Shown here: positions 1 to 64,000 of the stretch, in pieces | Layout of the letters: each line of letters opens with the position of its first letter | How positions within the stretch are numbered: the stretch's first letter is position 1 | Program-made: the position numbers and the translations under genes | The notes under the pieces: model-generated | The model's database searches: none | What the model saw: the letters and a program-made list of their open reading frames with translations, nothing else | Told to the model about the DNA's origin: nothing | NCBI RefSeq assembly: GCF_037042905.1 | Contig: NC_087245.1 | Coordinates: 9,736,001-9,800,000, forward strand | Direction: 5' to 3' | DNA: 64,000 nt | DNA from: Lytechinus pictus | Taxonomy: Eukaryota

Positions 1-23
1 CAAAAAATGTGACCCCCCTGAGA

Positions 24-1490
24 CAGTGGCGTACCGTGGGTCACGGCATTGGGGGGGCACCAGCAAAAATTTCGGGTCACGTAGGGAGCGCGCGAAGCGC
101 GCTCAGTTGTCAGGTATACTGACCTAATAGAGATATTTTAAGGACATGCAGTGCCATTAAACGGATATGTAACTAACTGATTAAATAATGCGAGCGCGAA
201 GCGCGAGCTGAACATTTTTGATATTCAGAGCTAAAAATGGACATTATAAGCAAATTGTTTTGTAATCATGATACTTAACTGTCTCGCTAAACAAACAATG
301 CGAGCGCGAAGCGCGAGCTAAAATTTTTGTACGTATTGACCCTAAACAAGGAAATTTGCTGATTTTGTTAGAATTACATCTAAACACAGTCATGAAGCAC
401 CTTTTGTAGTCATTGTAATCATGATTATCATACGCATCTTACCTATCAAATACTGCAAGCGCAAAAGCGAGCTGAAAAATTTAGGAAATATAGACCTGAA
501 GAGGGGCATTTTAAGGGTTGTTTGTAGGAATTCTCTAAGACCCTACGTATTTGACTAACTAAATGATGCGAGCGCGAAGCGCGAGCTGAAATTTTTGTAT
601 ATATTGACACCAAACATGGATATTTTAAGGACTACATAGTTAGGAATCCAAGTCAGAGTATACATATCTCACCATAGTCATCTAATGCGAGTGCCAAGCG
701 CTTGCTGATTTTGTTAGAATTACCTCTAAACACATGAAGCACTTTTTGAAGTCATTGTAATCATGATTATTATACGCATCTCACTAATGAAATACTGCGA
801 GCGCGAAGCGCGAGCTGAAAATCTAGGAAATTCAGACATGAAGAGGGGCATTCTAAGGCTTGTTTGTAGGAATTCACTAAGACCCCACGTATTTCACTAA
901 CCAAATGATGCGAGCGCGAAGCGCGAGCTAAAATTTTTTGATATTCAGATCAGAAAAATTGACATTTTAAGGACTGATTTTAGGAGTTCATGAAGAGCAG
1001 ATATCTCACCAATCCAACGTTAGCACAGACATGAAATGCTTCATATTATAACCTTAAAATGGGGCAATCACTTTCAGTAGTCATGAAAAAGAAGAATATA
1101 TCATTACTTAAAACAATAATAACTCTAATTGCGAGGAAATATATTATTTTGTTGTATATTGATTTGAAAACGGCTTTAGGCTTTAGGCTTTAGTACAGCA
1201 AGTTTATATATCTCGTTAAACAGTCTATGCGAGCACCAGGAACAATGAAGACACAATTAAGCAAATAATGTTTAATAAAGTTATGAAAAAATGCTTATGT
1301 TATACTGTATAACTACTATAACATAATATAATATAACACTATAATGAACAACAATTTCTTCTTTCTCCACTACGTTTCTCTTCCTTTTTCCCTCTTTTTC
1401 TCCTTTTCCCCCTTTTTTTTTTTTTTTTTTTTTGGCCAGCCGATTGGGGGGGCACGTGCCCCCCCATGCCCCCCCGTAGTTACGCCACTG
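24..1490. mobile_element. hAT-type non-autonomous element with internal GCGAGCGCGAAGCGCGAGC repeats
   Basis: TIRs CAGTGGCGTA...TACGCCACTG; perfect 8-bp TSD CCCTGAGA at 16-23 and 1491-1498. Confidence 0.9.
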
Positions 1491-2877
1491 CCCTGAGAGG
1501 ATTCCCATAGCAACAAGACCACTTTATGTGACATGATCACGTGGTGGGCGGACTCACCCATAAGGCGGGCTCGCCCTGCTCTCCTCTATTTGAGAACACT
1601 AGCAAAGCAATGTTCAAACCAGTTTAGAGAGAAAGTAGATGAGAATAGTGTAATATTGATCAAGGTACATATGGATAAGTCTTTTTTTCTGTTTCAGTCA
1701 TGAACAAGGAAACAGAATATGCCTTTACCATTTCATTTTTGACAACACACAAACAAAATCGCAATGAGAAACATGTGTTGTGTTTCGTACTTTGCGATCA
1801 AAAACAGAAATCTAAAATCAAAATACTTTTGGGGTTTTTCATATATGTCTAATTCTTGATTACTGTTTTGATCATGCCAAACACAAAATAACAAAACGGT
1901 TTCAGCTCTGCGGTTCTGTTTCTAAAAACGTGAAAACCAAATCGCAACACATTTTCCGATTATCGCTCTGTAATTTCTTTTCTACACCGAAAAAAAAAAT
2001 TGGCATTGTCTCTCTGATTTTGTTCTTGCAATGCACGAGCTGAAATTTGTTCATCAATTGACCAGGAAACAAGCCACTTTGAGGATTCTTGTGAGTTTTC
2101 AAGATTATTTCCATTTATGCACTCCTTTACATTTCATTTTTTTTTTTTTTTATGTTTTCCACTTTTACATCATCAACTTGGATACTACTAACAAAAATAA
2201 AGTGTCATTCAAAAGGGTTGTAAAATAAACGGGGCACACCCCATGCGCTTGAATTTTTTACCTTTCAATTATTCCCTCTTCTTGAATTATTCACCTTTCC
2301 CCTCTGAACTTTTTCCTTCCTTTCCTCCTCTCTTTCCTTTTTTTCCCTTCCCGTTTTTTGTTATAAAGGGAATGAATAGGTAAGCTCTGGCCCCCTCTCT
2401 ACACTAGAGTAATTGGTGTCAATCATGGGGAGATGGGGGATATATCGCCCAATATTTCAGGTGGGATGGCATGTGTTATCTCCCCCTCCCCCCCAATAAT
2501 TTATGGTCGAATATCATAATATTTATGATGTATCATAGGCAAGTATGATCATGATGATAAGGACTGAGTAAATGATAATTATAATCATCATGATCACGAT
2601 AGTAATATTAATTGTCGTATAAATGCATGATGACCAATCATTTTTTGCTCTGAACTTTTTAATATTTATTGTTATTGAATGAAATCATCCTTTCAGACAG
2701 TTAAAAACAGATTGATGGAGAAAGAAATAATTCCAGGATGAAATATATAAAATGACATGATGTTTTATCATACATGAAATTATTATTTTTTGTTTACCCC
2801 GGCCACAAACCAAGCACATGTGGTGTACCCCCTATATTTTACCATCCTTTTGTTAGTAGTATTCTGGTTTATAATGG

Positions 2878-3182
2878 AAGTTATGATGACATTTCAAAAA
2901 CTTAACCTTAGGTTAAAATTTTGATGTTGATTCCCCCAACATGGTCTAAGTTCATTGACTCTAAATGACCTTTGACCTCGGTAATGTGACCTGAAACTCA
3001 AACAGGATGTTCAGTAATACTTGATTAATCTTATGTCCAAATTTCATGAACTTGGTCCGTACACTTTCTAAGTTATACTATCATTTAAAAAACTTAGCCT
3101 TCGATTAAGATTTGGTGTTGACGCAGCCGCCGCCAGAAAAGCGGCGCCAAGAATCTCACACTGCTATGCATGTGAGACAAAA
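2878..3182 (-). mobile_element. Truncated Helentron/DINE-1-like element, family A
   Basis: TGACCTTTGACC-containing ~120-bp units and terminal ...ctgctatgcatgtgagacaa, shared with 55069-56266. Confidence 0.75.
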
Positions 3183-3916
3183 ACTGGATTAATGGAAAAG
3201 TAGTTTTCCAGGGTTTTGGCAATAACATGTTGTTACCATAGCAAAACAAAGGTTGGGAGGTCTGACACCCCCAATAAGCCAGTTCACGGTTAGCTCATGA
3301 TCAACTTTTCTCAAATGACCTATGTGATTTTTCATTAGGATAAGCACTATCATTTTCAAATGTAGATGTTGCGTAAGCTTTACGGTAGAGTATTCAAATT
3401 CTAAGAACAAAAGGCATTGTATAGACCAGGTGACTAGAATAGTACATCAGGGATCAAGTTTGAAAATCTGTTTTATTGTCTGCCTTTGGCACATTTGACT
3501 ATTGTTTAGGCCACTGTCAAATACCAGTGATTATGAAGGCTCTATTTATTACTCTTCAGCTTGGATGTGATAAATATTTTGAAAGGAATACATGAATAAT
3601 CATCAAATCAAAAATGCCTGTCAGTGAATTTGAAAGCCACCTTCATGGTTGTCTCCAATGACCTTTTTCTGCTCGTGCGCAGTTTACAACCGTGAACAGG
3701 CTTATACATGTATGTGCCGAAACAGGGGGGGGTGGGCTGGGCTTCAGCCCCCACTTTTTTCAAAAACTGTGTACAAAAAACGTAAAAACGACCATATGAT
3801 TGTGATTTTTTGCATGGTCAGCCCCCCCCCCCCCCCACTTTGAAAACCGTTCCACGGCCCCTGCAGTAAATATTCAAAATTTCAAAAATTGAATTGATTT
3901 GAATTGGCAATCATCT

Positions 3917-5002
3917 ACAGTCAGACCGCAGGTCCCTATGCTAATGAGCAAAAAGGCCAGATTCATCCAAATCATCTCGTGGCTGAATCCTCCTCCTTGC
4001 AAAATCTCGTGATTCGTGAGATTTTCTTTCTCTAAGAATTTACCTGTTTTAACCTCAAGTTAAATGAAATATTATTGCACCATCAGATAGAGTAAAAGTT
4101 ACTCTTTCATATTGGTCATTTATTTTGTATACAATATTTTGTTAAATAAGTAAATTTCTGGCCTGAAAATGTGCCTCAAAACTGAATTTTCTTCCTCTGT
4201 TTTCTTTTGCAAATTGTGCAAAACTTTTTATTTTGAGCCTCAATGATATTTATATCAACATAAAGCTGAACTTCTGTACTTTCTCACAATGCCACTCTTG
4301 ATATGCAGCACCTTTTAATCGGGTCAAGATCACACTTTTCCCACCAAGATACAAGACGAGATTTCTGAAATTTTGTCCTTGCATGAAATCCAGTGTTCTG
4401 ATTGGCTGGATAAGATTCACAGAACAACAGGCGCGGGGTATTTGAGGAGATTACCACATGGGAAGTGTGACCTTCCCACGAACCCAGGCACTGGAACCGT
4501 TGGAATTTGCCAGTGTGCGGTCTCTTTGACCAATCAGAGTGCAGTATTCTTGTTTTCAAGCTGCTTTATGTACTTGGCAAATGAAAAGTGTGATCTTGAC
4601 CCGATTAAACCAATTCTTATTATGAAACCTATATCATTTCAAAGCATACATATTCAGCTTTATCATGATATAAAAATCATTTGGGCTCAAACAAAAATAA
4701 AGTGTAAAAATAGTAGCTTTTGTCAGGTGAAAATATTTATTTTGTAGCATATCTTAGATCAAAATTTTAACCTATATTACAAAATCTTTGAATAAATCCA
4801 AACACATGACCTGAAAGAATGATTCTTCTTCTTTACAATGGTACCAAATTCATGAAATTCGATGCACAATTAGAGCAGCAATGACCGAATGAAAAGAGGT
4901 GTTTTGGTCCGCATCAAGCTCATTAAATATGCAAAACATCTCAAGTCATGAATATCACTTGGATGAAAGAAGCCACTTTCTTGGGACCTGCAGTCTGACT
5001 GT
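3917..5002. mobile_element. 1.09-kb TIR element, near-identical to 47571-48655
   Basis: TIR ACAGTCAGACCGCAGGTCCC...GGGACCTGCAGTCTGACTGT; flanked by CT/CT. Confidence 0.9.
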
Positions 5003-6657
5003 CTACCAAATAGTAATCCAGAATTTAAAAATAAATTGGTCACAATAAACATTTACAACAGGTACAAGGCTCCACACTAACTTTCTTTTCTTGTTGGCCC
5101 AATCAGTCCACCAAAATCATCAATTTCATATTTTTGGTGGCCCACAAAGCAAATTTAGTGGCCCTAAATCAATAGGAAAAATTACAATTGATGGTGGTCC
5201 GACTCTCTTTTTTGGTTGCCCAGGGCCATCGGGCCACTGCTAAAGTCGAGCCCTAAAGTATATCCACTTGAGGCATGTGTAATCCAAGTACATACATGTA
5301 TGTGCTACAAAATATTGATTTATGTCCTGCTTTAGAAAAAAAAAAAAGAGTTACGGCTACAATAGAACTATTAAGTCAAAACAAATTGAATTACAGTACA
5401 GATGAAGGGTATATTTAACTCAAATAAAGCAAATATGACTGTGTAAAGAAATAATGCAGGACAAGTCACAATTCTTTTTATCAGAGAAAATGATGAGTTT
5501 TCATTTATACAAATTTAAGGGAAAAAATAAACTAAGGTGATTTGTATTTTACTCTTGTTCTACAACTTCAAATATTGTCATACTATTCATGCTTGCCTTT
5601 GTATCATAGTTTTGTTTGTATGTAGATAAATGAATTCTAAAGCATGGCGTGCAAAAACTTTGATCGCTATCTAATGGGGTCAGCATAATTCTGGAGTAGG
5701 TATTAAAACGAACAAACTGAAGAGGAAAAGTTGTGGACCCTTGGATATTTATTCACTACTTCAAACCAATCAATCAGATTCACAATGGCTTTACTGTACT
5801 CCATCTCAATTTAATGACCCTGTATTACTGAATGCCATTGCATGCATCTACATGTAGTCACAACTGTGAATGGAATTTATAAGTAAACTGAGGCATGGAG
5901 GGATTTCCCCTACATACAGAGTGCTAAAAAGAGTCTTAACTGTAATTCGCGCAATATAAAAATTGATTATTATTATTTTATTCTATATTCATACATTATC
6001 AAAAGTGGACCTAAAGGAAATATATTAAACCTACAGTATTACATTTTAAGAATAAATATCACCTATCAAATCATAAAACTCTTGATATTATCAAGATCAA
6101 GGCTCTCTGCTGCATCTATTTTTTGAACCTGCCAAAGAATGATCTTGGAGAATACTCAGGATGATGAGTAGATGAAAATGAAATAAACATAATAGAGATC
6201 CTCTATTGACTTGAACTAACATGAATGGTCTCAGGAAGAACTGAAAGCGATTCAAGATCATTCGGGTTTACCTGTCTGAGATTTATACTGTTTTAAAACT
6301 TTTAAGTACAGACCGTGGTTTGTGGATGAATAGCTGTTTAAAAGATAGACCAAAATGAAGTTTATTACAGCTCCAATGATACCCTTTCATTAATTCACCC
6401 TCAACTACACATAGTTTGCATCAGAATAATGTGAATTCTGCGGAAAAAAAAAAATCGATTTCACTATATTTCTATTTAAAAAGTCCACAACATTCCTAAC
6501 GAGTGCAGTGAGGAAATAGCACCCTTAGAACCACTAGTCATAAAGTGTGCAAAATTTGACATTTGCTCGGATCGCATACATGTATTCAGAGTGCAAAGCT
6601 TGCACATGAAAAGCAAGGGAGCTGCGACCGCAAAGTCTGTACTATTTGAAAATCCTG

Positions 6658-6830
6658 GTTGAGTGTTTTATAAAGCTGTTTGTAAAGTTACACACAACTT
6701 TACGTACGACTGGAACATGATCTTAGGTGTTAAGTGAGCTACATAGGGATAGTATGGGACAAGAAAGGTCACCAGTCATGCGTAAAGCCTTCAGTAACTT
6801 TACGAAAAGCTTTATGAAACATCCACCAGT
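6658..6830. mobile_element. Short palindromic MITE (second copy ~13005-13176)
   Basis: Inverted ends tgttt(c/t)ataaagctgtt...aagctttatgaaac; two copies in the window. Confidence 0.7.
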
Positions 6831-7111
6831 TCTTTAATTCCAAGATGTGATCCAGTGAGCCAAAAGTGTAATAGCACTACCATGAAAGTGTGTGGAGTCT
6901 GGACTATCCTGGTCTTTGTCCTTCATGAATTCATTTTTTTTTATAGAATAGTTTGCCCATGACAGTTAACATCCCAGAACTAGGTGCAGAATAATGCTGA
7001 TCTAAGACCAGGATTTGGGTATCTTGACATAATTAGATCCAAACCTGGATAGTGTAACTTCAATGTGGGTTCACGAGAGAAAATCTTAACTTGTCAGAGA
7101 GACATTTTAAA

Positions 7112-7471
7112 GGTAAATTGCCAATTCATCTATTACCAACTCATTCACTCATCACATGCCATTTCATCCATCAACATTTCGTCTCACAACCATTTGGTCC
7201 AATCATCACTTCATCTTATTACTAGTTCAATGACCATTTCGTCTCAAACCAGTTGGTCTAAAATCCATTTTATTTTCATTCATTCTGCCCTATTTACATT
7301 GAGTCCAATTAGACCAAATGGTATTTGGACTAAACGGCTATTTGACCAACTGGTCATAGATGAAATCGTGAGTAGATGAAATGGTAATTAGACCATGTAG
7401 ACAGTGGACGAACTGATGGCAGACCAAATATTATAATTGGACAAATTGGCATTAGACCAATTGAATATACC
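7112..7471. mobile_element. Foldback-type MITE with dispersed gtcta/tagac sub-repeats
   Basis: Ends GGTAAATT...AATATACC, left half mirrors right half, flanked by attttaa on both sides. Confidence 0.65.
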
Positions 7472-7931
7472 ATTTTAACTATATCCATTGTTGGTGTAAA
7501 AGAGGTCTCAGACCCCTATTCCATCAAAGATATTTCGGCCAGCCAAAAATTTGGCATAGAAGTATTTTTTCCAGCTCCCTTTGTTTCAGGGCCAGTGTCG
7601 GCCTAACACAGGATTTTTTTTCAGCCTAAATACACGATCTCACATACATCCATGCATACGCATACATGTCTACTTCTGCAAGCCGTTTTGTCAAATTATC
7701 TTTGCATGGTGTACATGTAGTGTCAATTCCAATATGCTTTGTGAGTGATTTCTTTGCCAACTTATTTCAGTGGTGAACACAGAAAGACAATTTTGGGGGC
7801 CCTGGGTAAATTTTGAAAGCAGAGAGAGTAGTTTATATTTGGTAGATTTTGGGTTGCCCAGGACTGACCTACATACATCTTGACCTTGATTAAAAAAGGG
7901 TTCACAAGATTGCCACCAGACATGAGAACCA

Positions 7932-8409
7932 AGGTGGTTTCAAACCGCCTCGATCACAAGAATCCCCGTTAAATTACGAGAACTTTTTTAGGCTGAAAAA
8001 TACCCATTAATTATTCCTGCATTCACACCGCCCTGAAACATACCCTTCGGGATAAGTTCCTGAAGTTACGAGCATGCGCAGTATGGTCTGATAAGCAGCA
8101 AGGCGCGAAATTCAAAATCACTAGCCCAGCAGCAACCCATGCACGGCGCCGCACCCAACGACACGCTGGGCTAAAAGTTCCCGTAATTTGCTTTCAGACC
8201 GCCAAAATACCCACGACCTTGGAAAAATCCCCGCGAAAGTTCTCGTAATTTCGCCAAGTACCTACTATTTATCGGGTATTTTCTTTCGGGGATATTACGC
8301 GTAGTTTGCTTTCACACCGCCAAAATACCTGGTATTTTCTGATCGGGGTAAATTTCCCGATCAGAGAATACCTGGAACTGGCGAACTTCGAGGCGGTCTG
8401 AAACCACCT
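7932..8409. mobile_element. PIF/Harbinger-type MITE
   Basis: TIR AGGTGGTTTCAAACCGCCTCGA / TCGAGGCGGTCTGAAACCACCT; 3-bp TSD CCA. Confidence 0.85.
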
Positions 8410-8419
8410 CCAGACAGCT

Positions 8420-8685
8420 TACAATTACCCCCGGAGGACAATTACCCCCCCCCCCCGGACAATTACCCCCCCCCCCCCCCCCCGGACAACTACCCCCCCG
8501 GACAATTACCCCCCGGACAATTACCCCCCTGGAAAATCACCCCCGGACAATCACCCCCCGGACAATCACCCCCAGGACAATCACCCCCGGGCAATTGCCC
8601 CCCCGGACAACTACCCCCCCCCCGGCCAATTACCCCCCCGAACAATTAACCTCGAGGACAATTACCACCGGGAACAATTACATCG
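8420..8685. repeat. GGACAATTA(C)n minisatellite, ~15-20-bp unit
   Basis: More than a dozen tandem ggacaa(t/c)(t/c)accccc units. Confidence 0.9.
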
Positions 8686-8778
8686 ACTGTACGTTTGATG
8701 TAAGAAGTACTCAAGGCATTCTCGAGTATCTTGGAATCAAACGAACGCCGTAAGAAAGCTGTAAAAGTGAGCTCCATC

Positions 8779-10821
8779 CATAGGCGGATCCAGGGAGGGG
8801 GGCCTGGGTCCCCCCCCCTATTGGCAGAGCAAAAAAATTATTTTAAAAAGGGGAAAAGAAAGAAAAAAAAGGGGAAAGACAGGAGGAAAAAGAAGAGGTA
8901 AAAGAAGTGGAGGGAGACCAGTGAAAAAAAAAGGTTAGGGGAAGACTTAGAAAATGATTAAAAAATATATTTCATGTCACTACATTAAATTTTTCGCTCG
9001 CGCTTCGCGCTCGCATAGCCTGTTCGATGAGATACATATCTTGCTAAATAGGCTGATATGTAGCTTAAAATATCAAGTTTTGAAGTCGATATACAAAGCA
9101 TATTTCAGCTCGGACATTAATTATTATTTTGTTTGATTTACAAACTGATTTTTTAAGTGCTCTGTTTAATGTCCGTTTTATGGTGTGAATATAACTTGCA
9201 GCTTGCGCTATGCGCTCGCATTATTTGATTTGCCAAATTATATAACAAACTACTTAAAATCCCCCTTTTAAGACAGTTTACCAAAAGTTTCGTCTCACGA
9301 TTTGCGCTCGCATTGTTAAAAATATATCAACTCACAAATCCTATTCATGATTACAAAAGTGCTTAAAATATCCAGTTTTCAGGCCTCAGTGTCAACACAT
9401 TTCACTCACTCATTAGGCTTATTACATTAATAAATATGATAATAAAATTTTCATGAATTCTTAATGACTAAATTGTCCCTTTTCAGAAAAGAATATCAAC
9501 AATATCCCAGTTGAATATCGCGCTTAGGAAGAGGAATAAGAAAGTTGTCATCATTTTCATATGATGACAAAATGTCCTTAGACCTAGAATGTCCAGGTCC
9601 TAGGTCAAAATAATAATGAAAATATCAGCTCGCGCTTCACACTCGCATCATTTATTAAGTGCTTTCCACATCCACTTCACAATTTCCCTACACAATGCTT
9701 TAGATAGTGCTCAAATTCACCATTTTCATACCTGAATATCAAGTATTTTCCGCTCCCGCTTCGCGCTCGCATTATTGATTTTCGTAATAAAAATATCAGA
9801 ATGCCCAGATTCTGTCTAACTCTAAAACACGCGCACAACATTGAGATACGCATCTTCATTCAAAACGTGCTAAAATTGTCTAGTTTCAGATCAGATCGCG
9901 CTTTGCGCTCACATAATTAATGTAGGAAGAAACCAAACTACCCATCCTTTTTCATGATTTACAAAACATGATTAGAGTGTCCAATTTTTAGGTCTGAAAT
10001 CTCAATTTTTTTTTCGTTCACGCTCGCATCAATTGTTTAATATTATACCTATACCGTTAATGATTACAAAAAGTGCTAAGAATGTCATTTTTTTAGGTCA
10101 GAATGTCAAAAGAAATTCAGCTCGCACTTCGCGCTCGCATTATTTAATACTTGAAATATGTATCGTTTTAATGGCTAACTGCAAATCCTCCTTAACAAGT
10201 CCCTTTTCGATCAAGCCAGAAACGATATTAAAAATTTTAGCTCGCGCTTTGCGCTCGCAGTAATTATCTAGTTACAAACGCATCTTGTTCAGGTTCACAA
10301 ACATTGCCCAGAATAGTCAATTTTCAGGTTAAAATATATACATGAAATTTCAAAAATTTTCAGCTCGCGCTTCGCGCATGCACTATTCAAATTGGGCTTA
10401 TAAGATAATTACACTTTTTATGTTGTTTTATATAAGAATAAAGCTTAGAAATTACTGTTACGGCATTTTGCCCCCCCCCTATTTTTCACGACCAAGAAAA
10501 AAAAGAGAAAAGGAAAGGGATAAGGGTGAAATATAGGCCTACTATTTTTGAAAAATTTTATGTCAAAATCTATCAAAAACTTTGATTTTTGTAATAAAAA
10601 TTTTGAAATTTTTGCTCGCTCGTTTCGCTCGCTCGCAACTTATTAATTTTTACGTGATATGCTGTATTGAGCCCCCTAAATGTTTTTGGCTCATTACTCC
10701 ACTGGTACAACCCCTTCGAAGAAACAAATTAAAGTCAACTTTGAGCGGCCGATCTGGGTAAATATGGGTGAAAAAAATTTCGGGCCCCCCCCCCTTTATG
10801 CAAGAGCTGGATCCGCCCCTG
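8779..10821. mobile_element. Composite non-autonomous element related to 24-1490 (opposite orientation; GCTCGCGCTTCGCGCTCGC repeats)
   Basis: Ends CATAGGCGGATCC...GGATCCGCCCCTG, ccatc on both flanks; the repeated motif is the reverse complement of that in 24-1490. Confidence 0.75.
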
Positions 10822-10907
10822 CCATCTGCAAATCTTAACGAAACCCAGAATTCGATCATAATTTGTATGTCACCATAGCACAAGATCATTCATTTTGGCA
10901 ATCTTCG

Positions 10908-11385
10908 CAGTGGCGTAGTATATGGGGGGGCCAGGGGGCACGTGCCCCTCCCTGAGATTTGGTTTGCCCCCCCCCCTGAGAAAATTGACGGAGCAAAAAA
11001 AAGGGGGAGAAAGAGAGAAAAAAAAAGAAGGGGAAAGAAAGAAGAAAAAGAAGAGGAAAATGAGAAGAGGAAGAGGAGTGAATAATTTGAGGTGAAGGGA
11101 AGACTTTCTTTTTATGTCACTATATAAAATTTTCGCTCATGCTTCCCGCTCGCATTGCCTTTTCGATGAGATTCATATCTTGCTCAATATAGGCTGATAT
11201 GGAGCTTAAAATATCAAGTTTTGAAGTCAATATACAAAACATATTTCATCTCAGATATCGAGCCTTCATTATTTTTAAATTTACAAATTGATTTTTTCAA
11301 GTGCTCTGTAAAATGTCCGTTTTATGGTCTAAATATTAATATTTTCAGCTCACGCTGCTCGGTCGCATTATTTGATTTGCATAGG
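10908..11385. mobile_element. Truncated copy of the CAGTGGCGTA hAT family
   Basis: CAGTGGCGTAG terminus, G-runs and purine tract, then strong similarity to 8970-9235. Confidence 0.75.
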
Positions 11386-11434
11386 CAATAGAAAAAGTTA
11401 TTAATTGTTATTCATAAAAACTAGCAAATTAAAA

Positions 11435-12108
11435 AACAAGTGGAGCGCCTCTGGCAGTCTCACCTGCATCACGCGATTCAAAATAGCAGCAGCACTGACT
11501 TTGAAAACTACTATAAAATAATTATTCACATAAGACACCATTCATATAATGATACATAACGGTCATTGACCCTTAATGATATTTGACCTTGATCATGTGA
11601 CCTAAGACTTGTCAGTGATACTTGATTACCCTTTAATATGTCCACATTTCATAAACTATATCCATAAACTTTGAAAGTTATGACAGCAATTTAATAATTA
11701 CCTCCAACACGGTTAAAGTTCATTGACCTTAATTGACCTTTGACTTTGATCATGTGACCTGAAACTCACACAGGATGTTTAGTGATACTCGATTACTCTT
11801 ATGTATAAGTGTTATGAATCAGATCCATAAACTTTCAAAGTTATGATGGTAATTCAACAAATACCCCCAACTTGGTCAAAGTTCATTGACCCTAAACCTA
11901 AATGACCTTGATCATGTGACTTGAAACTGAAGCTAAATGTTCAGTAATACTTGATTAACCTTATGTCCAAATTTCATGAACTAGGTCCATTAACTTTTAA
12001 GTTATGCTGTCATTTCAAAAACTTAACCTTCGGTTAAGATTTGTTGTTGACGCTGCCGCCGTCGTAAAAGCGGCGCCTAGTCTCACTCTGCTTTGCAAGT
12101 GAGACAAA
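11435..12108 (-). mobile_element. Helentron/DINE-1-like element, family A, with internal tandem array
   Basis: aacaagtggagcgcctctggcagtctcacctgc ... gtctcactctgctttgcaagtgagacaa; subterminal inverted repeats plus a hairpin; inserted in an A/T run. Confidence 0.8.
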
Positions 12109-14315
12109 AACTGAAATTGAAAAGTCAGACAGTAACCTGTGTTATTTTATGAAAAGGGAAGTCTACCCCTGTGTTAAGTTGGATTTTAAAACAAGAGCAG
12201 AAAACAGGATAATGAAATTCCATCAAATGATATAATGTGAGGGATTTCAAAACTTCAAATTGCGTGATCTCGCGGAAGGCTGCTATCCCTTTCTTTACAG
12301 TGCAACCCCTACAGATCACTCTAAGAAAGTGGTCTGAATATGAAGCCCAAAGTCCCTGCTTGAGACTTTTGCAAAGAATGTTCCTTTAATCGAAATACAA
12401 GTTGTATTTGTGCTATTCTTGTGTCAAAACCCACTTAGTAACGAAAGTTTCTATCGGGGTATGTAATGGCAGACTACCTCTCCCCCATATGGTGTGTATC
12501 ATAAGTTCCATGAATTGTTATTTGCATCAAGTGCTAAATATTGTATTAACTGCAATAGTTATCAAAATGTTGCAATTTATTCATTTAAATCAGTCCTATT
12601 TTGAATTGGCCTTAATAGTAGATCTTTACATGTATGTTGTATTCATCAATCATTCTTACTTTTATTATATGATTAAAAAAGAAATGTTTCTGTAATTCAA
12701 ACTAAGTCATATCTGTCTAAATTTCCCCATTTTTTTACTCTGTATTAAGTTTGAAAGTTTGTACTTTTATTATAAAATGTAATACAATTTGTATTTATGT
12801 TCTTATCAATTTTTATTATTGTACATAGCGCCATGACCGTCATGGCTTTACAAGAATTCCCCATTATTATTATTTTTTTAATTCTGTATCAGGTAGAGAG
12901 TTAACAAAGAAATTAAACAAATAGATGAAGACAAGACAAAGTTGAGTCTGGCATTATCGAACATGGTTAGAGGGAACAGGCAACATGTGATTCAATTTCC
13001 TGGAGCTGAGTGGTGTTTCATAAAGCTGTTCGTAAAGTTACACACGACTGGAACCTGTTCTTAGGCGCAAAATCAGTTACATAGGTCATAGGGATATCAA
13101 TTAGAACAAGAAATGGTCACCAGTCGTGCGTAAAGTCATTCGTAACTTACCAACAGCTTTATGAAACGGGCCCCAGATTGGTTAAACAAATACACTTTTT
13201 CACAAACTTACTCAAACAGAGATACACTGTCGATTTTCAAAATTTGCTTTTATTTGTAAAGAGAAGCCACATTCTAAAAGCTTATATTCGCTCCTTGTTC
13301 TGTAAATAATTACACACGTGTATGATTAATTCCCCAAATTGCAAACCCATGTCTTTCTGTTGAGATTTTAGGGCCAAAAATTCATATTATTCATGATATC
13401 ATTGAAATTACCCTAGCAAACGTAACTCAAATAAAATTCTGATAGCCACACAAATGATGACCAAGCTGCAGTTCAATATTTTTTTCGACACAGTTCTCTT
13501 GAAATAAAATACAAGTGTAAACACGGTTCTTTTGATATCAAATTTAGAAGTGTAAACACTCTTAAATTCACCTGGATTCACTGAACTTGGTCAAACCCCC
13601 CAAATATATTTAAATAACAGAACAAAGATCAATAAGAAATATATATATGTATTTCTGACAGTGTCCACAGATGAGTGAGTGCCCATTGAGTAATATTTAT
13701 ACAGCATAGAAGGTATCAATTGAACAAGTAATATTTCTATGCCTAAAATATTTCTAAATGCCCATATATACAATAGATCACCAATTTCAGATTATTTCAA
13801 CAATTCTATGAGCTATTTTCGGAGAGAGTTTAAAGGTTATGACAATGTATTATGACCTCATTCAACTTGAGTTAGGTCTCCAAGAGTTAATGATAGTGCA
13901 CCTCTCGGAATCAAAGTTGTCATAACTTTAAAAATTTCAACACTTTCCTTTCAGTTTAGGTACAACATTTTGCTGCAAGGGAATTCCCTGAGGTATCAAC
14001 AAAATCAATAAAAATGAGAAAAGGTGAGGTGTTAACATCTATGAGGACTCACAAAAATCTTTATATCATTCTTTGCTTTCCCTATCATTGACATCATATC
14101 ATATTCTATATTTGAATTTTCTAATGAAATGATGTACGGCTTATGGTGATTTATCAAAATTGCAATGGACTACACATACATGTATTCGGATTTTAAACCA
14201 GAGAAAGGGGCATCTCCTTGATATCACACACACATTGTATACTGCCCTAAGGAGGATGAAACTTCAGGGAAAGGCAAAACAAATAAAATGAAAATCAGAT
14301 GTAGGCCTACCTTAA

Positions 14316-14899
14316 AGGAGAATGAAACTCTTGGAGCAAGTTAGCTTTTGTGAAAGCAGAAAAATCAATGAATAAGATCAACAAAAGTTTGAGTAAAATA
14401 GGACTAGCAATAGAAGAGTTATGAGCATTTGATTGTCGAGATCATTAATGCTATGGAGATCCTCCCATTGGCAATGCGACCAATATCTATGATGTCACAG
14501 ATGAACAACTCTCCCCTTTTGGACACTGAAAATATACCCCAAAACATCTCTTTTTGCTCATTCTAATCATATGACAAACGATTCATCAATGATATAATGT
14601 TGTGAAACCTCTGTACTTGTCCTCTCATAAAGAGAACACCTCACCTTGTGATAGACTCTATAAAAGTGAGAATATAAGTGAAATAAGTACTAAATTAATG
14701 AGGGAGTTGTACGTGTGTGACATCACAGATCTTGGTCGCATTGCCAATGGGAGGATCTACATGGCATTAGTGATCTCAATATTCAAATGCTCATAACTTT
14801 CTTATTATTCATTCAATCTTCCTCAAACTTTCAACAATATGTTTCTTTGATTTTTCTCTTTGATATGGATTCAGCTGGTTTCAAGGGTTTCATTCTCCT
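14316..14899. mobile_element. TTAA-flanked MITE (Kolobok-like); second copy 51130-51830
   Basis: TTAA|AGGAGAATGAAAC...GTTTCATTCTCCT|TTAA with long imperfect inverted arms. Confidence 0.85.
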
Positions 14900-15117
14900 T
14901 TAAATGGGATAGTTGTCGCTTGCCAATTTGCCTATCTGAAAAAAAAATTATAACATCCCATGACAATTTTGTCCAATATCTTCCAAATTTTCTCATTCTT
15001 TTTTCTCATTCATCTGGTTTTGCACATATTGGTTGAATTTCATCTGTAGGTTGCAGGTAACTCTTTGTGAATCCCACCCCATGAAAAGTATAAAATTAAA
15101 ATTTGTCAAATCCTTAC

Positions 15118-15175
15118 CTCTTCTAAGCAGTGTAGTATCTGAGATTCATTCAACCGAGCTCCCGCTTGAAGTATT
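15118..15175 (-). CDS. TPGS1: TPGS1 exon 7: ILQAGARLNESQILHCLEE (the gene continues; terminal exon not located)
   Basis: T-rich ttgcag acceptor and GAG|gtaagg donor; phase 2 fits exon 6; matches human FLEAGSRLGPDSLALALD. Confidence 0.82.
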
Positions 15176-15517
15176 CTGCAACGAAAAAAAAAGGAATGCA
15201 GTGCCAAAATATTTAGAAGGAACTATATGCATACTGTGCTGTGATATTCATGGCAGTTTTTAATAGCAAGTAGAATCATCTCACAAAGAATTGTGATTGA
15301 TCCAATCAACCTCAACTATATGGAAATCCATCACTGTCATAAGTTTTGCTACATCAAATTTTCAAAATGTCTTTTTGTAAAACATCTTTTCGTATTAGAG
15401 CACATTGAAATGACAAGAAGCCATACAGTATAAAGAAAACATTCTGATCAAACATGCATTTTAGATGTTGAAGTTGCTGGCTTTCCATAGTTGAGTTTGT
15501 TCGGTTCAATCTCGACT

Positions 15518-15630
15518 ATTATTATCATCATCATCATCATCATCGCCATCACCACCAGCACCATCATCATCACCAGCACCACCATCATTACTATTAGTAG
15601 TAGTAGTAGCAGCAGCAGCAGCAGCAGCAT
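15518..15630. repeat. Compound trinucleotide microsatellite (ATC/ACC/TAG/CAG)
   Basis: Direct reading. Confidence 0.9.
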
Positions 15631-17494
15631 TTAAATTTTTACATTTCTATATCAGGGTCCCATCTTACAAAATCTTTGTAAGACAGGGTCCTGGACAGTA
15701 CAAAACTTTAAATCTTATCAGTCGTTAGCTTTTGATAATTTGATTTAGATTATGTTTATAAACTCACAATTAGGTCTAAGGCAACCTGAATTGTGCTTCT
15801 AACATCAACACCAACACCCAACTTAGTATCCTTGATTAAACATTCCACATTCCACTTGGTTGCTGTTTTCCTTAAATAAGCCTCACAATACACTTGCATC
15901 ATTGCATAACCTATTGAAAGTCCTTTTATTCTTCTTTGGAACCCCCCCCCCCCAGTTTTGGCCGCTACAGTTGCAGTGATCTGGAGGGTTCATCTACATG
16001 TATACCAAATAATACATTCCAAATTAGAATTGAAACATTCTTAACACTGTTGAATAATTCATAAGTTTGAAATAATTATTGGTAAATCGGAGTAATATGT
16101 CTGGTACAAAATATGATTATTAAGAATGATCAAACAGAAATTGGAACGTACCAATGCAGTATATATCAAAGTTTGAATTCATTCTACAATCAAATCCAAT
16201 CTTTTATCATGGTTTATCAAATTCTGTCTATAGATTTGGCTGAGTAACTTGAGTCCCAAGTTGAAAGTCATGCCAATCTTTGATAAGTGTAGTGGCTATT
16301 TAATTTTTTTTTTTCATCTTTTGATTCTTTGTGAAAATTTGAACTTGGAATTTTTCGCAATGTGCAATGCTCTCTTCCGGTAATTTCTTTTCTTTAAAAG
16401 GGGGGTCTTTCAGCACTTATCTTACAATCTAGAGACTGGGTATCACAAAGCAAGAGATGATGATTGAATAACAAAATAATAATAAGGTAGCTGATTTCAG
16501 AATTTCAAAGAGCCAATAAAATATTTTGTAGAAGCATACATTATATCCTTTGATATACCCCCAAGAAATTAGCAAGGAATATTGCTTGCATTGCTATATA
16601 TTTATCTTAAAAAACATTATCATTTTTCAATGGCTGTCTGGGGTAGCTGACAAAAGACTTTTAAATCTATTGTCAGCTACATGTATCCCAGGCAGCCAGT
16701 GAAAAATATTCACAAATCTTTATCAGGGACTAGTTTATTTCTATTTTTTTTATGATAGTGTAAATTACAGATCCATATTTTTCGCAACAGACCTTAAATG
16801 TGATCTTTATCAGAGCACAATTTTTGGAACAATTATATCCACTTTTATAAATCACTTCCCATATTTTTTATTTATCAGGGTTAGGACTTGTACATGTAGA
16901 TTAATTTGAAATAAGTGACTTTCAATTTAGTTTGCCTTTATGCCCATGATTTGTTTTAATTCGACTTACTTAAATTCTCCGTCTTGGAGAGAACAAGGGT
17001 GATTCTTGTTTTGTTTTGAACATAAAGCTGGATTTAAGCAAATGAATATGGAACTCTGAATACAAATAAAGAAAATATAGATTCATAATCAAAATGTGAT
17101 CTATTAATCTCTTAATCAACTAAATTATCAATGCGTCTCCAAATACCCAGTCATTCTTCGATCCTTTTACTTTATCATTTTATTTGGCAAGGGTTGTCAG
17201 TTCAACTATGATCTTCCAGTGGGCCCTGCATTTGTACAAAAAAATTGAATTACCCTTCCTTCTTTCTCATTCAGCACCCGACAAAAGGGCAGAAGCTCCA
17301 TCTTAAAGTCTCAGCTGAGGATCAAACCCATGACCTCTTATTCATGAGGTGGGTACTTTACCGCTAAACCACCATGCCAGATCATCTCTGTATGCAGCAC
17401 ATACTATTTTTAGTACTGGTATGTCTACTAGAATTCATTGGTATGTTCCTTTTCCATTTTCTTCTTTGCCTTAATGATTTTGTTTGCATCATAA

Positions 17495-17997
17495 AACAAG
17501 TGTAATGCCTCTGGCAGTCTCACCTGCATCACACGATTCAATATAGTAGCAGTGCTGACTTTGAAAACTACTATAAAATAATTTTTCACAACACCATTCA
17601 TATGATACAATACTACGTTCATTGACCTTTGACCTTCGTCATGTGACCTGAAATGCGCACAGGATGTTCAGTGATACTTTATTACTCTATTGTCCAAGTT
17701 TTATGAACTAGACCAATAAAGTTTCAAAGTTATGATGGTAATTCAACAAATACCCCCAATTTGGCCAAAGTTCATTGACCCTAAATGACCTTAATCATGT
17801 GACCTGAAACTTGCACAGGATGTTCAGTGATACTTGATTACTCTTATGTCCAAGTTTCATGAATCAGATCCATAAACTTTAAAAGTTATGATGGTAATTC
17901 AAAAACTTAACCTTCGGTTAAGATTTGGTGTTGACGCCGCCGTCGCCGTCAGAAAAGCGGCGCCTATAGTCTCACTCTGCTATGCAGGTGAGACAAA
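17495..17997 (-). mobile_element. Helentron/DINE-1-like element, family A
   Basis: Same termini and ~120-bp units as 11435-12108 and 55069-56266. Confidence 0.8.
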
Positions 17998-18419
17998 AAT
18001 GGAGAAAAAGCTGAGCTGAATAGATTTCTATAAATTGCATTTCTCCAGGTATTTAATATCAATGGAACTCCCTTTTTCACAACTCGTGAAAGGAATTCTC
18101 CCAGGTCATTTCACAGAAATATTTCTCTGTGAAAGGTGAAAGCTCTGACACTATTCCCATTTTCCCACTCATTTTAAAGATAAATATAAAAATCTATATG
18201 TATGATAATATTTTGACAATTAACCTTGATTTAATAGACTTTCTCATGAAATGATTGTCTGCTGCAACTACTGTCTTTTATCTTTAATAAAAGAATGAAA
18301 AATTGATCAATTTCATGCAGATATGTGCTTTTCACAAGGAATAGTAGGTGGATTAGGGCATGCATTAATTTGGATTGATCCAAAGTGCATCTATCTTCAA
18401 CGGAAGGATTAATGACCAA

Positions 18420-18854
18420 GCAGTCACACCGCAGGTCCCTATGCTAATGAGCAAATAGGCTAGATTCACCCAAATCCTCTTGAAGAAGCCTCAAAGATAT
18501 CTATATCATGATATAGATATCTCTGAAGCTCAAAATAAAAAGTTTTGTACAATTTGCAAAAGAAAACAGAGGAAGAAAGTTCAGTTATGATGCACACTTT
18601 CAGGCCAGAAATTCACTTAATTATCAAAATATTTTATACAAAATAAATGACGGATATGAAAGAGAAACACAAAGCTGAAATTCTATACTGTCTCACAATT
18701 TCATTCTTAATATGCGGCACATTTTAATCCCATCAAGACCACCCTTTTCCCACTAAGGTACAAGATGAGATTTCTAAAATTTAGGAGAAGCATGAAATCT
18801 AGTGTTCTGCTCGGCTGAAAGAAGCCACTTTTGGGGGACCTGCCTACTGACTGC
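18420..18854. mobile_element. Deleted, internally inverted relative of the 3917-5002 element
   Basis: GCAGTCACACCGCAGGTCCC...GGGACCTGCCTACTGACTGC, flanked by AA/AA. Confidence 0.8.
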
Positions 18855-21676
18855 AAGGTAGGCGGAGCCAGGCGCTAAGCATGTGTTTTACTGGCTTAAT
18901 GCAAAGCATATCTTTTGTATCACAGTGATCACACAAGCCTTGACGAGTGCTCCAGATAATGCAGAAAATTTAATGGCAAGGTTGGTCTATTACACACAGC
19001 AGATAAAGTTTAAGTAATGTAGTGGAATACAATTATGATAATTTTTAGAAACAGCCCCATAACAAGTAAAAAAAAAATGAGGGGCTGAATGTTTGAATAT
19101 GATGCATTTTATAAAATAGCAAGTGAGTGAAACAAGTGAGACAAAAGAATAAAGAATAAACAAAAAATTAATTCTGTCATAGATTTTGGTAGATAAGTTG
19201 ATTTTTCGTCATTCTTGTTTAAGGTGGGGAAAAAGGCAATTAGCAAATTATTGGAATTAAATACGTTTAATCAAAAAGTTAGGCCATTTCATTCAGTGAT
19301 TGATTGCTAAACCTTTAAGTTACAGGACCCTTATCAAGAACAATCTTGGGATCATTTGTTTAAAAAAAATGCAATTAGCAAGCTTTCGACTCATGATTAC
19401 ACCGTCATCAGGAGTCAACATTTTTTATTGGCTCTTGATTTGGTGAATTATCCAGCTAGTTCAGAATGAAGAAGCACCCCAGTTTCAGCTCAAGATAATT
19501 CATATGTGATACCAAAGCACAAAGCGAGGGTTTATCTTGCAAGAAACTTGAGACAAGCACAGGCAGATGGGGACCTTTCACTGTGGCTACTTGTACCAGC
19601 ATATGGATATTTGATGAATTCAAAAATCACAACCCCCTGTTGGGATTACAATTTGTGTGCACTGATTTTGATCTAATGCTTAATGAAAAGCATCAATGCA
19701 AACATAAATTTATCAGGTAGAGAAGACAGTATTTTTTGCAAGGTATTTATTTTAAGATCCAAAGGAAAGATTAAAGTGACAATTAAGGTATGTGCCTACA
19801 GGTTATGAGACCTTTTCATAGGTTTTCAGGTCAACTATCCACTGATTGGAATCAATCATCCATATAGGTAGTTCAAATATCTGATTAGGATTTATTTATT
19901 TTATATTTTTATTTCCATTTTTCAGTGGGGGGGGGGGGTCTTAGACCTGTATATTGCTGTCTTCATTTTATTTGTTTATTATGTATATATTTCTTCCCTT
20001 TTCATTCTACCCCCCCCCCCCCCCCACTGTCTTGGAGCCTTCAAGTCTTGGTGGGGATGGAGCACCTTTTCATAACAGGCTTCTTTCTCTTCCTACCATT
20101 CATTCCACCTTTTTTATTATTCCTTCTCTACTTAATTGTTATATGGGTACATAGGCAAGCAAACAAATGCTGTATAGTAATTTCAATTGTCCCTATGGGT
20201 GTAAAATGATAAACTAACAACAAACTACATACCAAACGCAACACAACATGGATCTACGGACAAACTTTATTTACAGTATTGTAATCAAACCTTGAATACA
20301 TCTTAATGTGGCATAAATTTCATAATTCATATGAAGAACATCATTATTTTTTAACAATGTATATTCCTACAGTTATGAAAACCAGTAAAGTCATACAAAT
20401 AATACAATTGTTTCATTCTTCTTGACCATCAGTTTGTATATATAGATAAATTTCCTCAGTCTCTCAGTCATCCAAAACATGTAGGCCTAATTAATCATTT
20501 CCTGCCACAAATGGAAATTATTTCTATATATTTTTCTGTATTCTTATTTACAAACAATGAACACATTTACAACCTTAAAATAAATACCCAAATACAAGCA
20601 AAACATTTTTTTCATGAATATGCATGTTACTTTGATAAAGGCTAAATCTATTTTGCATTACTTGACGCATCACAAAATGCAACAACATTGAATGTGTTCA
20701 TAAATCCTCTTATTGTATTTTTTAATTCAAAGGAAAATTATTAGCCGATAATATTTTCAATGTTGGGATTGATTTTAATTATTTTAATTCCAATTTAATA
20801 AAACAAGGCGGGAAGGGGCGTATCTACATGTAGCTCGATTGGAAGCAATATTTTGTTTTTGTTTCGCCACTGGGGATAGGATAGTATTTTCGAATTCTTG
20901 TTCTTGAAAAAAAATCATCATTATTCAACTAAATTTGATTTATTAAAAGAATCTCTTATTTGTTATTTATCTCAAATAAAAGTTCTGTCATCATTATTTA
21001 TAATTATTCAATTTGTTTCTTTATATATTTCTCATATCATTGTTCAATTACCTTGTTTTGGTCCCTATATGGAAAACTAGCAGTGTGTTGCCTACAATGT
21101 CAATGTTCGATGGGAAAACATATTCAGACATAACAAATTTTAACACATTTCTTTTGAATAAGTATGTTACTTATGTTGCACTCTCAGTATGAAGTATGTT
21201 TTTCCTGTTAAACTTTCAATAAATTCTCAAATATTTGTTTTTCTTTTTCAATAAACCAAATTATAATTGCTTTCTGCCCTATATTTGGAATAATCTATCT
21301 TTACCTTTGAACAGAATGTTGGTATTGTACTTTGTGTAATGTGTACATTTATCTTACATTATAAGAAAATTCCAATCCCTTTCCAGTCATCATTGATGCA
21401 TGATTTAGCAAAAGGACATTTGATTTACCTATGTATGACTTGATACCTTAATTTATGTATGATTATCTAACAATTGCTATTGATTGGATATTTGACTTCT
21501 CTATGGACATGTTATTCATCTTTTGGGATATAAGTCTGGCAAAAGGGACATTTGAATTCCCTATTGACATCTGAATTACCTTGCTCTGACACGGCGGACA
21601 TTTGACTTAGAAAACCTATATTAAAAACAGTGCCAGGAAAAATATGTATTCAAATTTTTTGCAAGGTATTTATTCT

Positions 21677-22115
21677 CGCATACATTCGTAATTCCGAAGC
21701 TTCGTTATTCCGAAGGTTCGGATATTCCGAAGGTTCGTTATTCCCAAGGTTCGTATTTCCGAAGGTTCGTTAGTCCGAAAACGAAATGAGGTTCGTAATT
21801 CCGAAGGTTTGTTAGTCCGAAAGCGAAATGATTAACGAACCTTATTTCGTTTTCGGATTAACGAACCTTCGGAACAACGAACCTTATTTCGTTTTCGAAT
21901 TAACGAACCTTCAACCTTATTTCGTTTTCGGATTATCAAACCTTCGGAATAACGAACCTTCGGATTAACGCCACAAATGTTCGGATTAATGAACCCTTTT
22001 ACGTTTTCGGATTAACGTACATCGAGGTATAGGCAATTGACGTGTTTCGGAATTACGAACCTTCGGAATAAAGAACCTTCGGAATTACGAACCTTCGGAA
22101 TTACGAAGTGTAACC
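21677..22115. mobile_element. MULE/Foldback-type element with TTCCGAAGGTTCGT sub-repeats
   Basis: Mirror arrays of ttccgaaggttcgt / acgaaccttcggaa; 9-bp TSD ATTTATTCT at 21668-21676 and 22116-22124. Confidence 0.85.
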
Positions 22116-23560
22116 ATTTATTCTAAACGTAAAGACAGTAGTTGCAGCAAACAATTATTTCATGAGAAAGTCCATTAAATCAAGATTTATTGTCAAAATA
22201 TTATCATACATATAGATCTGGTATACTAATGTAAACTTGTCTTTGTAAAATCATGAAATCTCGGCTCAAAATCGATAATTCTGATGATCACTAACACAGA
22301 AAAGCAAATGTAGGACAATGTATTAATATTGCTTCGAAAAATACCTGACGTTTGATGGAATTCTGTGCTTATTTTGCTATTTCTCATCAATTATGCATTT
22401 TCTTCTAGAGCTATTTGGAACATATTTTTATTCATAAATACAAACACTTTGGTGGTAATTCCCTTGGATTCAGTTCAAACTCATTATGAGATCGCTACCA
22501 CAACTGGTATTTATCTTTAAGATCCAAAGGGAAGATTAAAGTAACAATCAAGGTCTGTGCCTGAAGACTAATGAGGTTATGAGACCTTCTTACTAAAAAA
22601 AGTGCAAGGGAAAATACATAAACGAAAAGAAGCCTGCAATCAAGGACAACGCATTGGTTGCGTGAGCAGACTTGTCCTCTGGTTACCAATTAAAAATTAA
22701 AAATAAGGTTTCCCAAGCATTATTATTCATCTCGGGGGAGTGGGGTACTGATATATGGGTTTCGTTTTCATACCGTATTTGTCTCCTTCAAACTTGCCTG
22801 AACAAGACACAATGAACAATAATCTCCTTAAATATCTGAACAATTTTATGAAAAAATGTAAATTGGATTGGGTCCAAGTGTTTGACTTTTGATTTCCTTT
22901 CATTTGTGTTCCTAACAATAACCCAATACAAAAATAGCATGCCCAGTGGAGCAAATATGTGACAAAAGCATTCAGAAGAGCAATGGCATTCAAATCTCCC
23001 AGGCCAATTCCAAGAAATCATCTATTGTTGAGGGTGTAATCAGAGTTTACACTCACTCTTCATGTGATATACTCTCAATAGAAAAACACACACAGCCTTG
23101 ATATTTTGGATCAAAAAGTAAAATAAAAAACATCTCCAAGGGGAAGGACACCTTAATATCAAATTGTTTTTTAATAAAAGAAAAAGAAAAAAAGAAAAAA
23201 ACTTATCACGCAACATCTGTCTAAATATAAAAAAAAAAACATGGAGACAATGCTTGCGGGAAGTTAGGGTATCTGTATGGTAGTACGGACTGGGACCTAC
23301 AAACAGCAAAACCAATAATATCTATCTAGCCAAAACAGAAAGGTGTAAACCATTAATCTGAGTACTGTGCTTTCAAGACTGGCCTGTCTACACAGATGCT
23401 AGGTTGGTTAATCTGAAATATTAAACATACCTGTATCCCAGAGGATGATTTTTGGGGACTTTTCTGAATAAATTGACAAATAAAACCAACCTTGCATCAA
23501 GGGCACAAAACATCAATCAAAATCAATATACCGAACGGATAGTATGCATTGTGTTACTCT

Positions 23561-24010
23561 GAGGCTGTTCTCACTACGTTCCTTAAAACTAGTTTAGTGG
23601 AAACTAGTTTAACGCGTAGTGAGAACGGTCGAAGCGGTCTTGGAAGCGATCTTCCAAACCAGTTTGGAAAACCACCTCGCGATGTAGTTTTCAAGATCGC
23701 TTTGCCTTGTTAAACTGGTTTTAGCGTAAGTGAGGACACAACCATTCTTTGGGAAGCGATCTTCGCACTTTTTGAGCGCGCTACTCCACACGACAGGTGT
23801 AGAATGCCTATGCTGCGGTTTCAAATTTCGCGCAAAACGTGTCACCCCACTGAGAGCGTTTCCATAGCAACAAGAGCGCTTTACGTGAAGTGATTTTGAA
23901 AACCACTTTCGTGTGATCAAGTGGGAACGCTAGCAAAGCAATCTTCCAAAGTGGTTTCCTGAATCGGTTTCCAGTAAACTAGTTTTAGAAAGTGTAATGA
24001 GAACGGCCTC
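23561..24010. mobile_element. PIF/Harbinger-type MITE
   Basis: ~40-bp TIR GAGGCTGTTCTCACTAC...GTAATGAGAACGGCCTC; 3-bp TSD TCT. Confidence 0.85.
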
Positions 24011-26278
24011 TCTGAGTAAAAGATGATTGTCCATGACATAAATGGGAAAAAAATAGTTCAAACTTATAGAGGCATATCAACAAAGAGGAATTCATAACAT
24101 CTTCATTCTTTAATATATTGCCAGGTACTATTCATACGTGAAGTCATTCTTGGCCTAAAAACAAAATGGGGGTGAGTTGGTCAGTCGTTCGTTCCCCCCC
24201 CCCCCCCTTCATGTCATGGATGTTGTTCTGCCACGCCATTTCCAGTAAATAAAAAGTAGGCAAAATAATTAAAATATAGTTTGGTTGGCACATTTTGTTT
24301 TTTCGGGGGGGGGGGGGGTCAAATTTGAATTAAACACATAAAAGTCAGCAAGTTTGACACCTAGGTCAGTCAGGTAACTGCAAATAAATTTTGCTCATGC
24401 TTAATATAAGACAGAAAATTCAAATCATCTCATATGACATCAAATTCATTTCAATCAAATGGACTAATGGAATTCTGTTTAATATATACATGTACAAGGC
24501 AGTCTAATTGGGGCTAAATGTAGATGCAGTTTTGAATTTTGCACCTTAATTTGGTAGACCTACTTAATATCTTGTGTGCTACATTAGTCTTAAATGATTG
24601 TACAATGAGTGAAATTATCTTATTTTCTCCTTTTTTCAGGCTTGGCTCTGTTAGACTTGAAATCTTAACTCATTTGGCAGAAACTCTGTGATAACATAGT
24701 TGAATGTACATGTAACTCTTTAAAAATCATACAGACGTGAAGGTGAAATGAATATGACGGTTGTTAAGGCCATCAAGGTTCTACAATAGATCGTATTAAC
24801 TCCTTGCAGTGAAAATACAACGCCTAGTTGGCTTAAAGTCGATCATGCCTCCATCACATCTAGGGGCGTGTTTTTAGAGGGGGCATTAGAATGAGCTAAT
24901 ACGAAAACAGGATCAAAGAGATGCGTGACAAATATGCGTGCGGGGAATATCTCTTGTGCATTTTTTTTCCAGGGACGTTCCCCACAATCCTAATAATTTC
25001 ATAACAATAGCGACCCGTACTTGACACAGTTTCCTCTACACCTACAGACACAGTGTAGTCAAATTCACAATATTTCCATAGTAATCATAATGAAGAGCTC
25101 ACTCTCTAAGTCTTGTTCAGACATACGACAACGTTTTTAAATACATTCAGACATAGCGTATTATACGTTTAACTGTGCAACACTCCCATAAAGGAAATTT
25201 CTCCAATCTGCTAAGGTGCACAAAAATACTCATGGCATCATGCTTCATTCTACTTTTCAAAGAGATTTGATTGGTCTGTGCAGGTATTAGGTGCCAGAAG
25301 AAGAGAAAAAAAATTGTGAAGAGTAGTAGAAATATTGAGGGGGGAGGGGTGAGATTCATGAGCTTGACACCAACCATTTTCATCCTCAATGCACATTCAG
25401 AGAGCATAACTGCACTCTTTCCAAAACTCAAGAGGGGGTAGTTGCAGATGACAAGCTGAGAGGAGAGCCCTACCTCTGCCATCACCATTGTTGGGCTCAA
25501 TTACTTTCTTCAATTAGAATTAAGTAATTGAAGAAATGTTCAATTACAATTAGTTTTCAATTAAATTACATTTTTTCAATTACCAATTACTTTTGTCAAT
25601 TTTACAATTTCAATTGCTTTCTATAAAGTCATAAATGAAATAAATTTATATTTTGTATGTAGTGCCACCCATTTCAACATAATTTTAAGTTAGAGAAAAA
25701 CTGACAAAATGAAGGTTTATGAGTTTTGTATATATCCATCCCTTTAATACTCAAGTCAATTGACATTCTCAGTAATATGTAGATCTGCATGCTTTCTTCA
25801 TTTGTAGAAATCATGATGTACAACATTTAAACTTGATTTGTGTGTTGTGACCTCCTTCATCAAGGGCGGATCCAGCTTTCGCCTATAGGGGAGGAGGGGG
25901 GGGGGGGGGCAGGAAAATATATTTTCATCCACATTTTCCCTGATCAGCTACTTAAAGCTGTTTTTTTGAGGAAGTATTAAGTCTTAAGATCTTAGTAAAC
26001 ATCTAACATTTATTCTTTATACAAACAAAATGAGACCACTGCATGCGTAATGTAACTTTGCTAGTATGAAAAATTACATAATTTTATTTCTTATTGGAAC
26101 CTATGACCTTTAGCAAATTTTCTCAAACATTTCAAATGGTCAATTTGTGCACTTCTTAATAGCAATACTGTCTCCTCTTTCCTCTACATCATGGGAAAGG
26201 ATACAGTTGCATGCAAGAGATATATAGATATGGAAAAAGAGAAATACACAATCCAGAGTAAATTAATTGATAAATTGA

Positions 26279-27190
26279 AGGTCAAGTCCACCCCAACAAA
26301 AAGTTAATTTGAATAAAAAGAGAAAAATCCAACAAGCATAACACTGAAAATTTCATCAAAATCGGATGTAAAATAAGAAAGTTATGACATTTTAAAGTTT
26401 CGCTTAATTTCACAAAACAGTTATATGCACATCCTGTTTGGTATGCAAATGAGGAGACTGATGACGTCATCCACTCACTATTTCTTTTTTATTTTATTAT
26501 ATGGAATATGAAATATTCGAATTTTCTCCTCATTGTCAAGTGAAACAACGATTAATTCCTCCCTGAACATGTGGGATTAGCATTGTTTAATACCATATAA
26601 TAATATAGGGTATTTATATTGCGCACATATCCACCTTGTTAGGTGCTCAAGGCGCTCCTATATTACCCGGCTAAGCTAGGCGTTCATAGCGCACACAGCT
26701 TTTTAAGGAATTACTTCCTACCGGTACCCATTTACCTCACCTGGGTTGAGTGCAGCACACTGTGGATCAGTTTCTTGCTGAAGGAAATTACGCCATGGCT
26801 GGGATTCGAACCCACGACCCTGTTTCAAAGTCCGAAGACTAATCCACTGGGCCACAACGCTCCACAAAAATATAGATCAGTCAAGTTTGTAAAAAATGAA
26901 ATATTGTATAATTCAAACAATGAAAAACAAAAAAAATAGTGAGTGAGGGACATCATCGACCATCTCATTTGCATGTCACTGAGTTGTACATATCACCGTT
27001 TTGTGAAAAATAAGCGAAACTTTAAAATTTCATAACTTTCTTATTTTATAAAGTCAAAAGGGGCCTAAGCTTTCGATCCTAGCAAAATTCGTATTTTACA
27101 TCCGATGTTGATGAAACTTGCAGCGTTATGCTAATTTTATTTTTATTTGTTTATTCAAGTCACCATTTTTCTGTGGTGTACTTGACCTTT
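26279..27190. mobile_element. Kolobok-like MITE (AGGTCAAGTCCACCCC ends); related copy ~29945-30510
   Basis: Long inverted arms; right end ...cttgacct|ttaa. Confidence 0.8.
26598..26865 (-). mobile_element. tRNA-derived SINE, near full length
   Basis: Minus strand: A box TGGCCCAGTGG, B box GGTTCGAATCC, V-domain-like CCCAGGTGAGGTAAATGGGTACCGG, L2-type tail ...GCGCAATATAAATAC(TAT)n. Confidence 0.88.
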
Positions 27191-27516
27191 AAGCAATAAA
27201 GTAATGTAATTGAATGTAATTAAAAGTAATTGACAGTAATTGAAGTCAATTACAATTTTTCAATTACAATTACAATTTTTCAATTACAATTACAATTCTT
27301 TTAGAATTTCAATAAAAAATTACAATAACTAGAAAAAATGTAATTAATTATGTAATTGAGCCTAACCCTAGCCATCACATTCTTTTTTGCTCTTAAGTAT
27401 CAACTTTCTTTTACACAAATCACTCCTCATTTATCAAACCCAGCACAAGACCCCAATTTTCACTTCATAAGCGACCATTGTAATTTGTATTCCCAAATAA
27501 CTTCAACACGAGATCA

Positions 27517-28710
27517 AACAAGTGGAGCAGTCTCACCTGCATTCAATATAGCAGCAGTGCTGACTTTGAAAACTACTATAAAATAATTATTCACAAAAAA
27601 AACCATTCATATAATGATACAATGCTACGTTCATTGACAATAAATGACATTGGACCTTGATCATGCGACCCAAGACTTGTCAGTGATACTTGATTACCCC
27701 TATATGCATAATTTATAAACTATATCTATAAACTTTGAAAGTTATGACAGCAATCTAATAATTACCTCCAAAATGGCCAAAGTTCAATGACCTTAAATGA
27801 CCTTTGACTTTGGTCATGTGACCTGAAACTCGCAAGAGATGTTCAATGATACTTGATTACTCTTATGTCTACGTTTCATGAATCAGGTCCATAAACTTTG
27901 AAAGTTATGATGGTAATTCAACAGATACCCCCAAAATTGGACAAAGTTCATTGACCTTTGTCCTTTGTCATGTGACCTGAAATTTGCACAGGATGTTCAG
28001 TGTGTGTGTGTGTGTGTGTGTGTGTGTATTTGAGTTTTGTCAGACGTGGATCAATCAGATATGATTATTTACGTCTGGGACCGACCTTTAACGTCACCAT
28101 CCGAAAGACGTGACCGGGGCTTGAACCTCTGCAACAATTTGTAACTTCCCCACATAGCTTGGATTACAGGCGCACGCCACAATGCCCAGTCAGTGATACT
28201 TGATGTCCAAGTTGTATGAACTAGACCAATAAACTTTCAAAGTTATGATGGTAATTCAACAAATACCCTTAATTTGGCCAAAGTTCATTGACCCTAAATG
28301 ACCTTTGACCTTGGTCATGTGACTCAAAACTCAGGCAGGATGTTCAGTAATACATGTACTTGATTAACCTTATGTCCAAGTTTCATGAACTAGGTCCATA
28401 TATTTTCTAAGTTATGATGACATTTCGAAAACTTAACCTTCGGTTAAGATTTTGATGTTGATTCCCCCAACAGGGTCTAAGTCATTGACCCTAAATGACC
28501 TTTTGCCTTGGTCATGTGACCTGAAACTCAGGCAGGATGTTCAGTAATACTTGATTAACCTTATGGCCAAGTTTCATGAACTAGGCCCATATGCTTTTTA
28601 AGTTATGCTGTCATTTTGAAAACTTAACCTTCGGTTAAGATTTGGTGTTGACGCCACCGCCGCTGTCGGAAAAGCAGCGCCTATACAGTCTCACTATGCT
28701 ATGCAGATAA
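27517..28710 (-). mobile_element. Helentron/DINE-1-like element, family A, interrupted by a SINE
   Basis: Family A termini and ~120-bp tandem units. Confidence 0.8.
28003..28189 (-). mobile_element. SINE with 7SL/Alu-like head, B box, Deu/Nin-like core and (CA)n tail
   Basis: Minus strand CTGGGCATTGTGGCGTGCGCCTGTAATCCAAGCTA...GGTTCAAGCCCC...GTCTTTCGGATGGTGACGTTAAAGGTCGGTCCC...(CA)n; TSD TCAGTG at 27997-28002 and 28190-28195, splitting the host unit ggatgttcagtgatacttga. Confidence 0.8.
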
Positions 28711-30769
28711 GAGAAAAGTATGGCTGACCAAGGTAAAAAATTTCTTTTTCTTATTGCGTCGCTTTGGTAGCCTTCGCTCAAGATCTCAACTCTGAACATG
28801 TGGGACTGTAATAAAACAATGTGCTGTATACGTAACAATCATTTCCAAAATTGACATTGCAGACATGCCAAGTCTCACGCCTTAGACGTGAGACTCCAGC
28901 TTTACCGGACTCTTGCTTTTCTCTCATATCTCTTTCTCACGCCCTTATTCCTGGGGCCCGTAACACAAAGCTTAGCAATGATCGTAGAACATTTTTCTAC
29001 AATTGATTCCATTGACTACATTGTACAATCAATCGTAAAAATCAAGCGTACAATTAATCTGTAACCTATGTGTTACGAACCCAGGTGATCTTACACCAAT
29101 CAAGGTTCCCTGCCTAAAATCTCATGCATCACTGGTCCAGGGAAGTGGGAGGTTTTGAAAATGGGAACTTTAACAATTGAGTAAATTTTTTTAATTGCAT
29201 AATATTTGTATGGTATACAATTCATATATTTTAGTCATACTCATAGTATTCAATTTGTGGATGGTTTAGAAAAAAAGGAAATTTACATTGTAGGCAAGTT
29301 TGTGACCTTCAATTTTGTCAAGATATCAGACCTGTAAGTAATCTCCCCAAAATTCCACACATTTATCCTTACTATTGAGAATTGGACTAATATATAATTT
29401 GAAAATGCATTACTTTCTCTATTTTTTTAGCTTCCATATCAAATAAATCAGGTAATTTTGGCTTCAAATTTTGTTTACTTTATTTTGCACCATTCAGTTA
29501 CACCACGCTAGTGGTGTGTATGTGTTTCTTTCTTTAAATGTGTAATTATATTTAAGATGTTTTTAAAATACCTTTTAATATAATGTTTATTCATTTTAAA
29601 TATATAAATTATCAATCTTTGTAATATGTAATGTATCATTGTTAACCAATTTTATCTGTACATAATCCAACCTTATAAAATTTACAATACGGTTGCAATA
29701 AAAGATTGCATTGAATTAATTGGCGTGTAGTGCTGTGTGCTTATTATTTACATCACAAAATGTAATTTCAGACAGCAAACTGTATGCTTTCAAACTTAAG
29801 AGGGGGTAGTTGAGGATGAAAGAAGCAGAAAGGAGAAGTAAAGAGAGCCTATCATCTACTATCACATTTCATTCTTTTTATGTAACTAGTAAAGTCACCA
29901 ACAGTGTAGTCCTTACACCGTTGGAGGCACTAATCAGAATCTTTAAAACTCAAGTCAACCCCAGAAAAATGTTGATTTGAATCATTAGAGAAAAATTCAA
30001 CAATCATAACTTTTAAAATTTCATCCAAATCATATTTTCACAAAAAAGTTATATTTGCAACTCAATTATATAAAAATTAGAGTCAATGATGTCCTACACT
30101 CACTATTTCTTTTGTTTTTTATTGTTTGAAGATACAAGATTTCAATTTTTGCGGATTTGACAATTACCAACTTGACTGAACCACAAAATGTTTAAATAAT
30201 GTAATTCCACATGTTCAAGAAGGAATAAAACTTTGTTTCACATGACAAAGTGGAGAAAATTAAAAAATTTCATATTTCATATAATGAAATACAAAAGAAC
30301 TAGTGAGCGGGTGACATCATCAATCCCCTCATTTGCATATTGAACAGGATTTGATTATAACAGTTTTTTTTAATTAAGCAAAACTTACATGTAAAAATTT
30401 CACAACTTTCTTATTTTACATCCAATTTTGATGAAATTTTCAGTGTTATGCTTGTTGGATTTTTCTCTTTTCATTCAATTCAAACTTTTGTTGGGGTGGA
30501 CTTGTCCTTTCACCACTTATATCTGACCTTTACTCAATAAAATATTGCACCTGCCCACCCGACATGAATTTCACAACAGACAAAGAAAATTATCTGAAAT
30601 TTATACCTCTAATGTTTAAACCTTTAAAACTGACTAGTATTTGCCCCCCCCCCCCCCTCATAGCAGAGTGAAGTGAATACATAAAACAAAGTAACAATAT
30701 TTACAATTAAGGAATAACCTAGTGTTTGTTCTATTGTTAATAATTATAGATCTAAATAAACAATTCTAA

Positions 30770-32325
30770 TAAACACTTCTTGCAGTCTTGCCTGCATTAC
30801 ACAATTCAATGTAGCAGCAGATTTTAAAACGACTAAATACAATGCATACCGTATTTTTCGGAATATAAACCGAGGCCGTGTATTTACTGCACCCCCAAAA
30901 AATCGGGAGGCAAACAAAAATTTAAAAAAATTGGCAGTTCGAATTCAATAGCATATTGTGTCTGCCAATTTCACTGAAACTTTCTGAAAGATCAAAAGAT
31001 ATTACTAATTTTTGTATTTAAAAAAATGGTTACTTCATTCTTTAACTTTTTTTTTCAAAGAATATAAATTATTTCTTTGTTGAATAAAGAAAAAAAAAGA
31101 CCATGAAATGGCAGTATTGTATATCAAACTTATAGTCTAAAAAGGGAAAAAGAAAAAAAAATGTTGAGAGAAACTGAGGAAAATAAATGAAGAATAGAGG
31201 ACATTATTTATTGCAAGTTTTATAACCAATTACCATCGATTATGATTACATGCCTATTGTAGAGCATTTTCCATGCATTTTTAGGTGTAAAAAAAAGGTG
31301 TAAAACAACCAGGGTTTTTTTAAAGAAAAGGAGACCATAAAATGGCATTTTTTATTATCAAAATTATGGTATAAAAAGGGAAAGTTTTTTTCAAAATATT
31401 GAGAGAAAAAGGAGAGAGATAAAGAATGAAGGACATTATTTATTGCCTTTTTAATAACCGATTACGATTACGATTATTACATGCCTATTGAAGAGCATTT
31501 TCCATGCATTTTAAGCTGAAAAAAAAAGTTTTCATCACAAAACAACCATTTATTTTAGGAAAACATTATTAAATCAATAGTAATTAAATGAATAATGTAA
31601 AACAACCTTTACACAGAAGATTTTTCAAAGAATATTTTGCAAAATATACTCTTTTTTTAGTAACCAACATATAATTATGCATTAAATATTCTATATAATT
31701 CTTGGTTGATTGGGGTAACTTTAATTACTGAAGAAACATAGACAGCTTACTGTTGAAATTTTGTTCCTTTGGATAAACCACACCCAATTTTTCTAGATTA
31801 TATAACGGGAAAAACTGCGCGGTTTATACACCGGAAAATACGGTAAATGTTCAAAAGGGGAGGGAAAATCCTAACATATATTGGATAATAAAACCCTAAG
31901 TTCTTTGAGCTTTGACCTTTGCTGAGTCAGACCAGAAATTACATCTGTTCATTTGCTGATACCCATTAACCATTATTAGTTTATGAAATTTTTATCTCCA
32001 AGTTTCCTTAAATAGACCCTTATACTTTCAAAGTTATGATGACATTTCAAAAAATTAAACTTGGTTACGATTTAGATATTGATACCCAAACATGGTCAAA
32101 GTTCATTGATGCTAAAAGACCTTTGACCTTGATCATGTGACCTGAAATTCATGTAAGATGATCAGTGATACTTGAGAGACCTTATGTCCAGTTCCATGAA
32201 ATATGTCCATATACTTTCTAATTTATATTGCTAGAACTTAACCTTTCATTGTTAACGACGATGCCATCGCCGTCATCAGGGAAGCAGTGCCTACAGTCTT
32301 GCTCTGCTATGCAGGCAAGACCAAA
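30770..32325 (-). mobile_element. Old family A Helentron-like copy, interrupted by a TA-flanked element
   Basis: gcagtcttgcctgcattac at left; gtcttgctctgctatgcaggcaagac at right. Confidence 0.7.
30849..31843. mobile_element. Tc1/mariner(pogo)-type non-autonomous element with an internal ~240-bp direct duplication
   Basis: TA|CCGTATTTTTCGGAATATAAACCG...CGGTTTATACACCGGAAAATACGG|TA. Confidence 0.85.
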
Positions 32326-32358
32326 ATAATGATAGGCAAGATATGATGAGATACTTAC

Positions 32359-32494
32359 GATATAGGCTCTGTAGATGTTGAAGTAACAGACTCCTTGAGC
32401 TCATGAAGAACAGCTTCACAAAGAATCTGAGGAACCTGACCATTCGAATGAGAGTCCAAACATTTATATAATCCTTCTGATTGCTGTAAGAAAT
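32359..32494 (-). CDS. TPGS1: TPGS1 exon 6: FLQQSEGLYKCLDSHSNGQVPQILCEAVLHELKESVTSTSTEPI(S)
   Basis: tttcag/gtaagt boundaries, 136 nt, phase 1-2; collinear with human FVARAGALFQLLE...QAVLDTLEGAL. Confidence 0.9.
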
Positions 32495-32829
32495 CTGAAA
32501 ATTATAGATGTAAGAAAAAACAAGACCATAATTATGTCAGGCAAAAAAAAAAATTATAAAAATAATTCCAGCAGTCATGGTCTTTGTGTCTTACATGTCG
32601 CTGCATAAGAAAATACATGTCTGCTCACCAGGTGCTCTCAGATACAGTATACGTTGAACTTCAATTATTTTCTTGTTTTACAGATATATAATGACTTCCC
32701 ATTTTGTCCTAAAAAATTTCAGGTATTGTTTATTATAATATACCTCTTACTACAGTATTCAGGAAAAAATTATTCTTCTTCCAACAAAGTAAATATCCTC
32801 TTTCAATATATAACTCATAAATTACTTAC

Positions 32830-32945
32830 CAATAAGTACAAATGCAGTCAGTATTCCATGATGAAACACATCAAGTGGAATGAATTCATGGTCTCTTGGG
32901 CCGATCTTTTTCATGATATCATCTTCTACCGTTTCTGGAACAAAC
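32830..32945 (-). CDS. TPGS1: TPGS1 exon 5: FVPETVEDDIMKKIGPRDHEFIPLDVFHHGILTAFVLI(D)
   Basis: Matches human [27 protein letters not shown]; 116 nt. Confidence 0.93.
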
Positions 32946-33546
32946 CTACAAACATAATAGAATAAAAAAACATATTATTGCTGAAATTTCCAGATGGTGA
33001 ATTTTACAAGACATGCCCTCAATTACAATTTTTTGGGGGGGATTGCACTTGGTCTTAAGAGGTTAATAATCTAAAATGTATAAAGACTGTTGATTTATTA
33101 TTTCAATGTTCATTTCTTTTTAATTACTGCCATACACGACCAAATTTGACAATAATATAACTTTGAAAATTCAAGCATTACATCAAGAAATAATATTTAT
33201 TTTAAGGCGCTTTATGCCAGAGGACTGTAAAGTGCTGCTATTATCTTGTGACCCTAATCATTACTGTTATTACACCGGGTCCAATGACAGTCTCCTATTT
33301 GAGTGGCGTTGTTTTTTTTTTTTTTAACTGGGAGCTGGGATATGAACAGGACATCATCTCATAGATTACTAGGTATTTCTCCAAGAATGTGACATTCCCT
33401 ACATACAGAGATACGCAACAACTGCCTTCCCAGTAGAATTTAATTGCATGAAATAACCAAATAATATTTTTGGTCACTTGATTTCCCTGTTTTACTTTTA
33501 ATACATCATGGAAATTAATGTTAAATGTCAATTTCAAGTATCCAAC

Positions 33547-33610
33547 CTTAAAATTTTCCGCAACAATTCCTTATAAGCTGATCCAGTCAAACCAAAAGAA
33601 TGTTTAGAAC
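33547..33610 (-). CDS. TPGS1: TPGS1 exon 4: SSKHSFGLTGSAYKELLRKIL(R)
   Basis: Matches human PGLDGRTYSELLRRIC; 64 nt, phase 1-2, bridging exons 3 and 5 exactly. Confidence 0.9.
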
Positions 33611-34009
33611 CTGCCATGACAGAAAAAAAGTATTATGAGAATACATCTCAAAGCACAACATATGGTAATATAATAACAATAATGTGGGAAGTGGACAAAG
33701 TGAACATTCTACATGTAGGTTGGTTGCATACAAGAGTTCTGATAGACAATAACAAATCCACTAATACTTATTTAGTAGAATTCGCATCCCATTTTCGGTT
33801 TACACTCACAAGAAATCAAATTTTTTTGGAAGGTAGGTAGGACAAAAAAAAAAGAAACGGCATTTCTACTACTAAGTCTTAATATATTCTTTATTAGCAT
33901 TATTATCACAGACATTGCTCTAAATAGCCGTTCTCTTGTAAGAACCCTTTGGCTTTGGGCATGCATGAGCACTACCTACGCCATTCTTAACAATGAAAAA
34001 CCCTTTACA

Positions 34010-34385
34010 GTGTCAACTTGACGCTCCCCCATGACCAGCGTCAAATATTTAACCCTGTTTGACGCTCCAGTAACCATACTTGACGCTCCAGTAAAAAGTT
34101 GACGCTCCAGTAGGAGCGTCAACTTTTTATGAAATGCGCTGCAGCATTAAATATTAAATTTGACGCTGCAGGTGAAAATTTGACGCTGTTTTGGAACCTG
34201 ACGCTGACGCTGTACCTTTATGAAATGGGCCCCTGGGGAGCGTTTCATGAAAGGATTTTATCCGACAAGTCCTGTTTTATCCGACAATTACCATAGTAAC
34301 AGTAGCTCTCACCCAATCAGAATCAGGGAAAGTTGTCAGATCTGACAACTTGTCGGACAAAAATGTTGATGAAACGCTCCCCAGA
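34010..34385. mobile_element. Two abutting MITEs (TTGACGCT sub-repeat element and GGGGAGCGTTTCAT palindrome)
   Basis: Repeated ttgacgct motifs, then ggggagcgtttcat...atgaaacgctcccc. Confidence 0.65.
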
Positions 34386-34643
34386 TTGTAAAACAACCCA
34401 TAACTAATACAATGTAAACTTTCCAACACCACCCAGATCTGTCATGCCACACCTACAACTTGCCAAATACTGTTGCAAATATTTCACTTAAATTTTCTCT
34501 TGTATTTAGTCTATCGCTAGAGTGGGTGCATGTTCTTTCTTATGAGAGGACGTGTAATATGTTACACACTGCACTCAACTCTGAATTTACAGCCCAAGAA
34601 CATCGCTATAAACAGGAAGAAAAGAAGAGCTGTAGGAACTTAC

Positions 34644-34774
34644 TTGATGGTGTACTCAAGATCTGGTAGGCTGTGGCTACATTATCATCAAAGGCCAAAC
34701 GACTATGATGAGTGAGATACAGCACTTGATGTGCCCTCACTACTCGATTACCCTTCTCCCGAATACTTTCAAAG
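34644..34774 (-). CDS. TPGS1: TPGS1 exon 3: FESIREKGNRVVRAHQVLYLTHHSRLAFDDNVATAYQILSTPS
   Basis: Matches human [29 protein letters not shown]; 131 nt, phase 2-1. Confidence 0.92.
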
Positions 34775-35582
34775 CTGGACAAAAAATAAAAAATAAATGG
34801 ACGGTGAATGAGTAAATGAACAAATTCATTGCATACACTAATATGTACCACATCCCCCATACATATCAGTTATCCTTGTACTTAATATGGTTATAATAAT
34901 TGGCATGTTATCGTAAAGATAAAAGCACTGTATCCTTTTAATTGGATAGTTCACACTTTCCAGTTTTACCAGAGAAAACACCATCCTTAATATGTTGCTA
35001 GCAAAAATGTAAATACCACTATCAAGATAAAAATCTGTTTATTTGTATGCTTGATTTTAGTATAGAGTACCCAGTTGTTGTGTGTCTGGACAATCAATTT
35101 TAGAAAGTCATTGGAAAAATTTACAAGCGAAGTTTCATAAATTTTCAGTACAAAATGTGAGGAAATATTATAGAGAACAAAATAGAAGATGATTACAACT
35201 ATTGAATTCATATTTTTAGTGTAATCCGAAGACAAAAATTAAGGCTTCAAAAATATAAAGTGTCCAGACACCCGACCCGCCATCCTAATAATCAAGTATA
35301 AAAATCAACCATATAATAAAGTGTTAAGCTGGTATTACAAGGTCAAAGAATATTAAAACATTTGCTGATATAACACTGCATACAATAAGACAGTCTTCCC
35401 TTTGACACGGTGAAGACTGAACTCTGAAGTGTCTTCATTGTTTTTAATACAAAGAGCTCATATTTCGCACTTGAGAAAAGGACATCACAAGTGATCCCCA
35501 ATAAGTTTAAGAAAGAAGATCATGGAACCCCAGTGATTAAATGGTGAAAGTAATTAACGAAAAGTCAACATCATATACTTAC

Positions 35583-35673
35583 TAGCTGGCAAGAAACTGT
35601 ATGGGATCTTCTGGCCGGTTAGCAATGATCTTAGAAAGTGAATCTCTCACCCACTTTCCAACATGACTTTTCT
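35583..35673 (-). CDS. TPGS1: TPGS1 exon 2: KSHVGKWVRDSLSKIIANRPEDPIQFLAS(Y), RIIa/DPY-30-like dimerisation-docking motif
   Basis: RPEDPIQFLASYFE matches human RPEEPIAFLAHYFE; cacag/gtaagt boundaries, 91 nt. Confidence 0.92.
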
Positions 35674-35786
35674 CTGTGAACATTCAAGTTTATGATCATG
35701 TCAATTATGATATAGAATATAAACAAAGATATAAAAGCAATCAGAATGTCTCTGACAGTCTTGCCTACATTATGCAATTCAATATA

Positions 35787-36382
35787 CCGTATGGGCACTA
35801 GTATTCAACCCGGCATAATTCAAAGATTTTGTCATATTCCCCAAAATATTTAGAAATAGGGAATTTATCTTAATTTCATACCTTTGTTATTTCCAGGGTA
35901 ATCTGTTGTCGGTATTTTCTTTATCAATCTGTCGACTGTATGCGCGGAGGATCGAATTATGCGGTGATGGCCTTTTGCACTGAATGGCACTAGTATTCAA
36001 CCTAGTGAGGAATGATAGCAAATCTCAAAAGGGTTTAGATTGCTAAATTAGATCTAGATCTATGTAAGTCTCTGGCTTTGAATAATTCCCTGTTTGGTCT
36101 CATCTCAAATGGTCTAGTCCATAGTCGGATGGGACAAGGGCAGATTGAGAGACAGGGCCATCTTTCATCGCTAGGTTGAATACTAGTGCCAAAATCCGTC
36201 GCCGTATAATTCGATCGCCCGCGCACACAGTCAACTGGTTGAAGAAAAAAATAACGGAAAAAGAATAACCAGCATTTGCTCTTGGAAATAAGACGGGTCT
36301 GAAATTCAGGTAAATTCTATATTTCTATATATTTGAGGAAACTCTCCAAACGGGTTGAATACTATTACTAGTGCCCTTACGG
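35787..36382. mobile_element. TA-flanked TIR element with an internal second pair of TIR motifs, inserted in a family A remnant (~35740-36415)
   Basis: TA|CCGTATGGGCACTAGTATTCAACCCG...CGGGTTGAATACT..TAGTGCCCTTACGG|TA; internal GGCACTAGTATTCAACCTAG / CTAGGTTGAATACTAGTGCC. Confidence 0.8.
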
Positions 36383-36782
36383 TACATGTAGCAGTAAAGT
36401 GATGACTTTTAAAAGGTGAATAACTTCCAATTCCAAAAAGAAAAACATTATTTTGACAAAACTTTGGATTCCGTAACCAATTCAATTGATTTGAGGGGCT
36501 ACAGCCTCTTTGTTATTATTATTAAACCAATCTCTCAGGTCTCTTATTATTATTATTGACATGGGCTTATATAGTAAAGATTATTGAAGCTAGCTTGTGT
36601 AAAAAAATTTGTTCATTTTGACTGAGTGGAATTTGTGTAGTGCACTGTGAAGTTTGATAAGTTTTATTTGGAACTCAGTTTACAATGGTTTAGTAGATCT
36701 ATAGTGGCGTGGGTGCACTTTCATACCCCCAAGCCCGACGGGAAAAACTCAAGTCAAGTATCCTCATAGTCATAGCCAATAC

Positions 36783-37229
36783 TAGACCAAAACTTCGGTC
36801 TCTGTTATGTTGGTTGTTCAGCTGAACTCCGTTGGCTTCACTCACCAAATACAGAGACCGAAGTTCTAGCGCGATCTGTACAGGGGACTCAATGGCCATA
36901 TGTTTATGTGTATTAAGTTCGGATAAAACAGGGCAGTGAAGTTGCGCGACAGCCGAGGTAAGTCACTGTTTTTGTTCCTTTTAACTTGATTTTCCCCGCT
37001 TTTTGGTAATTAATGCCAAGAAGGAATATTAATTTGCATTTCGGTCGCGTTAATTTTCAAAAGTTTGATTCATTAAAGACAAAAATTGAAGAGCCCCGTT
37101 GGGGGGATTTTGCATTGTAAGTCCCCTAATGGTGGTTGCACGATAGCGAGCCGTCTGTGTATGAGGAGAAATTTAAAAAATATAAAAATGTTAAAAAACT
37201 CCTCGAAACAGACGGCTGCCAGCTGTCTA
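36783..37229. mobile_element. MULE-like MITE with short TAGAC ends in TPGS1 intron 1
   Basis: TAGAC...GTCTA; perfect 9-bp TSD AGCCAATAC at 36774-36782 and 37230-37238; other copies at 59504-59941 and 63920-64000. Confidence 0.85.
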
Positions 37230-37371
37230 AGCCAATACCGGTACATGCCCGGGGCTACTCCCGCCGGCGAGTGTGTCGTCGACTGCTATTTTATTCGTCG
37301 GACGAAAGGGGAAGAAAGTGCACTAGCGCCAAATTAATAAAAGTTACATATCAAGGTTTCACTATATTTAC

Positions 37372-37423
37372 CCAGATATTCTCGTCTGCTTTCGAGGTTC
37401 TTCTCGTCTGGTCTTCCAGCCAT
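37372..37423 (-). CDS. TPGS1: TPGS1 exon 1: MAGRPDEKNLESRREYL(E)
   Basis: ATG below a CpG-rich stretch, donor CTGG|gtaaat, phase 1 joins exon 2; ESRREYLE aligns with human ESEEDFLR. Confidence 0.85.
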
Positions 37424-37630
37424 TGGAATCACTGAATGATGTCAAATAAAAGATAAGACTCGTAGAGCCAGCTTCGCGATCGAGCATGTACGGTACCGGT
37501 ACCGGGTATAATAGGAGGCCAACCGACCGCACTTTTCAAGACTTCGGTCTGGCGCCTGGATGACCAAGAAAAAGGGAAGGGTGCCCCCCAAAAAGTAGGG
37601 ACAGGGAGTGGATACCGTATACGAAATATT
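37424..37630 (-). promoter_or_regulatory. Putative TPGS1 promoter / 5' UTR
   Basis: CpG-rich unique stretch upstream of the ATG, with a TCGCGA palindrome near 37473 and overlapping GGTACC palindromes near 37490-37505. Confidence 0.5.
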
Positions 37631-38019
37631 GGTCCAGTCATATGAACAAAATTATGCATTAGCTTTTTTTTTTTTTGGGGGGGGGGGTAATGACTTGTTT
37701 GTACAGTATTTCTAAATACATCATTGTGAATTTATTTAACAGATAAGAAGATAAAATAGAAACCATTCCTATACGGGGGCAAAATTCCACACTGAATTGT
37801 AAATAGCATGAGTCACAAAAACTTAATGCATGAACAGTGATTGTTGCCATTTGTTTGAACAATATTAAGATGGTGATGATGCAATTTTCTAGGAATACGA
37901 AGCAAAATCAGGATAAATCTGAAAAGATAGAGAAAGAGAGGTGGATAGAGAGGAGAGAGAAAGAAGAAAGATCTTGATGAACTGAGGGGAGGGCCTGGAG
38001 CAAGAACATTGGTTTCTTA

Positions 38020-38465
38020 TTTTGCCTGTCTCCTTTCTCTTTTTTTTCCAAATGATCATCTCTCTCTCTTTAGCACATCTTCCATTCTTCCTTCTTTAAC
38101 ATATTTTAAAAACTATTTTTCATTTCACTTTTCTTTCTTCTTTCTATTCCATCCTTCCTTTTCATAATCTTTCTGCTTTAATTCTTTTAATTTTTTTTTC
38201 ATTTTCTTTTAAGTTCCCCCCTTTCATGTTTTTCTTTTTCACATTTTTCTCTTTCTCACTCTTGCATCTTGTTTTCTCATCTTTCTTTCCTTTTTTCTAA
38301 TTTCCCCCATTTTTTCCTTTCCCCCTCTTCATTACAATTTTGTTGTTTTCATTCCTGTTTTTCTTTCCTTCTTTTCCTTTCTTGTTTATACCTTTCTTTT
38401 TTTCACTCTCTTTTTAAAATTTTCTCTATTTTTCCTTTTCCCTCCTCTCCTGTTTTCTGTTCTTG
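38020..38465. repeat. Pyrimidine-rich low-complexity tract
   Basis: Direct reading. Confidence 0.85.
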
Positions 38466-38709
38466 GATATTTTTATGTGATTTGTTTCCACAACCAAGTT
38501 GCTTTTTCAAAACATTGTCATATCCCGGAGAATCCTATGGTGAAATATTGATGAAAAGTTTAATTTTTCATCTTAGTTGTTGACATTTTGGATTCCGATC
38601 ACAGAATTGTTTAATTTTATAAATTTCTTTCTTATCTCTTAAATTGTTTGCATTGTATTCCATTTCTACAAAATTACATGCTTATTATTTACCTTTAAAT
38701 GCATATTTA

Positions 38710-39537
38710 AACAAGTATCGCTAAGGTGAGCACATTATACGCCCGCCTGTAACGTGGAAAATGGAGTTATTGGTCAAGCAAGAAAAGTAGGTGGCGACTT
38801 CACCTCTAAGTTTAACTAAAGTTATCGCGTTTAAAAGGACTTCAGAAGGGTAAGATGAAAACATGTCACTGTGATCTTGACCTTTGACCTTTTGACCTCC
38901 ATATCAATAGGCTTCCTGGGATCCATGCTAGTATCACACACACCAACTTATATGAGCCTAGGTTAAGTTAAACTGAAGTTATCGTGTTTACAAGGACTGC
39001 AGAAGGCTAGAAAACATGTCAGTGTGACCTTGACCTTTTGACCTCAAAAATCAATAGGTTTCCTGGGATCCATGCTAGTATCATACACACCAAACTATAG
39101 GAGCCTAGGTTAAGTTAAACTAAAGTTATCGCATTTACAAGGACTGCAGAAGGGTAAAATGAAAATATGTCACCGTGACCTTGACCTTTTAACCTCAAAA
39201 TTGATAGGCTTCCTGGGATCCATGCTAGTATCGTACACACCAAATTATATGAGCCTAGGTTAAGTTAAACTGAAGTTATCACGTTGACAAGGACTGCAGA
39301 AGGGTAAGATGAAAACATGTCACTGTGACCTTGACCTTTGACCTTTTAACCTCAAAATCAATAGGCTTCCTGGGACCCATGCTGATAGTGGTATCATACA
39401 TACCAAATTATATGAGCCTAGATTAAGCCAAACTGAAGTTATCGCGTTTACAAGGAAAAGTTAACAGACAGACGGACGGACGGACGGACCACCAAGCGTG
39501 ATACCATAATACGTCCCGTCAGGACGGGCGTATAAAA
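38710..39537 (-). mobile_element. Helentron/DINE-1-like element, family B, with ~150-bp tandem units and a (GGAC)n microsatellite; short copy 45841-46145
   Basis: Minus strand starts TTTTTATACGCCCGTCCTGACGGGACGTA (DINE-1-like subTIR plus IR) and ends GGGCGTATAA...CTTGTT. Confidence 0.82.
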
Positions 39538-42393
39538 AGACTATTTAGTTATAATATATTTGTCTTTGTCTGTATGTGTTAGTCAGTGGCTTTCACAAGG
39601 ATATCATATTACCATGATTACCAATTTAACACAATAAATATGAAGTTAAGAATTGATCAGGAGGATAAAAATTCACTTCAATATACCAATATCTTTATTC
39701 CACATTTCATATCAATAAACATATTTAGGAACGTATTGTAACAAAATCACACATTACTCTCATAATTTCAAATATTAGATTTTTTTTCAATGCATACATA
39801 TAACAGTACCAAGAAGATTAATCATATCATGAATATAACTTATAAAGGAATTGATTCAGGGTAAGACCTCATGGCAGTCCTCTCTAAAGCTGTGCGTAAT
39901 TTCAAACCTAGGCTCGAATAGACCAGTTCGTAGTTACTCATGGACAATTTTCGGTCAAATGACCTTTCATTTCCTTCATTATGATAGGCAGATTTCAAAG
40001 CAAAATATTACGTAAGCTTGCCTTACATAGCAGGATGAAGAAATTGAATAGACCAGGTGACTAGAATAGCACACCAATGAACACTTTATGAAGGTATTTG
40101 TTGCATTCCTACTTTGAATGCATATCATAGCATGTTGCACAATGTACTTGGCAAACTGTGAAAACCAGTCGTTCGTGGACGCGTTGTTGTTTTTTGTGGA
40201 TGTAAATGAAAACCACAATTCAAAAGAATATATGAATAATCAAGACATCAAAGTTGGTGCTCATCTCATTAGATTTTAAACCAACATGTCACTTTAGTAC
40301 AATGACCTTCCTCTGATTATGCGTAGAATCTTTTGATCATGCGCAGAAAGGAACTACGAACTGGCTTATTCACAAAGGTGGTATTTCAAACCATCGGTAG
40401 AACCCATGGTTTATGCAGATTTCCTAAATAAATTATGCTTATTTCCCGCGTATGTATAAAAAAATGTCCAATGCTGATGCACGCTTTTGTCACAGTGCGC
40501 CAAATTGATGCCTGTTGCCTTGGTTAAGTACGCTATTTTATTCATAAGTCCACTGTCTGAAGAGTGGACTAATTAATTCAAAACAGTGGACTTGTGAATA
40601 AAATAGCATGGATAACCACTATAATATAAGTAACAGGCCATTACAAGCTTCCTTGGATTAATAAAAGCAAAGTCAATTACAAACCATAAAATGTTTGCTA
40701 TTTGCTACGATTTGAAGTTAAAAATATGGCCTTTAAGACCATAAGGCTTGCAGCAAAGCAGAATTTGTTAATACTTTAGTATTCCTAGTACTATTCCGAA
40801 CTTTAAATAAGATAAATTTATTTTTCTTTACTTCAGTATTTAATGCAAAATATGAATCTTGGAAAAAAAAAATCAGGTTGTTGGATTGTACAGTGTGTGA
40901 CAGGGTTAACACAATCAGATTTAAGGAAAAACCCTCAGGATTTGTTAGATTGTTTTTATGACATTTGCCAGTGATCACCGTAGTATTTCTACAAGCACTG
41001 AAATAACATTACAACAATGGTGGAAGCAAAGTTTGCAATGAACTTTGAATATAAAAAAAAATTGATTGTATATTATAAAATTCAGCAGCTGCACATATAT
41101 AACATGATTGCATATTAAAAAAAAAAGTATAAAAAGTGGATGGATGACATTATTTTTGGCCTTTCATAAGAATGCATTGTGGACATACATGTATTGATGC
41201 ATACACTACCTTTTACACAAATGCATGTTTTGCTAATAAATTAGTTTGACTATTAGCACAAGGTATGAACGTAACATCACTTATAAAAAGACAAATATAA
41301 GATATTTCCTAATTTTACATTTTAATGTCATTTAAATAATATATAAGTAGACAATTACTAACAGAGTTGGACCAAATGTTCGCTTCTGCAACAGTTAATC
41401 CTGTCTCAATTTCTCTGAACGCACTAGCCCATATTCTCAGTGGTCTGGTTTAACTTATGCCTATGTTGTAGTATGGGCTGAAATTATGGGAAGCTGAAAA
41501 CGATAAGGCCCAAAAAATTTCCAAAATGGTCTAATGAACTGTAAATAGCCTCGGCAAATTACCAACGGGTTCTTACAAACAGTAAATAGGAATGATCGCA
41601 TGTGGGGGGGAGCCAAAATATAAGATATACAAATTTTTACCTGACTTTTTCCATGCTTCAATAGTACAGAAACTGTAATGATTATCATTCCAAAAATGTG
41701 ATTGAATTATTTGAGTGTCAAATATGCTTTAAATAAATTGAAATTATACTCTAGGAGAGCAGTGGCACATTCAGCTTTCCAAAATTAAATTGACATTTTA
41801 GACCAAAGTTAATTTAAACTGGAGTTATATGAATATGGCCCATATGGTTAGGATTGTGTGCATTTTTTATAACATAATAATGATTAAAGTTAGTGTCAGG
41901 TTGAGGTGTGGGTATTTGAATTAATATGCAAAATTGCCATGGAACTAGTCATTGTTACTCCACAAATCACCATATTTGTGGTCAGTCTATCTTTTGATTT
42001 TATAGGAAGTAGATTCAAAATTTGCTGTCAACTTGTGAAAAGCAATATCAATCTATGTAATCTCAGTGGGGATCGTCATCTTTCCTTTACTAACATTATT
42101 TTGTTTGATCTGGGCCCCGTCTTAGAAAGAGTTACAATTGATCCAACCAACCACAACTATGGAAAGCCAGCAAAAACACATCTAAAATAATTTTTGTTCC
42201 AAATATTTTCTAAGTATGATGTATATTTATACATTCACTGTTTTCTTGACCATTCAGTATGCTTCAATTTGTTATCAAAGGACATTGTACAAATTTCCGG
42301 AAGAAATAATTAGGACATTGATAAATTTCCATACAGTTGAGGTTGTTCGGATCAATCTTAAATCTTTGTACGATGGGGCCCAGGCATTCTGGC

Positions 42394-42625
42394 AAATATC
42401 AGGGGAGAGTATCATGAAAAATGTTTCACACTATTGTTTTAAACTATTAATGCTTGCATCTGATTGGCTCAAATATCAGGGGAGAGTATCATGAAAAAAG
42501 TTTCACACTATTGTTTTAAGCTATTAATGCTTGCATCTGATTGGCTCAAATATCAGGGGAGAGTATCATGAAAAAAGTTTCACACTATTGTTTTAAGCTA
42601 TTAATGCTTGCATCTGATTGGCTCA
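42394..42625. repeat. Three tandem copies of a 77-bp unit (left arm of a small MITE)
   Basis: aaatatcaggggagagtatcatgaa starts at 42394, 42471 and 42548. Confidence 0.9.
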
Positions 42626-42765
42626 GAGCAAATTAGTGAAATTCACTAACAAAACTCTTCATGATATGCCCCCCAAAACATTAATAGACAGTTACTGACA
42701 TATAAAAGGCAAGGATAAGAATTGACATGGCAATTATAAATAAAGTCCTGTTTATAATTTCTGTG

Positions 42766-42966
42766 TCAACTTGTTTGTTCAACATGGTTTCTCCTTGCTT
42801 GAGATCTTGTAACTCTGTGATTCAATGTAGAAGAATCTTCAGTTGAAGAAGGACCTACTGTCCCATGGTAAGCAGACTGATCTACACTCGGTTTGGTAGT
42901 AGAAAGACGCTTGGCTTCTCTGGTACTTGCCTCTAACTGAGGCATTTCAGGGACCATGTCTATATC
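42766..42966 (-). CDS. PIGA: PIGA exon 13 (terminal): DIDMVPEMPQLEAST...RRNHVEQTS*
   Basis: caatag acceptor; DIDMV matches human (S)IIDVA; TGA at 42766-42768. Joined CDS is 1458 nt = 485 aa, close to the length of human PIGA. Confidence 0.88.
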   Translation of the reverse strand, partial: DIDMVPEMPQLEASTREAKRLSTTKPSVDQSAYHGTVGPSSTEDSSTLNHRVTRSQARRNHVEQTS

Positions 42967-43941
42967 CTATTGAATAAAACAAACATAAAGAAAAATTTTG
43001 AAATACAGGAACTGGATATATATATTTTCCTGGGTTCTTAAATAAGAATAGGCTACAAGTGCAAAGGAATGTTCAAGGCTACAGCACAGGAAACAAATGT
43101 ACCTAGATGTCCTGATCATGTCACTTGCTTTTTTCCTCAATTAGTTACAACACTACGAATAGAACAATACAAAAAAGTATGTATGTCTGATTCCCCATGT
43201 GCACGACATTCTTGAAATGCTTTATCTGTGTTTTCTAGTGCTTAGGAAATTTGTAATACTCTAAAATGACTATGGCTTGGAAAGTCCATGGAGAGAAGAC
43301 TGGAGAAAAATTGTGGTCAGAAAAATAATAATAATACATATGATTTATATAGCATCTTTTCCATTTTGATCAAATGCTCAAGGCGCTTAGAAGAGAGCAA
43401 AACATAAAAGTAAAGAGAAGTAAGAGAAGTACAAGAAAGGGTAAATTAAAAATGAGGAAAAATGACTGTCTTCAAACCTAGTACCTGCTGGTACATAAAA
43501 GGTTGATATTACATAAAAGTGCCCATATGTTAATGATTAATAATAAGTATAGTTTCTGCTCTGATACACTTAGGGTGCAAATGACAATTTATTTATCTGC
43601 TACATTGTAGAGTTTTACTATAAATGAACTTATTTGTACATTCTTAAATAATCATAAGGAAAAAAACATAATTATTTGAATAGGTATATCTTAATCCGTA
43701 AAGGAAATAATCTGTTGTCTCATGATGCGGCAAACTGAAATCTTACTTTGAAAGCTTGCTCATTTGTATTGTTGGAACAATACACATAAATGATTGATTG
43801 ATTATTATTTTGTTTAAATGCCATCTTAATATTCTGATATAAATGATCAAAACCTGTAGAGCATGTGTAGTGCTTTGTAAACCATAAGGAAAAGGATGCT
43901 AATTTAAAATTAAATATCTTCTAGATGGGATCGTGTCATAC

Positions 43942-44097
43942 CTCTCTTGGACAAAACCACTCCAAGAACCAGAAGAAAATAAAGTTGACTGCTGCAAGAA
44001 GAATAAAGAACTTCCCTGCTGCTGGTCCACACTTGAAGTAGTAATCAAATCTCTGTGATAAGCTCAGAGTTTCATCATTATCTATGCTGTCGTAAAC
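43942..44097 (-). CDS. PIGA: PIGA exon 12: VYDSIDNDETLSLSQRFDYYFKCGPAAGKFFILLAAVNFIFFWFLEWFCPRE (transmembrane segment)
   Basis: VYD...CGP..G..F plus the hydrophobic C-terminal TM helix of PIGA; 156 nt, phase 0-0. Confidence 0.95.
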
Positions 44098-44239
44098 CTG
44101 ACAAACAAGAAGAAAAAATAAGAAAAAAATGCACTCGTATCAGTGAAAACTAATCCATTGTATTAAAAATGGAGCAAGAACAGGGATATTCTTTTAACAT
44201 CTTTGAATTGAGCTATCATCCGATAGTTATCTATGCAAT

Positions 44240-45720
44240 CAGGGGTGGATCCAGAATTTTCCAAGGGGGGGGGGCACATGAAAATTTGACAAGCAAAAAA
44301 AAGGACTAAAAAATGAAACAAGGCAAAAGCAATTTTGTGTCTCGCCCACTTATGAAAATGACCAGAAATATCGTGATTTGCGAGGGCACGCAAGAGAATT
44401 ATATCGAAACTGCATTGTGAAATGACTGGGATGGAATAACACTTGTCATAAGAGCCTTACACGTAAACTTTAATGTTGACCTGAAAATGACCTTACCATG
44501 TGACCTCCGACTGCAGCATAACATGCAGGTCCCCCAAGTCCATCTACCATCCAAGTTTGGTTGAAAAGCGACTTACGGATGCGGAGTTAGGTGTCATAAG
44601 AGAGTCTTGCATGTAAACTTTAACGTTGACCTGAAAATGACCTTTGACGTTACCATGTGACCTCTGACTGCAGCATAACATGCAGGTCCCCCAAGTCCAT
44701 CTACCATCCAAGTTTGGTTGAAAAGTGACTTATGGTTGGGTAGTTAGGTGTCATAAGAGAGTCTTGCATGTAAACTTTAACGTTGACCTGAAAATGACCT
44801 TTGACCATACCATGTGACCTCCGACTGCAGCATAACATGTAGGTCCCCCAAGTCCATCTACCATCCAAGTTTGGTTAAAATGCGACTTACGGTTGCAGAG
44901 TTAGGTGTCATAAGAGAGTCTTGCATGTAAACTTTAATGTTGACCTGAAAATGACCTTTGACATTATCATGTAACCTCCGACTGCAGCATAACATGCAGG
45001 TCCCCCAAGTCCATCTACCATCCAAGTTTGGTTGAAAAGTGACTTTCGGTTGCGGAGTTAGGTGTCATAAGAGAATCTTGCATGTAAACTTTAACGTTGA
45101 CCTGAAAATGACCTTTGACCTTACCATGTGACCTCTGACTGCAGCATAACATGCAGGTCCCCTAAGTCCATCTACCATCCAAGTTTGGTTAAAATGCGAC
45201 TTACGGTTGCGGAGTTAGGTATAAGAGAGTCTTGCATGTAAACTTTAACGTTGACCTGAAAATGACCTTTGACCTTACCATGTGACCTATGACTGCAGCA
45301 TAACATGCAGGTCCCCCAAGTCCATCTACCATCCAAGTTTGGTTGAAAAGCGACTTACGGTTGCGGAGTTAGGTGTCATAAGAGAGTCTTGCATGTAAAC
45401 TTTAACGTTGACCTGAAAATGACCTTTGACCTTACCATGTGACCTCCGACTGCAGCATAACATGCAGGTCCCCCAAGTCCATCTACCATCCAAGTTTGGT
45501 TGAAAATCGACTTACGGTTGTGGAGTTATGTGTCATTAAGTTTGTGACGGACGGACGACATTTGGATCCCTAAGTCTCGCCTTCACCTCCGGTGGGCGAG
45601 ACAAAAAGGTTCCCCACTTTCTAAAGAAATGGTGTATTTACATTAAAAAAATTGATTATAGCTCTCAAAAGGGGGGGGGGCACGAGCCGGGTGTGCCCCC
45701 CCCTCCTGGATCCGCCAGTG
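44240..45720. mobile_element. hAT-type MITE split by a satellite-bearing element
   Basis: CAGGGGTGGATCCAG...CTGGATCCGCCAGTG; 8-bp TSD TATGCAAT at 44232-44239 and 45721-45728. Confidence 0.88.
44317..45607 (-). mobile_element. Helentron/DINE-1-like element, family C, with 7 tandem ~157-bp units
   Basis: subTIR GTCTCGCCCAC / GTGGGCGAGAC; unit marker gtaaactttaa at 44463, 44613, 44770, 44927, 45084, 45238, 45395. Confidence 0.88.
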
Positions 45721-46536
45721 TATGCAATGTATATGTTGTACTACTTCATATTGTATGTTTTATTTTATGTAACCTTTTTTATTTGATTTTGGAAATAGAT
45801 ATAACCAAACAAACATACCAAGAAAACATTCCGTGGTATCAACAAGAGTGTCGCTAAGGCGAGCACATAATACGCCCACCTGTAACACGTAAAATAGATA
45901 TATTGGTCAAGCAAGAAAAGTGGAAGGTGGCGACTTCACCTTTGACCTGACCTCAAAATCAATAGAATGGCTGGGATCTATGCTAGTATCATACACACCA
46001 AATTATATGAGCCTAGGTTAAGTTAAACTGAAGTTATCGCGTTTACAAAGAAAAGTTAACTGACGGACAGACGGACAAACAGATGGACGGACGGACACCG
46101 AGCGTGATACCATAATACGTCCCGTCTAGGACAGGCGTATAAAAATTTAAAACAGTATTTTACAATAAAATATAATTTACATCTTATAAATGAAATAGCC
46201 AAGATGCTGTGGATGATGTTTTTCACTGACAATAATGATACAGACACATTACTTTACATGATGACAATGATGATTAGAGGATAGTTTAGTTATTTTTTAT
46301 ATTAATTATGTTTTTTTGTATTATTTATTAAACATCATCAATGTGAAACAAGAAATGGGAGGTAGTATTGATATTGATCAAAAAGGTGCAACAGAAGGTA
46401 TCTATATTGATTCATTTATATGACAAAACAATCAAAAGTACAAACAAAATCTGCAGGACCAAAAAAAATGTTTGATTAATGCCTGATCTAGCGACTGGGA
46501 CCATCTTTGTGATCAACCTGTACAAACTGAGCCTAC

Positions 46537-46664
46537 CTTTTCTGTTCTTGTGGCAACATTTTGCCAGGTATAGACTTGAGCCATTCGTTGATAGACAGCA
46601 TCGGGTTGAAGGAAGCTTCCCTGTCTCCTTCTTGATATGACTTCTTCTAATCCACTCAAGATAC
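46537..46664 (-). CDS. PIGA: PIGA exon 11: GILSGLEEVISRRRQGSFLQPDAVYQRMAQVYTWQNVATRTEK
   Basis: YTW.NVA.RTEK motif; 128 nt, phase 1-0. Confidence 0.95.
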
Positions 46665-47446
46665 CTGATAAGATTAAAAGAATCATCACAACAATAATTA
46701 CATGACATATTATATCACAGCATCAATAATTGGAAAAACTTGCATTAAGATTATGGTTAAGGATGTGATACACATCACACTGACTAATTGGAAACAGTCA
46801 CTAGTTTGAGTTCCCCACATTTTTTGTGTAGTGCATGATAGATGAGTTATTGCTATTTAGCCAGCCAAGATGTGATATACGCTGTATTGCTTTATGGATC
46901 TTACAGATCATGCACAATTACTTGAATTACATTACACACAGGTTTGAAATATGAGATTACCTTGGATATTCCAACACCAGGGAAAATTTTCCTGACAAAA
47001 TAGACAGTGATTTTCACTACTTTCTGTTTCTGTTTCTGCTGAGGTAACTCCTGCAGGAATTTGGCAAAGCAGCTTTCTACTGCATCAACGCCAAGCTGGT
47101 ATATAACCAATTACATATTTATATTTTCATGCCTAGGTTAATCAGTCATAGTGGCTGACCATTATAGACGACAGATATTACTATTGATCCTTTTCCGTTA
47201 AAGTGGAGATAATGGCAGAGCTGGGATTTAAACTCATAGCCTACTTGTTAATATATGCTCCAGCAACTCTTCAATCTCAGTGGCTGAGAGCAAATTTGCC
47301 AGTGAAAATCATTGAAAAGATGCCTTCATGAAAACTCTCCAAGACCTGGAATAATTCCATGAAAGTTGCATTGATTATAATGCCAGCTTTGACAACTTCA
47401 ATGAAATCCTTGTTTTTGATGTGGAAAAAGAAAGGGTAAAACTTAC

Positions 47447-47532
47447 CTTTAACACTAGGTTCAACAAGTAATATCAGATCTTCTGGCAAGACTTCAGGCA
47501 CTCCTCCAACTCTTGTACTTACAACCTGTAAA
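47447..47532 (-). CDS. PIGA: PIGA exon 10: [28 protein letters not shown]
   Basis: [13 protein letters not shown] motif; 86 nt, phase 2-1. Confidence 0.97.
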
Positions 47533-47570
47533 CTTGAAATGAATAACAAATAAAATGGATGGTCAGCTTA

Positions 47571-48655
47571 ACAGTCAGACCGCAGGTCCCTATGCTAATG
47601 AGCAAAAAGGCCAGATTCATCCAAATCATCTCGTGGCTGAATCCTTCTCCTTGCAAAATCTCGTGATTCGTGAGATTTTCTTTCTCTAAGAATTTACCTG
47701 TTTTAACCTCAAGTTAAATGAAATATTATTGCACCATCAGATAGAGTAAAAGTTACTCTTTCATATTGGTCATTTATTTTGTATACAATATTTTGTTAAA
47801 TAAGTAAATTTCTGGCCTGAAAATGTGCCTCAAAATTGAATTTTCTTTCTCTGTTTTCTTTTGCAAATTGTGCAAAACTTTTTACTTTGAGCCTCAATGA
47901 TATCTATATCACCATAAAGCTGAATTTCTGTACTTTCTCACAATGCCACTCTTGATATGCGGCACCTTTTGATCTGGTCAAGTTCACACTTTTCCCACCA
48001 AGGTACAAGACGAGATTTCTGAAATTTTGTACTTGCATGAAATCCAGAGTTCTGATTGGCTGGATAAGGTTCACAGAACAACAGGCGCGGGGTATTTGAG
48101 GAGATTACCACATGGGAAGTGTGACCTTCCCACGAACCCAGGCACTGGAACCGTTGGAATTTGCCATTGTGTGGTCTTTTTTACCAATCAGAGTGCAGTA
48201 TTCTTGTTTTCAAGCTGCTTTATGTACTTGGCAAATGAAAAGTGTGATCTTGACCCGATTAAACCAATTCTTATTTTGAAACCTATATCATTTCAAAGCA
48301 TACATATTCAGCTTTATCATGATATAAAAATCATTTGGGCTCAAACAAAAATAAAGTGTGAAAATAGCAGCTTTTGTCAGGTGAAAATATTTATTTTGTA
48401 GCATACTTAGATCAAAATTTTAACCTATATCACAAAATCTTTGAATAAATCCAAACACATGACCTGAAAGAATAATTCATCTTCTTTACAATGGTACCAA
48501 ATTCATGAAATTCGATGCACAATTAGAGCAGCAATGACCGAATGAAAAGAGGTGTTTTGGTCCGCATCAAGCTCATTAAATATGCAAAACATCTCAAGTC
48601 ATGAATATCACTTGGATGAAAGAAGCCACTTTCTTGGGACCTGCAGTCTGACTGT
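47571..48655. mobile_element. 1.09-kb TIR element in PIGA intron 9, near-identical to 3917-5002
   Basis: Same TIRs; flanked by TA/TA. Confidence 0.9.
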
Positions 48656-49641
48656 TAAATATATATGATAATGCTTATATTATGATCTTCCACTATAGAA
48701 TCATATAACAAGATAATAATAAAAAGATATAATTTTCAACGTTGGCATATGGTGATTTATTTGAGTGTCAGAGTTGAGGGTTCAAAGGTGACCCATTTCC
48801 ATCGACTATATGAAGCTTTTTATTTGCCCTCTAACTCTCAAACCCAAATAAATGTCTTAATTTATTGACAATTATACTGCCTTTAAGAGGGAATGCACTT
48901 CTTTTATAGGCTGGTTCTTGTCTGGCAAATAAGCTAACACCCTAGCTACCATCTTTATACATCCAACATAAAAACAATTTGAGGACATTTAGGTTTAGTA
49001 AGACAACATTAAATAATTCTAGACTGATCTTAATTTGATTTTTACATTCTCTTCTGCTATGATTTGAAAAACTTTCTATTCATGTTTGGTTGGTGCAAGA
49101 ATACTACGCAATGCACTTACATGTTGTTCTAAGATCGTTCTTGCACGGAATAGACATTATATGAACTTACATTGACAAAGATAGAAATCAAAAGAATTCC
49201 TAACCACTCATGGTGTTGTTAAAAGAATAAAAAGTATAATTTTGGTTGCGAATTTAAAGTATGGAGGAAACAGACTCAGAGAAACTATAAAAGGCTAAAT
49301 ATAATAGATTATCATGATTTGCTGTAAAGTATTGGATTTATTCAAAATATGATAACAAAATGACAAGTCTCCTGAAGGTCACATACATTGCACAAAGGTA
49401 AACATGTATCTATAAGACTACAATAAGACTACAAGACGGTTTCACTTGTTATTTATTATATTTTGAATGCAAGTTCATTTGCAGAACAATCCTTTGTAGT
49501 TGCTATTTATTTTCATGATATCCTTCCTAAATATCATGCAGAGAATTTGATAGCTCATAATGATTATTTTCATCTTTCCCACAACTGTTTTCTGACCCAT
49601 TATGCAGACATGGGATAAGTCAAGACAGTAGTGCAACATAC

Positions 49642-49724
49642 CCACAAAGAGTTGCTTCTACAATGGCAATACAGAAGGCTTCAGTGAGTGATGCATTGAT
49701 GAATATGTCTCCTTGGTTCAAAAC
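49642..49724 (-). CDS. PIGA: PIGA exon 9: VLNQGDIFINASLTEAFCIAIVEATLC(G)
   Basis: Catalytic EX7E motif (EAFCIAIVE); 83 nt, phase 0-2. Confidence 0.97.
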
Positions 49725-50267
49725 CTGAAATGATCAATATGAAACCCCCAAACTACTGTTAGGGCCTGTTAAAAAACAAGATACAGAAACTCAGATGTGA
49801 TGGTTGCAACTAATGGCAACGTCCATCAGAATCTTGTTCTTATTGGCTGCTGCTGCTACTGCTGAAATGCGGGTTAATATAATCTACAAGACACTGGTAA
49901 TGATCACAGTTAAGTATCACTGTAAAGACATAAATAAAATAGAAAAAAGAAATACAAATCAACTTCTCCTTTTCAAAATCATAAAAAATCATAACAATTT
50001 CATGCTTATCAAAATCATAAAAATAAAAATATATTTTGGGGTTAAAAAGTTTCTAAAAGAAGTCTTTTACATTTTCTACTATTTACAAATATTTGAAAAT
50101 TCATTTTAATAGTTATTCACACGTTTATCAAATTTGTACTTGTTATATTGAAAACTTGAAATAGATGAATACAAAAATTCCTTCATACATTTTAACAAAC
50201 ACATTCCCTCACTTACATATATTTCCCTTTTAAAAGAAAGCTGCAGATCTTTCACTGAATATCTCAC

Positions 50268-50374
50268 CTTATTGACATTAGAATGTTCCACAGCACCCAA
50301 CATAGTGACACGTTCTTGAAGCTGATAACGCTCTCTCACTTCTTCAATATCAATCCGCTTAGGCCCGTCCCCTC
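50268..50374 (-). CDS. PIGA: PIGA exon 8: GDGPKRIDIEEVRERYQLQERVTMLGAVEHSNVNK
   Basis: GGDGPKR..EEVRERYQL motif; 107 nt, phase 1-0. Confidence 0.96.
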
Positions 50375-51129
50375 CTAAAAAGAATACAGAGACAAAGATA
50401 CTGATGAAACATTTTAAATCGGAAAACTTTATGCACCTGTTTGGAGTTACATAAACTGGGTTCTACAAGAAACCGATTAAACTTTCGAAGGGCACTGCAC
50501 AATTCCACTCAGACAAAATGAACAACATTTTTACACAGGCTGGCTTCAATAATCTCTACTAAGCATGTGTCAACAATTAAGAGATTGGTTCATTCACAGA
50601 CAGGCTATAGCCCCTCACATCAATTGGTTTTCGAATCCAAACTCACAAAATGGCAAAAGAAAGACCAATGAAAATGAGATGTGATTAAACAAACTTCCCA
50701 TTTTATTACACATGTCCTTCACAGGCATGTTTAATGATTTGCTCAGTCACAATCTCTCATCTCTTAATTAATGTCTTGAGCTTTAAAGATTATTGAAGCT
50801 AGCCTGTATAAAAATATTGTTCATTTTGAGTGAGTGGAATTTGTGAAGTGCCCTTGTAGAGTTTGATCAGTTTCTTTTGGAACCTAGTTTAGTTATTATG
50901 ATTACTCACCATTTTGTGTATCTCAATGGAGTACTGGAGTGTCATAGTAAGGAAAAGTGTAGTGTGCTTGATGTAGCAAGTACCGTAATATTAAAGAAAG
51001 GCCCAATAATACACACACGTTTAGCATAGGTGCTAGATTTGAGCTAGTAGCAATGGATTGAGCCTTAATTCATGGACAATTATGTAAGCATCTCAGTAAC
51101 CCTCTATCACTTTCGAACCTTCCTCTTAA

Positions 51130-51830
51130 AGGAGAATGAAACTCTAAGAACAAGTTAGCTTGTATTAAAAGAAAAAAAAATAAAGAATGTGATCAATGAA
51201 AGTTGAGAACAAATGGACAAACAATAAGAAGTTATGAACATTTGAATGTCAAGATCAGAGGCGGTGGAACGTCAAGCTCATACAATGAAAGTGGAGGGGC
51301 ACCTATTGTTTGGCAGACAAAAGTTGCCCCTCCACTTTCTTTGTCCAAGCCTGTTCCGCCGCCTCTGGTCGAGAACTCTAATGCAATGGAGATCCTCCCA
51401 TTGACAATGCGACCAAGATTTGAGATGTCACAGAAGTACAAATCTCCCCTTGGCATACTGAAAATATACCCCGAAACATCTCCTTTTTTCCTCACTCTAA
51501 TGATAGGATAAACAATCATCCATGATATTGTGAAACCAGTTTTACATGTCTTCCCATAGAAAAAAGATCACTTAATCTTGCAATACACTAAATTAAAGAG
51601 AACATTAAAGTGAAATATGTCCTAAAGAAATGAAGAAGTTGTAGGTGTGTTAAATCACATATCTTGGTCGCATTGCTAATGGGAGTATCTTCATACCATG
51701 AGTGATATCAATATGCAAGTGCTCATTACTGCCTTATAACACATTCCATCTCCCTCAGACTTTCATTGATCTGTTTCTTTCATTGTTCTCTTTTATATGA
51801 ATTCAACTGGTTTGAGGGTTTTATTCTCCT
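51130..51830. mobile_element. Kolobok-like TTAA MITE carrying a 112-bp hAT-type mini-element (51256-51367)
   Basis: TTAA flanks; insert CAGAGGCGGTGGAAC...GTTCCGCCGCCTCTG with degenerate TSD gtcaagat/gtcgagaa; empty site gtcgagat seen in the 14316 copy. Confidence 0.82.
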
Positions 51831-52305
51831 TTAAACCTCATCATATGTTATACTAGATTATATTTGATTTCATACAAGATTCTGATTCCAAATGAAGGAA
51901 GTTATGGGAGAAGACAAATTTGTGATGATTTTGCTAACCTTGAAATGTTACACTGATTTAATGAGAAATGAGAACCCTTGTTCAATGCTTTTATCATTTC
52001 ATCTTAAAAATGCATGTCCACTAATAAACCATGCAAATTGGTTCTTATTTTACTAATGAATAACAGGTCAAAAGTCACCATCAAATGCTAGAAGTATTTT
52101 CCTAGCAAAAATATGATTTTTTTTTTTAAATCAAGAGAAGTCACTACTGTACAGGGGGGTGGTGCCCCCTCCCTGATATATTAGTGACTCATTTAGATTT
52201 AAAATATAATCTAATTCTCAGACACCCACATTTCAAACTGAGCCTACATGACCAAAATATGATTCAGATTACTTTTGAAACGAAATGTGAGAAAATGTAT
52301 CTCAC

Positions 52306-52413
52306 CAATGAGAAAGTCCACGTCTGGATGAGTTTCACAGATAACAGGGATGATGGCAGCCAGTAGATCCATACCCTTTCTATACACCAGCCGACTCACT
52401 ATTACAATTGTTA
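52306..52413 (-). CDS. PIGA: PIGA exon 7: [36 protein letters not shown](G)
   Basis: [11 protein letters not shown] motif of GT4 glycosyltransferases; 108 nt, phase 1-1. Confidence 0.97.
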
Positions 52414-53524
52414 CTTGAGGGAAAATATAAAAATGACACAAATTACATAACTCTGAAAGTTGAATGACTATCAACAACATACAATTTTATATTTATATAT
52501 CAAAATATAAAAGATCAATAAATTCCTGATAGCATTTTTTTATAGTTCAAAATGGACTACACCAATGTTTAGTGGACTCTATGAATTGCAAATGGATAAA
52601 ATCAAAGAGAAAGTCATTATGGACATATTTATGCAGACATTTTATAACCATAACCAAATCACAATCATTTTGCCGGACTAATCCATTGAACTGCTTCTGT
52701 CATACATAGAGTTGCAATAGATAAAATTATGATAGATCTCAAATGCATATCTCTCAACTACACACATTTAGATCAATCATAATTTGTGTTTGATTTAATA
52801 CATTGCAACTCTTTGTGTATGATTTGTTTCTGTTCACAGTTGCAGCAAGCTAAAGCTGGATCTCATATTGTTATGAGAGCACTTTAAGTGTTGGGACGTG
52901 GGATCTTTATCTTTGTGTGCACTTCTTAACATATTCATCTCACCCTTCAAGCTCACAAGTACTGCTGGTGATGAAACTGTGAAAAGTCATTCCTAAAATT
53001 GTCTCTCGAGTTGGTCCAGAGCAAGGGCTCAGTCAGCAACCAATCAAAATCAAAGTTTCCATGGATGTAAACACATGCATGTAAGATCTTTATGAAACAG
53101 GCTGCAGTTCAGAATAACATCGCTTCCTGGTTCACGTTTGGCATTAAGTCACACTGGTCCAATTCTCATTGGATCAATCCAGGGAACAGTTGCAGATAAG
53201 AATAAATGGGTACATCTGATTGGTTGAAAATCTAGTTGTGCTTGATTTTCTGAGTTGCATTTAATCACAACTCCTATTAAACCGATCCCAGCATGAAAGT
53301 TACTATGAACAGGGTCTATGTTCTCTCGTCTGTTTATCCATCTTTTCTCTCTCTCGTATCCTCTGTCTATTCACCTTTATCTTTTCTCTCTCTCTCTCTA
53401 TTTCTCTCACACTCTGGGTGGATCTGTCTCTATCTGCTGGCCCGTCTCCATCCCTATTTCTCTCCCATTTTCTCCATTTCTCTCTCTCTCTCTCTCTTCC
53501 CGTCACTCACTCATTCATACTCAC

Positions 53525-53640
53525 TTCTATCATGTTTCCTCTTGGCTGTATCAGGTTTAAAGACGGTTGGATCCACAGCATTTGGTATGACAGAGACAAG
53601 ACTTGGTGACACAGTAGCTCTCAAGACAGTGTTCTCTTTA
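53525..53640 (-). CDS. PIGA: PIGA exon 6: [38 protein letters not shown]
   Basis: KENTVLRA and VSVIPNAVD motifs; 116 nt, phase 2-1. Confidence 0.96.
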
Positions 53641-54452
53641 CTTGGATAGGAAAAGAAATTGCATACATTTTTATTTCTGCTCTAGAGACTGTTTCACAAA
53701 GAGTGATTTTAAATCGTACTTCAAGAGGAAATTAGTTCTAGTGGTGAATTTGAAAAATGAATGGAGGAAACTATCGGAAAACGATTGTGAACTGCTTATG
53801 ACGCACCTTCATGTAGGGAATAGTTTTCCTGGTATCACATTGCAATTTGCTCCACATTTTTTAAAGTGTAAGACTGCTACACAAAAATTATTTTGTGTAG
53901 CAGAATTTTTAATAGAATTAAAAAAAAGTGAGTTGAGAGCTTTTCTCTTATGACAAAAGCAAAAGTAATCCCTGTATATGTATTAAAGAAGAGATGTTGT
54001 TCTTAAATTGTATACTACAAAACATACATGTGTGAGAAAACTTGGGATGAATTTAAAAGACCTATTGAATTAAAACTCTACAACATTTATTTTGTATTCG
54101 TATAAAATTAAATTCATAGTTTACTTTCTGGTTCTCTCAAAAGTGAAATATGCTCTCTGATTGAGAAGGAATGTATCTTGAATTAAAGGGGGGTACCTTG
54201 CAATATTAAAAATTTATTGGTTTTTATAAAACATATCAGTCACCGTATTCTCAAACTATAAATGTAGATCTGTCATCATTAGCATCTATTTACCAATATG
54301 AGCTACATATATGCTTTCATAGACTGTACAGACACACATGCAATCGTGTCTATGCCTGGAAAATACAAAAAAAATTATATAAAAAAAATATTTATAATCA
54401 TTTCATATTTAACATGACACTGAAAATAGAGACAGTATGATTTTTCACCAAC

Positions 54453-54628
54453 CTTGTATGTGACACACAGATCACATGATTGACATCAGCCAATGAGAAC
54501 TGGAGGATTGCATTGGTGATAATTGAACTTGCGTCAGCAAAACCAAAGAGAGAATGGTCGGTAAAGACTGTTTTGAGACCCATGGTTTTGGCATGAAACA
54601 TGGCTTCATGGGCCATCGTAGAAAAGGA
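54453..54628 (-). CDS. PIGA: PIGA exon 5: [58 protein letters not shown](S)
   Basis: Diagnostic [13 protein letters not shown] motif; AG/GT boundaries, 176 nt, phase 0-2. Confidence 0.97.
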
Positions 54629-55068
54629 CTGATATAAAGAGATACCAAGAGGAGGTAAGAAAAGGGAGAGGGGAGAGAAAGGGAGCAGGAGAAGGGAGGA
54701 AGAGGAGGATTGAGGAAGAAGGGATGAAGGGGGAGGGGAGCAGGTGAGGGGGAGACGTGGATAATGGAGGAGGGACAGGTGAAGGGGAAGAAAGAAAGGA
54801 GAGGTGGAGGAAGGGAGGGAAGAGAAAGTGAAACAAAAGGAACAAAATGAGACAGAAAAACCTCAGAAAGAATCATGAATGAAAAGGGAATTATAAATTA
54901 TCAAAAACTTGCCAGGAAATTAAAAATAATTGATACTTTTGCACTGCATGATTTCTATGCATGCACAACTATATGATAATAATGCAAGAATAAGTCTAAT
55001 TGAATTATGAAGTTCTATCAGATAACAATTATGCCAAATACTAGTGACTATCTTATACATTACATTTT

Positions 55069-56266
55069 AACAAGTGGAACGCCTCTGGCAGTCTCGCCTG
55101 CATTACGCGATTTAATATAGCAGCAGTGCTAACTTTGAAAACTACTATAAAATAATCATTCACAAAAACACCATTCATATAATGACATAATACCACGTTC
55201 ATTGACCATAAATGACATTTGAACGGTGACTTAAGACTTGTCAACTACACCCATGTCCACATTCATTCACTCTATCTATAAACTTTCAAAGTTATGATGG
55301 CAATTCAACAATTACCCCAACATTGCCTAAGTTTATTGACTTTTAACTGACCTTTGACCTTGGTTTTGTGACCTGAAACTCACAAGGAATGTTCAGTGAT
55401 ACTTGATTACTCTTATATCCCAAGTTTTATGAACTAGATCCATAAACTTTCAGAGTTACGATGGTAATTCAACAAATACCCCCAACAAGGCCAAAGTTCA
55501 TTGACCTTTAATGACCTTTGACCATGGTCATGTGACCTGAAACTCGTACAGGATGTTTAGTGATACTTGATTACTCTTTTGTCCAAGTTTTATGAACTAG
55601 ATCTGTAAACTTTCAGAGTTAGGATGGTAATTTAACATATACCCCCAACACGGCCAAAGTTCATTGACCTTAAATGACCATTGACCATGGTCATGTGACC
55701 TGAAACTCGCACAGGATATTCAGTGGTACTTAATTAACCTAATGTCCAAGTTTCATGAACTAGATCCATAAATTTTCAAAGTTATGATGGTAATTCAACA
55801 AATACCCCCCAACTTGACCAAAGTTCATTGACCCTAAATGACCTCTGACCTTGGTCACGTGACCTGAAACTCAAGCAGGATGTTCACTTTTACTTGATTA
55901 ACCTTATGGCCAAGTTTCATGAACTAGGTCCATATACTTTCTAAGTTATGATGTCATTTCAAAAGCTTAACCTTCGGTTAAGATTTTGAAAATAATTCTC
56001 CCAACATGGTCAAAGTTCATTGACCCTAAATGACCTTTGACCTTGGTCATGTGACCTGAAACTCAGGCAGGATGTTCAGTAATACTTGATTAACCTTATG
56101 TCCAAGTTTCATGAACTAGGTCCATAGACTTTCTAAGTTATGATGTCATTTCAAAAACTTAACCTTAGGTTAAGATTTGATGTTGACGCCGCCGCCGCCG
56201 TCGCCGTCGCGGCCGCCGTCGGAAAAGCGGCGCCTATAGTCTCGCTCTGCTATGCAGGCGAGACAA
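55069..56266 (-). mobile_element. Helentron/DINE-1-like element, family A, longest intact copy
   Basis: aacaagtggaacgcctctggcagtctcgcctgcat ... gtctcgctctgctatgcaggcgagacaa; multiple ~120-bp units with TGACCTTTGACC. Confidence 0.85.
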
Positions 56267-56450
56267 TAAGTAATCTTAAATTAAGAAATCATCAAAACAA
56301 TATTGTGCAAATAATAATTTGACATATCAAACATACAAGTGTTTTAGTGTGAAATAAATCTGTATCTTAATTAAGAAAATGAATGAAAATATTAAGACGG
56401 TATGCATTCATAGTAACAAGAGTAATGTGAACATATACATGTAAACTTAC

Positions 56451-56573
56451 TGAGTGACCATGAACTATAGTGATGTTTTCTCTGATGAGGATATTCCTAA
56501 TAAGAGGCAGGGTTGTAAAGAGCGTTGGTAAAATACATTGGTTGTAGAATGGTCCAAATGGTAAGTAATACAC
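56451..56573 (-). CDS. PIGA: PIGA exon 4: VYYLPFGPFYNQCILPTLFTTLPLIRNILIRENITIVHGHS
   Basis: AG/GT boundaries, 123 nt; PIGA domain homology (VYYLP..YNQ..LPL.R.I..RE..TI.H.HS). Confidence 0.96.
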
Positions 56574-57449
56574 CTATAGAACAAATATAAAGATGCATTT
56601 AGTACAACAAAATGGATTTACTTATTGTCAGATATCAAAGTGATCAATTTTTGCTGGTTAAAAAGATAAACAGATCAATTATTTTGTTATATTCAGTCAT
56701 GCATTCAGCGTATCTGCATATTTCCGTGCTGCTTTACAATCAAGAAATTATTTGTGCACCACATTGTGTACATGCAAGACAAGCCAAAATAGAAACTAAG
56801 TGGTCAAATTATGTAATGTACTGGAAAGTCAATCCTCCCACATTTATACCAAGATAATGAAGATACTCACTTTCATTTGATCCCAACAATAGGAGACTCC
56901 CAGGGCAATACTCTTAACTTTTTAAAAAATTTAAGTTTCTCCATCAGAAGTATCTATATGTACAATTTAAAGCACTCTACAATAATGCAGTATTTTACCA
57001 TGGCTTCAGAGCATAGCTACTGCAATGCATATGATTCTGAATTCAAAGAATTGAATTTCTGCCTAATTTTCTATCTAATTAGGGATGAAATTCTTACTGA
57101 AGGGAATCAATGTCCAGAGTAAGGGGAGATCATACATCACTGGTTTTAACAGCACATCAATGTCCTTTCTTATCGAGTTTGGTCAATTCACTCTCAGTGG
57201 GTTTTGTTTGTTAACAATTTCCTTTGAATTGTGCTTGCCTAACAAAGCAATATATGCCTTGTAACACATTGAAAACAAATTGGCCAAACTCTATAATGAA
57301 GGGTGTTGACTTCATCCAACCTGTGGGGAGGGGGAGGGGGCAAACTGACTTGAACCACCATCACAACCAGCTATGTGTGATTGCCCCTTAAAAGAAAGGA
57401 ATCAGAACCACTACTTCATAATGTAAATTTAGAAAGATAATAGCCTTAC

Positions 57450-57515
57450 CTTGAGATAGTTTGTAAGGTATCTGATGCCTGTTCTTTCTCCATAAGCATG
57501 AGTTATCACTATCAC
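57450..57515 (-). CDS. PIGA: PIGA exon 3: VIVITHAYGERTGIRYLTNYLK
   Basis: AG/GT boundaries, 66 nt, phase 0-0; matches human [22 protein letters not shown]. Confidence 0.96.
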
Positions 57516-57842
57516 CTGACATAAAGAAAACATCAAGCCTGTTATTACTTTCCAAAAGTTTTGCAAGATCTTAGTCTGTACATGATAATGAATATTAAAA
57601 ATAGAGTATACATGTAGTTTCTGAAATTAATCAATATCTAAAAACTATTTATCAAGGGAAAATCAGCTCTTCTTTTTTTTAAGTCTTAGTATATCAAACT
57701 TCACTATTCACTACAGAATTATAGAATGTGTCTGGAATACAACCACTGTTCTAGAAAGGATGTCATAACTTATGATTTTAACAAGACTTGATTTATATTC
57801 AATAAATGCTTGTAACTTTTATGGAATTAATTTCATACATAC

Positions 57843-57933
57843 CTTGTGACCTCTGGCTAACAAACATTGTGATAGCTGGTAAATATGACTCTCAACACCT
57901 CCAGTATTAGGGAAGAAAAAGTCAGACACCATA
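57843..57933 (-). CDS. PIGA: PIGA exon 2: [30 protein letters not shown]
   Basis: tttcag acceptor and gtatgt donor; matches the PIGA/GPI3 N-terminal motif [28 protein letters not shown]. Confidence 0.96.
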
Positions 57934-58049
57934 CTGAAACAACAAAAGGAAATCAATATAGTTTGATCCTGGCAATGTCATCAAAATTTTAAAATGTGAC
58001 TGTTAGTAATTGCTTACAAAAAGACATCCTTACTGAATTGTCTTGCCTT

Positions 58050-59045
58050 CTCCAGCAATCCGTGAAAGCTACCCATCATCCTCTCATGCCATTATCGGTG
58101 ACTTCAACGTTTATACAGTCTCCACTTCCAAGAAGACATGCTCTATCTTTATGAATGAACATTCAAGTCTCACTGGCACTGCTGCTCATTGCAGTAAAGA
58201 TGATATGCATTCTACTCAGACAATGGGGAGACAGAAATACAACATACCGGTAGATGGTTTCCTTTCTCCTGATGAGAACCCCAATACCAAGTTTACATAT
58301 GTGATGTTCTGACTATGACACCTAGCTGATCATTTAGAAGTTATCACATCTCGTTCACTTTAAGCGGAGGCAACATGAAATAGAAATAAGAGTTGTAACC
58401 CCCTGCACAAGCTAAAGATCAAATGGGACACTGTGGATGATAAAAAGATATACTGTACATGTAGGAACAGTAACCATTTCCCATGGAAAGGGCAGCTTCT
58501 CTAATCTTCCAAACCATCTCCATGGCAGACAGTACTAGTATGTGAATCATCAGTCAACATTTTTCTACTCAATGTCCTCAAAGACAAGGTCTGGTCAGCA
58601 AAGACCAGACTTTGTTTCAATGAAAGCAAATCAGAACTGATTTTTTTATCACAGTTCCAAGCTACGAATCCTTTACAGACCACTTCTAACTCTTTTAAAG
58701 TTGCCTTGGATAAACACCTTACACTCCAGTCACACAATCGAAGTACTTGCAAATCAGCTTCATGGGGCTTATTCAGAATTTGAAAGATCAGGCGACTTCT
58801 CGACCAAGCCTCCACAAAAAGACTAATCCATACTTTCGTCTCATCACATATAGATCTCGACTGCTGCAACTCCCTCTTTGCTAGCCTCTCTGTTTGTTTC
58901 TCTCCCCCCATCAGTGAATGGTGAACTCTGCAGCAAAAATGGTACCCTATCTAAGAATACTGAACACGTCTCCTCTATTCTACGATATCTTCATTGGCTT
59001 CCAGTAAACTATTGCATAACCTTCAAGATTCTTCTCATATGTCAC
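58050..59045 (+). mobile_element. Decayed, internally deleted L2-clade LINE in PIGA intron 1 (antisense)
   Basis: APE motif IIGDFNV near 58090; post-RT region LDKHLTLQSH..CKSASWGLFRI*KIRRLLDQASTKRLIHTFVSS..DCCNSL near 58705-58885; LHWLPV..ITFKILL near 58990. Confidence 0.85.
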
Positions 59046-59503
59046 CCAATACCTCCAAGACGTAATCTCCCTTCATTCCTCCTCTTCAGTCAGATCCCTC
59101 TGCTCATCTTTTTTCTCTTCTTTAAATCATTATTTATAATCATTTCTGTCATTATTTTTACTCTTTTAAGTCATTATATATGACTGATATATCAGGCTTT
59201 GCAAAAAGTATTTTTCAAATGTTTTTAATCTATACCTTCAATTTTGGTCATGTTGATTCTTTCATTTTTTCATTCCCAGCTTACACTACAGTGTCTAAAA
59301 AAGGGTGCATTATCAAAATGCTGTGCTTCATTCTCAAACTTATGAGAAAAGGCCTAAAGGGGGACTTCTATCAAAGACTTGAGTTAATAGCATGCCACAA
59401 CTCACTTAGACAGGAATAACCATCGTTTCTGGGGATTTCTTTAACAATTTCTGACATTTTACTATGACGGAGCCAACGTAGTTCAGCGGAAAAACCAAAT
59501 ACA

Positions 59504-59941
59504 TAGACAGCTGGCAGCCGTCTGTTTCGAGGAGTTTTTTAACATTTTTAATTTTTTTAAAATTTCTTACACAGATGGCTCGCGATCATGCAGCTACCAT
59601 CAGGGGGTTAACAATGCAAAATCCCCCTGACAGGGCTCATCGATTTTTGTCTTTATTTCATAAAAATATATATAAAGAACTGGACCAAAATAAAGATTAT
59701 TATGCACCAAAGCAGGAAAAAAAAATTAAAAGGAAAAAAAAACAGTGACTTACTTCCGCTGTCGCGCAACTCCCACTTCCCTGGTTTATCCAAACTTAAT
59801 ACATAAACATATGGCCATTGAGTCCCTGTACATATCGAGTTAGAACTTCAGTCTCTCTCTCTCTGTAATTGGTGAGTGGAGCCAACGAAGTTCAGCTCAG
59901 CGGAACAACCAATATTAAAAGAGACCAAAGCTTTTGGTCTA
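59504..59941. mobile_element. TAGAC-ended MITE in PIGA intron 1 (inverted relative to 36783-37229)
   Basis: Full-length reverse-complement similarity; no clear TSD. Confidence 0.82.
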
Positions 59942-60257
59942 CAACTCACTGCAACATATTCAAAATAAATCTTAATTATCTGCTGGAATGCCCCCTATTT
60001 ACTTTTTCTGTTTAACATTTCAACTTTTATTTAGAATTGATTTTTTACTTGAATTTTAGCTCAATTTAATTTCAACCATACAACTGACCACTCTAGGCAA
60101 CACCACAATACTTACCCGTGTTAATAAACTGGGACTCCACTCACGCGCATTTGGGCCGCCCTAGCTTAGAACTAAAGTTTATTATCTAGAAATTGTTAAA
60201 CTATACTGATAAAATATATTTCATTAAATAGCTTGATACTGTTTGATCGGTACTCAC

Positions 60258-60274
60258 CGGTTCTTTTGTTGCAT
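60258..60274 (-). CDS. PIGA: PIGA coding exon 1 (tentative): MQQKN+R(CG|T)
   Basis: AAA-ATG context, strong donor CCG|gtgagt, phase 2 compatible with exon 2, and next to a CpG-rich promoter-like stretch. No homology support for these few residues. Confidence 0.55.
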
Positions 60275-60500
60275 TTTCAGCCCAATTCTCACAATTCTTG
60301 GGAAATATTCGCGGCAAATCTTGTCGCCATAGACAGCTACATGTCCATCTTTATTTATAAATGGAGCGCCCTTTACGATAGTTGTTAATGCCGCGGAGAA
60401 ATCGTTAGGCTATTTGGCCTGTGTTCAAGGCGTAGCTGTTCTATTTTTTTTTAATAGGTATGAGATCGAAATCACAGCGAGTATTTACACTCTTCCATAA
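60275..60500 (-). promoter_or_regulatory. Putative PIGA promoter / 5' UTR
   Basis: Locally CpG-enriched unique sequence directly upstream of the candidate first exon. Confidence 0.5.
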
Positions 60501-62094
60501 TGATTCCGAAAGGGAGGCGCAACACCCCCCACCCACATGGGCGCAAATTCCAGGGGGACATGTCCCCCTCACCTAGAATAGTAGGGGGGCACATTATGAA
60601 ATGTCATCCCCCTACTATTTTTGGTCTTTTCATTCAAAATCGAAATAAAATATGTATTTTGGAAGAGACGATCTTACTTTTGGGGTGCCCTTTTTTTTTG
60701 CTTGTTTGCTTATCAAATTTCTTATGGTCAAGATGATCTTCTTTTTGGGGTGATAAACCTTCTTTTTTGTTTTTGTTTGTTTGTTTTTTTCTTGTCAAAT
60801 TTTCCAGCCCCTGGTCCCAGCTACCTTTGGGGAGAGATTTCCGCCCTTGCCTAACAGTACACTTGATATTGTTTGCGAATCTGCGTGGGCGTCGGGGGCT
60901 GGGGGATGAGGAAAAGCGGTGAGACGAGAAAAAAAAATAGAAGGAAAAAGAGGACAGAAAAAAAGTGAACGAAAGAAAAATTAATGGAAAATAAAAGGGA
61001 GGAGAAAATAGTGAGAAAAGTGATGGGTAGGTCGAGATTTTATGTGTCCGTGCAAAAAGAAATGAGCAGAGGTTGAGATGTTGTCTGTTTGGGCAAATGT
61101 CTGTCTGTTTGTTGGACTGGCGCCTGTTGCAAAAATTATTAAGCTGATGGAATCGGAAAGTTCCAACTGCTTTGTGTCATACCGACAGTGACAGGATTAA
61201 GCGGTTGTAGGTATAAATCACGCTCTAAAACTGTGTTCTTTATTAAAAAGTTGTCCTTCATATTCATTTTCGCAAAAGAATATCAAGTTTTCAATTAATA
61301 AATTAAATAGTTATCCTGTTTATGATAAAAATACTTAGAAATTGGGTTAGGTTAGGGTTATCAAATTATCGGGGCAGAAAATATATTTTTTCAGTTCGCG
61401 CGTCGAGCTGGCATTAGTGATCAGTGAGATTATGTTTTTAATGACATTCATTCTATTCACAGCAATATATTATTAAACATAGCCGCATGAATTATAGATA
61501 GGTCTATAGTTATCAGGTGAATAATTTACCGCTACACACTGATCATGCGGATACTGTTTTGTAAAGGGGAATTTCACCTTGATAAAAAGATTGTGAAAAT
61601 ATAGGCCAAAGAAAAATAATTTCAAAACATCGGTGAAGGTGTTATTTAAAAAAAATGGAGTTAGTAGAATTTCGAATGCTTGATTTGTGACGTCATAAAC
61701 GAGCAGTTGCTCAATATTCTATGTAATATAAAATGCCAAAATTTCCCATTTTTAATGGTCCGTAATGACCCACTTTTTTCTTTTTGGAGAGAGTATGAAG
61801 TTATCTATTGATATACTGAATGTACAATAAAAGTCATTATCACGTATTTCTTGACATTTCATTTACTTTTTACCATAATTATATCCGATATAGCTGCTCG
61901 CAAAGGCCTACGCCGTCACGAATAATTATTTAAAAAATCTCACATTTAATTTTTTTTTGGTGGGGAATGGATTTTTCCTGAACGCATACCAATTTTTCAA
62001 ATTATTTTTTCTGCTATTTTCATAATTAACTTTAAATAAATTCACCTATGCACTACTTAATTTTTTCAAAGACAAAATAACAAAATTACATCTA

Positions 62095-62232
62095 GTCTTC
62101 ATCATCACCATCATCACCAACTTCATTCTCATCATCATCACCACTACCACCATCATTATCATCATCATCATCATCATCACCGCCACCATCACCACCATCA
62201 TCACCAAGATAATTTTCATCATCATCATCTTT
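62095..62232. repeat. (CAT/CAC)n microsatellite
   Basis: Direct reading. Confidence 0.9.
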
Positions 62233-62669
62233 CTTTTTTTTTCCCCTTCCCTTCTTCTTTTTTTCCTTCCTATTTTCCTCCCTTTTTAGAGGGGCACACC
62301 ACCAAATAAATATGTTTGTTGTTGTTGTATATAAGTTGGCGGATGCCTCATGAAATGAAATAAAAGAGAAAATAAGGAAATGGAAAAAGTAAGAAGAAGG
62401 ATAAGAAGAAAAAAAGAAAGCCAAACAAACAAGACAAAATAATATCAAAATTTCGTAATAAAGTCAGTCAGTTTAATAATTATGTTTTCAATGAAATGAG
62501 ACATAAAAGAATTGAAACAAGTAAAAAGGGCTACATCATAGTTAAAAGAAATAGAGGGAAGCTCCGAGACAATAAAAAGTGTAAAAAAAATCAGAAAAGA
62601 CTTTGAAACACTCTGAACACGAGTATAATATAAAAAAAATTGGGAATAAGCGAGGACAAGTAGCTGAGG

Positions 62670-63281
62670 GACCCCCCCCCCTCTCTCTCTAGTTATTTAC
62701 TCAAACTCGCATATACAAGAGAAAAAATTCTTACTAATCAAAATATTGCGAGCAAAAAGCATGAGCTGACATTTTTTTAAATATTCAAAACTGATAGAGA
62801 GACACATTTTGAACAATTCATGAAACATAATAATCATTCATTATAGCTACCAATCGGATTGCGACAAGATCTGAGAATTAGAAATTCATTAAAAGCATAA
62901 AATTGTATAACATTAAAATAAGACGGGCGCAACGCATGAGCTAAAGCTTTATATACCAATTAAAAATTTGGACATTTTTAGCGCTTTCGGTAGTCATGAA
63001 AAAGATTCATATTTCATGAAAGCTCAAATCCCGAGGAGGAATATTTTTTATTAATTGACTTAAAAAAGGCTGTTCTAATTAAGCCCCATTTAATATTTGA
63101 TTACAAGTCTCGTTAAACAGTAAAAGAGGAAAAAATAAAGCATATTGTGTTCCTCAATTCTCTTTCTCTTTAACCCTATTTTTTTTTTTTTTTTTTTTTT
63201 TTGGGGGGGGGGGTATTTTGGTTTAAAAAAAAGAAAAAAACGATAATTGCTGGCTAGTGGGTGTATAGTGGTAGGGACACC

Positions 63282-63312
<31 letters not shown>

Positions 63313-63325
63313 GTAGTTACGCAAA
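62670..63325. mobile_element. Old degenerate copy of the 24-1490 hAT family
   Basis: Decayed gcgagc..aagc.tgagct motifs; end (C)n-cgtagttacgc as at 1470-1490. Confidence 0.6.
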
Positions 63326-63479
63326 CATGGGACCAAATGATCCTACTTGTTCCAAGGCGAAACTTGTGCAATCAATTAAATGTTATTTTTGAGAAAATTA
63401 AAGCTTGCGCTGTTTAAATTCAATCTCTTTCACCTAAATTTGCGATGAATGCTAGCATTATGAAATATATAATTATCAA

Positions 63480-63620
63480 CGTCTGGCGAAAAGAATAACC
63501 AACCGATCAGCTGACGAGAACGCGTATCACGTGATCTGCATATCAGCTTCGATCGCGAGTCAGAAGTGAAGAGCAACTGGCAATAAAATCTGGAAAAAGT
63601 CGTCAAAATGCAAGTTCCCC
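63480..63620. promoter_or_regulatory. Possible promoter / first exon of a third gene (probably divergent, + strand)
   Basis: CpG cluster with ATCACGTGAT E-box, TCGCGA and ACGCGT palindromes, followed by CAAAATG near 63604; no coding homology seen. Confidence 0.3.
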
Positions 63621-63919
63621 TTCATTTCTTTCAATTTTTTTTTATTGCTAACAATGCTTTAACTTTCTTAAACAAAAATTTAATGAATAGACAGTACGAT
63701 AGCTCGTACTTGTGTTATAATACACAAATAATCATCTTCACAAAGATTTCTGACACAAAATACTACAGATGTCGCCTATGAGGTCCATACATGTAATGTT
63801 TGGACCTCATTGGTACTGGGACAGTAGGAGTGACAACTGACAAGTAACAAGATGTCATAAAATAAATTTCAACCACATCGTGCATTGCCATTGGGAACTA
63901 TTCTACTTTAGGCTAAGGC

Positions 63920-64000
63920 TAGACAGCTGGCAGCCGTCTGTTTCGAGGAGTTTTTTAACTTTTTTTTTTTTTTTAATTTCTCCTCGTACATTTGGTGAGT
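63920..64000. mobile_element. Third TAGAC-ended MITE copy (internally deleted, runs off the window)
   Basis: tagacagctggcagccgtctgtttcgaggagttttt matches the start of the 59504 copy. Confidence 0.8.

Follow-up and report, generated by a model that had tools for sequence, protein, structure and literature searches.

We have identified a young family of short interspersed elements (SINEs), of about 1,400 copies, in which the head is derived from the 7SL RNA of the host itself. The element is very probably a composite, non-autonomous SINE, where the 5' domain of host 7SL RNA is joined to a linker with a B box, a core resembling the Deu/Nin domain, and a tail made of a hairpin and (CA)n.

One copy of the family lies in the window, namely the whole 64,000-nt stretch of Lytechinus pictus DNA that was analysed. 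It occupies positions 28003-28190 on the minus strand and is a clean insertion bounded by a target-site duplication, CACTG(A) (TCAGTG on the plus strand), which is present at both ends of the element. Every feature that an earlier note on this DNA had listed for an insert at 28003-28189, read on the minus strand, was found in its place, and the site is composed as follows:

28191..28195, minus strand: target-site duplication, copy at the 5' end (CACTG); the adjoining A at 28190 may belong to either the duplication or the element
28145..28190, minus strand: 7SL-derived head, corresponding to about positions 1-44 of 7SL (Rfam RF00017, identity with gene L037, shuffle test)
28111..28144, minus strand: linker, in which the B box lies (28116-28127); not significantly similar to 7SL, and no tRNA found by ARAGORN or Rfam
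28077..28110, minus strand: Deu/Nin-like core, CGTCTTTCGGATGGTGACGTTAAAGGTCGGTCCC (by-eye alignment to BivaMD-SINE1_AsNo)
28041..28077, minus strand: 3' stem-loop, CAGACGT...ACGTCTG (folding test and two compensatory pairs)
28001..28040, minus strand: spacer ACAAAACTCAAATA and then the (CA)13 microsatellite tail (read directly from the sequence)
27997..28002, minus strand: target-site duplication, copy at the 3' end (CACTGA), which shares its bases in part with the last CA units of the tail
27790..28420, no strand assigned: dispersed/tandem repeat units of the host, about 150-190 bp each, the middle one split by the insertion

The element starts with ACTGGGCATTGTGG... at 28190. Within the Alu domain of SRP RNA, its head represents the 5' domain, which comprises helices 2, 3, and 4 as well as the UGUAAU turn; the head also takes in the region homologous to the A box of 7SL and Alu. 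The B box reads GGTTCAAGCCCC in the window copy as opposed to GGTTCGAGCCC in the family majority; this G-to-A change and the change of G8 to A in the head are the two CpG-type changes of the window copy relative to the majority. Further downstream, GTCTTTCGGATGGTGACGTTAAAGGTCGGTCCC is located at 28077-28109, the 3' stem-loop has an outer stem of 7 bp (CAGACGT/ACGTCTG) and an inner stem of 6 bp, and the (CA)13 run ends near 28001. Because the 3' copy of the duplication overlaps the end of that run, the length of the duplication in the window copy is given as 4-6 nt. It had been claimed that the duplication splits a unit of the host repeat; indeed, the two units adjoining the split one run across the site without a break and hence represent paralogous empty sites. 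Among the open reading frames of the window, there is also an exon of PIGA.

There is strong support for the host's 7SL RNA, rather than any human sequence, as the source of the head. The host genome possesses seven full-length 7SL genes (272-283 bits), and the first 30 nt of the family are identical to one of them, L037, at 30/30 positions and to the other six at 29/30, the identity with L037 running from nucleotide 1 of both sequences. When the majority string of 32 aligned copies is compared with gene L031, 29/30 positions agree, or 35/36 with one gap. The local alignment score between the head and host 7SL is 60, which was reached by 0 of 1,000 shuffles (the highest being 26). In terms of the Rfam model for Metazoa_SRP (RF00017), the window copy matched with 24.8 bits (E 8.8e-5) and a consensus-like copy with 29.6 bits (E 2.5e-6); both matches cover only positions 1-44 of this 299-position model and lie below its gathering threshold of 70 bits, and helices 2, 3, and 4 are paired in the alignment of the head. 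No match to the tRNA model (RF00005) was obtained at E up to 10, and ARAGORN found no tRNA. Furthermore, the head adjoins the body in 85 of the 88 distinct copies that bear a body. The 7SL head proposed in the earlier note is thus borne out by the match to Metazoa_SRP and in each respect on which the proposal had been made to depend, i.e., the identity with a host 7SL gene, the presence of the head in other copies, and the comparison with tRNA. Past about nt 46, in contrast to the head, no similarity to 7SL was detected on either strand, with 521 of 1,000 shuffles scoring as well, and we hence rejected 7SL as the source of what follows the head. In SINEBase, similarity to tRNA, 5S, or 7SL RNA is described as at least 60% identity across 60 nt or more (PMC3531059); the identity of the present head is far above 60%, but it extends over no more than about 46 nt of 7SL.

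The UGUAA turn, which had been claimed to be retained, is intact as UGUAAU in the family majority. The AGCUA loop and helices 2, 3, and 4 are intact there as well, with helix 2 maintained by a compensated ACU...AGU pair that is common to the SINE and gene L037. Neither the head alone (z 0.12) nor the whole element (z 0.00) folds better than its shuffles, so that folding energy lends no independent support to the structure of the head. In Alu, binding of SRP9/14 brings the RNA to ribosomes. By analogy, the 7SL head of the present family may also bind SRP9/14 and bring its RNA to ribosomes, a tentative reading to which we give somewhat less than an even chance. Alternatively, the head might act only as a promoter and 5'-end module, with neither SRP9/14 nor ribosome docking involved, and the likeness to Alu would then reflect its origin and not its mechanism; we regard the chances of this as even. 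Such a limited role would fit with the retention of the 5' domain alone, past which (about nt 46) nothing is 7SL-like, given that every described 7SL SINE retains both the 5' and the 3' parts of the Alu domain, and a LINE-type hairpin tail already provides specific recognition without ribosome docking. The intact turn, helices, and loop, together with the compensated pair in helix 2, nonetheless argue against it, and the 50-nt 5' domain alone is reported to bind SRP9/14 (Weichenrieder et al. 2000).

Retroposition of the element as a multi-copy SINE is also strongly supported. A 30-nt pattern across the junction of head and body, with up to two mismatches allowed, gave 692 + 725 = 1,417 matches in the 811-Mb assembly, and its reversed control gave 0 + 0 in the same assembly. 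An identity of at least 96% over at least 167 nt was found in 40 of 42 rows of the genome search (40 being scored among 1,545 first-look candidates), and the best copies are 96-98% alike; given this similarity and the young age of the family, it is possibly still active and polymorphic. The element is about 172 nt long plus the (CA)n tail, and the copies are located on at least 20 contigs with mostly unrelated flanks, which agrees with the description of a SINE in SINEBase as a short (<1 kb), interspersed, non-tandem repeat (PMC3531059). Among the 32 aligned copies, the flanks are mostly unrelated, many copies have target duplications of their own, and the tails vary in length (median of 14.5 nt for the C/A run after the ...CTCAAAT anchor); the exceptions are L006 and L028, which have the same flanks on both sides, and L015_2724 and L016_1676, which have the same 3' flank. 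Exact adjacent target duplications of 5 nt or more were present in 8 of the 32 copies, whereas re-pairing of the flanks gave 0.74 on average and 4 at most, and 5'-truncated copies with different truncation points were also found. The claim of retroposition is therefore borne out by the 1,417 junction matches, the target duplications, and the paralogous empty sites.

It might be argued, on the other hand, that a single chance chimeric retrocopy was multiplied as DNA, through larger repeats or segmental duplication, and that no active SINE family exists. Indeed, 43 of the 1,417 copies (about 3%) have been multiplied as passengers at an identical junction inside one repeat of more than 3.2 kb, tandem dimers with common flanks occur at three loci, and three 7SL genes on contig 10 are each preceded, at a distance of 34 nt, by a copy of the element. 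Since these 43 copies, and some tandem dimers too, are passengers, not every copy corresponds to a separate retroposition. The passenger flank is, nonetheless, confined to those 43 junction-bearing copies, and the unrelated flanks, individual target duplications, varied tails, and different truncation points described above are at odds with multiplication as DNA, which we consider very improbable as the explanation of the family. The tandem dimers at the three loci, which have weak matches in Rfam, were also considered as mobile dimers like those of Alu and were rejected as such, because their long common flanks mark them as passengers.

At nt 66-76, the family element reads GGTTCGAGCCC, which is a canonical B box of type 2. 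In human 7SL, the A box is located at positions 6-15 and the B box at 76-86 (Kojima 2020, PMC7245038), and thus only the A-box region is derived from 7SL in the present family; the promoter-like sequence combines the A-box region inside the 7SL head with a B box from non-7SL sequence. When the genome was searched with a pattern of the linker and the B box in which the last bases of the head were forbidden, all of the 16 matches were mutated members of the family, and no tRNA-headed parent with the same linker and B box was found. The earlier note had supposed a 7SL head fused onto a Deu-type tRNA-SINE; the chimera with a 7SL head holds, but its supposed tRNA-headed parent did not emerge from this pattern search. 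As to the core, about 30 of 41 columns agree with the segment after the Meta-domain of BivaMD-SINE1_AsNo (PMC4824008, supplement file 2); this comparison, like that with BivaMD-SINE1 TeGr, was made by eye on printed bivalve sequences over about 40 nt and carries no statistic. Judging from the text of PMC4824008, the aligned segment would be the Deu part, and on that alignment the core resembles the Deu/Nin domain. When about 345 kb of DNA was scanned with nhmmer, no other family with this core was detected.

The canonical B box after the head, as well as the tRNA or 5S heads of DeuSINEs described in PMC4824008, could suggest that the head is a degenerate tRNA derivative (i.e., SINE2-like), with its likeness to 7SL due to chance or to common motifs of RNA polymerase III. 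This idea is effectively refuted by the 30/30 identity with a host 7SL gene from nucleotide 1, by the shuffles, none of which reached the score, and by the results of Rfam (E 2.5e-6 for SRP) and ARAGORN. Human Alu contamination or an assembly artefact, to which a match of the head to the human Rfam family mir-1268 (presumably Alu-derived) might point, has a negligible probability, given that the head and host 7SL are identical where the latter departs from the Rfam metazoan consensus and that the head is fused to a non-mammalian body with a (CA)n tail and lies inside host repeats with target duplications on at least 20 contigs.

The hairpin in the tail is a stable structure; in a family copy, it folds with -13.0 kcal/mol (z -4.38), and 0 of 200 shuffles fold as well. 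Another retroposon family, with variable 5' truncation, terminates in a homologous hairpin followed by (AAC)n, and the pairing is kept there through two double (compensatory) changes. The 3' stem-loop is presumed to be the recognition signal for the reverse transcriptase of a partner LINE. The earlier note had called for an autonomous LINE with the same 3' hairpin and (CA)n tail, and none came to light in five pattern searches, which are sensitive only to near-exact tails; those searches in which the tail was required and the upstream bases of the SINE itself were forbidden, with 0 or 3 mismatches allowed, matched nothing but copies of this SINE with rearrangements or indels. In the one copy of the (AAC)n-tailed family that was examined, no reverse-transcriptase frame was present in 1.5 kb upstream. 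Two other tails were considered and set aside: the one after foreign sequence at L015 is a 5'-truncated copy of the SINE that went into the repeat of more than 3.2 kb exactly where a passenger copy has its junction, and the diverged one at L067 is an old truncated copy within a host repeat.

We thus propose a composite SINE with four modules: nt 1-46 are a copy of the 5' end of host 7SL, in which the 5' domain of the Alu domain is complete; the second module, a short linker, has the type-2 B box; the third is the core of about 35 nt resembling the Deu/Nin domain; and the fourth is the stable stem-loop followed by ACAAAACTCAAATA(CA)n. By the probable mechanism, RNA polymerase III would start at nt 1 from a hybrid internal promoter made of the 7SL A-box region and the foreign B box, and a "stringent" LINE with a microsatellite tail would provide the reverse transcriptase that recognises the 3' hairpin and (CA)n of the transcript. 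Target-primed reverse transcription would then account for target duplications of 4-8 nt, often beginning with CA(C), for the 5' truncation of some copies, and for a small number of added bases where the 5' end joins the target. The chimera itself most likely arose by a template switch from the SINE RNA to 7SL RNA or by recombination of DNA. The source of the head looks like the 7SL variant of gene L037, in which helix 2 has the same compensated ACU...AGU pair as the SINE.

In the papers covered, which extend to 2026, the 7SL SINEs reported all come from supraprimates, hagfish, or a shrew mole. Neither an amphioxus nor an echinoderm 7SL SINE was found in the literature, and amphioxus is not mentioned in PMC7245038; the amphioxus report that the earlier note had mentioned was thus not substantiated by this search. 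Strings of the core (25-mer) and of the head/junction (26-mer) occurred in 0 papers, and 11-mer matches were unrelated primers. In the 2026 shrew-mole paper (PMC13023118), 7SL SINEs are described as "extremely rare", with none known outside supraprimates and hagfish. The present family may be the first 7SL SINE lineage outside vertebrates, namely an independent echinoderm version of the "Alu trick", and the first in which the 46-nt 5' domain is all that is kept of the Alu domain, joined to a foreign B box, for which the chances appear only slightly less than even.

Independent origins of 7SL SINEs can be counted on one hand, and an invertebrate case with a different architecture (5' domain only, hybrid promoter, and hairpin tail) would offer a natural experiment on the role of 7SL in a SINE. 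It makes testable whether the 5' domain alone is sufficient for binding of SRP9/14 and efficient mobilisation, whether ribosome docking is relevant to LINEs that recognise a specific 3' structure, and by which route SINEs acquire new heads. If the proposed origin is correct and the head recruits SRP9/14, ribosome docking would require no more than the minimal 5' domain, and the strategy would not be confined to L1 but would also suit a stringent LINE that recognises a hairpin. If the head does not recruit SRP9/14, 7SL heads would be selectable purely as promoter/start modules for RNA polymerase III.

Among known SINEs, SINE1-1_EBu (Ebu1-1) of the hagfish Eptatretus burgeri also has a 7SL head joined to the body and tail of a SINE that does not depend on L1, and both families are young, have a microsatellite-type tail, and are independent of Alu/B1 (PMC7245038). 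Their copy numbers are also both in the low thousands (2,363 for Ebu1-1; PMC13023118). As described in PMC7245038, however, Ebu1-1 keeps the 5' part of 7SL and a stretch like its 3' terminus (SINE nt 97-140), i.e., the whole Alu domain, and has a bipartite, RTE-derived body and tail with (AAC)n, whereas the present family, found in an invertebrate, keeps only about positions 1-44 of 7SL, followed by a non-7SL B box, a Deu/Nin-like core, a hairpin, and (CA)n. In Alu, FLAM, B1, and Tu of supraprimates and in Urop of the shrew mole, the head likewise comes from host 7SL starting at nucleotide 1 (PMC13023118), and the homologue of the Alu A box and the U-turn that binds SRP9/14 are kept in these SINEs as well as in the present family. 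Those SINEs are, nonetheless, almost entirely 7SL after a central deletion of about 183 nt, with the 3' half of the Alu domain kept, and they end in poly(A) and use L1 (PMC13023118); in the present family, by contrast, only 46 nt of a total of about 172 come from 7SL, and a LINE-type hairpin with (CA)n forms the tail. In terms of the SINE1 class, therefore, the head does come from 7SL RNA, but the 5' and 3' termini of 7SL around a central deletion of about 183 nt, as given in PMC7245038 and PMC13023118, are not present together.

The modular build of head, core, and LINE-type tail is the same as that of DeuSINE/Nin-DC elements such as SINE2-3_SP of sea urchin and BivaMD-SINE1 (PMC4824008, PMC5804259), and the family motif GTCACG..TCTTTCGGATG..GAC.TTAAA..GGTCCC resembles the segment after the Meta-domain of BivaMD-SINE1 (PMC4824008). 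The heads described for those elements are tRNA or 5S plus partial tRNA (PMC4824008, PMC5804259), whereas the present head is 7SL with no tRNA found by ARAGORN or Rfam. The core stretch is also shorter, at about 35-40 nt, than the named Deu/Nin domains of 70-330 nt, for which the lengths are 330 bp (Deu) and about 70-120 bp (Nin). DeuSINEs of the AmnSINE1/SINE3 type represent the same kind of event, in that part of a tRNA head gave way to a head from 5S rRNA (PMC4824008, PMC4758252); as in the present family, a new head from a small RNA was acquired while part of an older promoter region persists, but the donor was 5S rRNA in those vertebrate elements and is 7SL RNA here.

On re-reading of the minus strand, the coordinates that the earlier note had given for the parts of the element all proved correct, and the SINE copy in the window is composed as follows:

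28190-28003, minus strand: whole SINE copy, with the 5' start ACTGGGCATTGTGGCGTGCGCCTGTAATCCAAGCTATGTGGGGAAGT
after the ACTGGGCATTGTGGCGTGCGCCTGTAATCCAAGCTATGTGGGGAAGT start and before GGTTCAAGCCCC, minus strand: linker of 19 nt (sequence reading)
28116-28127, minus strand: B-box-like GGTTCAAGCCCC (sequence reading)
28077-28110, minus strand: core CGTCTTTCGGATGGTGACGTTAAAGGTCGGTCCC (sequence reading)
28041-28077, minus strand: stem-loop CAGACGT...ACGTCTG (sequence reading)
3' of the stem-loop, minus strand: 3' end ACAAAACTCAAATA with (CA)13 (sequence reading)

This copy is flanked by CACTG(A) at both ends and was inserted into a host repeat, of which two adjacent units are uninterrupted at the insertion point; retroposition with a target duplication, as proposed from the sequence alone, is thereby borne out. 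Relative to the majority string of 32 aligned copies, its head (with G8 changed to A) and its B box (for which the majority reads GGTTCGAGCCC) show CpG-type changes. Also, we noticed that the copies at window 28003-28195 and L009:1501-1690 were inserted independently at the same position (after ...AAGTATCAC) in two diverged units of one host repeat, which suggests that insertion may favor sites with CAC/CA microhomology to the tail.

The 7SL origin of the SINE head is close to certain. Rfam recognized seven full-length host 7SL genes in the assembly (272-283 bits), and the first 30 nt of the family majority were identical to one of them (L037; 30/30) and matched the others at 29/30; against the gene at L031, the match was 35/36 with one inserted A. 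The alignment between the head and host 7SL scored 60, which was equaled by none of 1000 shuffles (maximum, 26). Rfam aligned the head to positions 1-44 of Metazoa_SRP with helix 2, helix 3, the UGUAAU turn, and helix 4 present, and the scores were 24.8 bits (E 8.8e-5) for the window copy and 29.6 bits (E 2.5e-6) for a consensus-like copy, while no tRNA was detected in the SINE by the Rfam tRNA model at E up to 10 or by ARAGORN. The 7SL-derived head claimed earlier thus holds, also when weighed against a tRNA. The head was furthermore not peculiar to the window, adjoining the body in 85 of 88 distinct body-bearing copies, a sample biased by the retrieval of loci with parts of the element; the remaining three were truncated or rearranged. 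Separately, the head matched the human Rfam family mir-1268 (window 28140-28192, minus strand, and L002:1499-1551) with 23.9 and 28.6 bits; these scores are below the threshold of 83 bits, and the identity as a miRNA was rejected, the match being a side effect of the 7SL likeness. We take mir-1268 to be an Alu-derived family.

Helix 2 is closed by ACC...GGU in most host 7SL genes but by a compensated ACU...AGU in the gene at L037 and the SINE. The L037 gene (contig 12) is the sole carrier of ACU...AGU versus six others (L031-L036). This common feature suggests that the donor was an L037-like 7SL; alternatively, the L037 gene might have been converted by a SINE copy. An older-looking subfamily (L038) reads ...CCAGCTACGTGG without the extra A and is hence nearer to 7SL than the main subfamily, in which ...CTATGTGG is a CpG transition of ...CCAGCTACGTGG.

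Beyond approximately nt 46, no 7SL similarity above chance was found on either strand (521 of 1000 shuffles scored equally well), so that, of the Alu domain, the SINE retains the 5' domain alone. Kojima 2020 (PMC7245038) locates the A box of human 7SL at 6-15 and its B box at 76-86 and gives 1-63, 76-83, and 267-299 as the 7SL regions common to supraprimate SINE1 families. Among the promoter boxes of our SINE, judged by sequence, only the A-box region is 7SL-derived, the B box at nt 66-76 being non-7SL. We presume this B box to be a canonical tRNA-type one, which fits the B-box consensus. Transcription of the SINE by Pol III would be expected, and its RNA may bind SRP9/14.

The SINE family is real, young, and dispersed. 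In the search of the source assembly of the window (811 Mb), 42 of 1,545 first-look candidates were scored, among which 40 had at least 96% identity over at least 167 nt, one had 91%, and one was a 53-nt fragment. A 30-nt pattern at the head/body junction, with up to two mismatches allowed, gave 692 + 725 = 1,417 matches and none in the reversed control. The 32 aligned copies yielded a majority string of 172 nt plus the tail, with few variable columns (position 39, with T in 23 and C in 9, plus scattered CpG changes). Their flanks were mostly unrelated, except that L006/L028 had both flanks and L015_2724/L016_1676 the 3' flank in common. In 8 of the 32 copies, the junctions directly adjoin exact target duplications of 5 nt or more (mean of 0.74 and maximum of 4 in controls with 5' flanks matched to the 3' flanks of other copies), and in several others, by eye, 1-3 extra bases separate the duplication from the 5' junction. 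Because many duplications start with CA(C) by eye, microhomology with the SINE tail is suggested as a possible factor. Copies with differing points of 5' truncation were also present.

Some copies have been multiplied with their surroundings. One passenger SINE copy resides in a repeat of more than 3.2 kb that has internal tandem units; the junction of this copy was matched 43 times (18 + 25; control, 0), corresponding to approximately 3% of the family. This repeat (L047-L054, e.g., G000:C3:77029937-77033140; 671 first-look candidates) has tandem units of approximately 115/228 bp, and its passenger junction is fixed; this junction is also the exact insertion site of a 5'-truncated SINE tail in three identical copies. 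Tandem SINE dimers occur at three loci (L039, L040, and L041 on contigs 7, 18, and 2), which are head-to-tail, belong to a subfamily with B-box duplication, have a (CA)n-TA joint, and score approximately 34 bits with Rfam Metazoa_SRP; since flanks of at least 300 nt on each side are shared, these are copies of one locus within a larger repeat. On contig 10, furthermore, a SINE variant ends 34 nt upstream of each of three tandem 7SL genes, which start at 1501 of each locus:

L031:877-1034 and 1290-1447: SINE variant, twice in one unit
L035:1294-1451: SINE variant
L036:1315-1451: SINE variant

In this variant, the head end is shortened (...CCAAACTATGGGAGTTA-TTGATG) and the B box is present in duplicate; the insertion was apparently copied jointly with the 7SL gene unit. 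It occupies the site where upstream promoter elements of the 7SL genes are expected.

As for the body, the core agreed by eye at approximately 30 of 41 columns with the post-Meta-domain segment of BivaMD-SINE1_AsNo/TeGr (PMC4824008, supplement file 2), and a partial Deu (Nin) domain is described there to follow the Meta-domain in BivaMD-SINE1; the Deu/Nin likeness of the core is thus a possible lead, not a statistic. A tRNA-headed parent with the same linker and B box was not found by sequence search. The tail stem-loop is strongly structured (-13.0 kcal/mol, z -4.38; 0 of 200 shuffles folded equally well), and a mismatch-tolerant pattern search revealed a related tail with the same architecture and an (AAC)n end:

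L095:70-131 and L096:68-129, minus strand, and L097: (AAC)n-tailed family with a hairpin homologous to that of the SINE

In a four-sequence tail alignment, 98% of the cells pair (23-40% in slid controls), with one double-sided change per stem (outer, A-U to G-C; inner, A-U to U-A); as only two families were compared, this covariation gives modest support to the stem-loop. The (AAC)n-tailed retroposon family comprises approximately 380 first-look candidates with 83-94% identity and variable 5' truncation, and L096 holds two (AAC)n tails in tandem. No reverse-transcriptase frame was found within 1.5 kb upstream of the single copy of this family that was inspected. The searches for a partner LINE, which detected near-exact tails only, found none, and this is hence no evidence of absence; mobilization of the SINE would be LINE-dependent.

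In Kojima 2020 (PMC7245038), hagfish SINE1-1_EBu is described as the first evident SINE1 outside Euarchontoglires, namely a 7SL/tRNA-SINE chimera with an RTE partner and both Alu-domain halves kept. Vassetzky et al. 2026 (PMC13023118) add the shrew mole to the hosts of 7SL SINEs, previously reported only in supraprimates and hagfish, and state that all known 7SL SINEs arose after a central deletion of approximately 183 nt. Literature searches found no 7SL SINE of echinoderm, amphioxus, or mollusc; of the precedents that the earlier note had named, hagfish stands, and amphioxus was not borne out by these searches. Nor was any occurrence of the element's own sequence strings found in the literature. 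In mode of origin, SINE1-1_EBu and the vertebrate DeuSINEs with a 5S-for-tRNA head replacement are closest to the L. pictus SINE. The 46-nt head is shorter than the overlap of at least 60 nt in the SINEBase rule (PMC3531059), and the SINE, with the 5' domain only, falls short of the whole Alu domain in the working picture of SINE1; it is hence filed as a variant of 7SL-headed SINEs, one that would be new by the literature searched.

Elsewhere in the window, near-identical open frames of 142 codons lie 43.6 kb apart at 4319-4747 and 47973-48401 (both plus strand); a scan of the latter gave no Pfam match, and the pair probably belongs to a dispersed repeat. In the open frame at 54398-54862 (minus strand), a domain of the GPI-anchor biosynthesis protein PIGA was recognized (Pfam PF08288, E 7e-14); this frame probably represents a host PIGA exon.
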